Positions 1 through 64,000 of a DNA stretch of 64,000 nt are shown here, in pieces. The stretch spans positions 37,795,810 to 37,859,809 of the forward strand of contig NC_052152.1 of the NCBI RefSeq assembly GCF_902713615.1, in the 5' to 3' direction. Source of the stretch: Scyliorhinus canicula. Lineage: Eukaryota. Positions within the stretch are counted from its first letter, which is position 1; the number at the start of each line of letters is the position of its first letter. A program made the translations under genes and the position numbers. Under the pieces are notes generated by a model. It had not been told where the DNA came from. It made no database searches and saw nothing but the letters and a program-made list of their open reading frames with translations.

Positions 1-99
1 GGGGCAAAAACAAATAGAAATAAAAAATCCTCCTGTTTTAATTCAGGATGAAATGATCCCTGGACGGTTGCCAGGTCAACGGGGGACTAATGGGCGTTA

Positions 100-308
100 A
101 ACGCCGGGTTTATTGTCCGTGTCTAAATCACTGAGGGGGAGGGATTGGCTAACTTGGCCAAAGTCCATCACTCGGACTGGGGGTTTCAGCTCGGACACAG
201 GCCGCCCGGGGCTGAGCGCTTAGTCCGGGACACCGGCTGAGGCCGCGGATTGAGATCTGTCCAGTTCTGGCCGGCTTGGTGCGGGTGCCGGGTTGCCAGT
301 TGTTGCCG
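100..308 (+). promoter_or_regulatory. TRMT10C: CpG-rich promoter / putative non-coding exon 1 of TRMT10C
   Basis: CpG-dense region with CCAAT-type motifs (gattggct ~143). Donor-like CCG|GTGAGG (GT 309-310) can pair with acceptor ttacag|G at 3794/3795, upstream of the ATG. Human TRMT10C also has its whole CDS in exon 2. TSS not determinable from sequence. Confidence 0.55.
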
Positions 309-560
309 GTGAGGAGGGGACGCGGCGAGCGGCGGACAGGGAATCAGAGCGATATCCGGCTCCGAGCTTGTGCCACCTTCCAACAAACTCCAATCCCTCT
401 CCCCAACCAGGACTTCACTCATTTCTTTCACAGGTTCGCCCCGCTCTTTTTGTTCCTAATTGGGGGAAGTTGAAACGTATAAACTGCTGGGGGGGGGGGG
501 GGGGGGGGGTAAAATGGGTAAATAAGTACTCCTCCGAAATGTGCCCCTTCTGGGTAGGGT

Positions 561-940
561 TGGACAGACTGGATTTGGGATGGACAGACTGGATTTGGGA
601 TGGACAGACTGGATTTGGGATGGACAGACTGGATTTGGGATGGACAGACTGGATTTAGGATGGACAGACTGGATTTGGGATGGACAGACTGGATTTGGGA
701 TGGACAGACTGGATTTGGAATGGACAGACTGGATTTGGGATGGACAGACTGGATTTGGGATGGACAGACTGGATTTGGGATGGACAGACTGGATTTGGAA
801 TGGACAGACTGGATTTGGGATGGACAGACTGGATTTGGGATGGACAGACTGGATTTGGGATGGACAGACTGGATTTGGGATGGACAGACTGGATTTGGGA
901 TAGACAGACTGGATTTGGGATGGACAGACTGGTTTTGAGA
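561..940. repeat. 20-bp minisatellite (TGGACAGACTGGATTTGGGA) x19
   Basis: 19 head-to-tail units, only a few single-base variants, no spacers. Confidence 0.97.
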
Positions 941-1129
941 TGCTGTTTCCTCTGACTGGTGGTTTCTACAACAAGGGTCTCACAGTCTCAAGATTTGGGG
1001 TAGGCCATTTCGGACTGTGATGGGGGAAGAGGCTCCTTCGCTCAGAGGGTGCTGTCAACTTGTGGAGTTCTCTACCACAGGAGGCTATTGAAGTCAAGTC
1101 ACTGAACGCATTTGAGAAGAAAATGGATA

Positions 1130-1352
1130 GGGCAGCACTGTAGCACCGTGGTTAGCCCTGCTGCCAACGGCGCTGAGGACCCGGGTTCGATCCCAGCCCT
1201 GGGTCACTATCCATGTGGAGTTTGCACATTCTCACTGTGTTTATGTGGGTTTCACCCCCACAGCCCAAAGATGTGCAGGTTAGGTGGATTGACCTTGCTA
1301 AATTGCCCATTAATTGGGAAAAAGTAATTTGGTACTCTTAATGTTTTAAAAA
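1130..1352 (+). mobile_element. tRNA-derived V-SINE (HE1-like), short AT-tailed form
   Basis: tRNA-like head with A/B boxes (gtggttagc, ggttcgatccc), core gtggagtttgcacattctc, tail ttgcccattaattgggaaaa. Confidence 0.85.
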
Positions 1353-1357
1353 AGAAG

Positions 1358-1539
1358 CCATGATGTGGAGATGCCGGCATTGGACTGGGGTGAGCACAGT
1401 AAGACGTCTTACAACACCAGGTTAAAGTCCAACAGGTTTCTTTCGAATCATTAGCTTTCGAAGCACTGCTCGTTCCTCGGGAGCAGTGCTCCGAAAGCTA
1501 ATGATTCGAAACAAACCTGTTGGACTTTAACCTGGTGTT
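1358..1539. mobile_element. Penelope-like element terminal fragment forming a 127-bp palindrome
   Basis: Arms 1413-1471 and 1481-1539 are inverted repeats (59 bp, 2 mismatches) with hammerhead-like gagcagtgctccGAAAgcta. The same leader recurs at 34997-35070. Confidence 0.65.
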
Positions 1540-3872
1540 AAAAAATAAATATATGGATAGATTTCTAGACTCTATAGGAGCCAAGGAGTATTGGGAGAGC
1601 ATGTTCAAGAACAACAGGGCACAGATTTAAAGTGAGTTGCAAAAAGAAGCAAATGCGAGGTGAGGAAATCTTTTTTACACAGAGTGGTTCAAGTCTGGAA
1701 TGCATTGTCTGAAACTGTGGTGGAAGCAGGTTTGATCGAGGCATTCGAGAGGGTATGAGATAATTACTTAATGTGCAGGGGTATGGGGAAAAGGCAGGGG
1801 AATGGCAGTAAGCCATGATGCTCATTTGGAGAGCTGTTGCAGATGTGATGGGCCAAATGATGACCTTCTGCGCCAATACAATTCTGTGATATGGCATTGA
1901 GATCGAGGATCAGCCACAATTATACTGAATGACAGAGCAGGATCTGAGGGTCAAATAACCGACTCCTATTTTCTATGTTTCTACACTATTCTTAATTTCT
2001 TCTGTGTTCATTTAATTAAAATTCAAATGCCAAGAGTAATGAGGTAAACCATGTGCAGAGCATTTCACGGCAATATTAAGAATATGCAAAAATCCTTCCA
2101 CGCATCTTTCTGGATACATCACCACTGCCAGAATCCAGTTGCTCGCTGTGTTCTCATCTCAGCAGGGCCCGAGCAAAGCTTCAGCCCGTGACCACCCCAC
2201 CCCCATTAACTTTCAAAAATGAATATTGTACCTTGGTATGAATAAAATTCTGTGCTTATAATTACAGATTTACAGGAGAAAGGGGAATATTGTGATACTG
2301 ATTTTACATTCTCATTGTTCTGCTCTTTTCACAGGATATGTACTAGAAGAAATGCACATTACTATGTGTCATATGGCTCACATAATATAATACTATGATT
2401 TGCTGGATGATTTACAGGATAAATAATCATTCATTAGAGTGGGCTAGGTTAAATTACATTCTTTGTTATTATTTACTGGTTCACAGTTTTGGAATGATCA
2501 TGCAGATGTATAAGTTTGTAAACAGAATGAGGAACATAATGTGAAACTTTGAGAAAAATGGTAATGTGAATAGATGTAAATCTATATATATATATACATA
2601 ATATGCGAGGAGATGTGGGTGTATATCAAGTAAATTGAGACCTTTCATTCTCAAAACTGAAGTTGGAACTTCAAACCACTCAGTGTCTAGTTTATTCATA
2701 CATAGCCTTGACCACAGGCAAAAGTAGGCCAATATGGTATAGCGGTTTGAAAGTGACGAAGAACCATTAACCTGAGAAAAAATTAGGTAACATTAATGCA
2801 AATTAGACTGTGATATAAATAAATTGTGATTCTCGCTGAAGGCTTATTAAATGTTTTCAAATTATTCAGAAAACCTTTCCGGTTAACAGAAATCTCAATG
2901 GGCAGGGGCTGCAGGAAATGGAAATTTCTATTTGATTTGTGACCATTCAGACTAAAATCTGCCTGAATTATAAACAACAAAACCCAGGAGTAGGAAGACC
3001 CTGTTGTGTCTGCGGGCACACCACCAGTTAATTATTTGTCACTCTTCGGGGTTTTGATTAAGCAGCTTTGTAACAAATCGGCAGCAACCAATTGGGTATA
3101 AGGTTGGAGCAAAGTATAGCAAACTACCTGGCTTGCAGATTTGGTGAGATCCTCAACAGACTCCCGTCCCCAGAAGGTGTTGTTAATTGTTTTTCTATAA
3201 ATAGGCTTATATAGAATAGCTGCTCACACAAACTGTATTTTCCAGCAAGCAGGAGTTTTATTTATATTTTCCTCTCCTACTAACAGTACGCACTCCTCAC
3301 TGAGATGCAATTCCATAAACAAATTAACACCTCAGTTAAACTAGCAGGTAAGAGTAGTTTTAGATCAAAACTTTTTACGTTAATATTTCAATCCCTTGGT
3401 CTGCGGAGAAAAGGAATCAATCAAAGGTTCTTGAAGCTAACTGAAGTCCAGTGACTCCCATTGGAAAGTATCTGGTTTGACTTTGGGTGAAAAAATGATC
3501 AAATACAGTGAAGTATCTTCAGTGAACAATGTCCATTTCCATGAGTTACCACTTAGCACCCTGTAAACAATATTCCAGCATAAATTAGGGTCTCCCAGCG
3601 AGGAGCGGAGAAAATTGGGAGGGTGAAAAAGTGTGCTAGGTAGAAATGATTCCTGTGTTCAACCATTTAACACATCTATGGTTTTGAGAAAATGGAGGAT
3701 TGAGTGTTTTAATCCAAATAGATTTAGCAAGGACATTTAATTTGGAAACAGCCTTTCAGAATTTTTAAATACTTTCTTAAAAATCTAATTACAGGTTCTA
3801 ATATTACCTTGGATTTATTGGAACATTCTTGGAGATTATTTGAATTTCATCAATTTTTTATTTGAGTATAAT

Positions 3873-5195
3873 ATGTGGCTCCGCGTTACCCATCTTTTGC
3901 AAAGTACTGGTCGGCATTACATACGACAGTTGAAGAGTCGGGTGAAGAATAAAGTGCCTTTGACCAGCTGCCAAATAATGCCACACCACAGGACACTAGT
4001 TTTGACATCATGTGTAAAGAATGAAGAAAAAAAGGTCAACCCTGAACAACTAGATTTGGATATTTGGAAGACTATCATGAGAGAAAATGCAACCGAAGCT
4101 CCCAAACCAGTCCCCTCTGAAGATCTTGAGGACTCATTCCTTGCTGCTACTAGAGAAATGGTTCAAATGTGGCGATTAGCTGGGAAAACTGTGCCAGAGA
4201 ACATAACTGAAGAACAACTGAGCACAGTTCAAGAATTACCTTCTAAATCAGCAAAGAAAAAATATCTTAAGTACCTAGCAATCAAAGAAGGCAAAAAGAA
4301 AGCTACAAAGGAAAAACGAAAATTAAAACAAGAAGGAGCAAAGGATCTTCAAAAGGAAAAGGAAAATGAGGAAGGAATTGCATTAAAGAACACTTATCTT
4401 TTACAATTCTGGCAACGGTCTTTTGACGCATTGTACAATTGGAGAACTGTACAATCAATGATGTTTGGTCAGCCACTGGTATTTGATATGAGCTATGAAA
4501 GCTACATGGCCCATCGAGAGATGGAGAACACTGTCTCTCAGATTCTGGAGTGCGAGGGGTACAACAGAAGATCTTTGGATCCATTCCACTTACATTTCTG
4601 TAACCTCAACCCAGAGGGATCATACCAGAAGGAACTTTTGAAACGTTACGGTGATGCCTGGAATAGACTCTTGATAACCATAACAGAAAAGTCATACGTT
4701 GATATTTTTCCCAAAGACAAGCTTGTATATTTAACTGCAGATTCACCTTATGTATTAAAGACTTTTCAGCATGATAAAATCTACATCATTGGATCAATAG
4801 TTGATAAATCAATTCAGACCGGATTGTCCCATGCAAATGCAAAGCGTTTAAAATTGGCAACTGCACGCCTTCCTTTGGATGAGTATTTGAGGTGGGATAG
4901 CGGTGCAAAAAACCTGACATTAAACCAAATGATCAGCATTTTGTTGACTGTGAAAGAAACCGGTAGTTGGCTAGAAGCTCTCAAGTTTGTTCCAAAAAGG
5001 AAACATGAAGGATTTTTCCCACTTCCAATGGAGCAGAGATACTACAGTCGAACCAGAAATGACGAGAACAAGAAGACAAATATCAATAAACCACAAACCA
5101 AAGCCAGATGGCAAAAATCATCCTTGCGTTTAAATCAACCTGTAGAAAGATCTTCAGATAGTCATAAAAAAAGATGGTGGACGGAGGAACATTGA
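3873..5195 (+). CDS. TRMT10C: tRNA methyltransferase 10 homolog C (mitochondrial RNase P protein 1, MRPP1), 440 aa
   Basis: Intact ORF. Arg-rich, acid-poor N-terminus suggests a mitochondrial presequence. TRMT10C-type motifs LAATREMVQMWR, KKKYLKYL, FGQPLVFDM, DPFHLHFCNL, and SPOUT/TRM10 motifs VYLTADSP, YIIGSIVDK, TARLPLD, LTLNQM, ALKFVPKRK. Confidence 0.97.
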   Translation: MWLRVTHLLQSTGRHYIRQLKSRVKNKVPLTSCQIMPHHRTLVLTSCVKNEEKKVNPEQLDLDIWKTIMRENATEAPKPVPSEDLEDSFLAATREMVQMWRLAGKTVPENITEEQLSTVQELPSKSAKKKYLKYLAIKEGKKKATKEKRKLKQEGAKDLQKEKENEEGIALKNTYLLQFWQRSFDALYNWRTVQSMMFGQPLVFDMSYESYMAHREMENTVSQILECEGYNRRSLDPFHLHFCNLNPEGSYQKELLKRYGDAWNRLLITITEKSYVDIFPKDKLVYLTADSPYVLKTFQHDKIYIIGSIVDKSIQTGLSHANAKRLKLATARLPLDEYLRWDSGAKNLTLNQMISILLTVKETGSWLEALKFVPKRKHEGFFPLPMEQRYYSRTRNDENKKTNINKPQTKARWQKSSLRLNQPVERSSDSHKKRWWTEEH

Positions 5196-5364
5196 AGTCC
5201 CTTCAACTATTTTAAGTGCTGAATTGGCTAGAAGAAATATTTTTATTAGTGCACTGATTTATATGTTGCATTGATTATGTCAAAAGATGTATGTCCGACT
5301 ATTCTGTACATCTCCTCTCCCTGGTACAATGATTGCCATTATTGTGTGAAAACCATAACAAAGT

Positions 5365-5370
5365 AATAAA
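5365..5370 (+). terminator. Putative poly(A) signal AATAAA of TRMT10C
   Basis: AATAAA 170 nt after the stop codon. Confidence 0.55.
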
Positions 5371-5877
5371 AAATCCACATTTACATTCCGAGAGGATCAG
5401 CATGTTATTCATGAATAACTAAACCATTAATACACAAAAGGTTCCAGGTTTGATCCCTAGCCAGTCCAAAGGGCCAGGGCTGCCTTCGACACTGCAATTG
5501 GCATTGCTACTTCAGGACTTTGTCTGAGAAAATCATCTAGCATCAAGCTAATTGGTATCCATTAACTCTTGCTGACCTTGAGAATATGATAAGGCGAATT
5601 GCGATTTTCCACACACCCACTCCTCCAGAAGAACCCTGGTGAGAATGTCACTTGAATAATAATCAGACACAACTTCTAGGCTCCTCAGTGTCGGAGTTTG
5701 GGGGGTACCCCAAATATGCGCTAAGGAATCCCTCTCCGAGATTCCCAGGTACGTGTTTGCACTGCAATTGCCCAGCAGTGCTAACTCCCTCTGGGCAATT
5801 GCCCTGCGCTGGGAACCAATTGATACTTCATGTTATTCTGAAAGTGTTAGAAATAAAACGACTTCTGTGTAACTAAC

Positions 5878-6040
5878 TTTTTAAAGTACCCAATTCATTT
5901 GTTCTTCCAATTAAGGGGCAATTTAGTGTGGCCTAGGGAGAATGTGCAAATTCCACACGGCAGTGACCCGGGGCCGGGATCAAACCCAGGTCTTCGGCGC
6001 CGTGAGGCAGCGGTGCTAACCACTGTGCCACCCTGCCGCC
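5878..6040 (-). mobile_element. V-SINE copy (internally deleted)
   Basis: Reverse complement of the same SINE head and tail as 1130-1352. Confidence 0.8.
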
Positions 6041-6539
6041 CATGGGTAACTAACTTAAACGACCCAAAACCGATCCCCACACATGACTGCCAACCTCCCA
6101 GGGGATTCCCCCAAGCACCACCTGCACAGAGCAATGCTTCCCCACCCCAACAAGATGCAGGCATGACTCATCTCTGATCTGATTCTCAGCCCCCCCCCCC
6201 CCCCCCTCCTGCTAATCGACCACTCTGACAAGCGTCGCCTCCCACCTGATCACCCAAATCCCATCAACCTGGCTTCTTCCTGGACTGTCAATTTCACCAT
6301 GCCCTTTAAACCTTTACAGCAACTAGCAAAACATGAAGCGTATCCTTGAATCTGATGGTGCTGGATTGCACTGGGGCCTGTGGAGACTCTTTGGATGCAG
6401 GCTCCAAGCAGCTCTGGCGATTGGAAGTTGCAGTAGAATTTTCAAAACCAGGTAAGTGTGTTTCAAAGTCTTGTATTTCCAGTGGGCTGGTCAGAAGTTA
6501 TGGCTCAATTTTGTTCAAAGAGACTTGCCTGTGCTTGGA

Positions 6540-7670
6540 CAAGGAACGCAGAAGTTTAGCAGGCAGGTGTAGCAAGCAATTAGGAAGGCAAATGGCACGT
6601 TGACCTTTATTGCAAGGGGTTTGGAATACAAGAATAAAGAAGTGTTTTTTTATTATTTTGTTTTAAAAATAAATTTAGAGTACCCAATTTTTCTTTTTCA
6701 AATTAAGGGCCAATTTTAGAGTGGCCGATCAGCCTACCTTGCACTTATTTGGGTTGTGGGGGTGAGTCCCATGCAGACACGGGGAGAATGTGCAAACTCC
6801 ACACAGACAGTGTCCCGGGGCCTGGATTGAATAGGGGCCTTCAGTGCTGTGAAGCAGTAGTGCTAACGAGCCGCCTCTAAGAATAAAGAAGACTTTGCAA
6901 TTATACAGGTATATGGTGAGACCTCATCTAGAACATAGAACAGTACAGCACAGAACAGGCCCTTCGGCCCTCAATGTTGTGCCGAACAATGATCACCCTA
7001 CTCAAACCCACGTATCCACCCTATACCCGTAACCCAACAACCCCCCCCCCCTTTTACTTTTTAGGACACTATGGGCAATTTAGCATAGCCAATCCACCTA
7101 ACCCGCACATCTTTGGACTGGTATACTCTGTGTAGTTTTGGTCAGGAAGGATATGCTTCCATTGGAGGCAGTACAGCACAGGTTCACTAGATTAGTCCCT
7201 GGGATGAGAAGCTAAGTAAATTAGCTTATATCTCAGGGGTTTAGAAGAATAAGAGGCGATCTTGTTGAAAGCTACAAAGTTATGAAGGGGCTTGACAGGG
7301 TAGACGATGGACGATTGTTTCTGGCCAGGGATCTAAAACATAGGGGCACAGGTTAAGGGGCCAATCGTTTGGGACTGCGATGAGGAGAAATTACTTTACT
7401 CAAAGGGTTGTTAATTTTTGGAGTTCTCTATCTCAGGGAGTTGTGGATGCGCCATCAATGAATATATTTAAGGCTATGATGGATAAATATTTGTCTCTAA
7501 ATTGAGGGATCTGTGGAGTGGATAGATATTCGGTGTCTCGGAAATAAGGGATCTGGAGAGTGGGCAGGAAAATGGAGTTGAAGTCCGACATGAGCCATGA
7601 TCATATTGAATGGTGTTGCAGGCTCGATAGGCCATGTGATCCACTTCTATTTCTTATGTTCTTGTATAAT
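6540..7670 (+). mobile_element. CR1-group LINE 3' part with nested SINEs (6660-6878 -, 6930-7120 -)
   Basis: CR1 RT C-terminal sequence (gcaattaggaaggcaaatggc, ggttcactagattagtccctgggatgaga). The nested SINE is flanked by TSD aagaataaagaag. Confidence 0.7.
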
Positions 7671-7704
7671 ATAATGGACAACCAATGGCCAGAGAACCAC
7701 ACCC

Positions 7705-7897
7705 TTTTTATTTTCCAATTGAGCGGCAATTTAGCGTGGCCAATTCAACTACCCTGCACATCTTTTGGGTTGTGGGGGTGAGACCCACGCAGATACTGGG
7801 AGAATGTGCAAACTCCACACGGACAGTGACCCAGGGCCAAGAGCGAACCCGGGTCCTCGGAGCCATGAGGCAGCAATGCTAACCACTGTGCTGCCCT
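7705..7897 (-). mobile_element. V-SINE copy
   Basis: Reverse complement of the SINE consensus seen throughout the window. Confidence 0.8.
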
Positions 7898-9818
7898 AGA
7901 ACTACACCCTTCTGAAGGGGTAAACCACTGGAGAAAACTAGTGGGGGAAATAAATGAACAACTTTAATGAATTGCATCTAGACAAAGTTATCAATATTAC
8001 CCAGAAAGGCTCATTATATTTGACCTCCGCATCCTTCACCTATCAGAGTTAAAAAAAGACAGTTGATTAGTGTCGAGGGACCCTTATTGAAATTGCCTGT
8101 GTGTGAGTGCTGCATGAGGATATGATTGGGATTATATATAATGGTTTACAATCACTTCACCTGTTGACATTCATTGGCTATATTGGATGAACTACCTGAG
8201 GACTGCAGGTATCTGTGGAACTGCATGGCAGTATGAGTTACAGTATTTAGGAACGGAAAGGTTATGAAAGAGAACTGGAGAAAGCAAATTTAATAGAGGG
8301 AAAGCAAAACCAGTATCAAAGCAGTGAAATTCAACTGCCTCTATAGTGAGGAGCTGGATAACGGTCATTAATCTGTCAGTTAGAAATCTGTACATACCAG
8401 AATGAGTCACTTTTATAGTTTCTTCAGATTATTACATGCTTAAAAAAAGCACAAATCAGATGTAAAACATCCATCTCATCCACAAAAAAGTGCATTGCAG
8501 TTAATGACTTAGACTTTCACAATGTCATATGTATTTTAATTGGGGGAAAAGTATAGCCACCTGTGCAAAGAAAACAAATATACTTTGATGGAAATATTTT
8601 TTTAATGTCATTTAAAAATTTTGCATTTAAAAACCAATCCTATCTGGAAGGAAATGGGGTCAAAAAGATCTCGCAGCTGGATGGGCAAATGTCATTCGAA
8701 CTATTTACTTACAAGCGATTAAACTAACTTGTTGGCCTATATGGCCTGCTGCTATGTTGTAATTTCAGTGAATTAAGTTATCAAATTCTGGTTTCTGAAA
8801 TTTTGAATTCTATATTAATTCTGGTTGGGCAATATATTTTCTTGAAACATTTCATTTGCACCCTTTCAAGTGGCCCTTTTGAGTGATTCTTTTATACAGC
8901 TGGCCTGTTTGCATGTTGTAATTTCTATTTATGTATTTTCTGGAATGAAGTTCAAGGTGCCTAGTATCCTAAACTGCAGTTGAATTTCACTGCTTTGATA
9001 CTGGTAGTGCTTCCAATTTAGCAGTCCTAAACTGCGAGGCAGTTCACTTAAATTATAATGAGTGGTGATCTTCAGAAAATCACAGCGACAGATTTATCAT
9101 AGACAATTTTCAGCCTTACGTGGAGAATTAACTGGATGGTATATGTTGACATTTTTCAAATGGATTTTGCTATGGTGAAGGCTGCTAAGGGAATTTTCAG
9201 TGATTTTAGAAATTAATGTTGTGAACCCATTCATTCATTGACTTATATCTAATAGCGATAAATTCTATTCTTCCTGTGAAGAATGGTTTTCTCATTGTTG
9301 TGATTTGCTCGTCTAGATTGTGATTTTCTTTTCGGAAATTAATTTGAAAGCTTCCATTTTGATTTTAAATGTCCCAAAATTATTTTAATTAGTTTTCCAC
9401 AACATTACACTTACTTATCTGGAATGCTTTGAACGCTGAAAAGCAAAATACCCAAAAATTGATGCAATAATACTAAGTTTTTTATGTAGGAAATGTCCTG
9501 AGGTGCCTCATGGCGAAGAAAAGACATGAACCAAATGTTAATGTACTATTAGGAGCAGTGACAGTTCAGTGACAATTAGGTTTTGAAAAGGCTTTTGATG
9601 GAATAAAGGATGCAGTGCTGGCAAGAGTTTCAGGATTAATACCAAAATGGAGGCTAGAACCACAGAATCGGAGGGTGGAGGAAAGATCATGATGCTCACT
9701 TTACAGTTGGACCAGAGGAGTTGGGGGGAATTTGTAGAGAGGTCAAGACTCAAAAATTCAATCTATAACTTTAATATTTGGATTTTCTTGAAATCGCTGT
9801 TCTTTCTCCAGTCACAGG

Positions 9819-10140
9819 GTGGGCAGCACAGTGGCACAATGGGCAGCACGGTGGTTAGCACTGCTGCCTCACAGCACCAGGGACCCAGGTTCAGTTCTGG
9901 CCTCGGGTGACTGTGTGTAGTTTGCACTTTCACCCCGTGTCTGCGTGAATTTCCTCTGGGTGCTCCGGTTTCCTCCCACAGTTCAAAGACGTGCAGGTTA
10001 GGTGGATTGGCCATGATAAATTGCCCTTAGTGACCAAAAACGTTAGGAGGGGTTACAGGGAATGGGTGGAGGCGTGGGCTTAAGTAGGCCGCCCTTTCCA
10101 AGGGCCTGGGCTGAATGGCACTGTAAATTCTGTGGTTCCA
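9819..10140 (+). mobile_element. V-SINE (HE1-like), long form
   Basis: tRNA head, V-core ...gggtgctccggtttcctcccacagttcaaagacgtgcaggttagg..., CR1-like tail. Confidence 0.8.
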
Positions 10141-12009
10141 CGAAGTTAAGTCAGAATCCATACATACCTGTCTGTAAATGTACCTGGTAATAGTTGAAGT
10201 TAAAACTCACCACTATTCTTAGAATTCCCCCTATACCAAAAAAAAGGTCGATATTCTAAATGGTGAACAGGGATTCTCACTCCCTGACTCCGGTGCAGGC
10301 TTCTGTGGGTGCTATTCAGGTCAAACTATCTTTTCAAGTTATCCCCCGGTATAACCCATACCTTCACCGAAGAATTTTACCTACTTACCCCTTAATAGCA
10401 TCGATGTCCTGGGTCCTGCGTTATTAAGGAAGTGAAGTAAGCTAATAACCACTTTTTCAGGTTAAGTTATTTTTATTATTATATTTTTTCTTTTAAAAGC
10501 TGCAAACACTTTCTTTACAGAAAGGAAAAAAGATCTTGCTTCTGGCTGCTGCTGGTTGGTTGTACAGACCTTCAGGCCCACCTTGACAATCGATCTTCTT
10601 AAAATCTGGTCTTCTTGAGTTGTATTCGCTGGTGAACTCGGTTGCTGTGTCCTGTCCTTCCCATGCACCGAGCTGTGAGAGCTGGCTCTGGCTCTGTTTA
10701 AATTCTAGTCTTCCTTAGATGTATAACTGTTTAAACTCAGCTGCTTGCCTTGTCTTTCCCATGACCGAGCTCTCTCTCTCTCTCTCTGAGTTCTCCTCCC
10801 CTTCTCTCGTGTTGCTGGTTTCCTCTGTCCTGTCCTCTGTCCTTGTTGCTGCTGCTCCCTGGGTTTATATTCTCTTTCTGAGAGTTATTAAGTTTTAACG
10901 ACTTTATTGTAAATGAGCTTGTTTCACTTTGATAGTTAAAAGTATCTTTGATGTAAACATTTTACTACAACTAATTATTCATTTTGGGCATATCGTCTCC
11001 TCTCAGATCTGATTAAAAAATGCTTTGGTTTCAATAGGTGTTACTTTTATTTCTGTGATTTCGAATCGTTTAATTTTCCAATTGTCCCCAGCTCATAACT
11101 TTGCCTTTGATTTTGACTTAAATGATGTTTCTCGTAGACAGGTCGTCTCCAATTTTCTTTTAATTGTCTTGATGTTCATAGAATTTTACACTTTAGAATT
11201 GACACCAAATTCGACTGAGCATCATCGATCCTTTCCAGCTGTTTACTAAGAGAGTTTATTTCAATTAAGGTGTGAAACTTTGCTTTTAGCTGTATGCTAA
11301 AATTTAACTTGGTTATGACTTGAAAGACTTGCCTGTTTTAAACATTCGTCACTTAATGCAATTGAAACTCTCATCCATGCTTTTCCAGATGCTTCCTGAG
11401 ATAGTTACATTCCATGAAGGTGTGAGCCATTGTTTTAGCTTACCACATGAAACCTGTGTGTTTGCTAAACCTGCTTGTGAGCAAGAATCTGCATTTTACA
11501 ACCCTGCTCTTTGAAGCTGCTATGAAACTTTTGTGGGATCTTTCCCTGTATCCTCTCAAACCAGATATCGCCAGACTTCCATGTTTCAAATGACATATTT
11601 TTCTGTATTTTTAAGAACAAGTTCACCCAACACAACCAGGCCAAATAAAATGGCTGCTTCACGGAGTAGGCTCGAGGGGCCAGATGGCCTACTCCTGCTC
11701 CTAGTTCTTATGTTCCTAGTTCTTATGTTCTAGTTTCCTGCTGATGTACTTCTCCAATTGCTTCAGCTTTGACTGCAGAATATTCACAAGCACATGAGCC
11801 TTTGGATCCACTTAAAAATGTAGCTGCTGCCAGATCTTCCTTTTATAGTCTGCGTAAAAGTGTCTGGAAATATCGCCGCTTGCACATACAATTTGTAAGT
11901 CGTGTATGGAGTTTTTAAATAAAAACCAAAACTGCTAGCAATCTTCAACAGTTGTGGCAGCAATTGTAGGGAGAGAAACAAGAGCTCATATTTCCAGTCT
12001 GTGACCTAT

Positions 12010-15000
12010 AATCAGAAGGGGGGGGGGGGGAAATGATCGTCAACCACATCGCCATCGGAAGTCTCTGCCTGGGTCTCCATGCCCAAGTCGATGATTTCCC
12101 GCCTCTTGGTATCGGGACCCTCAGAGGGCGGCAATCCAGAGCCCCATGGGTTGAAATGACGTAACTCAAAGTTTGTTCTTCCAGAGGGGTGTGGCACAAT
12201 GCATGTCCCCTGCCTGAGAGGTGGTCCAGGGGTTTCTGCATTGTCTGCTCTTGTATCCTTGGTATGAGACTGGCCCCATCTGTTGCACCACTGTTCCAGG
12301 AATCCACTTGGTGCCGTTCCCGAAGTTCTAGACATGAGCCACATCTCGTGGTTGGAACTGTCTGCTTAACGTTCGTCTGTCTGGGCCACGCCTCTGCTAT
12401 TCCTGACTCCGTCGTACTTTCCCGCCAATATCGGGGAACATGAGGCTGAGGCAGCTCTGAGTTGTTGGCCCATTAACAGTTCCGCCAAAGCTATGCCGGT
12501 CGGGACACGTGGTGAGATGCGATAACAAAATAAAAAGCGATCCAGTCGTGTTTCCACAGATTCCGTGGTCTGCTTCATCAAACCCCTTTGAAGGTTTGCA
12601 CTGCCCGTTCAAGGATGGGTGGTACAAGGCTGTGCGGATTTGTCGTACCCCCTTGGGGTGTCTTTGCTGGTGAAGGTGGTGCCAGTATCCGTGACCAGCA
12701 CCTTCGGAATGCCATGAGTACTAAAGGAGAACCAGAGCTTCTCGACCGTCACCTTTGATGTGGTGGATGACACTTGGTGGATTTCTAACCACTTGGAATG
12801 GGCATCCACTGTGAGCAGAATCATGCACCCCTAGAAAGGCCCGGCAAAATCAGCATGTAAACACACCCATAGCTGGCCATTTCCACAGATATAATGGCGC
12901 TGAGGGCGGGTGTTTTTGCTGGTCTTGGTAGGTGGCACACTATTGGACCATTCTTTCTGTTACGACATCCAGGCCTCGCCACTACATAAATCTATGGGCT
13001 AGCGTCTTCATGTTTGATACCACTGACTGACTATTGTGCAGGCCCCGTAATATGGGGTCTCTGCCATGGTGTGGGACCACAATGCGGGTCCCCCCACAAA
13101 AGAATACCATCCTCTACACTGAGCTCCAACAATTTGGTCGCAAAGGCCCGCAATTCTTCGGGCAGCTTCCTGTGCTGGCCCTTGTACAAGACTGTGTGGC
13201 GGACTTTTATCAATACAGGGTCTTTTTGCATCCAATCACGTATCTGTGTGGCGGTGACCAGCAAGGTAGCCATAAAATTCAATGTTGAGACGACTTTGCC
13301 GGCTCTAGGAAGAGATGGGCACATCAGCAACTGGATTTGTAATTTGTGTGCCTGGGCGATGCTCCAAGGCGTATTCGTACACCACTGGCATCTTTGAATC
13401 CTGGCAGGTGCTACCGGTGGGATTGACGTATCCTCTTTAAAGAGCCCCAGCTTGTGGGCCATCACAATAGTGAGCCACGCTCATATGCATACTGGTGAAA
13501 CGTCTTCACCGCAAACACAACAGCCAAACCCTCTTTTTTTTGATCTGAGCGTAATTCTGTTCCGCCATAGCCAATTCCACTTCGTCGTGGCCAATGCGAT
13601 TGTTCACTCTCTTCCACCAGCCATGCGGTGGGACAACACCGCTCTGATGCTGCATGGTGAGGCATGTAACCAAAAGAAGCTTAGAGGGGTCGTAATGCGT
13701 TAGCAATCCGGACGACGTTAGCTGTTCGTTTTTCTCGGGCAAAGGCTTCCTCCTGAGTTTCCCTCCATGCCATTCTTGGTCCTTTTTCAGCAAGACGTGT
13801 AGAAGGGCGTGCATGGCCACTAGGCCAGGAATGAATTTCCCATAATAATTTGACTGAGAAATGACCACAACTCCGTTGCATTTTCTGGAGTGGGAGCTTG
13901 TCGAATAGCTCCCTCTTCTCCTCCACGGGTGCAGTCCATCCCGGTCCACGTGATACCCCATGTAGGTGACCTCCTTCGAATGGGACACACACTTCCCTCT
14001 CTTGAGGCAGACGCCTGACTCGGAAAACTAGCAGAGGTCTTCTTCCAGGTTGCGCAGATGCTCGCTTTCCATGGCTCCAGTGACCAGGACGTCGCCCAAG
14101 TAGACTGCCGCATGTGGGTGTCCTCTTAGGATATTCTCTTCATGCGCTGGAAGATTGCGCAGGCCGACAACACTCCAAATGAAGTTGTGTGTATTCATAG
14201 AGGTCTCTGTAGACATTATTGGTCACATATCGCCTAGAATCGGGGTCCAGCTCCAGCTGGAGTTATGTGTGGCTTATGTTGAGCTGGTAAAAGAATGACC
14301 TCTGGCCAACTTTGTGTACAGATCTTCTATCCGTGGCATCGGGTACCGGTCCAGGTGGGAGGCCTTGATGACTGCCAATGGGTTTAAATACCAGGACTAC
14401 CAGCGCTGCCTAATCGGTGAACTGTACCAGTTGGATGATCCTGAGGCCTTTCAGACGGCTGGCATCTGCTTCGACCTTCGCCAGTAATGCATAGGGGACC
14501 GGGCGGGCCTCTAAATACTTTGGCTGTGCCTCAGGATTCACATGTATTTTGCCCACAGCTCCCTTAATCCTACCCAGGCCTTTCCCAACATGTTGTAAAA
14601 GCCTCCGGTGCCCATCCAGAAGATACATTGCCAGCCCAGACGGGCCAGTCAAGGCCCAGTAGACCCGGTCCGGGGCCCTTCACTATGATCATTGGCAGCC
14701 TAACAAACTACTGCCCGTACATCAAGGGGGTCATTGTTGTATCTGCCATGGCAAGGGGCTCCCCTGTACAGATAGTGAGTCTCGCTTCAGTGTCCCATAG
14801 ATTCAATCGCTGTACCTAATCTACTCAAATGTTTGCCTCCCAATGACCGAAACTGCGGCTCTCGCTTCCAACTCCATTTCCAATGGGTGTCCGATCACCT
14901 GGCCGGTAATTCAAATGGGGGCAACTCGTGGCAAGTTGATGCAGTTCAACCGCATGCATTCCTCAACATCGAGCTGGTCTAGGTGGAAGGTCCAGGCTCT

Positions 15001-16064
15001 GGATTAGGGTAGGGCGACGAGGCTGCCGGCTGACCTGTTTTTCTTTCCCTGCGGTTGCTCCTGCCACTAGCTCTGCACTGTTTTGGCTCATCCTCCACTG
15101 ATGGGGCTGGTCACGGCGGTGCTCATGCCAGGGTGGGGACCCCGGGAGCCCAGTCCTAGGGGGTGCTGAATGTCGGAATGGCTGGCATCTCATTCACCTC
15201 CAGTCCAGACATCCTTGGAGGTCCTGGACTTCCTCCCATAAGAGGGAAATTTCTATAGCCTTGTTAGCCCAGCAAAGGCTTGGCCAGCAACTTCCACTAG
15301 GTCGCCATATTGTTCACCCCGCATTCAAGGCGGTCCTGGAGCATCTAGAGTAGGGATGGGCCATAGTCACAAAACTTTGTCAATTTCTTTAAACAAGTCA
15401 AAAACTCTAATGGACTCTCCTGCAGTCCTCTCGGCCATGTTAAATCTTGGGAAACCTCTCGGCCATGTTAAATCGGTACCTCTGTACAATGACCGACTGC
15501 TTGGAATCGTAGTGGTTTGCTACCAGTGTTACTAACTCTTTGGAACGATTTGAACTCTGGGGATATGGGGTATGTCAGGGTCTTAATGACATTGAAGGTG
15601 GGGGCCCAACAAGCACTCATTAGAATCACTGTCTGTCACTCATCCCCAACGATAGCATTTGCCCTAAAGAAATAAGGCATCCATTCCACGTACTGCATCC
15701 AGTCCTCCACACTTACGTCAAAAATATCGAGTCTACCAAAGAGGGACATTTTTTTCAAGATGGTGCAAACATAATTCCTGTATGAAGAGAGGAGGTGGCT
15801 GTGCTCCAAATGTTTAACAGCGCCAACAGTAGTTCCACTTTACCCTTGTCGCCAATTTAGTGGTCACAGAGGAGTGTACAAGCACAATTCAAGTCCCAGC
15901 CGGAACTGCACACAACCCACGCCTCCTACATGGGCCGGCTTTTATGTCCCAAGTCCAATATCCTGCTGATGGGTCTCCGCCCTTCAGAGGGGGAGCTCTT
16001 ACTCCATGAGGCTCCGGGGGAGATTAATTGGTTCATCCCTGTGGGTCTCGTGGGGGTTATAACA
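12010..16064 (-). mobile_element. Degenerate Mag-type Ty3/gypsy LTR retrotransposon (gag-pol relic with 5' LTR)
   Basis: Gag start MSLFGRLDIFD at 15749. RT/RH pieces PVPYALLAKVE, LLTHYDPSK; integrase ILLTVDAHSKWLE. PBS TGGCGACAAGGGT (15842-15854 on -). LTR begins TGTTATAAC at 16064. Many stops and frameshifts. Confidence 0.85.
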
Positions 16065-16629
16065 CTAACTAAAGTGAAAATAGAAAATGCTGGACATTCT
16101 CAGGTCAAGTAGCATCTGTAGAGAGAAAAAAACACTTCAGTTAATGCAGTCAAAATTTAATTAATATCTGCAGGGCCAAGACATTCTGTTCACAACAATT
16201 TAGAGCACACTATCTAACACATGGATGTAAATTAATCCTGTAGCTAGCAGGTGGAAAAACTGTCTCAGCAGTTATTTTAAATGTCAACAAAGCGAGTCGA
16301 ATCATTTGAGCCTCATGTGCCAAAGCCTTTGCTTACAAATCTAATAGGACAAGATGTTTGCCTTAGTAACAATTTTAAGCATTTCAATGACGATTTACGT
16401 AGAACCATTGGGCCTGAAGCCACATTTGGAACAATGTGTGACCCAATTATAAGAAAAGAGTTTCCAATATTAGAGGAAAAGGGCTGTTTGTTTTCCAATG
16501 CATGTTAGGTCCAAAAATGATTGAAAGCATAAGTATATCATGAACCACATGATCAACCAATATAGATATATATTTTTCAAAGTATTTTTATTGAAGTTTT
16601 TCATTATAAAAAACAACGCAACAAAACCA

Positions 16630-16797
16630 CAGGCATGGTGCAGCTCTCAGCACTGAGGACCACAGATCGATCCCGGCCCCGGGTCACTGTCCGTGGGTCT
16701 TGCCCCAACCCACAGACGTGCAGGGTAGGTAGATTGGCCATGCTAAATTGCCCCTTAATTGGAAAAAGAAGAATTGGGTACTTTAAATGTATTTTAA
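16630..16797 (+). mobile_element. V-SINE copy (deleted)
   Basis: SINE core and AT tail. Confidence 0.7.
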
Positions 16798-17231
16798 AGA
16801 AAGGAATGGTACAGCTCTGCACACAAAAAGTCTCAATAAATGTGGATACAGAGGGGAACAGAACAGCAATATAATTGGTTTGAGTTCAATCATTGGACTC
16901 CACTTGGTGCTGCCAAATGCACCACCAGAGAACAAGAGAGAGAAGGATAAAGCCATGTAAAATGGTGCACAACTTTCCATGCGCCGATTGCTCACAATGA
17001 CCACGAGAGTTCAGGGTAAATGTTTTGCACCATGCTTGGGCACGCACCAGAACATATCCCCCTCAACTCCAGCAACATGAGAGGCACCAATGACAATGTA
17101 ACCCCCCCCTCTGGATGTCAGACTTTTCTGTGCCCCTGCAGGAGCCAATAACGTTTTCTTAAAACCCACCATAACAATAGAAGGATGTTTGGCATATACC
17201 ACACAATGCCACTGTAATAGATTGCAAGCTA

Positions 17232-17471
17232 CTGACTTCGTCAGGAACACAAAGAGTATTTATTAACAAGGAAAATCTGTACAGAGGCTGGCAGCCTCTC
17301 AGGCTGCTCTGGAGCAGCCCCCTGGCTGCACCCAGTGCCTACATGGTTTCTAGATGTATTCTGCCGAAGAGAGGACCCCACCCTCTGGGGTGATCACCCG
17401 CTCTCAGTCCTCATTGGTCCCTCAAGCCAGGTAACCTTATACTGTGCTATTTTATAGAGACAGATACCACA
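17232..17471 (-). mobile_element. Possible solo LTR
   Basis: On the - strand starts TGTGGTA and contains CCAAT and AATAAA. The other end is poorly defined. Confidence 0.35.
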
Positions 17472-18613
17472 ATCACTACAACCATATATTCCCAACCTCA
17501 GGCAGAGTTTAGAATGATCATCATTCCACATATTTAGAAAGAGAGGACCAGCAGCTGTAAATTTGGATTATGGTCAGTGTTCACTGCGCTTCTCAACACA
17601 TTAAACAAGACCAGATAAAAAAGGGAGAGCTGGAAGGATCAAATGTTCTCAGGATAAAAGGGGACCACGATACACCACAAATCCATATTCCTCCAGAGCA
17701 TACCCACCCCCAAGGATGAAGAAGAGAAAAAGTTGCTCATTCATATACCATAAAGGTAACAACAAGATATCAACTAAAATACAGGACCCAGCTCAAACCC
17801 ACGCCCTTGTGCACTTGGGAATCAATAATCTGAGGATATTCAAGCACATCAAAAGACTCAGCCTCTCAGGATGTCCCTAATGAGTGCCTTTGAGAAGGGG
17901 CGTCCCAAGCATAAGCGGGCAACAGGAAATCAATCACAGCATCGGATTTGACCAAGTTCAGCACGCTCTGAGACAAAGGAAATAATACCCCCCAAATCAC
18001 CCGTCACATGCCAAGATCCACCACCCAGCTGGCCCTGCACCTCGCTAACTCCACCCAGAGCAGCACACCAACCCACCGACCAAACCATCACTCAGAACAG
18101 CAGATTGCTCACCCACAGGAAGAGAAGAAACTCAACCCCCTCCCCACTCAAGGAAGGAACACTCAAATAAACCCAAGAACATTAGATACAGATTAACACT
18201 GTATGCCCTTGCAAGATGGATATTAGGGGGACAGGGCAATGCTGCCTCAAGAGAGACAAAAACACTGCCTCCCCATGGAAAACCCAACCACAACAAGGAG
18301 GACGATTCAGGAAACCGACATATAAGACTAGCCGGAGGAGAACGCCTAACTCCCTCATCAAGCCTACCTTCAAACCTAAGAAGGGCTCTGTGGTGATCCA
18401 ACCACTGTGTATATGTGTGCTTGCAGTAGGGGGATGTATGGCCGTACCTGTATTACAGGTTTCTCCGGTAAGCCCCTGCCGGCTAGCTCCGCCCACAGGG
18501 AGCTGTATAAATATTCATAAGTTTCACTGAGATGCCATTCTACAGCTGCCGCCGGAGGAATAGCATCTCACTGTAATAAAGCCTCGCTTGTACTTCACTC
18601 GAGTCTTTGTGTA

Positions 18614-18907
18614 TGTGGTGAATGTCACTTAGTAATTCACACTGTATTTACCAATACTATTGTAAGTGCAGTAGCGTTATCCGACCACTAAGGGAGTAGC
18701 TCTGGGAATGCTCAGGAGTTTGTACAGGGCTCCACCCTTGGCTCCGACCAGGACTCCTCCCCCTAGACTGCTGTATAAATAACCGTGTCCAGAGCCAGCC
18801 TGAGTTCATCGAGAGTTCAACGGGTAACAGGCTGGCTCTGAAGTAAGTAGATTAAAACCACTGTTCATATCTGAAAGCACGTGTCTCGTGAATTGATGGT
18901 TCCATCA
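18614..18907 (+). mobile_element. Solo LTR nested in the 5' LTR of element A
   Basis: TG...CA, 294 bp, flanked by gtgta/gtgga. Absent from the 3' LTR. TATAAAT 18774, ATTAAA 18851. Homologous to 37263-37568. Confidence 0.9.
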
Positions 18908-18958
18908 GTGGACAATTGTTAGCGCCAGAATTTGTTACAGTGAGATTTTCCTTACACC

Positions 18959-21900
18959 ATGGACATCAGGATCAAACCTGACCGCCTGCAGCTGGATCCG
19001 CAGTTGCCCAATGCCAGGAAAGACTTTGTTCACTGGCTTTCAGTTTTCGAGGCCTACATCTCTTCAGCGGACCCTCCACCTTTGAAGGCTCAAAAACGAC
19101 AGCTTCTTTACTCAAGACTCAGCTCCAGCGTGTTTCCGCTAATTCGAGACGCGCCTGACTACGCCCGGGCCATGAAACTGCTCAAAGACAACTACGCACA
19201 GTCGACGAACACCCTGTTTGCGAGACATCTACTCTCTACTCGCGTCCAACAGCCGGGTGAGTCAATTGAGGACTTTTGGAGGGCCCTTATACCTCTAGTA
19301 TGAGACTGCGACTGCCAGGCTCTCACGGCCACAGAACATTCCGACTTACTCATGCGGGATGCCTTTGTTATGGGTATTGCATCGGACCCCATCCAGCAAC
19401 GATTGCTGGAAGGGGCCGCTCTCAATCTCGCGGCTACAAAGACTCTGGCGCTATCAATGACGGCCGCCTCCCGTAGTGCCTGATCCTACCCCGTTAGCCA
19501 CTCAGCCCACCCGTCCAACCCCCCGTGGACCCCGCAAACGGCTTCCCGGCCCACCCGTCCTTCCCCTCGTGGACCCCGCAACTGACCCCCCAGCAGCCAC
19601 CCCCGTGCACTACGCCTGCGATGCTCGCCGTACCGCGCACCCTGGGGGTTCCCACTGCTACTTCTGTGGTCAGCAGAAGCACCCCGCCAGCACTGCCCGG
19701 CCTGCACCGCGACCTGCAAAGCTTGTGGCAAGAAAGGCCACTTTGCAGCGGGGTGCCAGTCCCGGACGGTTGCCGCTATCGCGCCCGAATCCCCCTCCTC
19801 ACCTCAGCTGATCGCACAATGGGCCCTACCGTCCGCTGCCCCCGATCCCACGTGCAATCAGTCGGCGCCGCCATCTTTTGCCGCCCCCGCCATGTGTGCA
19901 CCATGGGCGCCGCCATCTTCATCCTTCGCCTCCATGTGCGTTCCATGGGCGCCGCCATCTTGTCCGCCGCCATTTTCTTCCTCACAGGTACTCCAGACGC
20001 CGCCATTTTGTCCTCCCCTCGAGACGGGACCCGGGTCGCTGCCGCTACTCGTCGGACTCGTCAGACTCGTCGGCCGATCGCCCGCTACTCGCCTCCGTGA
20101 TGCTCGACCAGTCCCGTCCTCGCAACTTGGCACCCTCTTCCACGACGGTGCTCGTCAACGGCCACGTGACCTCCTGCCTCATCGACTCTGGAAGCACCAA
20201 GAGCTTCATTCACCCCGACACGGTAAGGCGCTACTCCCTTGCGGTCCATCCCGCCAACCGGCAGATCTCATTAGCCTCCGGTTCCCACTCTGTCCCGATC
20301 CGGGGCTTCTGCCTGGTTAAACTCACTGGACAGGACGTGGAAATCGACCATTTCCACCTGTACATTCTCCCCAACCTCTGCGCGCCACTCTTACTAGGCC
20401 TGGATTTTCAATGCAACCTCCAGATCCTCACCCTCAAATTCGGTGGACCACTACCTCCCCTCACCGTTTGCGGCCTCGCAACCCTCAAGGTTGAGCCTCC
20501 CTCCCTCTTTGCCAATCTGACCGCAGATTGCAAGCCCGTCGCCACCAGGAGCAGATGGTACAGCACCCAGGACAAGACCTTCATCAGGTCTGAAGTCCAG
20601 CGGCTGCTTCGGGAGGGTATTATCAAGGCCAGCAACAGTCCCTGGCAAGCCCAGGTGGTAGTGGTTAAAACTGGGGAGAAACACAGGATGGTCGTGGACT
20701 ACACTCAGACCATCAATCGGTACACGCAGCTCGACGCGTACCCCCTCCCGCGCATTTCTGATGTGGTCAGTCAGATTGCACAGTACCGGGTCTTCTCTAC
20801 AATTGACCAGAAATCCGCTTACCACCAGCTCCCCATTCGTAAATCGGACCGTCCATACACTGCCTTCGAGGCGGACGGTCGCCTGTATCAATTTCTTAGG
20901 GTTCCCTTCAGCGTCACTAACGGGGTATCGGTATTTCAACGAGAAATGGACCGAATGGTTGACCGGTACGAACTGCGGGCCACGTTTCCGTACTTAGACA
21001 ACGTCACCATCTGTGGCCATGACCAGCAGGACCATGACGCCAACCTTGCTAGATTTCTCCACACCGCATCTCTCCTTAACCTCACATATAACAAGGAGAA
21101 GTGTGTGTTCCGCACAGGCCGTTTGGCCATCCTCGGCTACGTTGTCCAAAACGGACTACTGGGGCCTGATCCCGACCGCATGCGCCCCCTCATGGAGCTT
21201 CCCCTCCCCCACTGCCTCAAGGCTCTCAAACTATGCCTGGGGTTCTTTTCTTACTATGCCCTGTGGGTCCCACAATACGCGGACAATGCCCGCCCACTAA
21301 TCCAGTCCACACAATTTACCCTCACAGCCGAGGCACAACAGGCCTTCACTCAAATTCGCTCTGACATAGCCAGGGCCGGGATGCACGCAGTAGATGAGAC
21401 ACTGCCCTTCCAAGTAGAGAGCGACGCTTCAGATGTCGCCCTTGCCGCCCCGCTGAACCTGGCAGGCAGACCCATGGCATTCTTTTCCCGCACCCTCCAT
21501 GCCTCCGAAATTCGACATTCGTCTGTTGAAAAGGAGGCCCAGGCAATTGTTGAAGCGGTGCGGCACTGGAGGCATTACCTGACCGGCAGGGGATTCACTC
21601 TCCTCACTAACCAACAGTCGGTAGCCTTCATGTTCAACAACACGCAGCGGGGCAAGATCAAAAATGATAAACTCTTGCGGTGGGGGATCGAGCTCTCCAC
21701 CTATAATTACAAGATTGTGTATCGCCCTGGCAAGCTCAACGAGCCCCCAGACGCCCTCTCCTGAGATACATGTGCCAGCGCACAAGTGAACCAGCTCCGT
21801 GCCTTGCACGAGAGCCTTTGCCATCCGGGGGTCACTCGTTTGTACCACCTAATCAAAACCCGTAATCTTCCTTACTCCGTCGATGAAGTACGGACAGTCA

Positions 21901-22935
21901 CCAGAGACAGCCAGGTCTGTGCGGAGTGCAAGCTGCACTTCTACTGGCCAGACCGCGCGCGCCTGGTGAAAGCGTCCCGCCCCTTTGAACGCCTCAGCGT
22001 AGATTTCAAAGGGCCCCTCCCCTCCACCGACCGCAACACCTACATCCTTAGTGTGGTCGATGAATTCTCTAGGTTCCCCTTCGCCATCCCATGCCCGGAT
22101 ATGACGTCTGCCACCGTCATCAAGGCCCTTGATCCCATATTCGCTCTGTTCGGTTTCCCCGACTACATCCACAGTGACAGGGGATCCTCATTCATGAGCG
22201 ATGAGCTGCGTCAGTTCCTGCTCAGCAGGGGTATCGCCTCCAGCAGGACGACCAGCTACAACCCCCGGGGAAACAGGCAGGTAGAGAGGGAGAACGGGAC
22301 GGTATGAAGGGCCGTCCAGTTGGCCCTACGGTCCAGGAACCTCCCAGCCGCTCGCTGGCAGCAGGTCCTCCCTGACGCGCTCCATTCCATTCGGTCATTA
22401 CTGTGCACCGCGACTAACCACACACCCCATGAACGTGTTTTTGCCAACCCTAGGAAGTCTACATCCAGTGTGTGGCTCCCGACTTGGCTCACGACTCCGG
22501 GCCCAGTCCTTCTTCGTAGGCAAGTCAGGCACCACAAGGCGGAACCTCTGGTGGACAAAGTACACCTGCTCCACGCGAACCCCCAGTATGCCTACGTGGA
22601 ATTCCCCGACGGCCGCCAGGACACAGTCTCGCTCCGGGACCTGGCTCCCTTGGGTGCCGATCCCATGCCCACGCCCCTTCCCCACCCCCCCCGTGCCACC
22701 CTCCTTTTCCCCGGCGCCCCCGTATTCGCCCCCACCAGGTCCATCCCTCGTTCCCCTGCCCACGCTGGAGGACATGGAAGATTTCGGCTCGCTCCCGGAG
22801 TCATCCCGCCACTGGCCAGCACCAACACTGCCAGCACCTGCACCGTCGTCACTAACGCTGCCTGTGCCGACGTTGCCACCACAGCTACGTCGCTCGCAAC
22901 GGAACGTTCGACCGCCGATCCGACTCAACCTGTGA
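18959..22935 (+). pseudogene. gag-pol of element A (disrupted)
   Basis: Gag MDIRIKPDRLQLDP with CCHC knuckles (CYFCG..H). Protease LIDSGST. RT FRVPFSVTNG / YLDN. RNase H ESDASD...EKEAQAIV. Integrase HPG..CAEC, DFKGP, HSDRGS. In-frame stops at 19301, 21762, 22305 plus frameshifts. Confidence 0.93.
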
Positions 22936-23684
22936 CCGGATTGCCTGATGGACTCTTGGTTTTCTTTTGTTTTGCCCTTTTGTAAATAGATCACTTTATG
23001 TATTGTAGTTCCACATCATCCCCGCCGGACTCATTGTTTACAGGGGGTGAATGTGTTGATCCAACTACTGCAGTAGGGGGATGTATGGCCGTACCTGTAT
23101 TACAGGTTTCTCCGGTAAGCCCCTGCCGGCTCCGCCCACAGGGAGCTGTATAAATATTCGTAAGTTTCACTGAGATGCCATTCTACAGCTGCTGCAGGAG
23201 GAATAGCATCTCACTGTAATAAAGCCTCTCTTGTGCTTCACTCGAGTCTTTGTGTACAATTGTTAGCGCCACAGGCTCCGACAACATAGAGACATGGCAT
23301 ACAGACTTTCACTTCAACAAATCGAATAGGAATAAACCGAGCACACCCAGGTATGCGGTGCCACTTATTTCCCCTACCCCAGTAGCTCGAAAAATAACAA
23401 TCACAACGAATCCGAAGGAACTCAGTCCTTTCCAGGATACACAATTTCCACAAGCCTTCGAAGGAGATAAGTATGGATTCTCAAAATTCAAAGCAACAAC
23501 AAAAAGAAAAGCATACATTTAGCTTTAATTGCTGATTATCCTTAATCCAAGTGACGACTAATCCAACCGGACCACCAACCACCACACCAATCATCCACCC
23601 ATCACTCCATCGCGGCTCCACTAATATCCCTTCTCATGCGTGTAAAGATTACAACAGATAAAAAAGGATAAAGCTGTATTTAGC

Positions 23685-23992
23685 CGTGCGGTAGCACAAT
23701 GGTTAGCACTGTTGCTTCACAACGCCAGGGTCCTAGGTTCGATTCCCGGCTTGGGTCACTCTCTGTGCAGAGTCTGTACGTTCTTCCCATGTCTGCGTGG
23801 GTTTCCTCCGGGTTCTCCGGTTAAATCCCACAAGTCCCGAAAGACGTGCTTGCTAGGTGAACTGGACATTCTGAATTCTCCCTCAGTGTACCCGAACAGG
23901 CGCCGGAGTGTGGCGACTAGGGAACTTTCACAGTAACTTTATTGCAGTGTTAATGTAAGCCTACTTGTGACGCTAATAAAGATTATTATTAT
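23685..23992 (+). mobile_element. tRNA-derived SINE with V-like core and the 'cacagtaact..attgcagtgttaatgtaagcctac' tail
   Basis: tRNA head ggttcgattccc; tail ends aataaagattattattat. Confidence 0.75.
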
Positions 23993-24786
23993 AAACCACA
24001 TCTCACTTTATAGATTCAATATGTCTTTTGCTAGAACAGGATAACAAACTACCCTCACCCTCATGCTCAAATATCATACACCCTTGTCAGGAGAAAAAAA
24101 CAACAACATGAGATCAACAGCATAATCACAAGGGAATAAAGTCCAGGATTGTTGATGAACTGCAGGATAACAGCACCATCTATGTCACGTTTAAAGGCCA
24201 AGGCCATGACAGGGTTGTCAAACAACATTCAGGAGCTCTCAAAAATTCCATCAAAGTGCCTTCACCTCGGCACGCTGTCACCCTGATGCCCACGCCACTC
24301 GGCCCCATGCCTCGAAGACCAGATACAATGAACTCCTTTGAACCTTCTCTCAAGAATACTTCAAAGTTCATTAAGTGAGCACCAAAAGTCTGCAACACTG
24401 AGCCCAGAACATCATCCCGATGCGTACAGCACAGCTAACTCACAGGCCCATCACCAGCAAATCCGGCATTGCAAGCTGGGCCCCAGCCCCAGTCAATCAA
24501 ACAAGGATTCTCTCTGATTCAACTCAGTTTTTCACCACCAAACTCCAGCCAGAATCAGGGAACTTGATACCATCCAGGACAAAGCAGCCTGCTTGATTGG
24601 CACCACAGGGACTGCAGCGGTTCAAGAATGCAAATAATGCAGCTCCACACTATCCTTTCAAGGGCAATTAGGGACGGGCAATAAATGCTGGTCACTCCCA
24701 TAGCCTGTAAATTATTTTTTTTAAGCCTGTGAAATAATTTGGTGTTAATTTGGGGCTTGTGGTTGAGATGGCAGAATTAACTAGAG

Positions 24787-25378
24787 CAGTGTTCTTCAAA
24801 CCTTTTTTCCGGGGACCCATCTTTACCAACCGGCCAACCTTCGGGACCCAACCCGGCCGACCTTCGTGACCCACGCCGGCCGACCTGCACGATCCACCAT
24901 TTTCTCTTACCTTGTTTGCTGCTGGCAAAAATGGAGGAAACGGTTTTGGGTCCCTATGACGCTCGTACACGCTCCTCCAATGGAACCTGTTGGATGAAGG
25001 CGAAGCCATCCAGTGTCGGAAAGTATGGAGTCTCCAACTGTCCAAATTGCTGCACTTTTTTCCTGTAACATTTTATCAAATACAACCCCCCCGAACTTGT
25101 AAAACTAAAATAAAATGAATAAAATAAAAGAAAAAAAGAAAAATTAATGAATAAAATAAATGAATAAAACCCCCCCGAACTTGTAAAACAAAATGCTGCA
25201 ACCATTTTTTTAAAAGGCGGCCGCATGGCGCATGCGTGCCCGATCATCGGTGTGCATGCGCATATTTTTGCGCATGCGCGCCAATGATCTGGCATGCATG
25301 CGCAGTGCGGCCGCATTATTTTTACATGTTCACGGCCATTTTGAAGGCCGCTTGCAGCCCCGAGTTTGACAGTGCCTG
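24787..25378. mobile_element. Non-autonomous hAT (Charlie-like) DNA transposon
   Basis: Perfect 8-bp TSD AACTAGAG (24779-24786 / 25379-25386). Termini CAGTG.../...CCTG with imperfect TIRs. Confidence 0.85.
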
Positions 25379-26767
25379 AACTAGAGTGTTAATGTTGAAC
25401 CTTGGCAAGCAGGCAGTCTTCATAGAAACGTAGAATAACTACAGTGCAGAAGGAGGCCATTCGGCTCATCGAAAGGAGCAGGGAGGGGGGAGGTTTCAGG
25501 CCTCACAAAAGGAAAGGGTCGGGGGCGCATTCAGACCTCAGGAAAGGGGTAGGGTGGGGTTCGGACTTCAGGAAAGGAGCAGGGAGAGGGTGGTTTAGGC
25601 CTCAAACGGTTGATGAGTGTGTGAGGATGAGTTTGTGTGTGTGTGTGTGTGAGGATAAGACATAGGAGCAGAAATAGCCACTTGGCCCAACAAGTCTGCT
25701 CCGCCATTCAATCATGGCTGATATTTTCTAATCCCCATTCTCCTGCCTTCTCCCCATAACCCCAATCCCCTTATTAATCAAGAACCTATCCAGCTCTGTC
25801 TTAAAGAAACTCAGTGATTTGGCCCCACAGCCTTCTGCGGCAAAGAGTTCCACAGATTCACCACTCTCTGGCTGAAAAAATTCCTCCTCATCTGTCTTTT
25901 AAAGGATCGTCCCTTCAGTCTGAGGTTGTGCCCTCTGGTTCAAGTTTTTCCTGCTCGTGGAAACATCCTCTCCAAGTCCACTCTATCCAGACCTCGCAGC
26001 ATCCTGTAAGTTTCAATAAGATCCCCCCTCATCCTCCTAAACTCCAACGTGTACAGACCCAGAGTCCTCAACCCCATCTAATATAATAAGTTCTTCATTC
26101 CTCCTCTTGACCCTTTCCAAGGCCAGCACATCCTTCCTTAAATCCGGGCCCAAAACTGCTCACAATACTCCAAATGGGTCTGACCAGAGCCTTATACAGC
26201 CGTTTAGAAGTACACCCATGCTCTTGTATTCTAGCCCTCTCTACATGAATGCTAACATTGCATTTACCTTCCTAACTGCTGACTGAACCTGCATGTTAAC
26301 CTTAGTGAAAATCTTGAACAAGGATTCCTAAGTCCCTTTGTGCTTCTAGTTTCCTAAGCATTTCCCCATTTAGAAAAGTCTATGCCTCCATTCCTCCTTC
26401 CAAAGTGCAAAACCTCAGACTTTCCCACATTGTATTCCATCTGCCACTAATGTGACCATCAATTCACTCGAGACACGAGAGGAAGTAAACTGTGGCTTTA
26501 ATAGACTTACAACTGAGCCTGCCTGCGACCAGAAGAACTGAGGGCAGACTCACAAGACCGCACTTTATACTTCCGGTAGCGGGAGGGGCCATGGGCGGAG
26601 CCAAGGGTGGAGCCCTGTACAAGCTCCTTATCTCCCCCTGTGGGCAGAGCCGCGCAGCGGCTCACAGACAGAACCCACAAGGACACAATGATACATAGTG
26701 TGAATTAAGCATTATACATTCACCCCCTGTAAAAAAATCAAGTCCGGCGGGGGTGACGGGTCTACAT

Positions 26768-29700
26768 GATTGAGCTGGTCCGGTGGCCGTGTCATCCGCT
26801 GGGATCAGCGGAGCACTGGGGTTGTAGCCGCTTTGGATGGCTGTGTGCTGACGGGCGGTATGGATTTGAGGGTGGACTCCGGGGGGTGGTTCGTTCAGAG
26901 CTTCGTTCCTGACCGGTGCGACAGGCGAAGGGGGGCGTAGGAAACCTGTAGGTGTGGGGGCGCAAGGTGTGGGGGGTCGGGTGGGGTGTAGTGTGAGGGG
27001 TACCTCGGCGGTGGTGATGGTGGTGGATTCTGCAGGCGCCAGGTCCCGGAGGGAAATGGTGTCCTGACGGCCGTCGGGGTGTTCTATAAAGGCGTAGTGT
27101 GGGTTTGAGTGTAGCAGTAGTACCCTTTCTACTAGTGGGTCCGTTTTATGTGTCCGGACATGCTTCTGGAGGAGAACCGGACCCGGTGTCCTCAACCAAG
27201 ATGGGAGCGAAGCCCCCATGGTAGTGCCCCTAGGGAAAACAAATAATCGATCATGAGGGGTCTGATTAGTGGCCGTACACAGGATGGACCTAATTGGATG
27301 GAGGGCGTCGGGGAGGACCTCCTGCCAGTGGGAGGTCGGGAGATTCCTGGACCGGAGGGTCAGTAGGATGGTCTTCCTGACCGTTGCGTTCTCCCTCTCC
27401 ACCTGCCCGTTCCCCCTGGGGTTATAGCTGGTAGTCCTGCTCGAGGCGATGCCCTTGTCGAGCAGGTACTGACGCAGCTCGTCGCTCATGAAGGACGAAC
27501 CTCTGTCGCTGTGGACGTAGCTGGGGAAACCAAACAGGGTGAAGACACTGTGCAGGGCTCTGATGACTGTATGGGAGGTCATATCGGGGCATGGGATAGC
27601 AAACGGAAAACGGGAGAATTTGTCTGTGACGTTGAGGAAGTACACATTTCGATTGGTCGAGGGGAGGGGCCCTTTGAAATCGATGCTCAGGCATTCAAAG
27701 GGCCGGGAAGCCTTTACCAGGTGGGCCTTGTCTGGTCTACAGATGTGCGGTTTACACTCCGCGCAGATCGGGCAATCCCTGGTGTTGGCTTTTACCTCCT
27801 CGGTGGAGAAAGGCAGATTTCGGGCTTTGATGTAGTGGGCGGGCCGGGTGACCCCCGGGTGGCAGAGGTCATTGTGGTTGGCCTGTAATCGGTCGTCTTG
27901 CGCGCTGGCGCATGTGCCGTGGGACAGAGCATCTGGGGGCTCATTGAGCTTCCCCGGCCGATATATGATGTCATAATTATAGGTGGAGAGTTTGATCCTC
28001 CACCTCAAGATTTTATCATTTTTTATTTTGCCCCATTGTGAGTTGTCGAACATGAAGGCAACCGATCTCTGGTCGGTGATGAGGGTGAACCTCCTACCTG
28101 CGAGGTAGTGCCTCCAGTGCCATACGGCTTCCACAATGGCTTGAGCTTCTTTTTCGACTGAGGAGTGTCGAAGTTCTGAAGCGGAGAGGGTTCGGGAGAA
28201 GAAAGCTACTGGTCTCCCTGCCTGGTTCAGAGTGGCAGCAAGAGCGACCTCAGAGGCGTCGCTCTCCACCTGAAAGGGGACGGATTCATCCACCGCCCGC
28301 ATGGCGGCTTTGGCGATGTCCTCCTTGATGCAGTTGAAGGCCTGGCGGGCCTCGGCTGACAGTGGGAAGAGTGTGGTCTTAAATAGTGGGCGGGCTTTGT
28401 CCGCATACTGCGGGACCCACTGCGTGTAATAGGAGGAAAATCCAAGGCACCTCTTGAGGGCCCTGGAACAATGAGGGAGAGGGACACATGTCCGCGTCAG
28501 GCCCCAGAACCCCGTTTTCCATGACATAGCCGAGGATGGCTAGTCTGGTTGTGCAGAAAAAGCATTTCTCCTTATTGTATGTGAGATTGAGTTTCTGGGC
28601 GGTTTGGAGAAATCAGTGGAGGTTGGCGTCGTGGTCCTGCTGGTCATGGCCGCAGATGGATATCCAAATACGGAAACGTGGCCCGCAGCCCGTACTGGTC
28701 CACCATTCGGTCCATTGCTCGTTGGAACACCGAAACCCCATTTGTGACGCCAAAGGGAACCCGGAGGAAATGGCAGAGGCGACCATCTGCCTCGAACGCC
28801 GTGTAGTGGCGGTCCTCTGGGTGGATTGGGAGCTGGTGGTATGCAGACTTCAGGGGCGGCATTCTCCCCTACCCGGCGTGACGGAGGGTGCCGGCGTAGG
28901 GGAGTAGTGCCAACCACTCAGGGGTCGGGCCTCCCCAAAGGTGGGGAATTCTTCCCACCTTTGGGGGCCAGCCCCACGCCGGAGCGGTTTGCACCAGAAG
29001 ACTGGCGCTAAAAGTCGGCGCCCCCGGCAGCGGGGCTGGCCGAAAGGCTTTCGCCAGTCGGCGCATGCGCCGACAGTGACGTCAGCAGCTGCTGGCTGCT
29101 GACATCACTGCCGGCGCATGCGTGATGTGGGGTTCTCTTCCGCTTCCTGCCATGGCGGAGGCCGTGGCGGACACGGAGGATAATAGTGCACCCAGGGCAT
29201 TGGCCCGGAGTCTGAGCGGGCCAGGCCACCGTGGGGGCACCCCCCAGGGTTCGATCGCCCCCCGCCCCCCCAGGACCCCGGGGGCCTGCTCGCGCCGCTG
29301 ATCCCGCCGTTCCAGAGGTGGTTTAAACCTCGGCGGCGGGAGAGGCCTCCCAGCGGCGGGACTTCGGCCCAATCGGGCCGGAGAATCACCGCAGGGGCCT
29401 CTCCGATCGGAGTGGCGAGATTCTGCTGCCGCCACTTCCCAGGTGGCGGAGATTCTCTGCCACGGCGGGGGCAGGATTTTAGGCGGCCCCAGGCGATTCT
29501 CCGACCCTGCTGGGGGTCGGAGAATTTCGCCCCAGATCCACCGTGGAGAAGATGCGGTACTGGGCGATCTGGTTGACCATGTCTGCAATTCGGGGAGGGG
29601 GGTACGCATCAAGGTGCGTGAACCGGTTAATGGTCTGGCTGTAATCAACCGCCATCCGGAACTTTTCCCCGGTCTTGACGGCCACCACCTGAGCTCTCCA

Positions 29701-31383
29701 GGGGCCATTACTGGCCTCTATGACTCCCTCACCAAGGAGCCGCTGGACTTCGGCTCTGATAAATACCCTGTCCTGCAGGCTATACCACCTGCTGCGAGTG
29801 GCTATGGGTTTGCAGTTAGCAGTGAGATTAGTGAAGAGTGGAGGGGGGTCGATGTTTAGAGTCGCTAAGCTGCATATAGTGAGAGGGGGTAGGGGTCCAC
29901 CGAAGCTGAGTGTGAGGCTTCTAAGATTGTATTGAAAATCGAGCCCAAGTAGGAGGGGGACGCAGAGGTCTGGGAGTACTTACAGCTGGAAATTAGAGTA
30001 GCTGGCGCCCTGTATTGTTAATGTCGCAACGGTGCGCCCTTGTATTTGAACCGAGTGCGAACCCGAGGCGAGGGAGATCGTTTGCCGTGCTGGGAAGATA
30101 GGGAGCGAACAGCATCTTACCAGGTCTGGATGAACGAAGCTCTCGGTGCTCCCGGAGTCGAAGAGGCACGGTGTCTTGTATCCGTTGACCTGAACAGACA
30201 TCATTGAGCTCCTGATGTGCTCTGGCCGCGACTGGTCCAAAGTGACTGCGTTGAGTTGCGGGTAGTCGGTGGCTTGATCAGCAGTGCTGGAGTGGCCCTG
30301 TGATGACTGTCCGCGGATGTCGTAGTCGTCGAGATGAACATCGGGTGATGGCCAAGATGGCGCCACCCGTTGATTGCACGTGGCGGGCGATGAACAAGAT
30401 TGCGTCCAAGATGGCGGTCCCCGTTGATCGCACGTGGCGGGCGGTGAGGAAGATGGCGCCCAAGATGGCGGCCCCCATGACTCGCACATGGCCGGCCGCG
30501 TGGGGGAGGATTACCAAGATGGCGGCCCCCATGAGTCGCACATGTCGGGCAGAGTCGGCAGACACGCTGCAACATTGCGGGGTCTGCGGGCCTGCGAGTT
30601 GGGGGAGCAATTGCTCTGGACAGCTGGAGAGTTAGAGGGTTTAGATCTAGACAAGCATACCTTAGCAAAATGTCCTTTTCGACCGCAGCTGCTGCAGGTC
30701 GCGTTGCGGGCCGGACAGTGCTGCCGTGGGTGTTGGGGCTGACCGCAGAAATGGTACGATGGCACTCCATAGTGGGCGGGTGGCCGCGCGGCGCAGGCCT
30801 GGAGCAGTCTCTGGTCGGGGGTCCACGATGGGGTCGCGTGGTCAGCGGGGAACAAGTTCAAACTTTGAAACGCAACCTCCAGTGAGGTTGCTAGCATTAC
30901 AGTGTCTTCCAAGTTCTGGGCCCCTTTTTCGAGGAGACACTGGCGCACGTAGTTAGACCGGACCCCTGCAACATACACATCACGGACACCGAGTTCCATA
31001 TGCTGGGAGGCAGTTACAGCCTGAAAGTTACATTCCCGTGCAAGAGCTATTAGATCGCGCAGGTAGTCCTCTAGCGACTCTGCGGGGCGCTGGCGGCGGG
31101 TAGTGAAAACATGCCGTGCGTAAACTTCATTTACAGGCCGCATGTATAGTCGGTCGAGTATAGCGAGGGCTTCGGTGTACGAGTCGGTACTATCGAGTTG
31201 CGTAGAGATGCGATGGCTCACCCGTGCGTGCAGGAGACTGGGTTTCTGCTCTTCAGTAGTAGCGGAGGTAGTCGACGCAGCCAGGTAGGCCTTGAAGCAC
31301 CGAAGCCAGTGTAGAAAGATTTCCTTCGCTTCTGCGGCCTGCAGGTCGAGTTCTAGTTGATCAGGTTTGAGGGCTGATTCCAT
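26768..31383 (-). pseudogene. gag-pol of element B (disrupted)
   Basis: Gag MESALKPDQLELD (open 290 aa) with CCHC knuckles. Protease LFDSGST. RT broken by a MITE. RH-IN open over ~600 aa (ESDASE, DFKGP, HSDRGS, NGQVER). Confidence 0.93.
28854..29532. mobile_element. PIF/Harbinger-like MITE
   Basis: TIR GGGCGGCATTCTCC / GGAGAATTTCGCCC, 3-bp TSD CAG. Removing it restores RT FSTVDLKSAYHQ. Confidence 0.85.
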
Positions 31384-32197
31384 AGTGGTTTTTTAAGTCT
31401 ATTAAATTGATGTGACCATCAATTCACTCGAGACATGAGAGGAAGTAAACTGTGGCTTTAATAGACTTACAACTGAGCCTGCCTGCGACCAGAAGAACTG
31501 AGGGCAGAATCACAAGACCGCAGCGCTTTATACTTCCGGTAGTGGGAGGGGCCATGGGCAGAGCCAAGGGTGGAGCCCTGTACAAGCTCCTCATCTCCCC
31601 CTGTGGGCAGAGCCGTGCAACAGCTCACAGACAGAGCCCACAAGGATACATAGTGTGAATTATACATTATACATTCACCACAGCCACTTCTTTGCCCACT
31701 CTCCTAGCCTGCCCAAGCCATTCTGCAGCCTCCCTGCTTCCTCAATATTCCCTGTCTCTTTGCATATCTTTGCATCATCTGCAAACTTAGCAACAATGCC
31801 CTCAGTTACATCTTCCAGATCGTCAATGTACATTGTGAAAAGTTGTGGTTCCAGCACCGACCCCTGAGGCTCACCACTAGTCACCGCTGCCATCTTGAAA
31901 AAGACTTCTTGATGCCCACTCTCAGCCTTTTGCCAGTCAGCCAATCCTCTATCCATGCTAGTATCTTACCCTTAACACCGTGGGCTCTTAACTTATTTAA
32001 CAGCCTTCTATGCGGCACCTTGTCAAAGGCCTTCTGGAAATATAAATGAATCACGTCCACTGGTTCCCCTTTGTCTCACTTGCTTGTTACCTCCTCAAAT
32101 CACACTAACAGATTTGTCAGACATGACCTCCCCTTGACGAAGCCATGCGGTCTCAGTCCTATTTTATCATGCACTTCCAAGTACTCCACAATCTCAT

Positions 32198-32426
32198 TTT
32201 CTTTTTTTTTAAATTTAGATTAGCCAATTATTATTTCTAATTAAGGGGCAATTTAGCGTGGCCAATCCACCTACTCTGCACATTTTTGGGTTGTGGGGGC
32301 GAAACCCACGCAGACACGGGGAGAATGTGCAAACTCCACACGGACAGTGACCCAGAGCTGGGATCGAACCTGGGACCTCAGCGCCGTGAGGCGGTTGTGC
32401 TAACCACTAGGCCACCGTGCTGCCCT
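32198..32426 (-). mobile_element. V-SINE copy in CR1
   Basis: Full head-core-tail; TSD caatctcatttt. Confidence 0.88.
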
Positions 32427-33540
32427 GCAATCTCATTTTCAATAATGGACTCTAAAATCTTACCACTGACCAAAGTCAGGCTAATCGGCCTATAATTTTC
32501 CATCTTCTGCCTCCCTCCCTTCTTAAGCAGGGGTGTTACATTAGCCACTTTCCAGTCCTTTGGGATCCTCCCTGCCTCCAGTGATTCCTGAAAGATCACC
32601 ACCAATGCCTCCACAATTCCACAATTTCCTTAGCTCTCTCCTTTATAACCCTGAGGTGTAGTCCATCCGGTCCAGGTGATTTATCCATCTTCAGACCTTT
32701 CAGTTTCCCCAGAACCTTCTCCTTAGTGATGGCCACTACACTCACCTCTGCCCCCTGATTCTCCTGGAGCTCTGGTATCCCACTGGTGTCTTCCACTGTG
32801 AAGACTGATGCAAAGTAATTATTCAGTTCCTCTGCCATTTCTTTGTTTCCTATTACCACTTCTCCAGCCTCATTTTCCAGTGGTCCAATGTCTATTCTTG
32901 CCTCTCTCTTACCTTTCATATGTTGAAAAAAACTCTACCTATCGTTTTTTTATATTACTTGCTAGCTTACACTCATATTTAATCTTTTCCCCCCCTTATT
33001 GCTTTTTTAGTTGTCCTCTGCTCACTTTTAAAGGCTACACACTAATCCTTGCCACTTTGTATGCTTTTTCTTTTGCTTTTATGCTGTCCTTGACTTTCCT
33101 TGTCAGCCATGGATGCCTCATCCTCCTCTTAGCATGATTCCTCCTCCTTGGGATGAATTTCTGTTATGCCTCCCTAATAACCCCCAAAAACTGCCATTGC
33201 TGTTCCACTGTCTTCCCTGCTAGGCTCCTTTTCCAATCAACTCTGGCCAGCTCCTCCCTCATGTCTTTGTATTTACCTGTATTTAATTGTAATACCGTTA
33301 CACCTGATTCCAGCTTCTCTCAAACTGCAGGGTAGATTCTATCATATTGTGGTCACTGCTCCCTAAGGGTTCCTTCACCTTAAGTTCACTAATCAAGTCT
33401 GCCTCATTACACATCACCAAATCCAGAACTGCCTGTTCCCCAGTAGGCTCTGTCACGAGCTGCTCCAAAAAAACATCTCTTGCGCATTCCAGAAATTCCT
33501 TTTCTTGGAACTTGATTTTTCCAGTCCACTTCTATATTGA

Positions 33541-33718
33541 AAATGAAAATCGCTTATTGTCACGAGTAGGCTTCAATGAAGTTACTGTGAAAAGCCCCTA
33601 GTCGCCACATTCCGGCGCCTGTCCGGGGAAGCTGGTACGGGAATCGAACCGTGCTGCTGGCCTGCTTGGTCTGCTTTAAAAGCCAGCGATTTAGCCCAGT
33701 GAGCTAAACCAGCCCCTA
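33541..33718 (-). mobile_element. Short tRNA-derived SINE (different head, shared tail with 23685-23992)
   Basis: On -: ggggctggtttagctcactggg...ggttcgattccc...gactaggggcttttcacagtaacttcattgaagcctac. A related copy is at 53282-53457. Confidence 0.8.
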
Positions 33719-34152
33719 TTGATGCCCCCCATGATTATTATAATACTTCCTTTCTTATATGCCTTTTCTATCTCCTGATTTATTTTCTGTCCCACATCCT
33801 GACTACTGCGGGAGGGCCTGTACATAACTCCCATCAGGGTCTTTTTCACCTTTGCAATTCCTCAACTCTACCCACACAGATTCTATGCCTTCTGATTCTA
33901 TATCACATCTTGCTATTGATTTAACTTCATTCCTTACTGACAATGCAACCTCGCCCCCTTTGCCCGTCTGCCTATCCTTTCAATAAGACACACATCCTTG
34001 GTTATTTACATCCCAGCCCTGATCCCCTTGCAGCCACATTGCTGTGATGCCCATAACATTGTACCGGCCAATTTTGATGTGCACAACAAGCTCATTTACT
34101 TTGTTCCATAGACTGCACGCATTTAGATACAACACCCTCAGTCCTGCATTGA

Positions 34153-34445
34153 AGAGTGTGTGTGAGGGTGAGTGTGTGTGAGGATGAGTGTATGTCTGTG
34201 TGTGAGGATGAGTGTGTACGTGTGTGTGAGGATGTGTGTATGTGTGTGTGAGGGTGAGTGTGTTGGTGAGAGAGTGGTGAGTGTGTGAGAGATAGGGATA
34301 TATGTGAGGATTGTGTGAGGGTGTGTGTGCTTGAGTATGAGTGTGTGTGAGGATAACTGTGTGTGACAGAGGAGTGAGTGAGAGGTGTGTGACTGAGAGA
34401 GAAACATGAGTGTGTATGAGGGAGTGAGGGGGAGGTGTGTGTGTC
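34153..34445. repeat. Degenerate TG-rich microsatellite ((GT)nGAGGATGA-like)
   Basis: Low-complexity TG/GA tract. A similar tract at 25612-25654 flanks the other CR1 end. Confidence 0.85.
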
Positions 34446-35794
34446 CAATATGAGAATCAACTTTCAAGCATCATTCCTCCCATGTATGTGTCTGCCATGT
34501 GTGTGGTTGGGTAGAGGGTGGGGTGATAAAAGGGGAGGGGAGAAGTAGATCATCTAACCTGTGTTTCATTGCAGTTATTGCATATTTCAACTTTGTTCTT
34601 GTTTTAAATAAACAGCTATTGAGTTCAACTTTCAAACCTGGTGGCTATAACTTATTGAGCAGTCAAGGGGTAAAGAATCTGCACATTTTAGACAAATTAT
34701 TGGTTAATTCACTTGTGTTGGGACTCCAGGGCCTGTGAGGCTGGAATCAACCTCGCACTAGCCAAGGGTGTTGTAACAGATGCCTGACTGATTCCATGGA
34801 TTGTTATATGTGTGAGGTCATGACATTCAGGTAGAACTACAATCACTCGGCCTTTAGTAGAATATCTGTGATACCCAAGAGGACTATTTGTTCTCATACT
34901 CTAAGACCATGGATCCTGCACATGGAATGAGTGAACTGTTGTATGCTCAAGGTTTCACAGTGGTAGGTTTCACCATGGCCTTCCATGCTTGTGGATGATG
35001 TGGAGATGCCGGCGTTGGACTGGGGTGAGCACAGTAAGAAGTCTTACAACACCAGGTTAAAGTCCAACAGGACAGAATTTGCAGGGGTAGGATGTTGGCA
35101 CTTGCCCCTGCATCAATCTTGGACAATAAGTAAGTTACCAAAGTTCTTAGAGCAGATAATTGAAATCTTGGCAAACACCTTGGATGGTGTGATGGTATCT
35201 ACAATTTCCACAAGATTGCCAGTGTGATACATGTGTTCACCACTCTTCGTTTCATTGTGCACATCATTGTCATTTTCTGATTTGGGAATCGCCTTGTGTA
35301 TGCATGTGTGCTTTTTCAAAGCTCTGCCCACGAAGACGGGTTGTAGTGAGAATGTACCAAGGAGTAATGCCATCTTTGATTTTTGTTCAATTTACTATTC
35401 AGCATCTCCCTGTTATAATCAAAACCTTCTCTAGCCTGATTTTTATGACTTTTTTGTCTGAGTTTTACTTTCTCACGATCGATCCAGCCCACACCCTGGT
35501 CACCTGCTTTTCTCAACTAAGCTAACCGGTGCTGGTCCTCTTTATGCTCTGTCCCACTCACAGAACTGAAAGACTATATGCTGCAATCTTACCATGAGGG
35601 CTATGTCTACTTACAAGCTCTTTACCTGAGCACTAGTGTTATATCCCACATGGGTTTTATGAGGTAGGGATGATTAACTACCCCGTGGATCTTGCAGAAT
35701 GCAAGCTCCTCTGATAAGGCAGTGGGAACCCTTAACAATATTTGGCTTTAAAATTATAAATGCTTCAATAAAATGTTTTCTAAAAAAAAACAAT

Positions 35795-36514
35795 GGGCGA
35801 GATTCTCCCAAAACGGGAGAAATCGTAAAGCTGCCGTCAAACCCGGGCGGGTTTTACGGCAGCGCGCCCCTTCCCGACCGGGGACCGATTCTGGTCCCCG
35901 GTCGGGGCTAGCAGCCCGACGCCGTAGGCTCCGGCAAGACGGGCTTAACGAAAATCGTTAAGCCCGCTTGCCGGAGTTAGCGCTGGCTGACGCGTCATAT
36001 GACGTCAGCCGCGCATGCGCAGTTTGGAAGACTCCAACCCGCGCATGCGCGGGTGACGTCATCGCGTTTTTGCGCGAAACTCGCGCATGCGCGGGCCGGG
36101 TTGCCCCTCAGCCGCCCCGCGAATGGATACTGCGGGGCGGCGGAAGGACAAGTAGTGCGCGGGCATTGGGCCCGCTGCCCGCGATCGGTGCCCACCGATC
36201 GCGGGCCCATGGCACCCTTGGTACGGCCGTGCCAATCGGTGCCATGGTTATTAATAGCGAGTTTGTGACGCCGGTTTTACGAACGGCAAGACCAGGTGTG
36301 TTTGCCGTTCGTAAAACGGCGGAAAGGGCTGGGACTTCGGCCCATCTAACAGCTGAGAATCGCTGCCGGACCGTAAAAAAACGGCGGCAGCGATTCGGGT
36401 CGGGACTTCGGCGGGGGGGGGGGGGGGGGGGAGAATAGCGGGAGGGCGGCAAAATGTCGGGAAGGCCCTCCCGCTATTCTCCCACCCGTCGTGGGGGGGC
36501 GGAGAATTTCGCCC
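35795..36514. mobile_element. PIF/Harbinger-like MITE
   Basis: TIR GGGCGAGATTCTCC / GGAGAATTTCGCCC, 3-bp TSD AAT, CpG-rich body. Confidence 0.85.
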
Positions 36515-37262
36515 AATATTTGGCTTTGTGTAGAGTCGGCTAGTAAGGCACCGACTAGAGAAGACCCAGTAGGGGACCCACTGGAGCTGTGGATAATAGT
36601 ATTGTAAATAAGGTAAGTTTTTGTTTCGACCTACTTGGTGTGAACTCTTTGTTGCCCTTACAAAAGCTAGCTTGGTGCTGTGTCTTTGAAGTTTTTCTTT
36701 ACAGTAATGACGCTGCATTTTCAACACCCTCCAAAGCTGTGACTCTGTTGAGATCTGAATGAAACATTGAGGGTCATCTCATGCCATGTAGCATAATGTC
36801 ATACCTCTACTTAATCTTGCGGCCACCTGTCTTATCACTACTAATCACCATGTCATGTTATTATCATGATATAATACCTTGGGATCATTTACTTTACAAG
36901 ACACAATGCACCATAGCTCACGAAGGATTGGGTAAGCCTGTTGTGAGTTTATTTACTAAGGCTAGGCATGTGAGAACAGTTAGACATGGGTGTAAAACGT
37001 GAAGACATCAGTGCTGTGTGCTGTGTTTTGCTTAATTCAAAAGTGAAACAAAGACTGGATCACTTGAAACTTTATCTTCTAATGGAGTCATGCTTGTATC
37101 CCTTATTACAACAGTGGTGGAAAGGTTGATGTCATGAAACTGCAATGGTGGTTATTGTAGGAATATGAGCATTGGTTATCATGGGTTCATCTGAAACAGG
37201 AAGGATGCAATTTGAACTCTATCGAATGAATTGGAGCTGTAAGCAGGTGCTGAGAAGAGATG

Positions 37263-37568
37263 TGTTGGAACCAACAATTCTACGGACACGTGCTTGTAGG
37301 ATTAGAATAACGGTTTTAATATACTTACAACAGAGCCAGCCTGTTAGCCGTTGAACTTTCGGTGAACTGGCCGGCTGACCCTGTGGCACTGATCTTTATA
37401 CAGCAGCTCCCAGGGGAGGAGTCCTGGGCAGAGCCAAGGGAGAAGCCCCGTACAACTCTCAAGCATTCCCAGAGCTACTCCCCCTGGAGGTCAGGTAGTG
37501 CAACTGCACTTACAATATAGACACATGTATATACAGGTTATAATCTGGTGTGAATCACATTCACTACA
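37263..37568 (-). mobile_element. Solo LTR (same family as 18614-18907)
   Basis: TG...CA, perfect TSD AGATG (37258-37262 / 37569-37573). Confidence 0.9.
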
Positions 37569-37872
37569 AGATGTGACTGTGAAAGCCAGCCAGTAGAAAA
37601 ATGATCAAAAAGGAAAGGAGACAGTAATGAAGGTGAACTATTGGAAGAGAGGAATACAATTTGTTCAAGTGAAGAATTGTTCAAAGGTCAATTCTAAATG
37701 CATTAGGCATAATCAGAAAACTGCAGACACTGGAATCTGAAAAGAAACAAACAATGCTGAAACCACGAGGTTGTCGTGAGTTTAATATCCTAACCACTCC
37801 AGGTAAAGAATTTTCTCCTGCATTCCCTATTGATTTATTTGTGAATATCTTATATTCATATACAAGTTACTG

Positions 37873-39365
37873 ATTATTGGATTGGATTTGTTTATTCTCA
37901 CGTGTACCGAGGTACAGTGAAAAGTATTTTTCTGCAAGCAGCTCAACAGATCATTCAGTACATGGAAGAAAAGGGAATTAAACAAAATTCAAGAAAATAC
38001 ATGAGAATACATAATAGGGCAACACAAGATATACAATGTAACTACATAAGTATTGGCATCGGTTGAAGCATACAGGGTGTAGTGTTAATGAGGTCGTCAA
38101 TAAGAGGGTCATTAAGGAGTCTGGTGACAGTGGGGAAGAAACTGTTTTTGATTCTGTTTGTGCGTGTTCTCAGACTTCTGTATCTCCTGCCCGATGGAAG
38201 AAGTTGGAAAAGTGAGTAAGCTTGGTGGGAGGGATCCTTGATTATGCTGCCCGCTTTCCCCCGGCAGCGGGAGGTGTAGATGGAGTCCATGGATGGGAGG
38301 CAGGTTTGTGTGATGGACTGGGCGGTATTCACGACTCTCTGAAGTTCCTTGCGGTCCTGGGCCGAGCAGTTGCCATACCAGGCTGTGATGCAGCCCGATA
38401 GGATGCTTTCTATAGCGCATCTGTAAAAGTTGGTAAGGGTTAATGTGGACATGCCAAATTTCCTTAGTTTCCTGAGGAAGTATAGGCGCTATTGTGCTTT
38501 CTTGGTGATAGCGCGACGTGAGTGGACCAGGATAGATTTTTGGTGATGTGCACCCCTAGGAATTTGAAACTGCTAACCGTCTCCACCTCGGCCCCGTTGA
38601 TGCCGACAGGGGTGTGTACAGTACTTTGCTTCCTGAAGTCAATGACCAGCTCTTTAGTTTTGCTGGCATTGAGGGAGAGATTGTTGTCATTACATCACTC
38701 CACTCGGTTCTCTGTCTCCCTCCTGTATTCTGACTCGTCGTTATTCGAGATCCGGCTCACTATGGTCGTATCGTCAGCAAACTTATAGATGGAGTTGGAA
38801 CCAAGTTTTGCCACGCAGTCATGTGTGTACAGGGAGTAGGGGGCTAAGTACGCAGCCTTGCGGGGCACCGGTATTGAGGACTATTGTGGAGGAGGTGTTG
38901 GTGTTCATTCTTACTGATTGTGGTCTGTTGGTCAGAAAGTCAAGGATCCAGTTGCAGAGTGGAGAGCCAAGTCCTAGGTTTTGGAGCTTTGATATGAGCT
39001 TGGCTGGGATTATGGTGTTGAAGGCGGAGCTGTAGTCAATAAATAGGAGTCTGATGTAGGAGTCTTTGTTTTCGAGATGCTCTAGGGATGAGTGTAGGGC
39101 CAGGGAAATGGCGTCTGATGTGGACCGGTTGCGACGGTATGCAAATTGAAGTGGGTCAAGGCGTTCCGGGAGTATGAAGGTGATGCGCTTCATGATCAGC
39201 CCCTTGAAGCACTTCATTACAACTGATGTCAGGGCCACCGGGCGGTAGTCATTGAGGCATGTTGCCTGGTTCTTCTTTGGTACCGGTATGATGGTGGTCT
39301 TCTTGAAGCAGGTGGGACCTCGGAGTGGAGTAGGGATAGGTTAAAGATGTCTGTGAATACCTCTG
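37873..39365 (-). mobile_element. Rex1/Babar-type LINE, 5'-truncated
   Basis: [43 protein letters not shown]-terminal LTNFYRCAIESIL...LLPSGRRYRS. Short (CCAAT)n-like tail. Confidence 0.88.
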
Positions 39366-39489
39366 TCACAGAAGGAAGAAGTGTTCATACGATCACAAAG
39401 GTATTTATTTACCCCATTTTAATCCATTTTTTGTTCCAACCCTCCTCCACAGGACATCTGCAATTCACACATAGAATCATAAAATTTAG

Positions 39490-39950
39490 CCGCTCGGTGG
39501 AGCACTGGTTAGCACTGCTGCCTCATGGCACCAAGGACCAGGTTCAATTCCGGCCCTAGGGCCACTGTCTGCGTGGAGTTTGCAGGCCCTGGGTCACTGT
39601 CCACATGGAGTTTGCACATTCTCCTGTGTCTGGCACAGGGAACCCCCATACACCCAAAAATGTGTAGGGTAAGTGAATTAGCCATGCTAAATTGCCCCTT
39701 GATTGGAAAAATTTTGGATAATCTAAATTCATAACAAAAAAATCATAGAATTTACAGAGTAGAAGGAGGCCATTCGGCCCATCGAGTCTGCACTGGCCCT
39801 TGGAAGAGCACCCTACTTTTTTTTAAATAAATTTAGAGTCCCCAATTTTTTTCCAATTAAGGGGCAATTTAGTGTGACCAATCCGCCTACACAGCATAAC
39901 TTTTGGTTGTGGGGATGAGATCTAGGCAGACATGGGCGACTGTGCAAACG
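39490..39950. mobile_element. SINE fragments (+ then -)
   Basis: V-SINE core and tail pieces in both orientations. Confidence 0.7.
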
Positions 39951-40392
39951 CAGATACCTGAACTCACTCCCCCTCGGCAGCTGTACCCTCTCCCTTAGCT
40001 GCTCCAGACTGGCGAACCCTTCCTCCAAATACAAATCCCTCACCTTGACCGGCCCAGCGGCGTTAGCACCGACATCCCTTCCATCCTAAAATGCCTCCTC
40101 AGCTGAGTCCATATCTTCACCATGGGCTGCACCACCGAGCTCCCTGAATACCTACTCAGAGCCATTGGCAGTGCTACCGTCACCATAGCCCTCAAACTAG
40201 ACCCCTTATAAGATTCCTCCTCCATCCTAACCACTCTACCCCTTCTCCTTCTCTTTCCCAACATCGGCGCACCTTGTCCACATTCGCATCCCAACAATAA
40301 TGAAGCAAGTTCAGCAATGCCAACCCCCCTGCTGCCTCTGCCTCTGTAGCAGGGTCCTCCCCACCCTCAGCACCTTCCTCTCCCATACAAAG
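39951..40392 (-). mobile_element. L1/Tx1-type LINE ORF2 C-terminal fragment
   Basis: GGLALLNL.HY.W, KIWTQLRRHF, DLYLEEGFASLEQL...FRYL motifs. Confidence 0.7.
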
Positions 40393-40940
40393 TACCGGTC
40401 AACCATTCGGTCCATCTCCCGTTGAAAGACCGAGACTCCATTTCTGACACCGAAGAGAACCCTTAGGAAGTGGTACAGCCGCCCATTCTGCTTCGAATAC
40501 AGTGTATTTGCGGTCGCCTGGGGAGCTGGTGGTAGGCGGATTTTAGATCCACCGTGGAAAAGACCTTGTATTGTGCAATCTGATTGACCAGATCAGATAT
40601 GCGGGGGAGAGGGTACGCGTCGAGCTGCGTATATCTGTTGATGGTCTGACTATAATCGATGACCATCCTATGCTTCTCCCCGGTCTTTACAACCACTACT
40701 TGAGCTCTCCATGTACTGTTGCTAGCCTCGATAATGCCTTCCTTCAGTAACCGCTGGACTTCCGATCTAATGAAGGTCCGGTCCTGGGCACTGTACCATC
40801 TGCTCCTGGTGGCGACGGGTTTGCAATCCAGGGTGAGGTTCCCAAAAAGGGAAGGTGGCTCGACCTTGTACGGCCGCGAGGCTGCAGACAGTGAGGGAGG
40901 GTATAGGGCCGCAAATTTAAAAGTTAAACTCTGGAGGTTA
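40393..40940 (-). mobile_element. Gypsy RT fragment (element A/B group)
   Basis: KPVATRSR...DAYPLPRI...FSTVDLKSAYHQ. Confidence 0.88.
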
Positions 40941-41660
40941 CACCGTACACCAAACATTGTTTAGAGGTCCCCCTCTCGCTTTACAGGAGAGCTCATATTC
41001 CGCAAGGTCACAGGGAAGTTAATTGTTCCCACCCCATAAGATACAAGCGGGTTATAACAGTGTGCTTCATTTTATATTGTCTCTCCATGTTTCTTCCTAC
41101 CAAATGAACCACTTCACAGTTAGAACTTCAAACATGTTGCATGAGAAAATGCCTCACAATGCCCTGCAGAGATAGGACACTGCAGCAAGCACAGTAACAT
41201 GAAACACCTTATCCCATACTTGGAGCAGGCCATGGATCTGATGGGGTGGCGCTCTGCTCTTGGTGTGGGAGATGGTGAGGTCAGGAGCATAGCGTCTGCA
41301 CCACTCGTAACTGAACACTGATCATGGCATCCTTCTGAAGGGGCTTCTAGCCACAAATGGTCACCCCCTTATCTCTCTCTCCTCTAGGCTTTCAATCTGC
41401 CTCCACGGTCCACGTCCGCCATGGCATGGACTCCAAACCAGAGGTGCAGGGGCCCGTATCTGCAGCTAAAGCTGCATGAATTACTCTGGGTCCCTGCTAG
41501 CCTCCTGTAGGCATTGAATCAGCTGATCTTTTTTGCAGGAATCTCCAGAGTAAAACTCCAGCGTTTTAATGCTGGCGTGGGGACATAGTCCCATTTTGGG
41601 AGAATCCAGACCTAAGTTCCTTAACTACTCGGTGTGGACTCCTTCATGGCCTTATAAAAC

Positions 41661-42290
41661 TGGCGACGAGGGTCAAACTGGATAACTATCAATGCTGCTA
41701 CACCACCGAATAAGCCACCTCCCAGCCCACGTTGGATCAAGGTTGTATTTCTATTTTCATTATGTCTCTGTTCGGATGGTTACATGTCTTTGACACCAGC
41801 TTGGAAGATTCGAACAAGCATGCGGAGCGAATGCGCTACTTTTTTTTTAAGAGGAACCAATTATTTTTTTTCCAATTGAGGGGAAATTGAGCATGACAAA
41901 TCCACCTATCCTGCACATCATTTTGGGTTATAGGGGTGAGATCCACGCAGACACGGAGAGAATGTGTAAACTCCACATTGACAGTGACCCAGGGCCAGGA
42001 TTGAACCCGGATCCTTAGCGCTGTGAGGCAACAGTGCTAACCACTGCACCACCGTGCTGCCCTAGCTAATGCGTTACTTTATCAGGGCCAACAATATCAC
42101 GGAGAATGACTGCCAGACAATCATCTTGTTGACTGTCTGTGGCGCACACATGTTATACAAAACCTTACCTACCCAGTGGTGTTCGACACGCAAACCCTCG
42201 ACCAACTAGTAACTTTAGTCAGGCAGCACTTTAACTCAACTCCCATCCATTATCGTGCAACGGTATTGTTTTAGTACTGCAGAGCGGACA
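41661..42290 (+). mobile_element. Mag-type gypsy PBS and gag 5' fragment with nested SINE (41850-42063 -)
   Basis: TGGCGACGAGG at 41661 is complementary to the 3' end of vertebrate tRNA-Ser(GCU). Gag MSLFG...ERMRYF. Confidence 0.75.
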
Positions 42291-42929
42291 CTGGGTGGGG
42301 GTGGGGGCCTGATAGGCGGCCAGGGTTAATATCCACGCGATCAGATCCTCGGGTCGCGCGGCCGATCGGTCGGGGGGCGGGTTCTAGGGTTGGTGTGTAT
42401 TTTGCCTGCCTAGGTCAAGACATTTTACTTTTTCCATGACTGGTCGACAGTACTCTTCTGGTGATAACTTTTCAGCTATCTAAAGATTCTGTCCCGAAAT
42501 TCATCCCATCAATCTTAACTGCAAATCTATAATCAGCAAGCAGTTAATACTGAATTACTGTGACATGCTTGAAAATTCTGTTGTTTATGTCATTAATTAA
42601 CACTATCTACTAATTATTTACATAGTCAATGTTAAATTTAAGTGCTGCTTACTATTATTCTGGGGCTAATAATATATTGTTAATTCATGACTTTGTTGTC
42701 TGACCTCTTTAATAATTGGTTAAAAAAAGGTTAATGAATTCACTCCGTGCACACGTGGATCCTGATGGGAAATTGGTATTGTAAATGCTAATATAATCTG
42801 ACCCTGCTTCATGTAAGACAGTTTAGTGAGCCAATTTTAGGTACCATCAACTCCAGACAGAACTGGATAGTCAATCTATCTATCTATCTATCTGACTCTC
42901 AAGGGCACGGGCCCTTGCTAGCTCTCTGG

Positions 42930-45790
42930 ATGTGGCCTCCCGAAATGCCCGTGCGTACGTCCCCGACCGCGCAGCAGCCCTTGGGCAGCGTGAACGCCCC
43001 CCGTAGCTGACCTTCGATGCATCCCCATCCCCCCCACAAGCTTGTGCTGCGCGACTACCAGGCAGCCCGGGGGGGCCCCGCTGCTATTTTTGTGGGCAAG
43101 CCAAGCACCCTCGGCAGCGCTGTCCAGCCCGCTCCTCCACCTGCAAAGGGTGCGGCAAGAAGGGCCATTTCGTGGCGGTATGCCAGGCCCGGTTGGTCGC
43201 CACAGTCTCCGGGGGCGAACCGGGACCGCCACCCCCAAACCTCTCCACGAAGCCATGGCGGCCAGCGGGCGCCGTCATCTTCTTTTTCCAGAGCCATGTG
43301 CGAGCCCCAGGCGCCGCCATCTTGTTCCCCAGGGACCACGTGTGACGGATGAGCGCCGCCATCTTGCCCACCCCCAGCCATGTGCGACCAGTGGGCGCCG
43401 CCACCTGGCTGGAGTCTCAGGACCCCGATTCGGATAACCACACATCGCCGCAGAAACCTCCAGCTGTTGCCACGACTTGCCTCGGTGACCCTGGACCCGT
43501 TTCGGCTCACGAACGCTCTCGACCGCGACGACGACCGTACTCATCAATGCGCACAAATCAACCTGCCTATGATCGACTCGGGAGGACAGAGAGCATTCAT
43601 ACACCCCAACATGTAAGGCGTGTTCTCTTCCCATCCACCCAGTTAATCAGAAAATCTCCCTGGCCTCGGGTCTCACTCTGTAGAGATCAAAGGGTTCTGC
43701 GTAGCAAACCTCACAGTCAGGGAAGGAATTAAAAAATTTCCGCCTCTATGTCCTCCCTCACCTCTGCGCTGCCACGCTCCTTGGGTTAGATTCCAATGTA
43801 ACTCTCCATTAGCCAGACCGGCGCCGCCCGATTTCGTCGTGAAGTTGGATTCTTGCCCTCGTGCCGAACGTGATTTCGGCGCGGAGCTGCGGAGAATCCA
43901 GCCTTAGTTTATTTACAATAACTATTATATACATCACAAGGTAGATCCCAACTGGGTCTGCCTTGTTGGTGCCTAACTGTCCGGCTTACATAGCATACCC
44001 CGACGGCCGTCAAGACACAGTCTCCCACAGGGACCTTGCACCAGCGGGTTCCCCACACCCCCCCCCCCCTCTGCCCCAGCGCCACCCTCCCTTCCCCCGG
44101 CGCACCCCACCACAGCCCCCGTTCCAGGACAATCCGTCCTCCCATTGCCCACACCCGGGGATGAAGAGGATTTCGACACGCTCCCGGAGTCTCCGAAGAC
44201 CAAGCCGCCGCCGGAGTTGCCACCAACACTAGGGCGCTCTCTACGACAGATTAAGGCACCGGACCACCTGAATTTATAATTTTAACTGTACTTTTAAAAC
44301 ACAATTTCCTGTATATAGTTCTCCACCACCCCCGCCGGACTCATTTTTAACAGGGGGGTGAATGTGGTAGTCAACTCAGATGTATATATTGTATATAGAG
44401 GATGTTGTTATAGGTGCTTTACGGTAAGGCCCTTGTACTACAGGTGCGGGGGTAGATCCTGCCTGCTGGTTCCGCCCAGTAGGCGGAGTATAAATATGTG
44501 TGCTCCCCGTACAGCAGCCATTTTGTTAGCTGCTTAGGAAGCCACACAATCTCAGTGTAATAAAGCCTCGATTACATCCTACTCTCGTCTTTGCGTAATT
44601 GATAGTGCATCAGAAGCTCAAGCCATTGTGGAAGCTGTGTGACATTGGAGGCATTACCTGGCCAGCAGGCGATTCACTCTCCTCACTGACCAGTGGTTGG
44701 TTGCCTTCATGTTTAGTAACACACAGCGGGGCAAGATTAAGAACGACAAGATCTTGAGGTGGAGGATCGAAGTCTCCACCTATAACTACGAGATCTTGTA
44801 TCGCCCTGGGAAGCTCAATGAGCTACCAGATGCCCTGTCCCATGGTACATGTGCCAACGCACAAGTAGACCGACTTTGGGCTCTCCACAACGACCACTGG
44901 CACCCGGGGGTCACCCGGTTCTTCCACTTTATCAAGGCCCGCAACCTGCCTTATTCCATCGAGGAGGTCAGAACCGCGACCAGGGACTGCCAGGTCTGTG
45001 CGGAGTGCAAACCGTACTTCTATCGGCCGGACCGAGCACATCTGGTGAAGGCCTCCCGCCCCTTTGAGCGCCTCAGCATCGATTTCAAAGGGCCCCTCCC
45101 CTCCACTGACCGCAACATGTACTTCCTCAACATCATTGATGAGTACTCCCGTTTCCCTTTGCCATCCATGCCTGTTGTGACTTCTGCCACTGTCATCAAG
45201 GCCCTACACAGGCTCTTCACCTTGTTCGGTTTCCCCACCTACATCCACAGCTATCGGGGATCCTCATTAATGAGTGATGAGCTGCGTCAGTTCCTGCTCA
45301 GCATAGGCATCACCTGAGCAGGACGACCAGCTACAATCCCCGGGGAAACGGACAGATGGAGAGGGAGAACGCGACAGTCTGGAAGGTCATCCTGCTGGCC
45401 CTTCGGTCTAGGAGTCTCCCAGTCTCCCGCTGGCAGGAGGTCCCCCCGATGCGCTCCACTCCAACGGGTCGCTCCTGTGCACTGCTACCAATGAGACCCC
45501 TCACGAACGTGTGTTTGCCTTCCCTAGGAAGTTCACCACGGGGTCTCACTCCCAACCTGACAGTTCCTGGCCCGTCCTCCTCCGGAAGCATGTGAGGAGC
45601 CATAAATCAGACCCCCTCGTCGAAAAAGTCCTCCTCAATGCGAACCCAGTACGCCTACGTGGCACACTATGGCGGGCGGCAGGGCCACAGTCTCCCTCCG
45701 GGACCTGGCACCAGCTGGTTCCCCATCCACCATTACCTCCACCCCCCGACCTGGCACCGTCTCCTCCCCCTCCGGTCGCCACCCCGCCCG
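42930..45790 (+). mobile_element. Mosaic of gypsy (A/B group) fragments: gag knuckle/protease, IN end + PPT + LTR (44363-44612), then RH-IN of another copy
   Basis: CYFCGQAKH..C..CGKKGH; YPDGRQDTVS; acaggggggtgaa|TG...CA; EAQAIVEA...DFKGP...NGQMERE. Confidence 0.85.
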
Positions 45791-46104
45791 TACGCCATTT
45801 CCCCCCCTCCCCACCAGCCGCCAATGCCCATTTCCTCCGGCCACCCCTCTCAGCCAACTCCCCACCACCTTACTTCCGTTCACCAGCATAACCTGCTAGC
45901 GTGGCTGCCCTGCCCAAAGGCACCTTCCAATGGCCTCCCCTTCTCACCGCGCCCCCACTCCTCAGCTCAAGGAAGAAGGTTCCCTGCTGACCTTACCCTA
46001 CTCCATCCAAACATGGACTTCTCCTGAACCCCAGGCAGCCTTCTCCAAAAGCAAACAAACAGATGTTAAACACAAACAGTCCCATAAAATAGAAGTGGGG
46101 GGGG

Positions 46105-46380
46105 TGATGCGACCATCGATTCACTCAGAGACACGAGTTGAAGTAAACTGTGGCTGTAATCGCTTACAACTGAGCCTGCTGCGACTATACTGAACTGAGG
46201 GCGGACTCGCAGGACCGCAGCACTTATACTTACCTGCTGGGGGCGGAGCCAAGGACGGAGCCCTGTACATTGCTCCTCATCTCCCCTGAGGGCAGAGCCG
46301 TGCAACGGCTCACAGATGAAGGCCCACAGGGACCACAGTAATGTACAGTGTGAATTTATAGTGGTTACACATTCACCACA
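46105..46380 (-). mobile_element. Solo LTR related to element B LTR
   Basis: TG...CA; close similarity to 31408-31682. Confidence 0.85.
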
Positions 46381-46879
46381 GGGTAGTGCGATGGGAACAT
46401 TCATCCCCACTTAAACTCTTCAGCCCTACAACCCCCTACAATCTCAACATTTAATAGCAAACCCCCAAAAGACGAAATCCCCCAATCCCTACCCCCACTT
46501 CAAAACATGCTCCCAACCATTACAAAGTGCCGCACCCAGTTCCGAAGCATTGTCCACTCAGTCTCCACCAGCTTATGCTCCTTAATGAAGTCCTCGGCCG
46601 CATACTCCCAGCCTACCGAAGGTCACCCATAATTTTGCCGGTAGAGCACCCCAAACCTGAATCTGCCGCCGTACAGCACCGCCTTGGTCTTGTTGAAGCC
46701 TGCTGGCCGCTTTGCTAACCCGGCTCCGATATCCTGATAAATTTGGACGTATTCCCCCTCCCAATCGCAGATACACTTCTCCCTGGCCCATCGCAGAATC
46801 TTCTCTTTCTCCACAAATTTGTGGAGTCTCACAATCACGGCCCATGGTGGTTCCTCAGCTCTCTCAGCTCCTGAAACCT

Positions 46880-47012
46880 AAAATAAAAATGCTGGAAATC
46901 TCAGCAGGTCTGGCAGCATCTGTAGGGAAAGAAAATAGCTGACGTTTCGAGGTCCAGATGACCCTTTGTCAAAGCTAAAGACAGAGAAAGTGGGAAATAT
47001 TTGTACTGTGGA
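46880..47012 (-). mobile_element. Penelope-like element terminal (pLTR) fragment
   Basis: On -: ...cgaaacgtcagc...acagatgctgccagacctgctgagatttccagcatttt. Homologs at 56297-56515, ~11920-12008 and ~16075-16145. Confidence 0.7.
46936..46977 (-). ncRNA. Minimal type I hammerhead ribozyme motif (U3-A8 core variant)
   Basis: On -: stem I TAGCT / core TTGACAA / a-GGGTC atctg GACCT-c stem II / GAAA-C-GTC / AGCTA stem I'. Confidence 0.65.
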
Positions 47013-47724
47013 GTGCCTCAGGGACCTATGCAGTCCACTTCAGGCGTCTTATCTGGAACCCCTTCTGCCACCAGCCTCACCAGCATCTTCGAGACCTACC
47101 TCGTGGCACTCACAGCTTTCACTTCTTCAGGCAGGCCCACTATTCGCAGGTTCTGCCTTCTCGAGGCATTCTCCTGCTCCTCCACCTTTGCCCTCAATGT
47201 TTTACATGGGTCCCCTAGGAGCCCCAACTCCGCCTTCAGAGCCACCACACAATCGCTGTGGTCCGAGATCACTCCTTCGATCTCCCGAATCTGCAGCCGC
47301 TGTACCTCCAAACACTTCTCATCCGTTCCAGGGAATTATTCAGGGGTGCTACAGCTCCTTCGATGGCCTTTGAGCGATCTTCACGCATTTCCTTCCTCTG
47401 CCAGCAGAATTCGTCTTTAATAAACGCCATTAGCTCCTCCACTGGGCCCTTCCAGCTTGCATCAGCCTTTCCCCACCTGCATGTTTACAATGGCTGCTAC
47501 AGCAAAGGCTCCCTCCAACTTTTCAGCCAACTCTCTCACTGTTTTCTGCCGCGTCTGATAGCCAGCAGACATACCACTCCCGGGAGAAACTGTTCCTCCA
47601 ACATTCACCTATGCCTTTTGATCAAAATTCCACTCATTATCGGGTAAAAAGAGCTCTTTTCTGTGCCTTTAAGCAGGAGCTGCCCTGTGTTAGACCACTC
47701 ACTCCATGGTCATACCAGAAGTGT

Positions 47725-47965
47725 CTGAGGCAGCAGTGCTAACCACTGAGCCAACGTGCCACCCAGAGCACCCTACTTAAGCCCACACCTCCATCCACCT
47801 AACCTACACATCTTTGGACTGTGGGAGGAAACCGGAGCACCCGGAGGAAACCCATGCAGACACAGGGAGAACGTGCAGACTCCACACAGCCAGTCACCGA
47901 GGCTGGAATTGAACTCGGGTCCCTGGAGCTGTGAGACAGAAGTGCTAACCACTGTGCCACCATGT
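47725..47965 (-). mobile_element. V-SINE copy
   Basis: Reverse complement of V-core and tRNA head. Confidence 0.75.
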
Positions 47966-48242
47966 CGTCAATCTGCTAATTTGCCACTATCAATGCCTTC
48001 TTTAGTCTTTAACACTGTCATTAGGCTTCCTTTGTCTTGCCTCTCCTGACCTCCCACCTATCCCTGTCCTTCTATTTTGCTCCAGTCGCTCTTAAATAGT
48101 ATAAAACCCATCATATTCCTCACTGCTACAGATGGTGCCAGCCGTCTGAATTTTATGTTTCCCAAGTTTCTCTTTTTATTTCCTCTGCCATTACACATTC
48201 CCTGTGTGGATGTTTCATCACAGGGAAGGGTTGCCACGTCTT

Positions 48243-50287
48243 TAAGACCATAAGAGATAGGAGCAGAATTAGGCCACTCGGCCCATCGAGTCTGCTCCGC
48301 CATTCAATCATGGCTGATATTTTTGTCATCCCCATTCTCCTGCCTTCTCCCCATAACCCCTGATCCTCTTATTAATCAAGAACCTATCAATCTCTGTCTT
48401 ATAGACACTCAGTAATTTGGACTCCACAGCTTTCTGTGGCAAAGAGTTCCACAGATTCACCACCCTCTGGCTGAAGAAATTCCTCCTCATCTCAGTTTTA
48501 AAGGATTGTTCCTTTAGTCTGAGATTGTGTCCTCAGCTTCTAGCTTTTCCTACAAGTGGAAACATCCTTGTCTACTCTATCCAGGCCTGGCAGTATCCTG
48601 TAACATCCAATAAGATTCCCCCTCCTCCTTCTAAATTCCAACGAGTACAAACCCAGAGACCTCAACCGTTCCTCATACGACAAGCTCTTTATTCCGGGGA
48701 TCATTCTTGTGAACCTCCTCTGGACCCTTTCCTAAGCCAGCACAGCCTTCCTTAGATACGGGGCCCAAAACTGCTCACATGACTCCAAATGGGGTCTGAC
48801 AAGAGCCTTATATAGCCTCAGAAGTACATCCCTGGTCTTGTATTTTAACCCTCTCAATATGAATGCAAACATTGCATTTGCCTTCCTAATTGCCGACTGA
48901 ACCTGCATGTTAACCTTAAGAGAACCGTGAACAAGAACTCCCACATTCCTTTGTGCTTCTGATTTCCCTCATTTCGAAAATAGTCTATTCCTCCATTTCT
49001 CCTTCCAAAGTTCATAACCTCACACTTTTCCACATTGTATTCCTTCTGCCACTTCTTTGCCCACTCTCCTAGCCTGTCCAAGTCCTTCTGCAGCCTGCCT
49101 TCTTCCTCAATATTACTGCTACAGATCTTTGTATCATCTGCAAACTTAGCAACAGTGCCTTCTTCCAGATCATTAATGTATATTGTGAAAAGTTGTGGTC
49201 CCAGCACCGACTCGAGGCACACTACTAGTCATCAGATGCCATCCTGGAAAAGACCCCTTGATCCCCACTCTCTGCCTTCTGCCAGTCAACCAATCCTCTA
49301 TCCATGCCAGGATCTTACCCTTAACACCAGGGCTCTTAACCTATTTAGCAGTCTCCTATGCAGCACCTTGTCAAAGGCCTTCTGAAAATCTAAATAAATA
49401 ACGTCCACTGGTTCTCTTTTGTCTAACTTCCTTGTTACGTCCTCAAAGAACTCTAACAGATTTGTCAGACATGAGCTCCCCTTGATGAACCGTGCTGACT
49501 CAGTCCTATTTTATCATGCACTGCCAAGTATCCTGTGATCTCATCTTTAATAATGGACTCCAAAATCTTACCAATGACTGAAGTCAGGCTAACCAGCCTA
49601 TAATCTCCCGTCTTCTGCCTACCTCCCTTCTTAAACAGCGGTGTTATATTAGCCACTTTCCAGATTTCTGGGACCCTTCCTGCCTCCAGTGATTCCTGAA
49701 AGATCATCACCATCAATTGGACTCGAGACACGATGAAGATCCAAACTGTGGCTTTAATCAGCTAGTTGTTAGCCCGGTGGTCGACTACAGAGAAAGGCCG
49801 ACCGCCGGGAAACCTGGGTACTTATACCCCGCCTCCGAGGCGGGGTCTACTTGCCTCTCGACCAATTGGTGAGCGGTCACATGACTAGTTCCAGCCAATC
49901 GGACGAGAGGCACATGACCAGCCAGAGCCAATGGGGAACCAATGCTCTGCACCAATGGCAGTGCTCACATTCATACCACCACACCAATGCATCCATAATC
50001 TTCTCAGCTATCTCTTTTAGAATCCTGGGGTGTAGTCCATCTGGTCCAGGTGATTTATCCACCTTCAGACTTTTCAGTTTCCCCAGAACCTTCTCCTTAG
50101 TGATGGTCACTGAACTCACCTCTACCCCAATTCTCCTAGAGCTCTGGCATCCCACTGTTGTGTTCCACCATGAAGACTGATGTAAAATAACTATTCAGTT
50201 CGTCTGCCATTTCTTTGTTTCTTCTCCAGCTACATTTTCCAGTGGTCCAATGTCTATTTTTGTGTCTCTATTACCTTTTACACATTG
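48243..50287 (-). mobile_element. CR1 (HER1-like) LINE, 5'-truncated
   Basis: SVLGPQLFTIYINDL, KFADDTK, LYKALVRPHLE; same family as 25655-34152. Confidence 0.9.
49708..49983 (-). mobile_element. Solo LTR (A/B group) in CR1, one terminus eroded
   Basis: Starts TGTGGTGG on -; multiple CCAAT boxes, TATAA, ATTAAAGCCACAGTTT shared with the element B LTR. CR1 is continuous across it. Confidence 0.75.
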
Positions 50288-50639
50288 AAACCTTCCTTCT
50301 AAAGGCACATTTACCCCCTGATTACTGCAATGAAGATCACAGCAGCTTCCTATGACAAAGTTCTGGACATAACAACCCATTCTCAGGCTTATCCTCTGTT
50401 GCTGTTAAAAACCCTGCGAGGGCTGATGGGTTTTTCTGTGTGAAAATGAACTGATATAGCTTTGAATCGGTACCAATATGGAACGGTGACGTTTCCTTGT
50501 TGATTAATGGTTAGTGTGGTATGTGGAATACTACGTAGATGATTTTCAAATCTTTGTTACTGTTGACTGATAAACAAAACATTCCCAGCCTTCATGATGG
50601 GTTTGTGTGTGTATGTATGTGTTTGCAGAAGGAGGGGCC

Positions 50640-50720
50640 AGGCAGTGGCTTGGAGCCGGAAGTGACGATCCTCCCCTCCCAGAGTGCTGTTGGCGGTTTG
50701 AAGTTGGTTCAAAATGGCGG
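50640..50720 (+). promoter_or_regulatory. PCNP core promoter: ETS-CRE composite and YY1 site over the start codon
   Basis: CCGGAAGTGACG at 50656-50667; CAAAATGGCGG at 50710-50720; CpG-rich region continues to ~50980. Confidence 0.7.
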
Positions 50721-50759
50721 AGGAAACGCGCTCAGAGCTGGAGAAACTGCAAGACGAAG
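50714..50759 (+). CDS. PCNP: PEST proteolytic signal-containing nuclear protein, exon 1
   Basis: ATG in strong context, MAEETRSELEKLQDE, phase-1 donor AAG|GTGCCG matching the phase of exon 2. Confidence 0.7.
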
Positions 50760-53022
50760 GTGCCGCTTCATAATCTTTTAAGTACCCACGGCGCGGCAGG
50801 AATTGAGAATCCCGATATTGTCAATACTAGCGAAGGGGCGAAACTTAACAAAGCAGAAAGTGCGATTCCGCCCGGCTCCTCGGAGGAGGCTGTGCAGCCA
50901 GTGCGGGATCAGTAGGCAGGCAGGCGGGCGGGCCTCGAGTCTCATTCCTACCACCCCCTCCCCGCTGTACACAGGCTCCGAGCTATGGTGCATTTCTGTT
51001 AGACGAGGTTAATCAAATTTACTGCATTACCTTTAGGCACTTTGAAGCTCAAATTTCATTTTTAACCGATCGACTTTCTAGGGTAATTTTTTTCGCACTA
51101 ACGTGCTGCATTTTGCGTGAACCTGAAAACAATGTAATATTTGATTTAATACAGTAATTTAGACTTTGTAAACCATTCAGCCGGACACTTGGAATAATTC
51201 ATGTTGCAAGTATGACTGCAGATCTAGTTTACCCTTTTCTTTATTTAATTTTTTTCCTTAAATTGCTGTGAAATGTGGGAGCCAGCTCCTTATATTTTGT
51301 CGGATAATGTGACATAGCCCATTGCCAATCTGATTTTGACCCAGTGTATATTTATTTGTAGTTTCGGTTAAAATCGAGAGAAGCCTAAATGTGGTGTAGG
51401 ATTTAGGACAAATAAGTTTTGTTGCCAATTCTGTTTTTTTTATAATTGATCTAATATTGCCAGCAAATATCTTGCTTTGAAATTAGATTTTTATTGATTC
51501 ATGATTTTTTAAACAGTATCTGATATTTAAACCAAGTAACTGAATGGAAGCAATCAAGAATAATGCATGGCAGTTATAACAAAAGCACACTTTGTGATGC
51601 CTGTAACAATCTGTAATCTTAACTGTTGTACTTGACATCTTTTTAGGAATGTTTAGTTATTTCATAATGTAGATAATGACTGGTAACTTATCACAATGCC
51701 ATGTGAAAACAGTGTTGGATACATTCAGTGATTCAGAGTTTTGGCAACACAAAATCCAGTAGGACCAATACAGTACCAGTTTTGATTGATCAGTAACCAT
51801 TGAATTAGACCATCCTCATTGCTTTGTAAGACAACTGGCTATAAGAGTATAACTAAATTACAGTAGCTCACCTGATGGATGTAAATCACATTAGCAGACC
51901 ACTTTGAAATTTAGAGCATCTACTTGATTTGAGTAATAAATTCTCAAATGTTAGTTGTCGGATTATTCTCTAAATAGTGTTTTTTTTTGTGTGTGTGTGT
52001 AGTCATATAAGTAATACAGTCTCTGCTATTGTATTAATTTCTGACTGGCTAGCTATTAGGTGAACAGAAATATATTTTGGCTCTGGCTGATTCCCTGTCA
52101 GGAATGCAGAGGCTGTTTATTAATTGGTATATGCTTTTGGAACAAAAGCTGATAGCTAGTGGATGTTAAAAAATTGAACTTGAGAAGTGTTTCCTCAAAT
52201 TATCCAGGAGGAACTTATTTTTTGAAAACTAGCAAGTCTGAGTTCAACTAAAGTAATGATTTCTCAGAGAAACAAATTTGATTCTGTGGTAAATGATCTA
52301 TACATGTGAAAACAATTTAATTTTTAAAAAGTTTTTGGCCATTCTTTGTCATTCTGAATTTTGTCTTCAGAATTATCGTTAGTTGAATCAGATTTCAACT
52401 GACTATCCAGATTGAAGAATATCTCTATTATTTGCCCACTGGAACTACGTGTATTCTGTTGGATGTTACTACCCATTAGCAAGACATGAAAATAAAGAAT
52501 AAAATCTCAGAGTAGAAACTGAAATTACTGGAACTGTAGCACTTGAGAGTAATTGATTATAACTTGACTACGTGAATCACTCTGAAATGATGTGATGGTG
52601 GCACCCCTTTTGGTCATCAGTTACTTTAGGATATTGCCATTTTGGTGCTGTGTATCCCCCCACTGGTTTATAATGTAACACCTGAAAGTCTACAATTTGT
52701 ACAGTCATTGGTGAATGTTTCCTCAGTGTGGACCTTTAGTCTTATCAAAATCTGTACTGTTTGGTCCTGTGAATTTTCTTTGGGGTCCAAGAAACAGGAA
52801 GCACGTGGAATTCAATCCTACCCTGATCTGAAATATAGAGTCCATCCATCTATGAAATGGTTTCTCAGTGCCTGCATCTACTGTATCTGACAAACAGTGG
52901 AAGAGACTACTGGTTCAGTCAGTGCAACCCACAGAAGCTCCCTATACTTAATGAGGTTGCTGCCTCCACCAAAGTGCTCGATAAAGTATCTCATCTTGGT
53001 AAAGTTGTTTCGACTCCACCAG

Positions 53023-53257
53023 GACCAGAAGAGAAGGAAGAGAAAACTGTGAAAACTAGACTGTTTTCTTCCAGTAATGAAGGAGAAAGTTCAACTCGAA
53101 GTGCAGAGAAAAGGGAAGCTGATGAGAAAAATCAAGATGACTCTGCTTCCGGGGAGGCAAACAACAAACCCACCCTGCAAAAGTTTCCAAATGGATTTCA
53201 ATAGGAAATATGACCGTAAAGAAACCAGCTCCAATATCCATCAAATTAGGAGCAAAT
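53023..53257 (+). CDS. PCNP: PCNP exon 2 (contains apparent indels)
   Basis: ccag| acceptor. GPEEKEEKTVKT..SSSNEGESSTRSAEKR, then in another frame PAKVSK...IGNMTVKKPAPISIKLGAN; donor GTAAGT. Confidence 0.9.
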
Positions 53258-53612
53258 GTAAGTAATTATTTTTGCTTCTTAATAATAAATAATAATCGCT
53301 TATTGTCACAAGTAGGCTTCAATGAAGTTACTGTGAAAAGCCCCTAGTCGCCACATTCCGGCGCCTGTTCGGGGAGGCAGGTGCGGGAATGAACCTGCGT
53401 GCATGCGTTCTGTATTATAAGCCAGCTGTTTAGCCCACTGTGCTAAACCAGCCCCTGTTGTGTGTCAAACGCATTTGTAGTTGTGTCAAAACAGGTTATG
53501 TGTAGTTATGACATTTCTAATTGTAGAATCGTTGTTTACATGATGCTAATGGGGCAGAACTTTTGAAGCACATTTGAATACTTATGCATTTCTAATCAAA
53601 TTACTTCAATGA

Positions 53613-53840
53613 AGGGCAGCACGGTGGCACAGTGGGTTAGCCCTGTTGCCTCACAGCGCCGAGGGTCCCAGGTTCGATCCCGGCTCAGGGTCACTGTCTG
53701 TGTGGAGTTTGCACATTCTCCCGTGTTTGGGTGGGTTTCGCCCCCACAACCCAAAGATGTGCCGGCTAGGTGGATTGGCCACGCTAAATTGCCCCTTAAT
53801 TGGAAGAAATTAATTGGGTACTTAAAATTAAAAAAAAAAA
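53613..53840 (+). mobile_element. V-SINE copy (PCNP intron 2)
   Basis: Full head-core-tail. Confidence 0.88.
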
Positions 53841-54069
53841 TTCATGAAACAACAAGTTGCTCATTAAAATATTGACCACTTTAAAGTTTTTGTACCTGCC
53901 TCAGTGGCACCTTGGGAAGAGTGATATGGAAAGACCATATAATATAAATGGCCCAATTTTCTGATGAGTGATATGTCCATATACACAAATTCTTAAAGGT
54001 GACAGGACAAATTGATGAAAAGCATATGGTTACTCGAACGAATAAGATAAATAGAAGAATAGAATATAA

Positions 54070-55590
54070 AAGCAAAGAAAGCCATGCTAGAACTTTAAAA
54101 TCACTGGTTAGATCTCAGCTGACATATTGCGAAAATTCTGAGCACTGCACTTCAGGAAAGTTGTAACGGCATTAGAAAGGATACAGAGGAGGATTACCTG
54201 TATGTTGCCACGGACAAGGAAATTATGAAGAGAGGTTGGAAAAGTTAGTACTGTTTTCTTGGAACAGAGGCGGTTAAGAGGTATCTAATAGAAATTTTTA
54301 AGGTAATTTGATAGGGGGAAAAAGCTGTTCTCTCTGGCGAATGGATCATTGACTCAAAATCATTGTTAAAACATCAAGAAGAGGGCAGCACGGTGGCCTA
54401 GTGGTTAGCACAAACGCCTCACGGCGCTGAGGTCCAGTTCGATCCCGGCTCTGGGTCACTGTCTGTGTGGAGTTTGCACATTCTCCCCGTGTCTGCGTGG
54501 GTTTTGCCCCCACAACCCAAAAATGTGCAGAGTAGGTGGATTGGTCACGCTAAATTGCCCTTAATTGGAAAAAATAATTGGGTAATCTAAATTTTAAAAA
54601 AACAAAAAAAACATCAAGAAGAGTGATGAATGCGTAGTATTTTTTGTTTTATATTAAATCACCCTAACAATGCATTTGCTGTAGCTTCACAGCATGAACG
54701 CTTAGGGACTCTTTCTGTAACACTCCCTTGACCATCCAGTACTGCATGGCATACATATAGTTTGGCATTCATGATGCACATGAACATAACATCTCATTCA
54801 TCTATATTCAACAATATCTGCTAGGCACAGGCCCATTTTTTCCGTTATATCTTGATCTGATTGTGCTTTTTTGTCATCTAAGATTGACAGAAATCCTTGT
54901 GTCATCTGCAAACTTGCACATAACTTCCTCTGATGCTTTCATCCAAATCATTAATAAAGATTTTTGCGGGCTGTTGTGTAAGAGGCACATCGACCGGGGG
55001 ATAGATGTGCACAGGTCGTTGAAGTTAGCAGGATAAGTTGAGAATGCTGTTAAGAAACATATGCAATCCTTGGTTTTATGGAAGAACAAATAGAGTATGG
55101 AAGCAAGTATCTGTGATTATTTTTATATAAGGACACAGCTGGAATATTACGTTCAATTCTGGGCATCACTTTTTAGGAAGTATACCATAACCTTGGACAG
55201 GGTGTAGCAGGACATTACCTGAATGGTACCAATGATGAGAGACTTCAGTTATGCGGAGAGACTCAATAAGTTAGTTGTTTCTCCGGGAACCAAGAAGGTT
55301 AAGAGGCGATTGGATCGAAATGTTCAAAATCAGGAATGAGTAAATCAGGAGAAAACTGCTTCCAGTGCCAGAAGGGTCAGTAACCAGAGAACAAGATTTA
55401 AGATGATTGGCAAATGAGCATGAAAACCTTTTTTACATGTGATCTAGAATGCACTGCCTGAAAGGGCGTTGGAAGCAGATTCATTTGTAACATTGGAAAG
55501 GAATTGGATAAATTCACTTGGGGTAAAGATTTACAGGGAAATGGGCAAGAGTGGGATTAATCTATCTAATAGCTCTGCAATGCTCATATA
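54070..55590 (+). mobile_element. Degenerate CR1 fragments with a young SINE (54383-54610, TSD aaaacatcaagaaga)
   Basis: CR1 3' RT-like sequence; SINE flanked by a long TSD. Confidence 0.65.
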
Positions 55591-55761
55591 ATTGTGAAGA
55601 GCGATTTGTTTAACATCAATCCTGTTGAGGTTAATATGTTTGGATAATAACGTAAGGTCCAAAAAAAAAACCTGTTGCACTTTGTTGGAAATTAGTTTAA
55701 GACAGTCATATGTTTGTTTATTTATCAGAACTGAAATTTTATAATTTATTTCTGTTCCCAG

Positions 55762-55835
55762 AAACCAAAGAAAGTCCACCTGTTTTAGCTCCAAAGAAAC
55801 CTTCAGTTGCAGCGGTCTTCAATGAAGATGAGGAT
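55762..55835 (+). CDS. PCNP: PCNP exon 3 (1-nt short)
   Basis: cccag| KPK, then after a frame slip ESPPVLAPKKPSVAAVFNEDED |GTAAGT. Confidence 0.9.
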
Positions 55836-56296
55836 GTAAGTTTTTAAACAAAATATTCTTATCTTGAGAGGTTGGAGCATCATTTCTGTACAATTGCAAT
55901 TGATGGTAGTCGGTGCTGCTGTCTCCGAGAGAGAAGTCCAGAGAAAAGTATGTTTAGAATGGGGCTTATTCAATGTTGCATAAATAAAAGGTCATGGATC
56001 AGCAACTTTGTTTATTTGTAACAAAACATCCCAAGATACTTCACAGGAATACTATAAAGCACATTATACCAAGCCTCACATGGGGATATTATAATAATCT
56101 TTATTTATAATCTTTATTATCGTCACAAGTAGAACATTTGTTGATGCAAATGTTCATTGCATTAACACTGCAATGAAGTAGCTGTGAAAATCCCCTAGTC
56201 GCCATACTATGTTAGATGAGGAAAACGCTTGTCAAAATGAGAGGTTTTAAGGAGTGTCTAAGAAGGAAAAGTGAGGTAGAGGTGCTGAAGACGAAA

Positions 56297-56515
56297 GGGA
56301 AAACGCTGGAAAATCTCAGCAAGTCTGGCAGCATCTGTAGGGAGAGAAAAGAGCTAACCTTTCGAGTTCGATGACTTTGTCAAAGCTAACAGACAGAGAG
56401 TGGGAAATATTTATACTGTGGAGTGAGAATGAAAGATGAGTCACAGCCACAGAAACCCAGGGAAACCAGGTGCTAATGGCCACAGATACCATGGGGAAAG
56501 AGTGCTAATGACAGT
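56297..56515 (-). mobile_element. Penelope-like terminal fragment with degenerate hammerhead (56352-56387)
   Basis: Homolog of 46880-47012, same TTGACAA core. Confidence 0.65.
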
Positions 56516-57211
56516 AGAGTGCTGAAGAGGTGTAGGGAGGGAATTTCAGTGCTTAGTGCCTGGACAACTGATGATGCAGCAAGAGAGCTCACCTCGGATA
56601 GCAAATTCATTGGTTTGGATCCCATGCCCTCCAGCTAGACACTACCGCATTGTGCACCTGACAGAATCTTGCTGATCAGTGGGGAATTCTAACGTTTCCT
56701 GAAATCCATTTGGTGTAAACCTTTTATTACATGATCTGAAGCATCAGTGTAGACCTCAGCACTGGTGCAAACATCCCATGAACAGATTGATGAGCAACGG
56801 TCAAGCAACTAAATCTTAAAAAATGCTCAAGAGGCCAGAATTAGATGAACATAGATAACACAGAGGTTTGTGAGGGACAATATGGAGGTAAGTGGGGAAA
56901 GACCTGGAAGAATTTAAAAACAAGGATGAGAATTGGAAATCAAGACTTTACTTGACCAACAGCCAAAATAAGCCAACAAACACTGGGGTAATAGATGAGC
57001 GAGACTTGTTGCGAGTTAAGGCACAGGCAGCAGTGTTTGGATGACAAATGTTGATGGAGGGTAGAGTGAGAGGGGCCAGTCAGGAGTGCATTGGAATAGT
57101 CAAGGCATGAATGAGGGTTTCTGCTGCATATGAGCTGAGCCAGGGAAAAGTTGGGAGTTGTAGCAAAAGTCGAAATAACCGGTTTTAGAGATGGTTTGAA
57201 TACATGTTTGT

Positions 57212-57428
57212 TTTTAAAAAATAAATTTAGAGTACCCAATTCATTTTTTCCAATTAAGGGGCAATTTAGCCTGGCCAATCACCTAGCCTGCACATCTTTG
57301 GATTGTAGGAGCAAAACCCACGCAGACACGGGGAGAATGTGCAAACTCCACAGACAGTGACCCAGAGCCGGGATTAAACCTGGACCTTGGCGCCGTGAGG
57401 CTGCAGGGCTAAGCCACTGTGCTGCCCT
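57212..57428 (-). mobile_element. V-SINE copy
   Basis: Reverse-complement SINE consensus. Confidence 0.85.
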
Positions 57429-57599
57429 CAGAATATGTGTTCTGAAGCACACCTTGGGGTCAACTGTCGCAAGTGTCCCGAACAAATTAGTTTAGTACCA
57501 AGCTGTTGCTAGGGAGAGGGAAGTAGTCAGTAGCTAGGAATAGAGTTTGCAACATGGTCAGAAAACAAGGGCTTCAGTTTTGATATTTAATTGAAGGAA

Positions 57600-60500
57600 A
57601 ATTTTATTTTATTCGTTCACAAGAAATGGGCTTTGCTGACTAGGCCAGCATTTATTGCTCATCCCTATTTACCCTTGAGAAGGTGAGGTGAGCTGCCTCC
57701 TTGAACCACAGCAGTCCAGGTGGTGTAGGTACACCTACAGTGTTGTTAGGGAGGGTTGGCCAGCATTTGGACACCAACAGTGAAGGAAAGGCAACATAGT
57801 TCCAGGTCAGAATTATGTATGGCTTGTAGGGAGGCTTGCAGGTGGTAGTGTTCCCATGCATTTACTGCCCTTGTCTTTCAAGGTGGGTAGCGGTCCCATG
57901 TTTGGAAGGTACTGTCAAAGGAGCCTTGATGAGTTGCTGCAGTGCATCTTATAGATGGTGTACACTCCTGTCACTGTGTGGTCAGTTATGGAGGAAGTGA
58001 ATGTTGAAGGTGGTGTCAATCAAATGGGCTGCTTTGTTCTGAATGGTGTCAAGCTTCCTGCCTCATCCAGACAAGTGTAGAGTATTCTTTAAAACTCCTG
58101 ACATGTGCCTTGTAGATGAGGACAGGCTTTGGGAGTCGGGGGTGTTATTCACTGCAGAATTCCCAGCCTCTGACCTGATCTTGTTGCATACTACCAGTTC
58201 AGTTTCGGGCCAGTTGTAATCTCCAGTAGGGTGATATTGGGCATTCAGCAATCGTAATGCCAGTGAATGTCATTGGGAGATGGTTAGATTCTCTCTTGTT
58301 GTAAATGGTCATTGTCTGATACTTGTGTGGGGCCAATTATCAGCTGAGTCTGAAAGTAATCCAGGCTTTGCTGCATAAGGGCATGGACTGCTTTAGTAAC
58401 TGACCAGCCACAAACCATACTGAACATTGTACAATCATCAGTGGCCACCCGAGTTCTGACATGAAGACTGACATCTGTGATGGCGGGGTCCTCACGAGAA
58501 GGCTGAGATGGGTCATCCACTTGGCACTTCTGGATGAGGTAGAACTTCGACTCGGCATTGTTGGCTGAAGATGGTTCACTCCTACAAATGCTGTTATGGA
58601 CATAACATCTGCACCGGCCCTTGGAAAGAGCACCCTACCTAGGCACGTACCTCCACCTATCCCTGTTACCCACCTGTTACCCATCTGCAACATGTACATT
58701 GGCAAGAATTAGGTCAAATAGGATTTTCCCCCTTGCTTTCCTTGTTACTACCCCTTATGGGCAGCATGGTAGCACAGTTGCTTCACAGCTCCAGGGTCCC
58801 AGGTTCAATTCCCGGCTTGGGTCACTGTCTGTGCGGAGTCTGCACATTCTCCCCCGAGTCTACATTGGTTTCCTCAGGTGTTCTATTTTGCTCCCACAGT
58901 CCAAAGATGTGCAGTTTAGGTGGATTGGCTATACTAAATTACCCTTGGTGTCAAAAAAAGGTTAGGTGGGTACAGGGATAGGTGGAGGTACGTGCCTAGG
59001 TAGGGTGCTCTTTTCCAAGGGCCGGTGCAGACTTGATGGGCCGAATAGCCTCCTTCTGCATTGTAATTTCTATGATTCTACTCATTGCAGACTCCGCCAG
59101 CTTGGCCAGTACATTGAAGTCCCTCAACTAAAGTTCATTCTGTGTCCTTGCCACCCTCAGTGCTTCCTCCAAAAGGGGCTCAACATAGAGGGTACTGATT
59201 CATCAATGGGGCAAGGGAGGAGGTGGGAGGGCCTGAGGTTGCATTGCAGCAAGGAAGATTGGAAGAACATTGGTGCAATGAATCAGCATTGCTTCACCCA
59301 GTCCAAACCTGCATTGGGTCCGTTGATCAGGACCATGGTTTGCATGTCATTATGGAGCAGGCAGAGGGTGATGACAAACTTTTGGGGACACCGGAAAGGA
59401 GGAGGGCACTCCATAACCCCTTGTGGTGACAGTCTCAAAGGCCTTTTATGAGTTCAAAGAAGGCTATGGATAAGCTACCCTTGTTCTCTAGACCTACAAA
59501 ATGTGGTTGACATTAATTCCCTCTAAAAAGGCCTAATAAGTGACCCGTTTGTATCGGACTGTTCCAGAAAACTCAAAAATAAAACTGATGGACCACTCAC
59601 GGTAGCATGGTGGTTAGCATCAATGCTTCACAGCTCCAGGGTCCCAGGTTCGATTCCCGGCTGGTCACTGTCTGTGTGGAGTCTGCACATCCTCCCCGTG
59701 TGTGCGTGGGTTTTCTCCGGGTGCTCCGGTTTCCTCCCACAGTCCAAAGATGTGCGGGCTAGGTGGATTGGCCATGCTAAATTTGCCGTAGTGTCAGGTA
59801 ATGGGGGGATTGTTGGGTTCGGGTATACGGGTTACGTGGGTTAAGTAGGGTGATCATTGCTCGGCACAACATCGAGGGCCGAAGGGCCTGTTCTGTGCTG
59901 TACTGTTCTATATGGTATCCATCTAGGCACTGAAAATGACAAACGTGCACACTGACCAGCGATCCTGCAAAATTGGAAGAGTGGTGTCCAGCCGAGTCAA
60001 AAACAGCCTGACACAGGCATAGTCACTGAATCATACCTTACAATCAATGTCCCAGGCTCCTCTTTAACCATCCTCACCAGAGTTGGCAGCACAATGGTAT
60101 ACAGTTAGTGGGGAGTGGCCTTTAGAGTCCTCAACATTGAGGTATCAGGTCAAACATGGGCAAGGAAACTTCTGGCTAATTACCAACTGTCACCCTCTCA
60201 GCTGATGTGTCACATCCTCCAGGAAGAACAGAACTTGGAAGAAGCACTGAAGGTAGCAAGGGCACAGAATGCACCCTGGGATAGGAACTAATGTCTAGCC
60301 TTGAGTGGATGTGCAACTTCACTATTCAACCACAAACTGTAACCTCACAACCTGGCATATTTCTCACTCTGTCGTTGCCTTCAAACCAGGCAATCAACCC
60401 GAGTTCAACGAGGTGTGAAGGATTCCATGCAGGAGCAGCAACTGGCATACTTAAAAATGGGGTGCCAGCATGGTGAAATTCTTGCCTTGGCCTACATACA

Positions 60501-62640
60501 TGCTTAAACATCAGAACCGGCATGCGATAGGACATGTGATAATGCAAAGTGATCTCTCAACCAACGGATTGGATTAATGTTCTGCACACTCAGTTGTGGA
60601 TGGTGGTGGACAGTTAAACAACTCGAGAAGAAAAATGCTGCACAAACGCCCCCATCCTCAATGATGTGAATGCCCAGAACATCAATCCAGAAGACATGGC
60701 TGAAGCATTGCAACCACCTTCAGCCGCAAGTGTAGTGGATGATCCATATCAACCACCTGTGATCCCCAGCATCACTAATGTGATATCAAGAAATTTCTGA
60801 AACACTGGATATAATCAAAGGCTATGGACCCTGAAAACATCCCAGCTGGTAGAATTGAAGGCTTGTGCTCCAGAACTAGCCCCCCCCCCACCCCCTGGTC
60901 AGCTGTTCAAGTACAGCTACCACACTGGCGTCTGCCTGATGAGGTTGGAAATTGCCCTGGTATATCCTGTCCATAAAATGCAGGACAAATCTAATCCAGC
61001 CAATTAACAGTACATCAGTCTACTCTCAATCATCAGTAAAATGGTGGAAGCTGTCAATGACCATGCTACCAAGTAGCACTCGGCAATAATAATTTTTTTA
61101 TTAAGGGGCAATTTAGTGTGGCCAATCCACCTAAACTACATCTTTGGGTTGTGGGGGCTGAGACCCACGTAGACATGGGGCAAATGTGCAAACTCCCACA
61201 GACAGTGACCCAGGGCCGGGATTCGAACTCGGGTCCTCAGCGCCGCCAGTCCTAGTACTAACCGCTGCGTCACATGCTGCCCTCGCTTAGCAGTAATCTT
61301 CACTGATGTTCATTTAGTTCAGACAGGTCACTAAGCTTCAGGCCTCATCACAACCTTGCTGCGAACGTGGAAGAAAAAGCTGAATTCAAGAGGTAGTTTA
61401 AGGTTACTGCCTTGAGATCAAGGTAGCATTTGAATGAGATGGCATCCAGGAACCCTAGCAAAATTGAATTCAGCGGAAATCAGAAGAAAACTCCATTGGT
61501 TGGAGTCAAACCTCTCGCACAAATGATTTTGGAGACCACCTCAGGCTCAGTACATCACTGCAGGAATTCCTCTGGGCAGTGACCCAGGCCAAATCATCCA
61601 GTTGCATCATCAATGACTTCCATCCAACATACAATCAAAAGTGGTGATGTACGCTGCTTGCACACACTGTTCTGTACCATTTGCAACTTTTCAGATACTG
61701 AAACCGTCTGTGTCCAGCAAGGCCTGGTCAACATTCAAGCTCGGTCTGATATATGGCAAGTACCATTTGTGTCAGTGTCAGGTAATGGCCATCTCCAACT
61801 TGAGAGAATCTAACCATCTCTATGGCATTCAACAGCTATTACCATTACTGAGTTTCCCTCCATCAGCATCCTAAGGATTACCATTGACCAGAAACTAACT
61901 GAACCAGCAATAGATCAGAGGCTGGGAATTCTTGGGTGGGTAATGCACCTCCCTGACTCGCTAAAAAACTGTTAACCATCCACAAGGTGCAAGTCAGAAG
62001 TTTGATGGCATATTCGCCACTTGCCTGGATGAGCTCAGCTCCAACAACAGTCCATAGGGTCAATACAGTCCAGGGCAAGGGCAGCACGGTGGCGCAGTGG
62101 GTTAGCTCTGCAGCCTCACGGCGCCGAGGTCCAGGTTCTATCCTGGCTCTGGGTCACTGCGTGTGGAATTGGCCATGCTAAAATTGCCCCTTAATTGGAA
62201 AAAATTAATTGGGTACACTAAATTTATTTTAAACTATCCGGCAAAGCAGCCAGTATGATTGGTATCCCATCCACCACCTTAAAAATCTCTCCCACCACCA
62301 GAGCACAGTGGCAGCAGTGTATACCATCTACAAGATGGACTGCAGCAACTCACCAAGGCTCCTTTGACAGTGTGTTGTACACCCTGTAATCTCTACCACC
62401 TAGAAGAACAAGAGAAACAGCTGCAATGGAACACCGCGCCAGCTGCACATCATTCGGACTTCAAACTAAGTCGCCGTTCCGCTGGGCAAGATCCTGGAAT
62501 TCCCTTTCTAACAGCACCGTGGGTGTATCTATAACCGGATGGACTGCAGTGGTTCAAGAAGCTAATTCATTGCCATGTTCGTGAGGAGAAACTAGAGATG
62601 GGTAATAATGTTGGCATTGCCAGTAATGCTCATATCTCAA
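57600..62640. mobile_element. Degenerate CR1/L2-group LINE pieces (57600-59250 -, 59915-62640 +) with nested SINEs (58758-59080 +, 59597-59912 +, 61095-61283 -, 62079-62232 +)
   Basis: RT-like remnants (GPENIP, NPANxQYISLLS) and the shared tail gatggg(c/t)aataa(a)tgctggc; SINE heads and cores. Confidence 0.65.
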
Positions 62641-63768
62641 TAACAAACAGAATATTAAGAGCCTGATACGGTGAGTTGTACATGAGATGTATATTTGACT
62701 TGAAAATGATTCTGATTGCCAATGTCTAGTATACGTTAACAAATATTAGTGCGATAGGGTGCCTTTATCTTGCATAAACAAAATATTGGATCTCTTGGGC
62801 AGAAAATAACCCCATGGTCATTTGTAGCAATTAATTTGCAATTTTTATATACTTTTTGACCTTTATACAATGGATCTTTTTTCCTGGATTGTTTTGAGAG
62901 CTTCAAGTACGTCATCAGATGTCAACTTTTCAGTCCAATTTTTTAAGTTTATTATGAAGTAGTATTGCATTTATATAACTCCTTGCACATCCTCAGAATA
63001 TCTCAAAGCACGTGATGGATAATGTTACTTTAGAGGTGTAGCCACTTTAATTTGCAGGTTAATATGATCAATTTATGTACAAATCTTGTAAACAGCAAAC
63101 CAGTTTAATGACTGATTTTGTTTGGTTTGGTGATGAGGGATAAATATTGGCTCAATATTGGGAAAGATCTACTTTCTTAGAATAAGTTCTCATGGCACAA
63201 TTCAACCTGAACTGAGAGAGAGTTTCTAAACCTAACAATAACGAGTTTGTATATAGGTAATCTTTTACGAGTGAAGAAAAAATACAATCCGTAGGCACTT
63301 TTGCTTTTGTACTTTTCATAAGGTCAAATTCAATTTATCCATTTTTTAAACAACTTTTATGCTTACAATGAATATATTTGCTTGGTTACTGATCACAGGC
63401 TCTTTAAAATGATGTCTCAATACCCATCAGGCATTGCAGCCTCTCCATATAATCAGTAAAGGTTTTTGTTGGTGCTGCTTTTTGTTTGGGAGAACTCAAT
63501 TATTGTGTGTGCATGTATGTATGTATGGTGTCACGGCTAAATGGCCTTCCAAGCAAGATATTAAGGACTCTAATGATGACTTTTTTGATGGTGAATCACC
63601 ATTGTACTTTTGTATCAAGAATGTGCAAAATGTCTCCTCCATTCTGTACCAGAATTTGGAAGAACCCAATTCTTCCAACCTATTTTAATACGGTTGGGCT
63701 TGAAATATTATACCTGTATTACAGAAGGTTGATAATTGGTTAATGGAATCCTTTATTTCTACCCGTAG

Positions 63769-63826
63769 AGTGAGCCAGAGGAAATGCCCCCTGAAGCAAA
63801 AATGCGCAATGAAGCAATATGGGACG
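63769..63826 (+). CDS. PCNP: PCNP exon 4 (2 nt longer than expected); gene continues beyond the window
   Basis: ccgtag| SEPEEMPPEAKMR, then disturbed (M)K(N)xGR |GTATGA. Confidence 0.88.
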
Positions 63827-64000
63827 GTATGATTTTAATGATTTCAACAACTGAAGTTCAAAGCAGCAAGCTATACTCAATGGGTGCACGCACCTATGAG
63901 CTGTATACCAGTGAGGCATTGTTAGTTAGTGTAAGATGTAACCCTTGAAGAATACTCTAGAGCTTGGATGCAAGAAATAATGAGGTACAGTAAAAGCCAA

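Follow-up and report, generated by a model that had tools for sequence, protein, structure and literature searches.

A leader–LTR helix shared by a clade of chromodomain-less animal Ty3/gypsy elements and its probable part in self-priming

In element B, a retrotransposon on the minus strand of the window (the whole 64,000-nt stretch of DNA analysed), the leader between the 5′ LTR and gag was found to contain a perfect complement of a segment of the LTR. The helix formed by these two arms is a real, clade-wide feature, best read as a variant of a known self-priming mechanism in a separate animal clade. Judged from the sequences, the element probably primes reverse transcription with its own RNA (about three chances in four), the LTR arm pairing with the leader's primer-binding site (PBS) and being cut at TAAA^GCC. 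The support consisted of the position of the arm, the absence of a tRNA PBS, a fixed 1-nt offset, covariation of the two arms and their exclusivity with tRNA-type PBSs.

The leader arm TTTAATAGACTTA (minus strand, 31406-31394) and the LTR arm TAAGTCTATTAAA (minus strand, 31469-31457) were found to form an inverted repeat of 13 perfect base pairs with a loop of 50 nt and with ATTAAA in the LTR arm, as a first-pass annotation of this DNA had claimed. The 5′ LTR was found to end in ..CACATCA at 31408, followed by a lone A at 31407 and then by the leader arm. The whole leader contained 24 nt and the ATG of gag was located at 31383, whereas the ends of the element were set by the 5-bp target-site duplication (TSD) GTGGC (Table 1). 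Both arms have a high AT content, and the 64-kb window contained further perfect inverted repeats of at least 13 bp, but chance pairing of AT-rich sequence is hardly credible, being refuted by three controls: pairing of at least 13 bp with the element B LTR at offsets 0-5 was obtained with 6 of 200,000 leader shuffles, 80 viral loci chosen solely by the motif TAAAGCC..CAATTTAWT paired over 8 bp at most, and swaps of leaders between families (below) fell far short of the observed pairing. A control with all 24-mers of the window was set aside because self-matches inflate it.

The PBS just past the 5′ LTR is the start point of reverse transcription in LTR elements (PMC5341516), and the leader arm of element B was found to occupy the slot where it belongs, a point missed by the first-pass annotation and the reason why self-priming is taken as the main explanation. 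A tRNA-type PBS was sought in the 24-nt leader and no TGG was found. Element B thereby corresponds to the operational definition of a self-primer given in PMC6317226, namely an LTR complement of at least 10 bp situated 0-5 nt past the LTR in an element with no tRNA PBS.

Table 1. Positions of the parts of elements A and B and of the remaining LTRs of the window
Feature	Position	Strand	Remarks
Element B 5′ LTR (TG...CA), 275 nt	31408..31682	-	TSD GTGGC; 92% identity to 3′ LTR
TATA box of element B 5′ LTR	31527..31532	-	TATA + Inr-like A layout
Inr-like TCAGTTC	31495..31501	-	transcription start predicted at A31499
LTR arm, predicted self-primer (+31..+43)	31457..31469	-	ends in hexamer ATTAAA (31462-31457)
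Predicted cut TAAA^GCC	between 31457 and 31456	-	3′ end of LTR arm
Remaining R + U5, with predicted stem directly after arm	31408..31456	-	stem here in 18/21 families
Lone nucleotide left unpaired between the end of the LTR and the leader arm	31407	-	same offset at 33/33 junctions and in element A
Leader arm, putative primer-binding site, no TGG tRNA complement	31394..31406	-	tRNA-type PBS in this slot in outgroup elements
gag of element B, 290 aa to stop, two CCHC-type knuckles	30511..31383	-	
Broken pol of element B (protease-RT-RNase H-integrase), no chromodomain match	26731..30510	-	
~670-nt insertion interrupting element B RT	about 28854-29530	-	
Element B 3′ LTR, after purine tract	26448..26727	-	identical arm sequence; end CATTA
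Element A 5′ LTR	18389..18929	+	split by solo LTR 18614-18907 (TSD GTGTA/GTGGA)
Element A LTR arm	18565-18580	+	AATAAA at 18575
Element A leader, 29 nt	18930..18958	+	arm 18931-18946 pairs 16 bp, one G:U
Element A 3′ LTR	23052..23273	+	TSD GGCTC
Solo LTR, same group	18614..18907	+	TATA-Inr-hexamer-U5 layout
Solo LTR, same group	37263..37568	-	TSD CATCT
3′ LTR of truncated element, same group	44363..44612	+	
Solo LTR near family B	46105..46380	-	decayed hexamer ATTACA
Solo LTR, same group	49708..49982	-	approximate ends

Element A, on the opposite strand, was found to contain a corresponding helix with a loop of 51 nt, a value taken from its 3′ LTR because the solo LTR splits the 5′ one. The arms of the two elements were identical at 9 of 13 positions, the 4 remaining positions differing on both sides of the helix, and the two pol regions shared 70-73% nucleotide identity. 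The first-pass annotation had regarded element B as an independent replicate of element A, with equal loop length and largely different paired sequences; none of the three descriptions held, as the loops differed by one nucleotide, most arm positions were the same and the tree placed both elements in one clade. Its statement that the 1-nt offset from the LTR edge is common to A and B was correct, and the same offset was found at all 33 junctions of related elements. Leaders for the LTRs at 18614, 37263, 44363, 46105-46380 and 49708 were sought in the 64-kb window and none matching was found. In the minus-strand stretch 26719-26731 of element B, the 3′ LTR start was found to read GGGGGTGAATGT, against TGTGGTGAATGT at the 5′ LTR start, and one 9-nt unit has likely been lost there between the purine tract and the start of the 3′ LTR.

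The pol of element B was found to contain the domain order protease-RT-RNase H-integrase that characterises Ty3/gypsy elements (Metaviridae), its best match in the PDB was the Ty3 RT (E 5e-46), and both A and B contained the TG...CA LTRs, purine tract and TSD of that family. A chromodomain was sought in the integrase of element B, of six full-length relatives and of the young copy L008, and no match was found; element B is a chromodomain-less Ty3/gypsy element. The closest named proteins were from Scyliorhinus, Mustelus, Hypanus and Mobula, followed by those of sea cucumber, crinoid, corals, spider, nematode and sea slug, and the window is accordingly likely to be shark DNA. Relatives with two LTRs were mostly 4.0-4.4 kb long with LTRs of mostly 180-300 bp, and the four longest ORFs contained 1,213-1,238 aa. 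The gag of the helix elements was found to be related to that of tRNA-primed Mag/SURL-like elements, their RT standing apart. Cigr-1 of Ciona has an LTR of about 245 bp and a single ORF of about 1,210 aa in about 4.2 kb, and combines a gag resembling echinoderm Tgr1/SURL with an RT unlike Mag. The helix clade is probably Cigr-1-like, a lead given by the agreement of sizes and gag/RT split in a comparison by description. The Cigr-1 clade is recorded in molluscs and annelids (PMC6238403, PMC8556966), and motif searches of part of the supplementary files of PMC3601003, PMC6238403 and PMC8556966 for clade-naming sequences gave nothing useful. A different identity was suggested by the LTR start TGTGGTG, which is that of CsRN1 (PMC3601003, Table 3). 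This candidate was dropped because the gag here contains two CCHC knuckles, CsRN1 having a gag motif of its own and a tRNA PBS.

Relatives were collected by a locus scan with the pol alignment, which was chosen because the gag alignment was too variable, and the best 80 of 269 confirmed metagenome loci were used together with 9 genome-bin loci, the latter evidently host DNA. A search of viral contigs for relatives gave none, the motif scan there returning only the chance matches that served as the control set. Among the gag matches beginning near the N-terminus of the profile (41 gag starts in 40 loci), 33 were found to be preceded by the same junction, i.e. CA, one nucleotide and a complement of the LTR arm, with the arm usually ending in TAAA. 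The junction was absent from the remaining 8 gag starts, comprising three on contigs ending less than 100 nt upstream (L011, L013, L034) and five with no recognisable LTR junction (L035, L040, L053b, L062, L077). A TGG directly past the LTR was absent at all 33 junctions, that of L019 included. The pairing was perfect over at least 12 bp in 25 of the 33 loci, and of the 16 loci in which two LTRs were present, 12 contained a 5-bp TSD that independently confirmed the LTR end. The loops of the relatives varied from 21 to 68 nt while the 1-nt offset was constant, and it is therefore only the offset that is conserved. Bins filed as bacteria (L081-L089, G001-G003) were found to contain animal-type LTR retrotransposons, with 44, 60 and 2 gag matches; these are host DNA contamination.

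A cut at 85% RT-RNase H identity gave 21 families, A and B included, with 39-79% identity between families. When each family was represented by its best-pairing copy, positions 1-13 were found to contain 267 Watson-Crick pairs of 273, compared with 190 ± 6.5 (maximum 219) in 20,000 leader swaps, and positions 5-13 contained 185 of 189, compared with 111 (maximum 139). The arm ended in AAA in 20 of 21 families, followed by GCC or ACC in 17, and a stem opened right past the arm in 18 of 21 families, compared with 10.6 in shuffles (none of 2000 as high). A canonical AATAAA or ATTAAA was found inside the arm in 17 families and was missing from the arm in the other 4. The first-pass annotation had predicted a leader made of one nucleotide plus the reverse complement of a hexamer-ending arm. 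The complementarity was borne out in 19 further families, but the hexamer proved not to be obligatory.

In the proposed mechanism, the arm in the 5′ R would pair with the PBS in the leader, a cut after TAAA at the 3′ end of the arm would supply the 3′-OH, and minus-strand DNA would be started beside the LTR end. The cut would, by analogy with Tf1, be made by the RT/RNase H. With the transcription start predicted to lie about 30 nt ahead of the arm, the primer would be a capped fragment of about 43 nt with its last 13 nt paired. First-strand transfer would use the part of R that remains between the cut and the poly(A) site, and the primer would be copied back into the PBS during plus-strand synthesis, keeping the arms matched while families diverge. 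Such copying would let the arms covary with no need for a second, separate mutation. For Tf1, the copied PBS is reported to be kept in about half of the cDNA (PMC11042837).

The covariation had been put forward in the first-pass annotation as compensatory change that argues for selection on structure and against chance. The pairing is indeed conserved and beyond chance, as the swaps showed, but selection is not required for it, because a plus strand that copies the primer into the PBS would give the same pattern. In the young copy L008, one change was found in the arm of both LTRs together with the matching change in the leader, whereas four siblings (97.8-98.8% identical) retained the old pair; the estimated chance of an independent matching change at this divergence is about 0.4% per site (46 differences in 4,205 nt). 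The double-LTR and leader change of L008 fits primer copying. L004 contained an arm change in both LTRs with an unchanged leader, i.e. a broken pair, which is compatible with self-priming as its expected first step and is by itself no fit. Among variants in the reads, common differences were found at 31399 and 31400 in the leader arm and at 31465 in the LTR arm, with no partner change among the rows listed (40 of 199).

The letters of the PBS differ between families, and one tRNA therefore cannot explain them. Priming by a host RNA, either a tRNA half or another small RNA, would make the helix a by-product, and half-tRNA priming does exist in copia lineages (PMC6317226). The PBS letters were nevertheless found to track the LTR of each family, even within one family in the case of L008, which makes a host-RNA primer very improbable.

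An outgroup set was obtained by a gag-profile search of three bins, which gave 30 loci, 3 of them re-found helix elements. A TGG-type PBS right past the LTR, with no junction helix, was found in 16 of the 30 loci by reading (8 by a strict pattern); these outgroup elements we take to be Mag/SURL (C-clade). The RT-RNase H tree contained 36 pieces and was made by a quick method with a midpoint root and with unnamed elements as outgroups; in it, 15 helix rows, L241 and the long-branched L247 were located on one side of a branch with an SH-aLRT of 100, apart from L255 and L264, the two rows in which a tRNA-type PBS is known. The helix elements thus differed from Mag/SURL both in the missing TGG PBS and in the position of the RT. 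Across the elements examined, the helix and the tRNA-type PBS are, as far as their sequences tell, mutually exclusive. The family of L247 was found to contain a weaker match of 9 bp at the same offset, which stops just before AATAAA and was perfect in 1 of 3 aged copies. A 9-bp leader-LTR match stopping just before AATAAA was found in the divergent family L270-L275 (in G001 and G002), and in one of its elements the leader agrees more closely with the variant in the 3′ LTR than with the 5′ LTR.

In the window LTR copies, an Inr-like A was found 29-33 nt past the TATA box in 8 of 9 (one by a widened pattern) and the hexamer 67-80 nt past it. By this layout, we infer that the RNA of element B would start at 31499 and carry the arm at +31 to +43. 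Public oligo-dT RNA reads were found to span the LTR-leader-gag junction with a strand bias of 13 vs 0.17 (X23) and 24.7 vs 1 (X24), which fits sense transcription on condition that these are ordinary stranded libraries. The reads over the junction of element B contained neither a sharp start nor a sharp end, so that the start site and the poly(A) site are given here as predicted positions, and a search of the loose read ends listed for a poly(A) tail gave none. An inverted repeat around the predicted start site was observed in most window LTRs (18389, 18614, 23052, 26727, 37568, 44363, 49982), with z of -1.6 to -4.1 in 7 of 9; its 5′ strand is located in U3, which would restrict its folding as RNA to the transcript's 3′ end. 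In element A, this repeat overlaps the 5′ part of the arm.

The arm lies within R and hence at both ends of the RNA, it is terminated by an A-run close to the poly(A) site and its predicted position is not 5′-terminal, all of which would suit self-priming from the 3′ copy of R. In that case the RNA 3′ end, trimmed as far as the duplex or processed at TAAA, would prime on the PBS of a circularised RNA or of a partner RNA, and an internal cut near the 5′ end would not be required. This route is unlikely. It would presumably occupy the 3′ R needed in first-strand transfer, the predicted local 5′ fold of element B gave the helix pair probabilities of 0.83-1.0, and the U3-R hairpin, for which the 3′ end is the sole possible place, includes the 5′ portion of the element A arm; no precedent was found in the parts of the literature surveyed. 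Self-priming from the 5′ arm remains the preferred reading.

The same helix would, where the arm holds the hexamer (17 of the 21 families), also mask the 5′ LTR's poly(A) signal, and only there because the leader sequence is required. In the predicted fold of element B, the probability of the hexamer being unpaired was at most 0.04 with the leader and at least 0.95 without it. Occlusion of AWUAAA at the 5′ LTR could thus be the selected function, with another primer in use; it would need no cleavage, and for HIV-1 it is generally assumed that structure represses the 5′ poly(A) site (PMC5961354). As the sole explanation it is quite unlikely, since it leaves the element no primer site and does not require the invariant 1-nt offset. 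The hexamer was, moreover, missing from the arm in four of 21 families, a canonical one was located in the loop and not in the arm in L005 and L007, a second hexamer was found in the loop of L083/L085, the weaker match of L270-L275 stops short of AATAAA, and the hexamer of element A was predicted to be paired in the 3′ LTR context too, unlike the clean 5′/3′ contrast predicted for element B. Masking of the 5′ signal is, from the modelled folds, plausible as a second role of the helix and not as its primary function. That one helix does two jobs in a widespread animal Gypsy clade (corals to sharks), silencing the 5′ poly(A) site and forming the tip of an internal self-primer cut after AWUAAA, with the arms matched by plus-strand copying, is proposed tentatively and rated at somewhat under an even chance.

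To our knowledge, self-priming is proven for yeast Tf1 only. In Tf1 and Tf2 of S. pombe, in Tj1 and in Tf1/sushi elements, the PBS past the 5′ LTR is likewise complementary to the LTR and not to a tRNA, a cut is needed to free the primer and a U5 stem is located inside the loop, as is predicted here (PMC10085805, PMC4600332, PMC5341516). The helix clade differs from the Tf1/sushi chromoviruses in having no chromodomain, in its hosts (sharks, rays and many invertebrates, compared with fission yeast for Tf1) and in its primer, which is predicted to be internal (+31..+43) and to end at the poly(A) hexamer, whereas that of Tf1 is at the 5′ end of the RNA. A side duplex like that of the Tf1 'pretzel' was sought between the region 3′ of the PBS and the loop, and the mean was -4.33 kcal/mol, compared with -4.67 kcal/mol in swaps (405 of 500 swaps as strong); the inner stem is present in the helix clade but the three-duplex pretzel of Tf1 was not found. 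The helix clade probably operates in the manner of Tf1, yet by its missing chromodomain and pretzel duplex and its probably internal primer it does not belong to Tf1/sushi. In plants, Tcn1 (gypsy) and TAR/Houba/Osr-1 (copia) are predicted self-primers on like evidence, an LTR complement of at least 10 bp at the PBS, but these belong to other lineages and hosts, and the part of PMC6317226 consulted ties none of them to a poly(A) signal.

A likeness to a retroviral structure was also found. HIV-1 uses a tRNA primer, and its polyA hairpin is local to the LTR. In that hairpin a helix close to the 5′ end contains the AAUAAA of R (PMC5961354), as is predicted here; the partner strand here is the PBS outside the LTR, and the pairing is therefore 5′-specific, unlike the HIV-1 hairpin. 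The literature surveyed, which included few subscription papers, assigned self-priming in animals only to Tf1/sushi chromoviruses, and in the parts covered it yielded no self-priming in a non-chromovirus animal Gypsy clade and no self-primer ending at a poly(A) signal. A second animal Gypsy clade of this kind, one with no chromodomain, would imply that self-priming either replaced tRNA priming independently or is an ancient common condition, which bears on whether hairpin priming preceded tRNA priming (PMC3601003). The geometry gives exact, testable cut positions, and it suggests a simple explanation for why transcription would not stop at the 5′ LTR of an element whose R contains the poly(A) signal. 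Screens based on tRNA PBSs will label such elements PBS-less, and covariation of the present kind calls for caution, as it may reflect template copying and not selection.

Several other features were observed in the window. A tandem array with a 20-nt period and about 21 in-register copies was found at 457-1042, followed at 3873-5195 (+) by an uninterrupted ORF of 440 aa with a tRNA (guanine-N1)-methyltransferase domain (PF01746), which we take to be likely a host gene of TRMT10C type. The GC-rich stretch 50613-50950 resembled a host gene's first exon with its promoter, and a Pfam search of it gave no match. Two insertions, each GC-rich, about 700 nt long and with numerous inverted repeats inside, about 28854-29530 in the RT of element B and 35797-36506, were found to have just a 42-nt match in common. 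In the gag-protease interval of three related elements, repeats of 42-54 nt were found at 19821-20010 (+), 30410-30530 (-) and 43267-43414 (+), each containing CCGCCATNTT, presumably a YY1-type motif.
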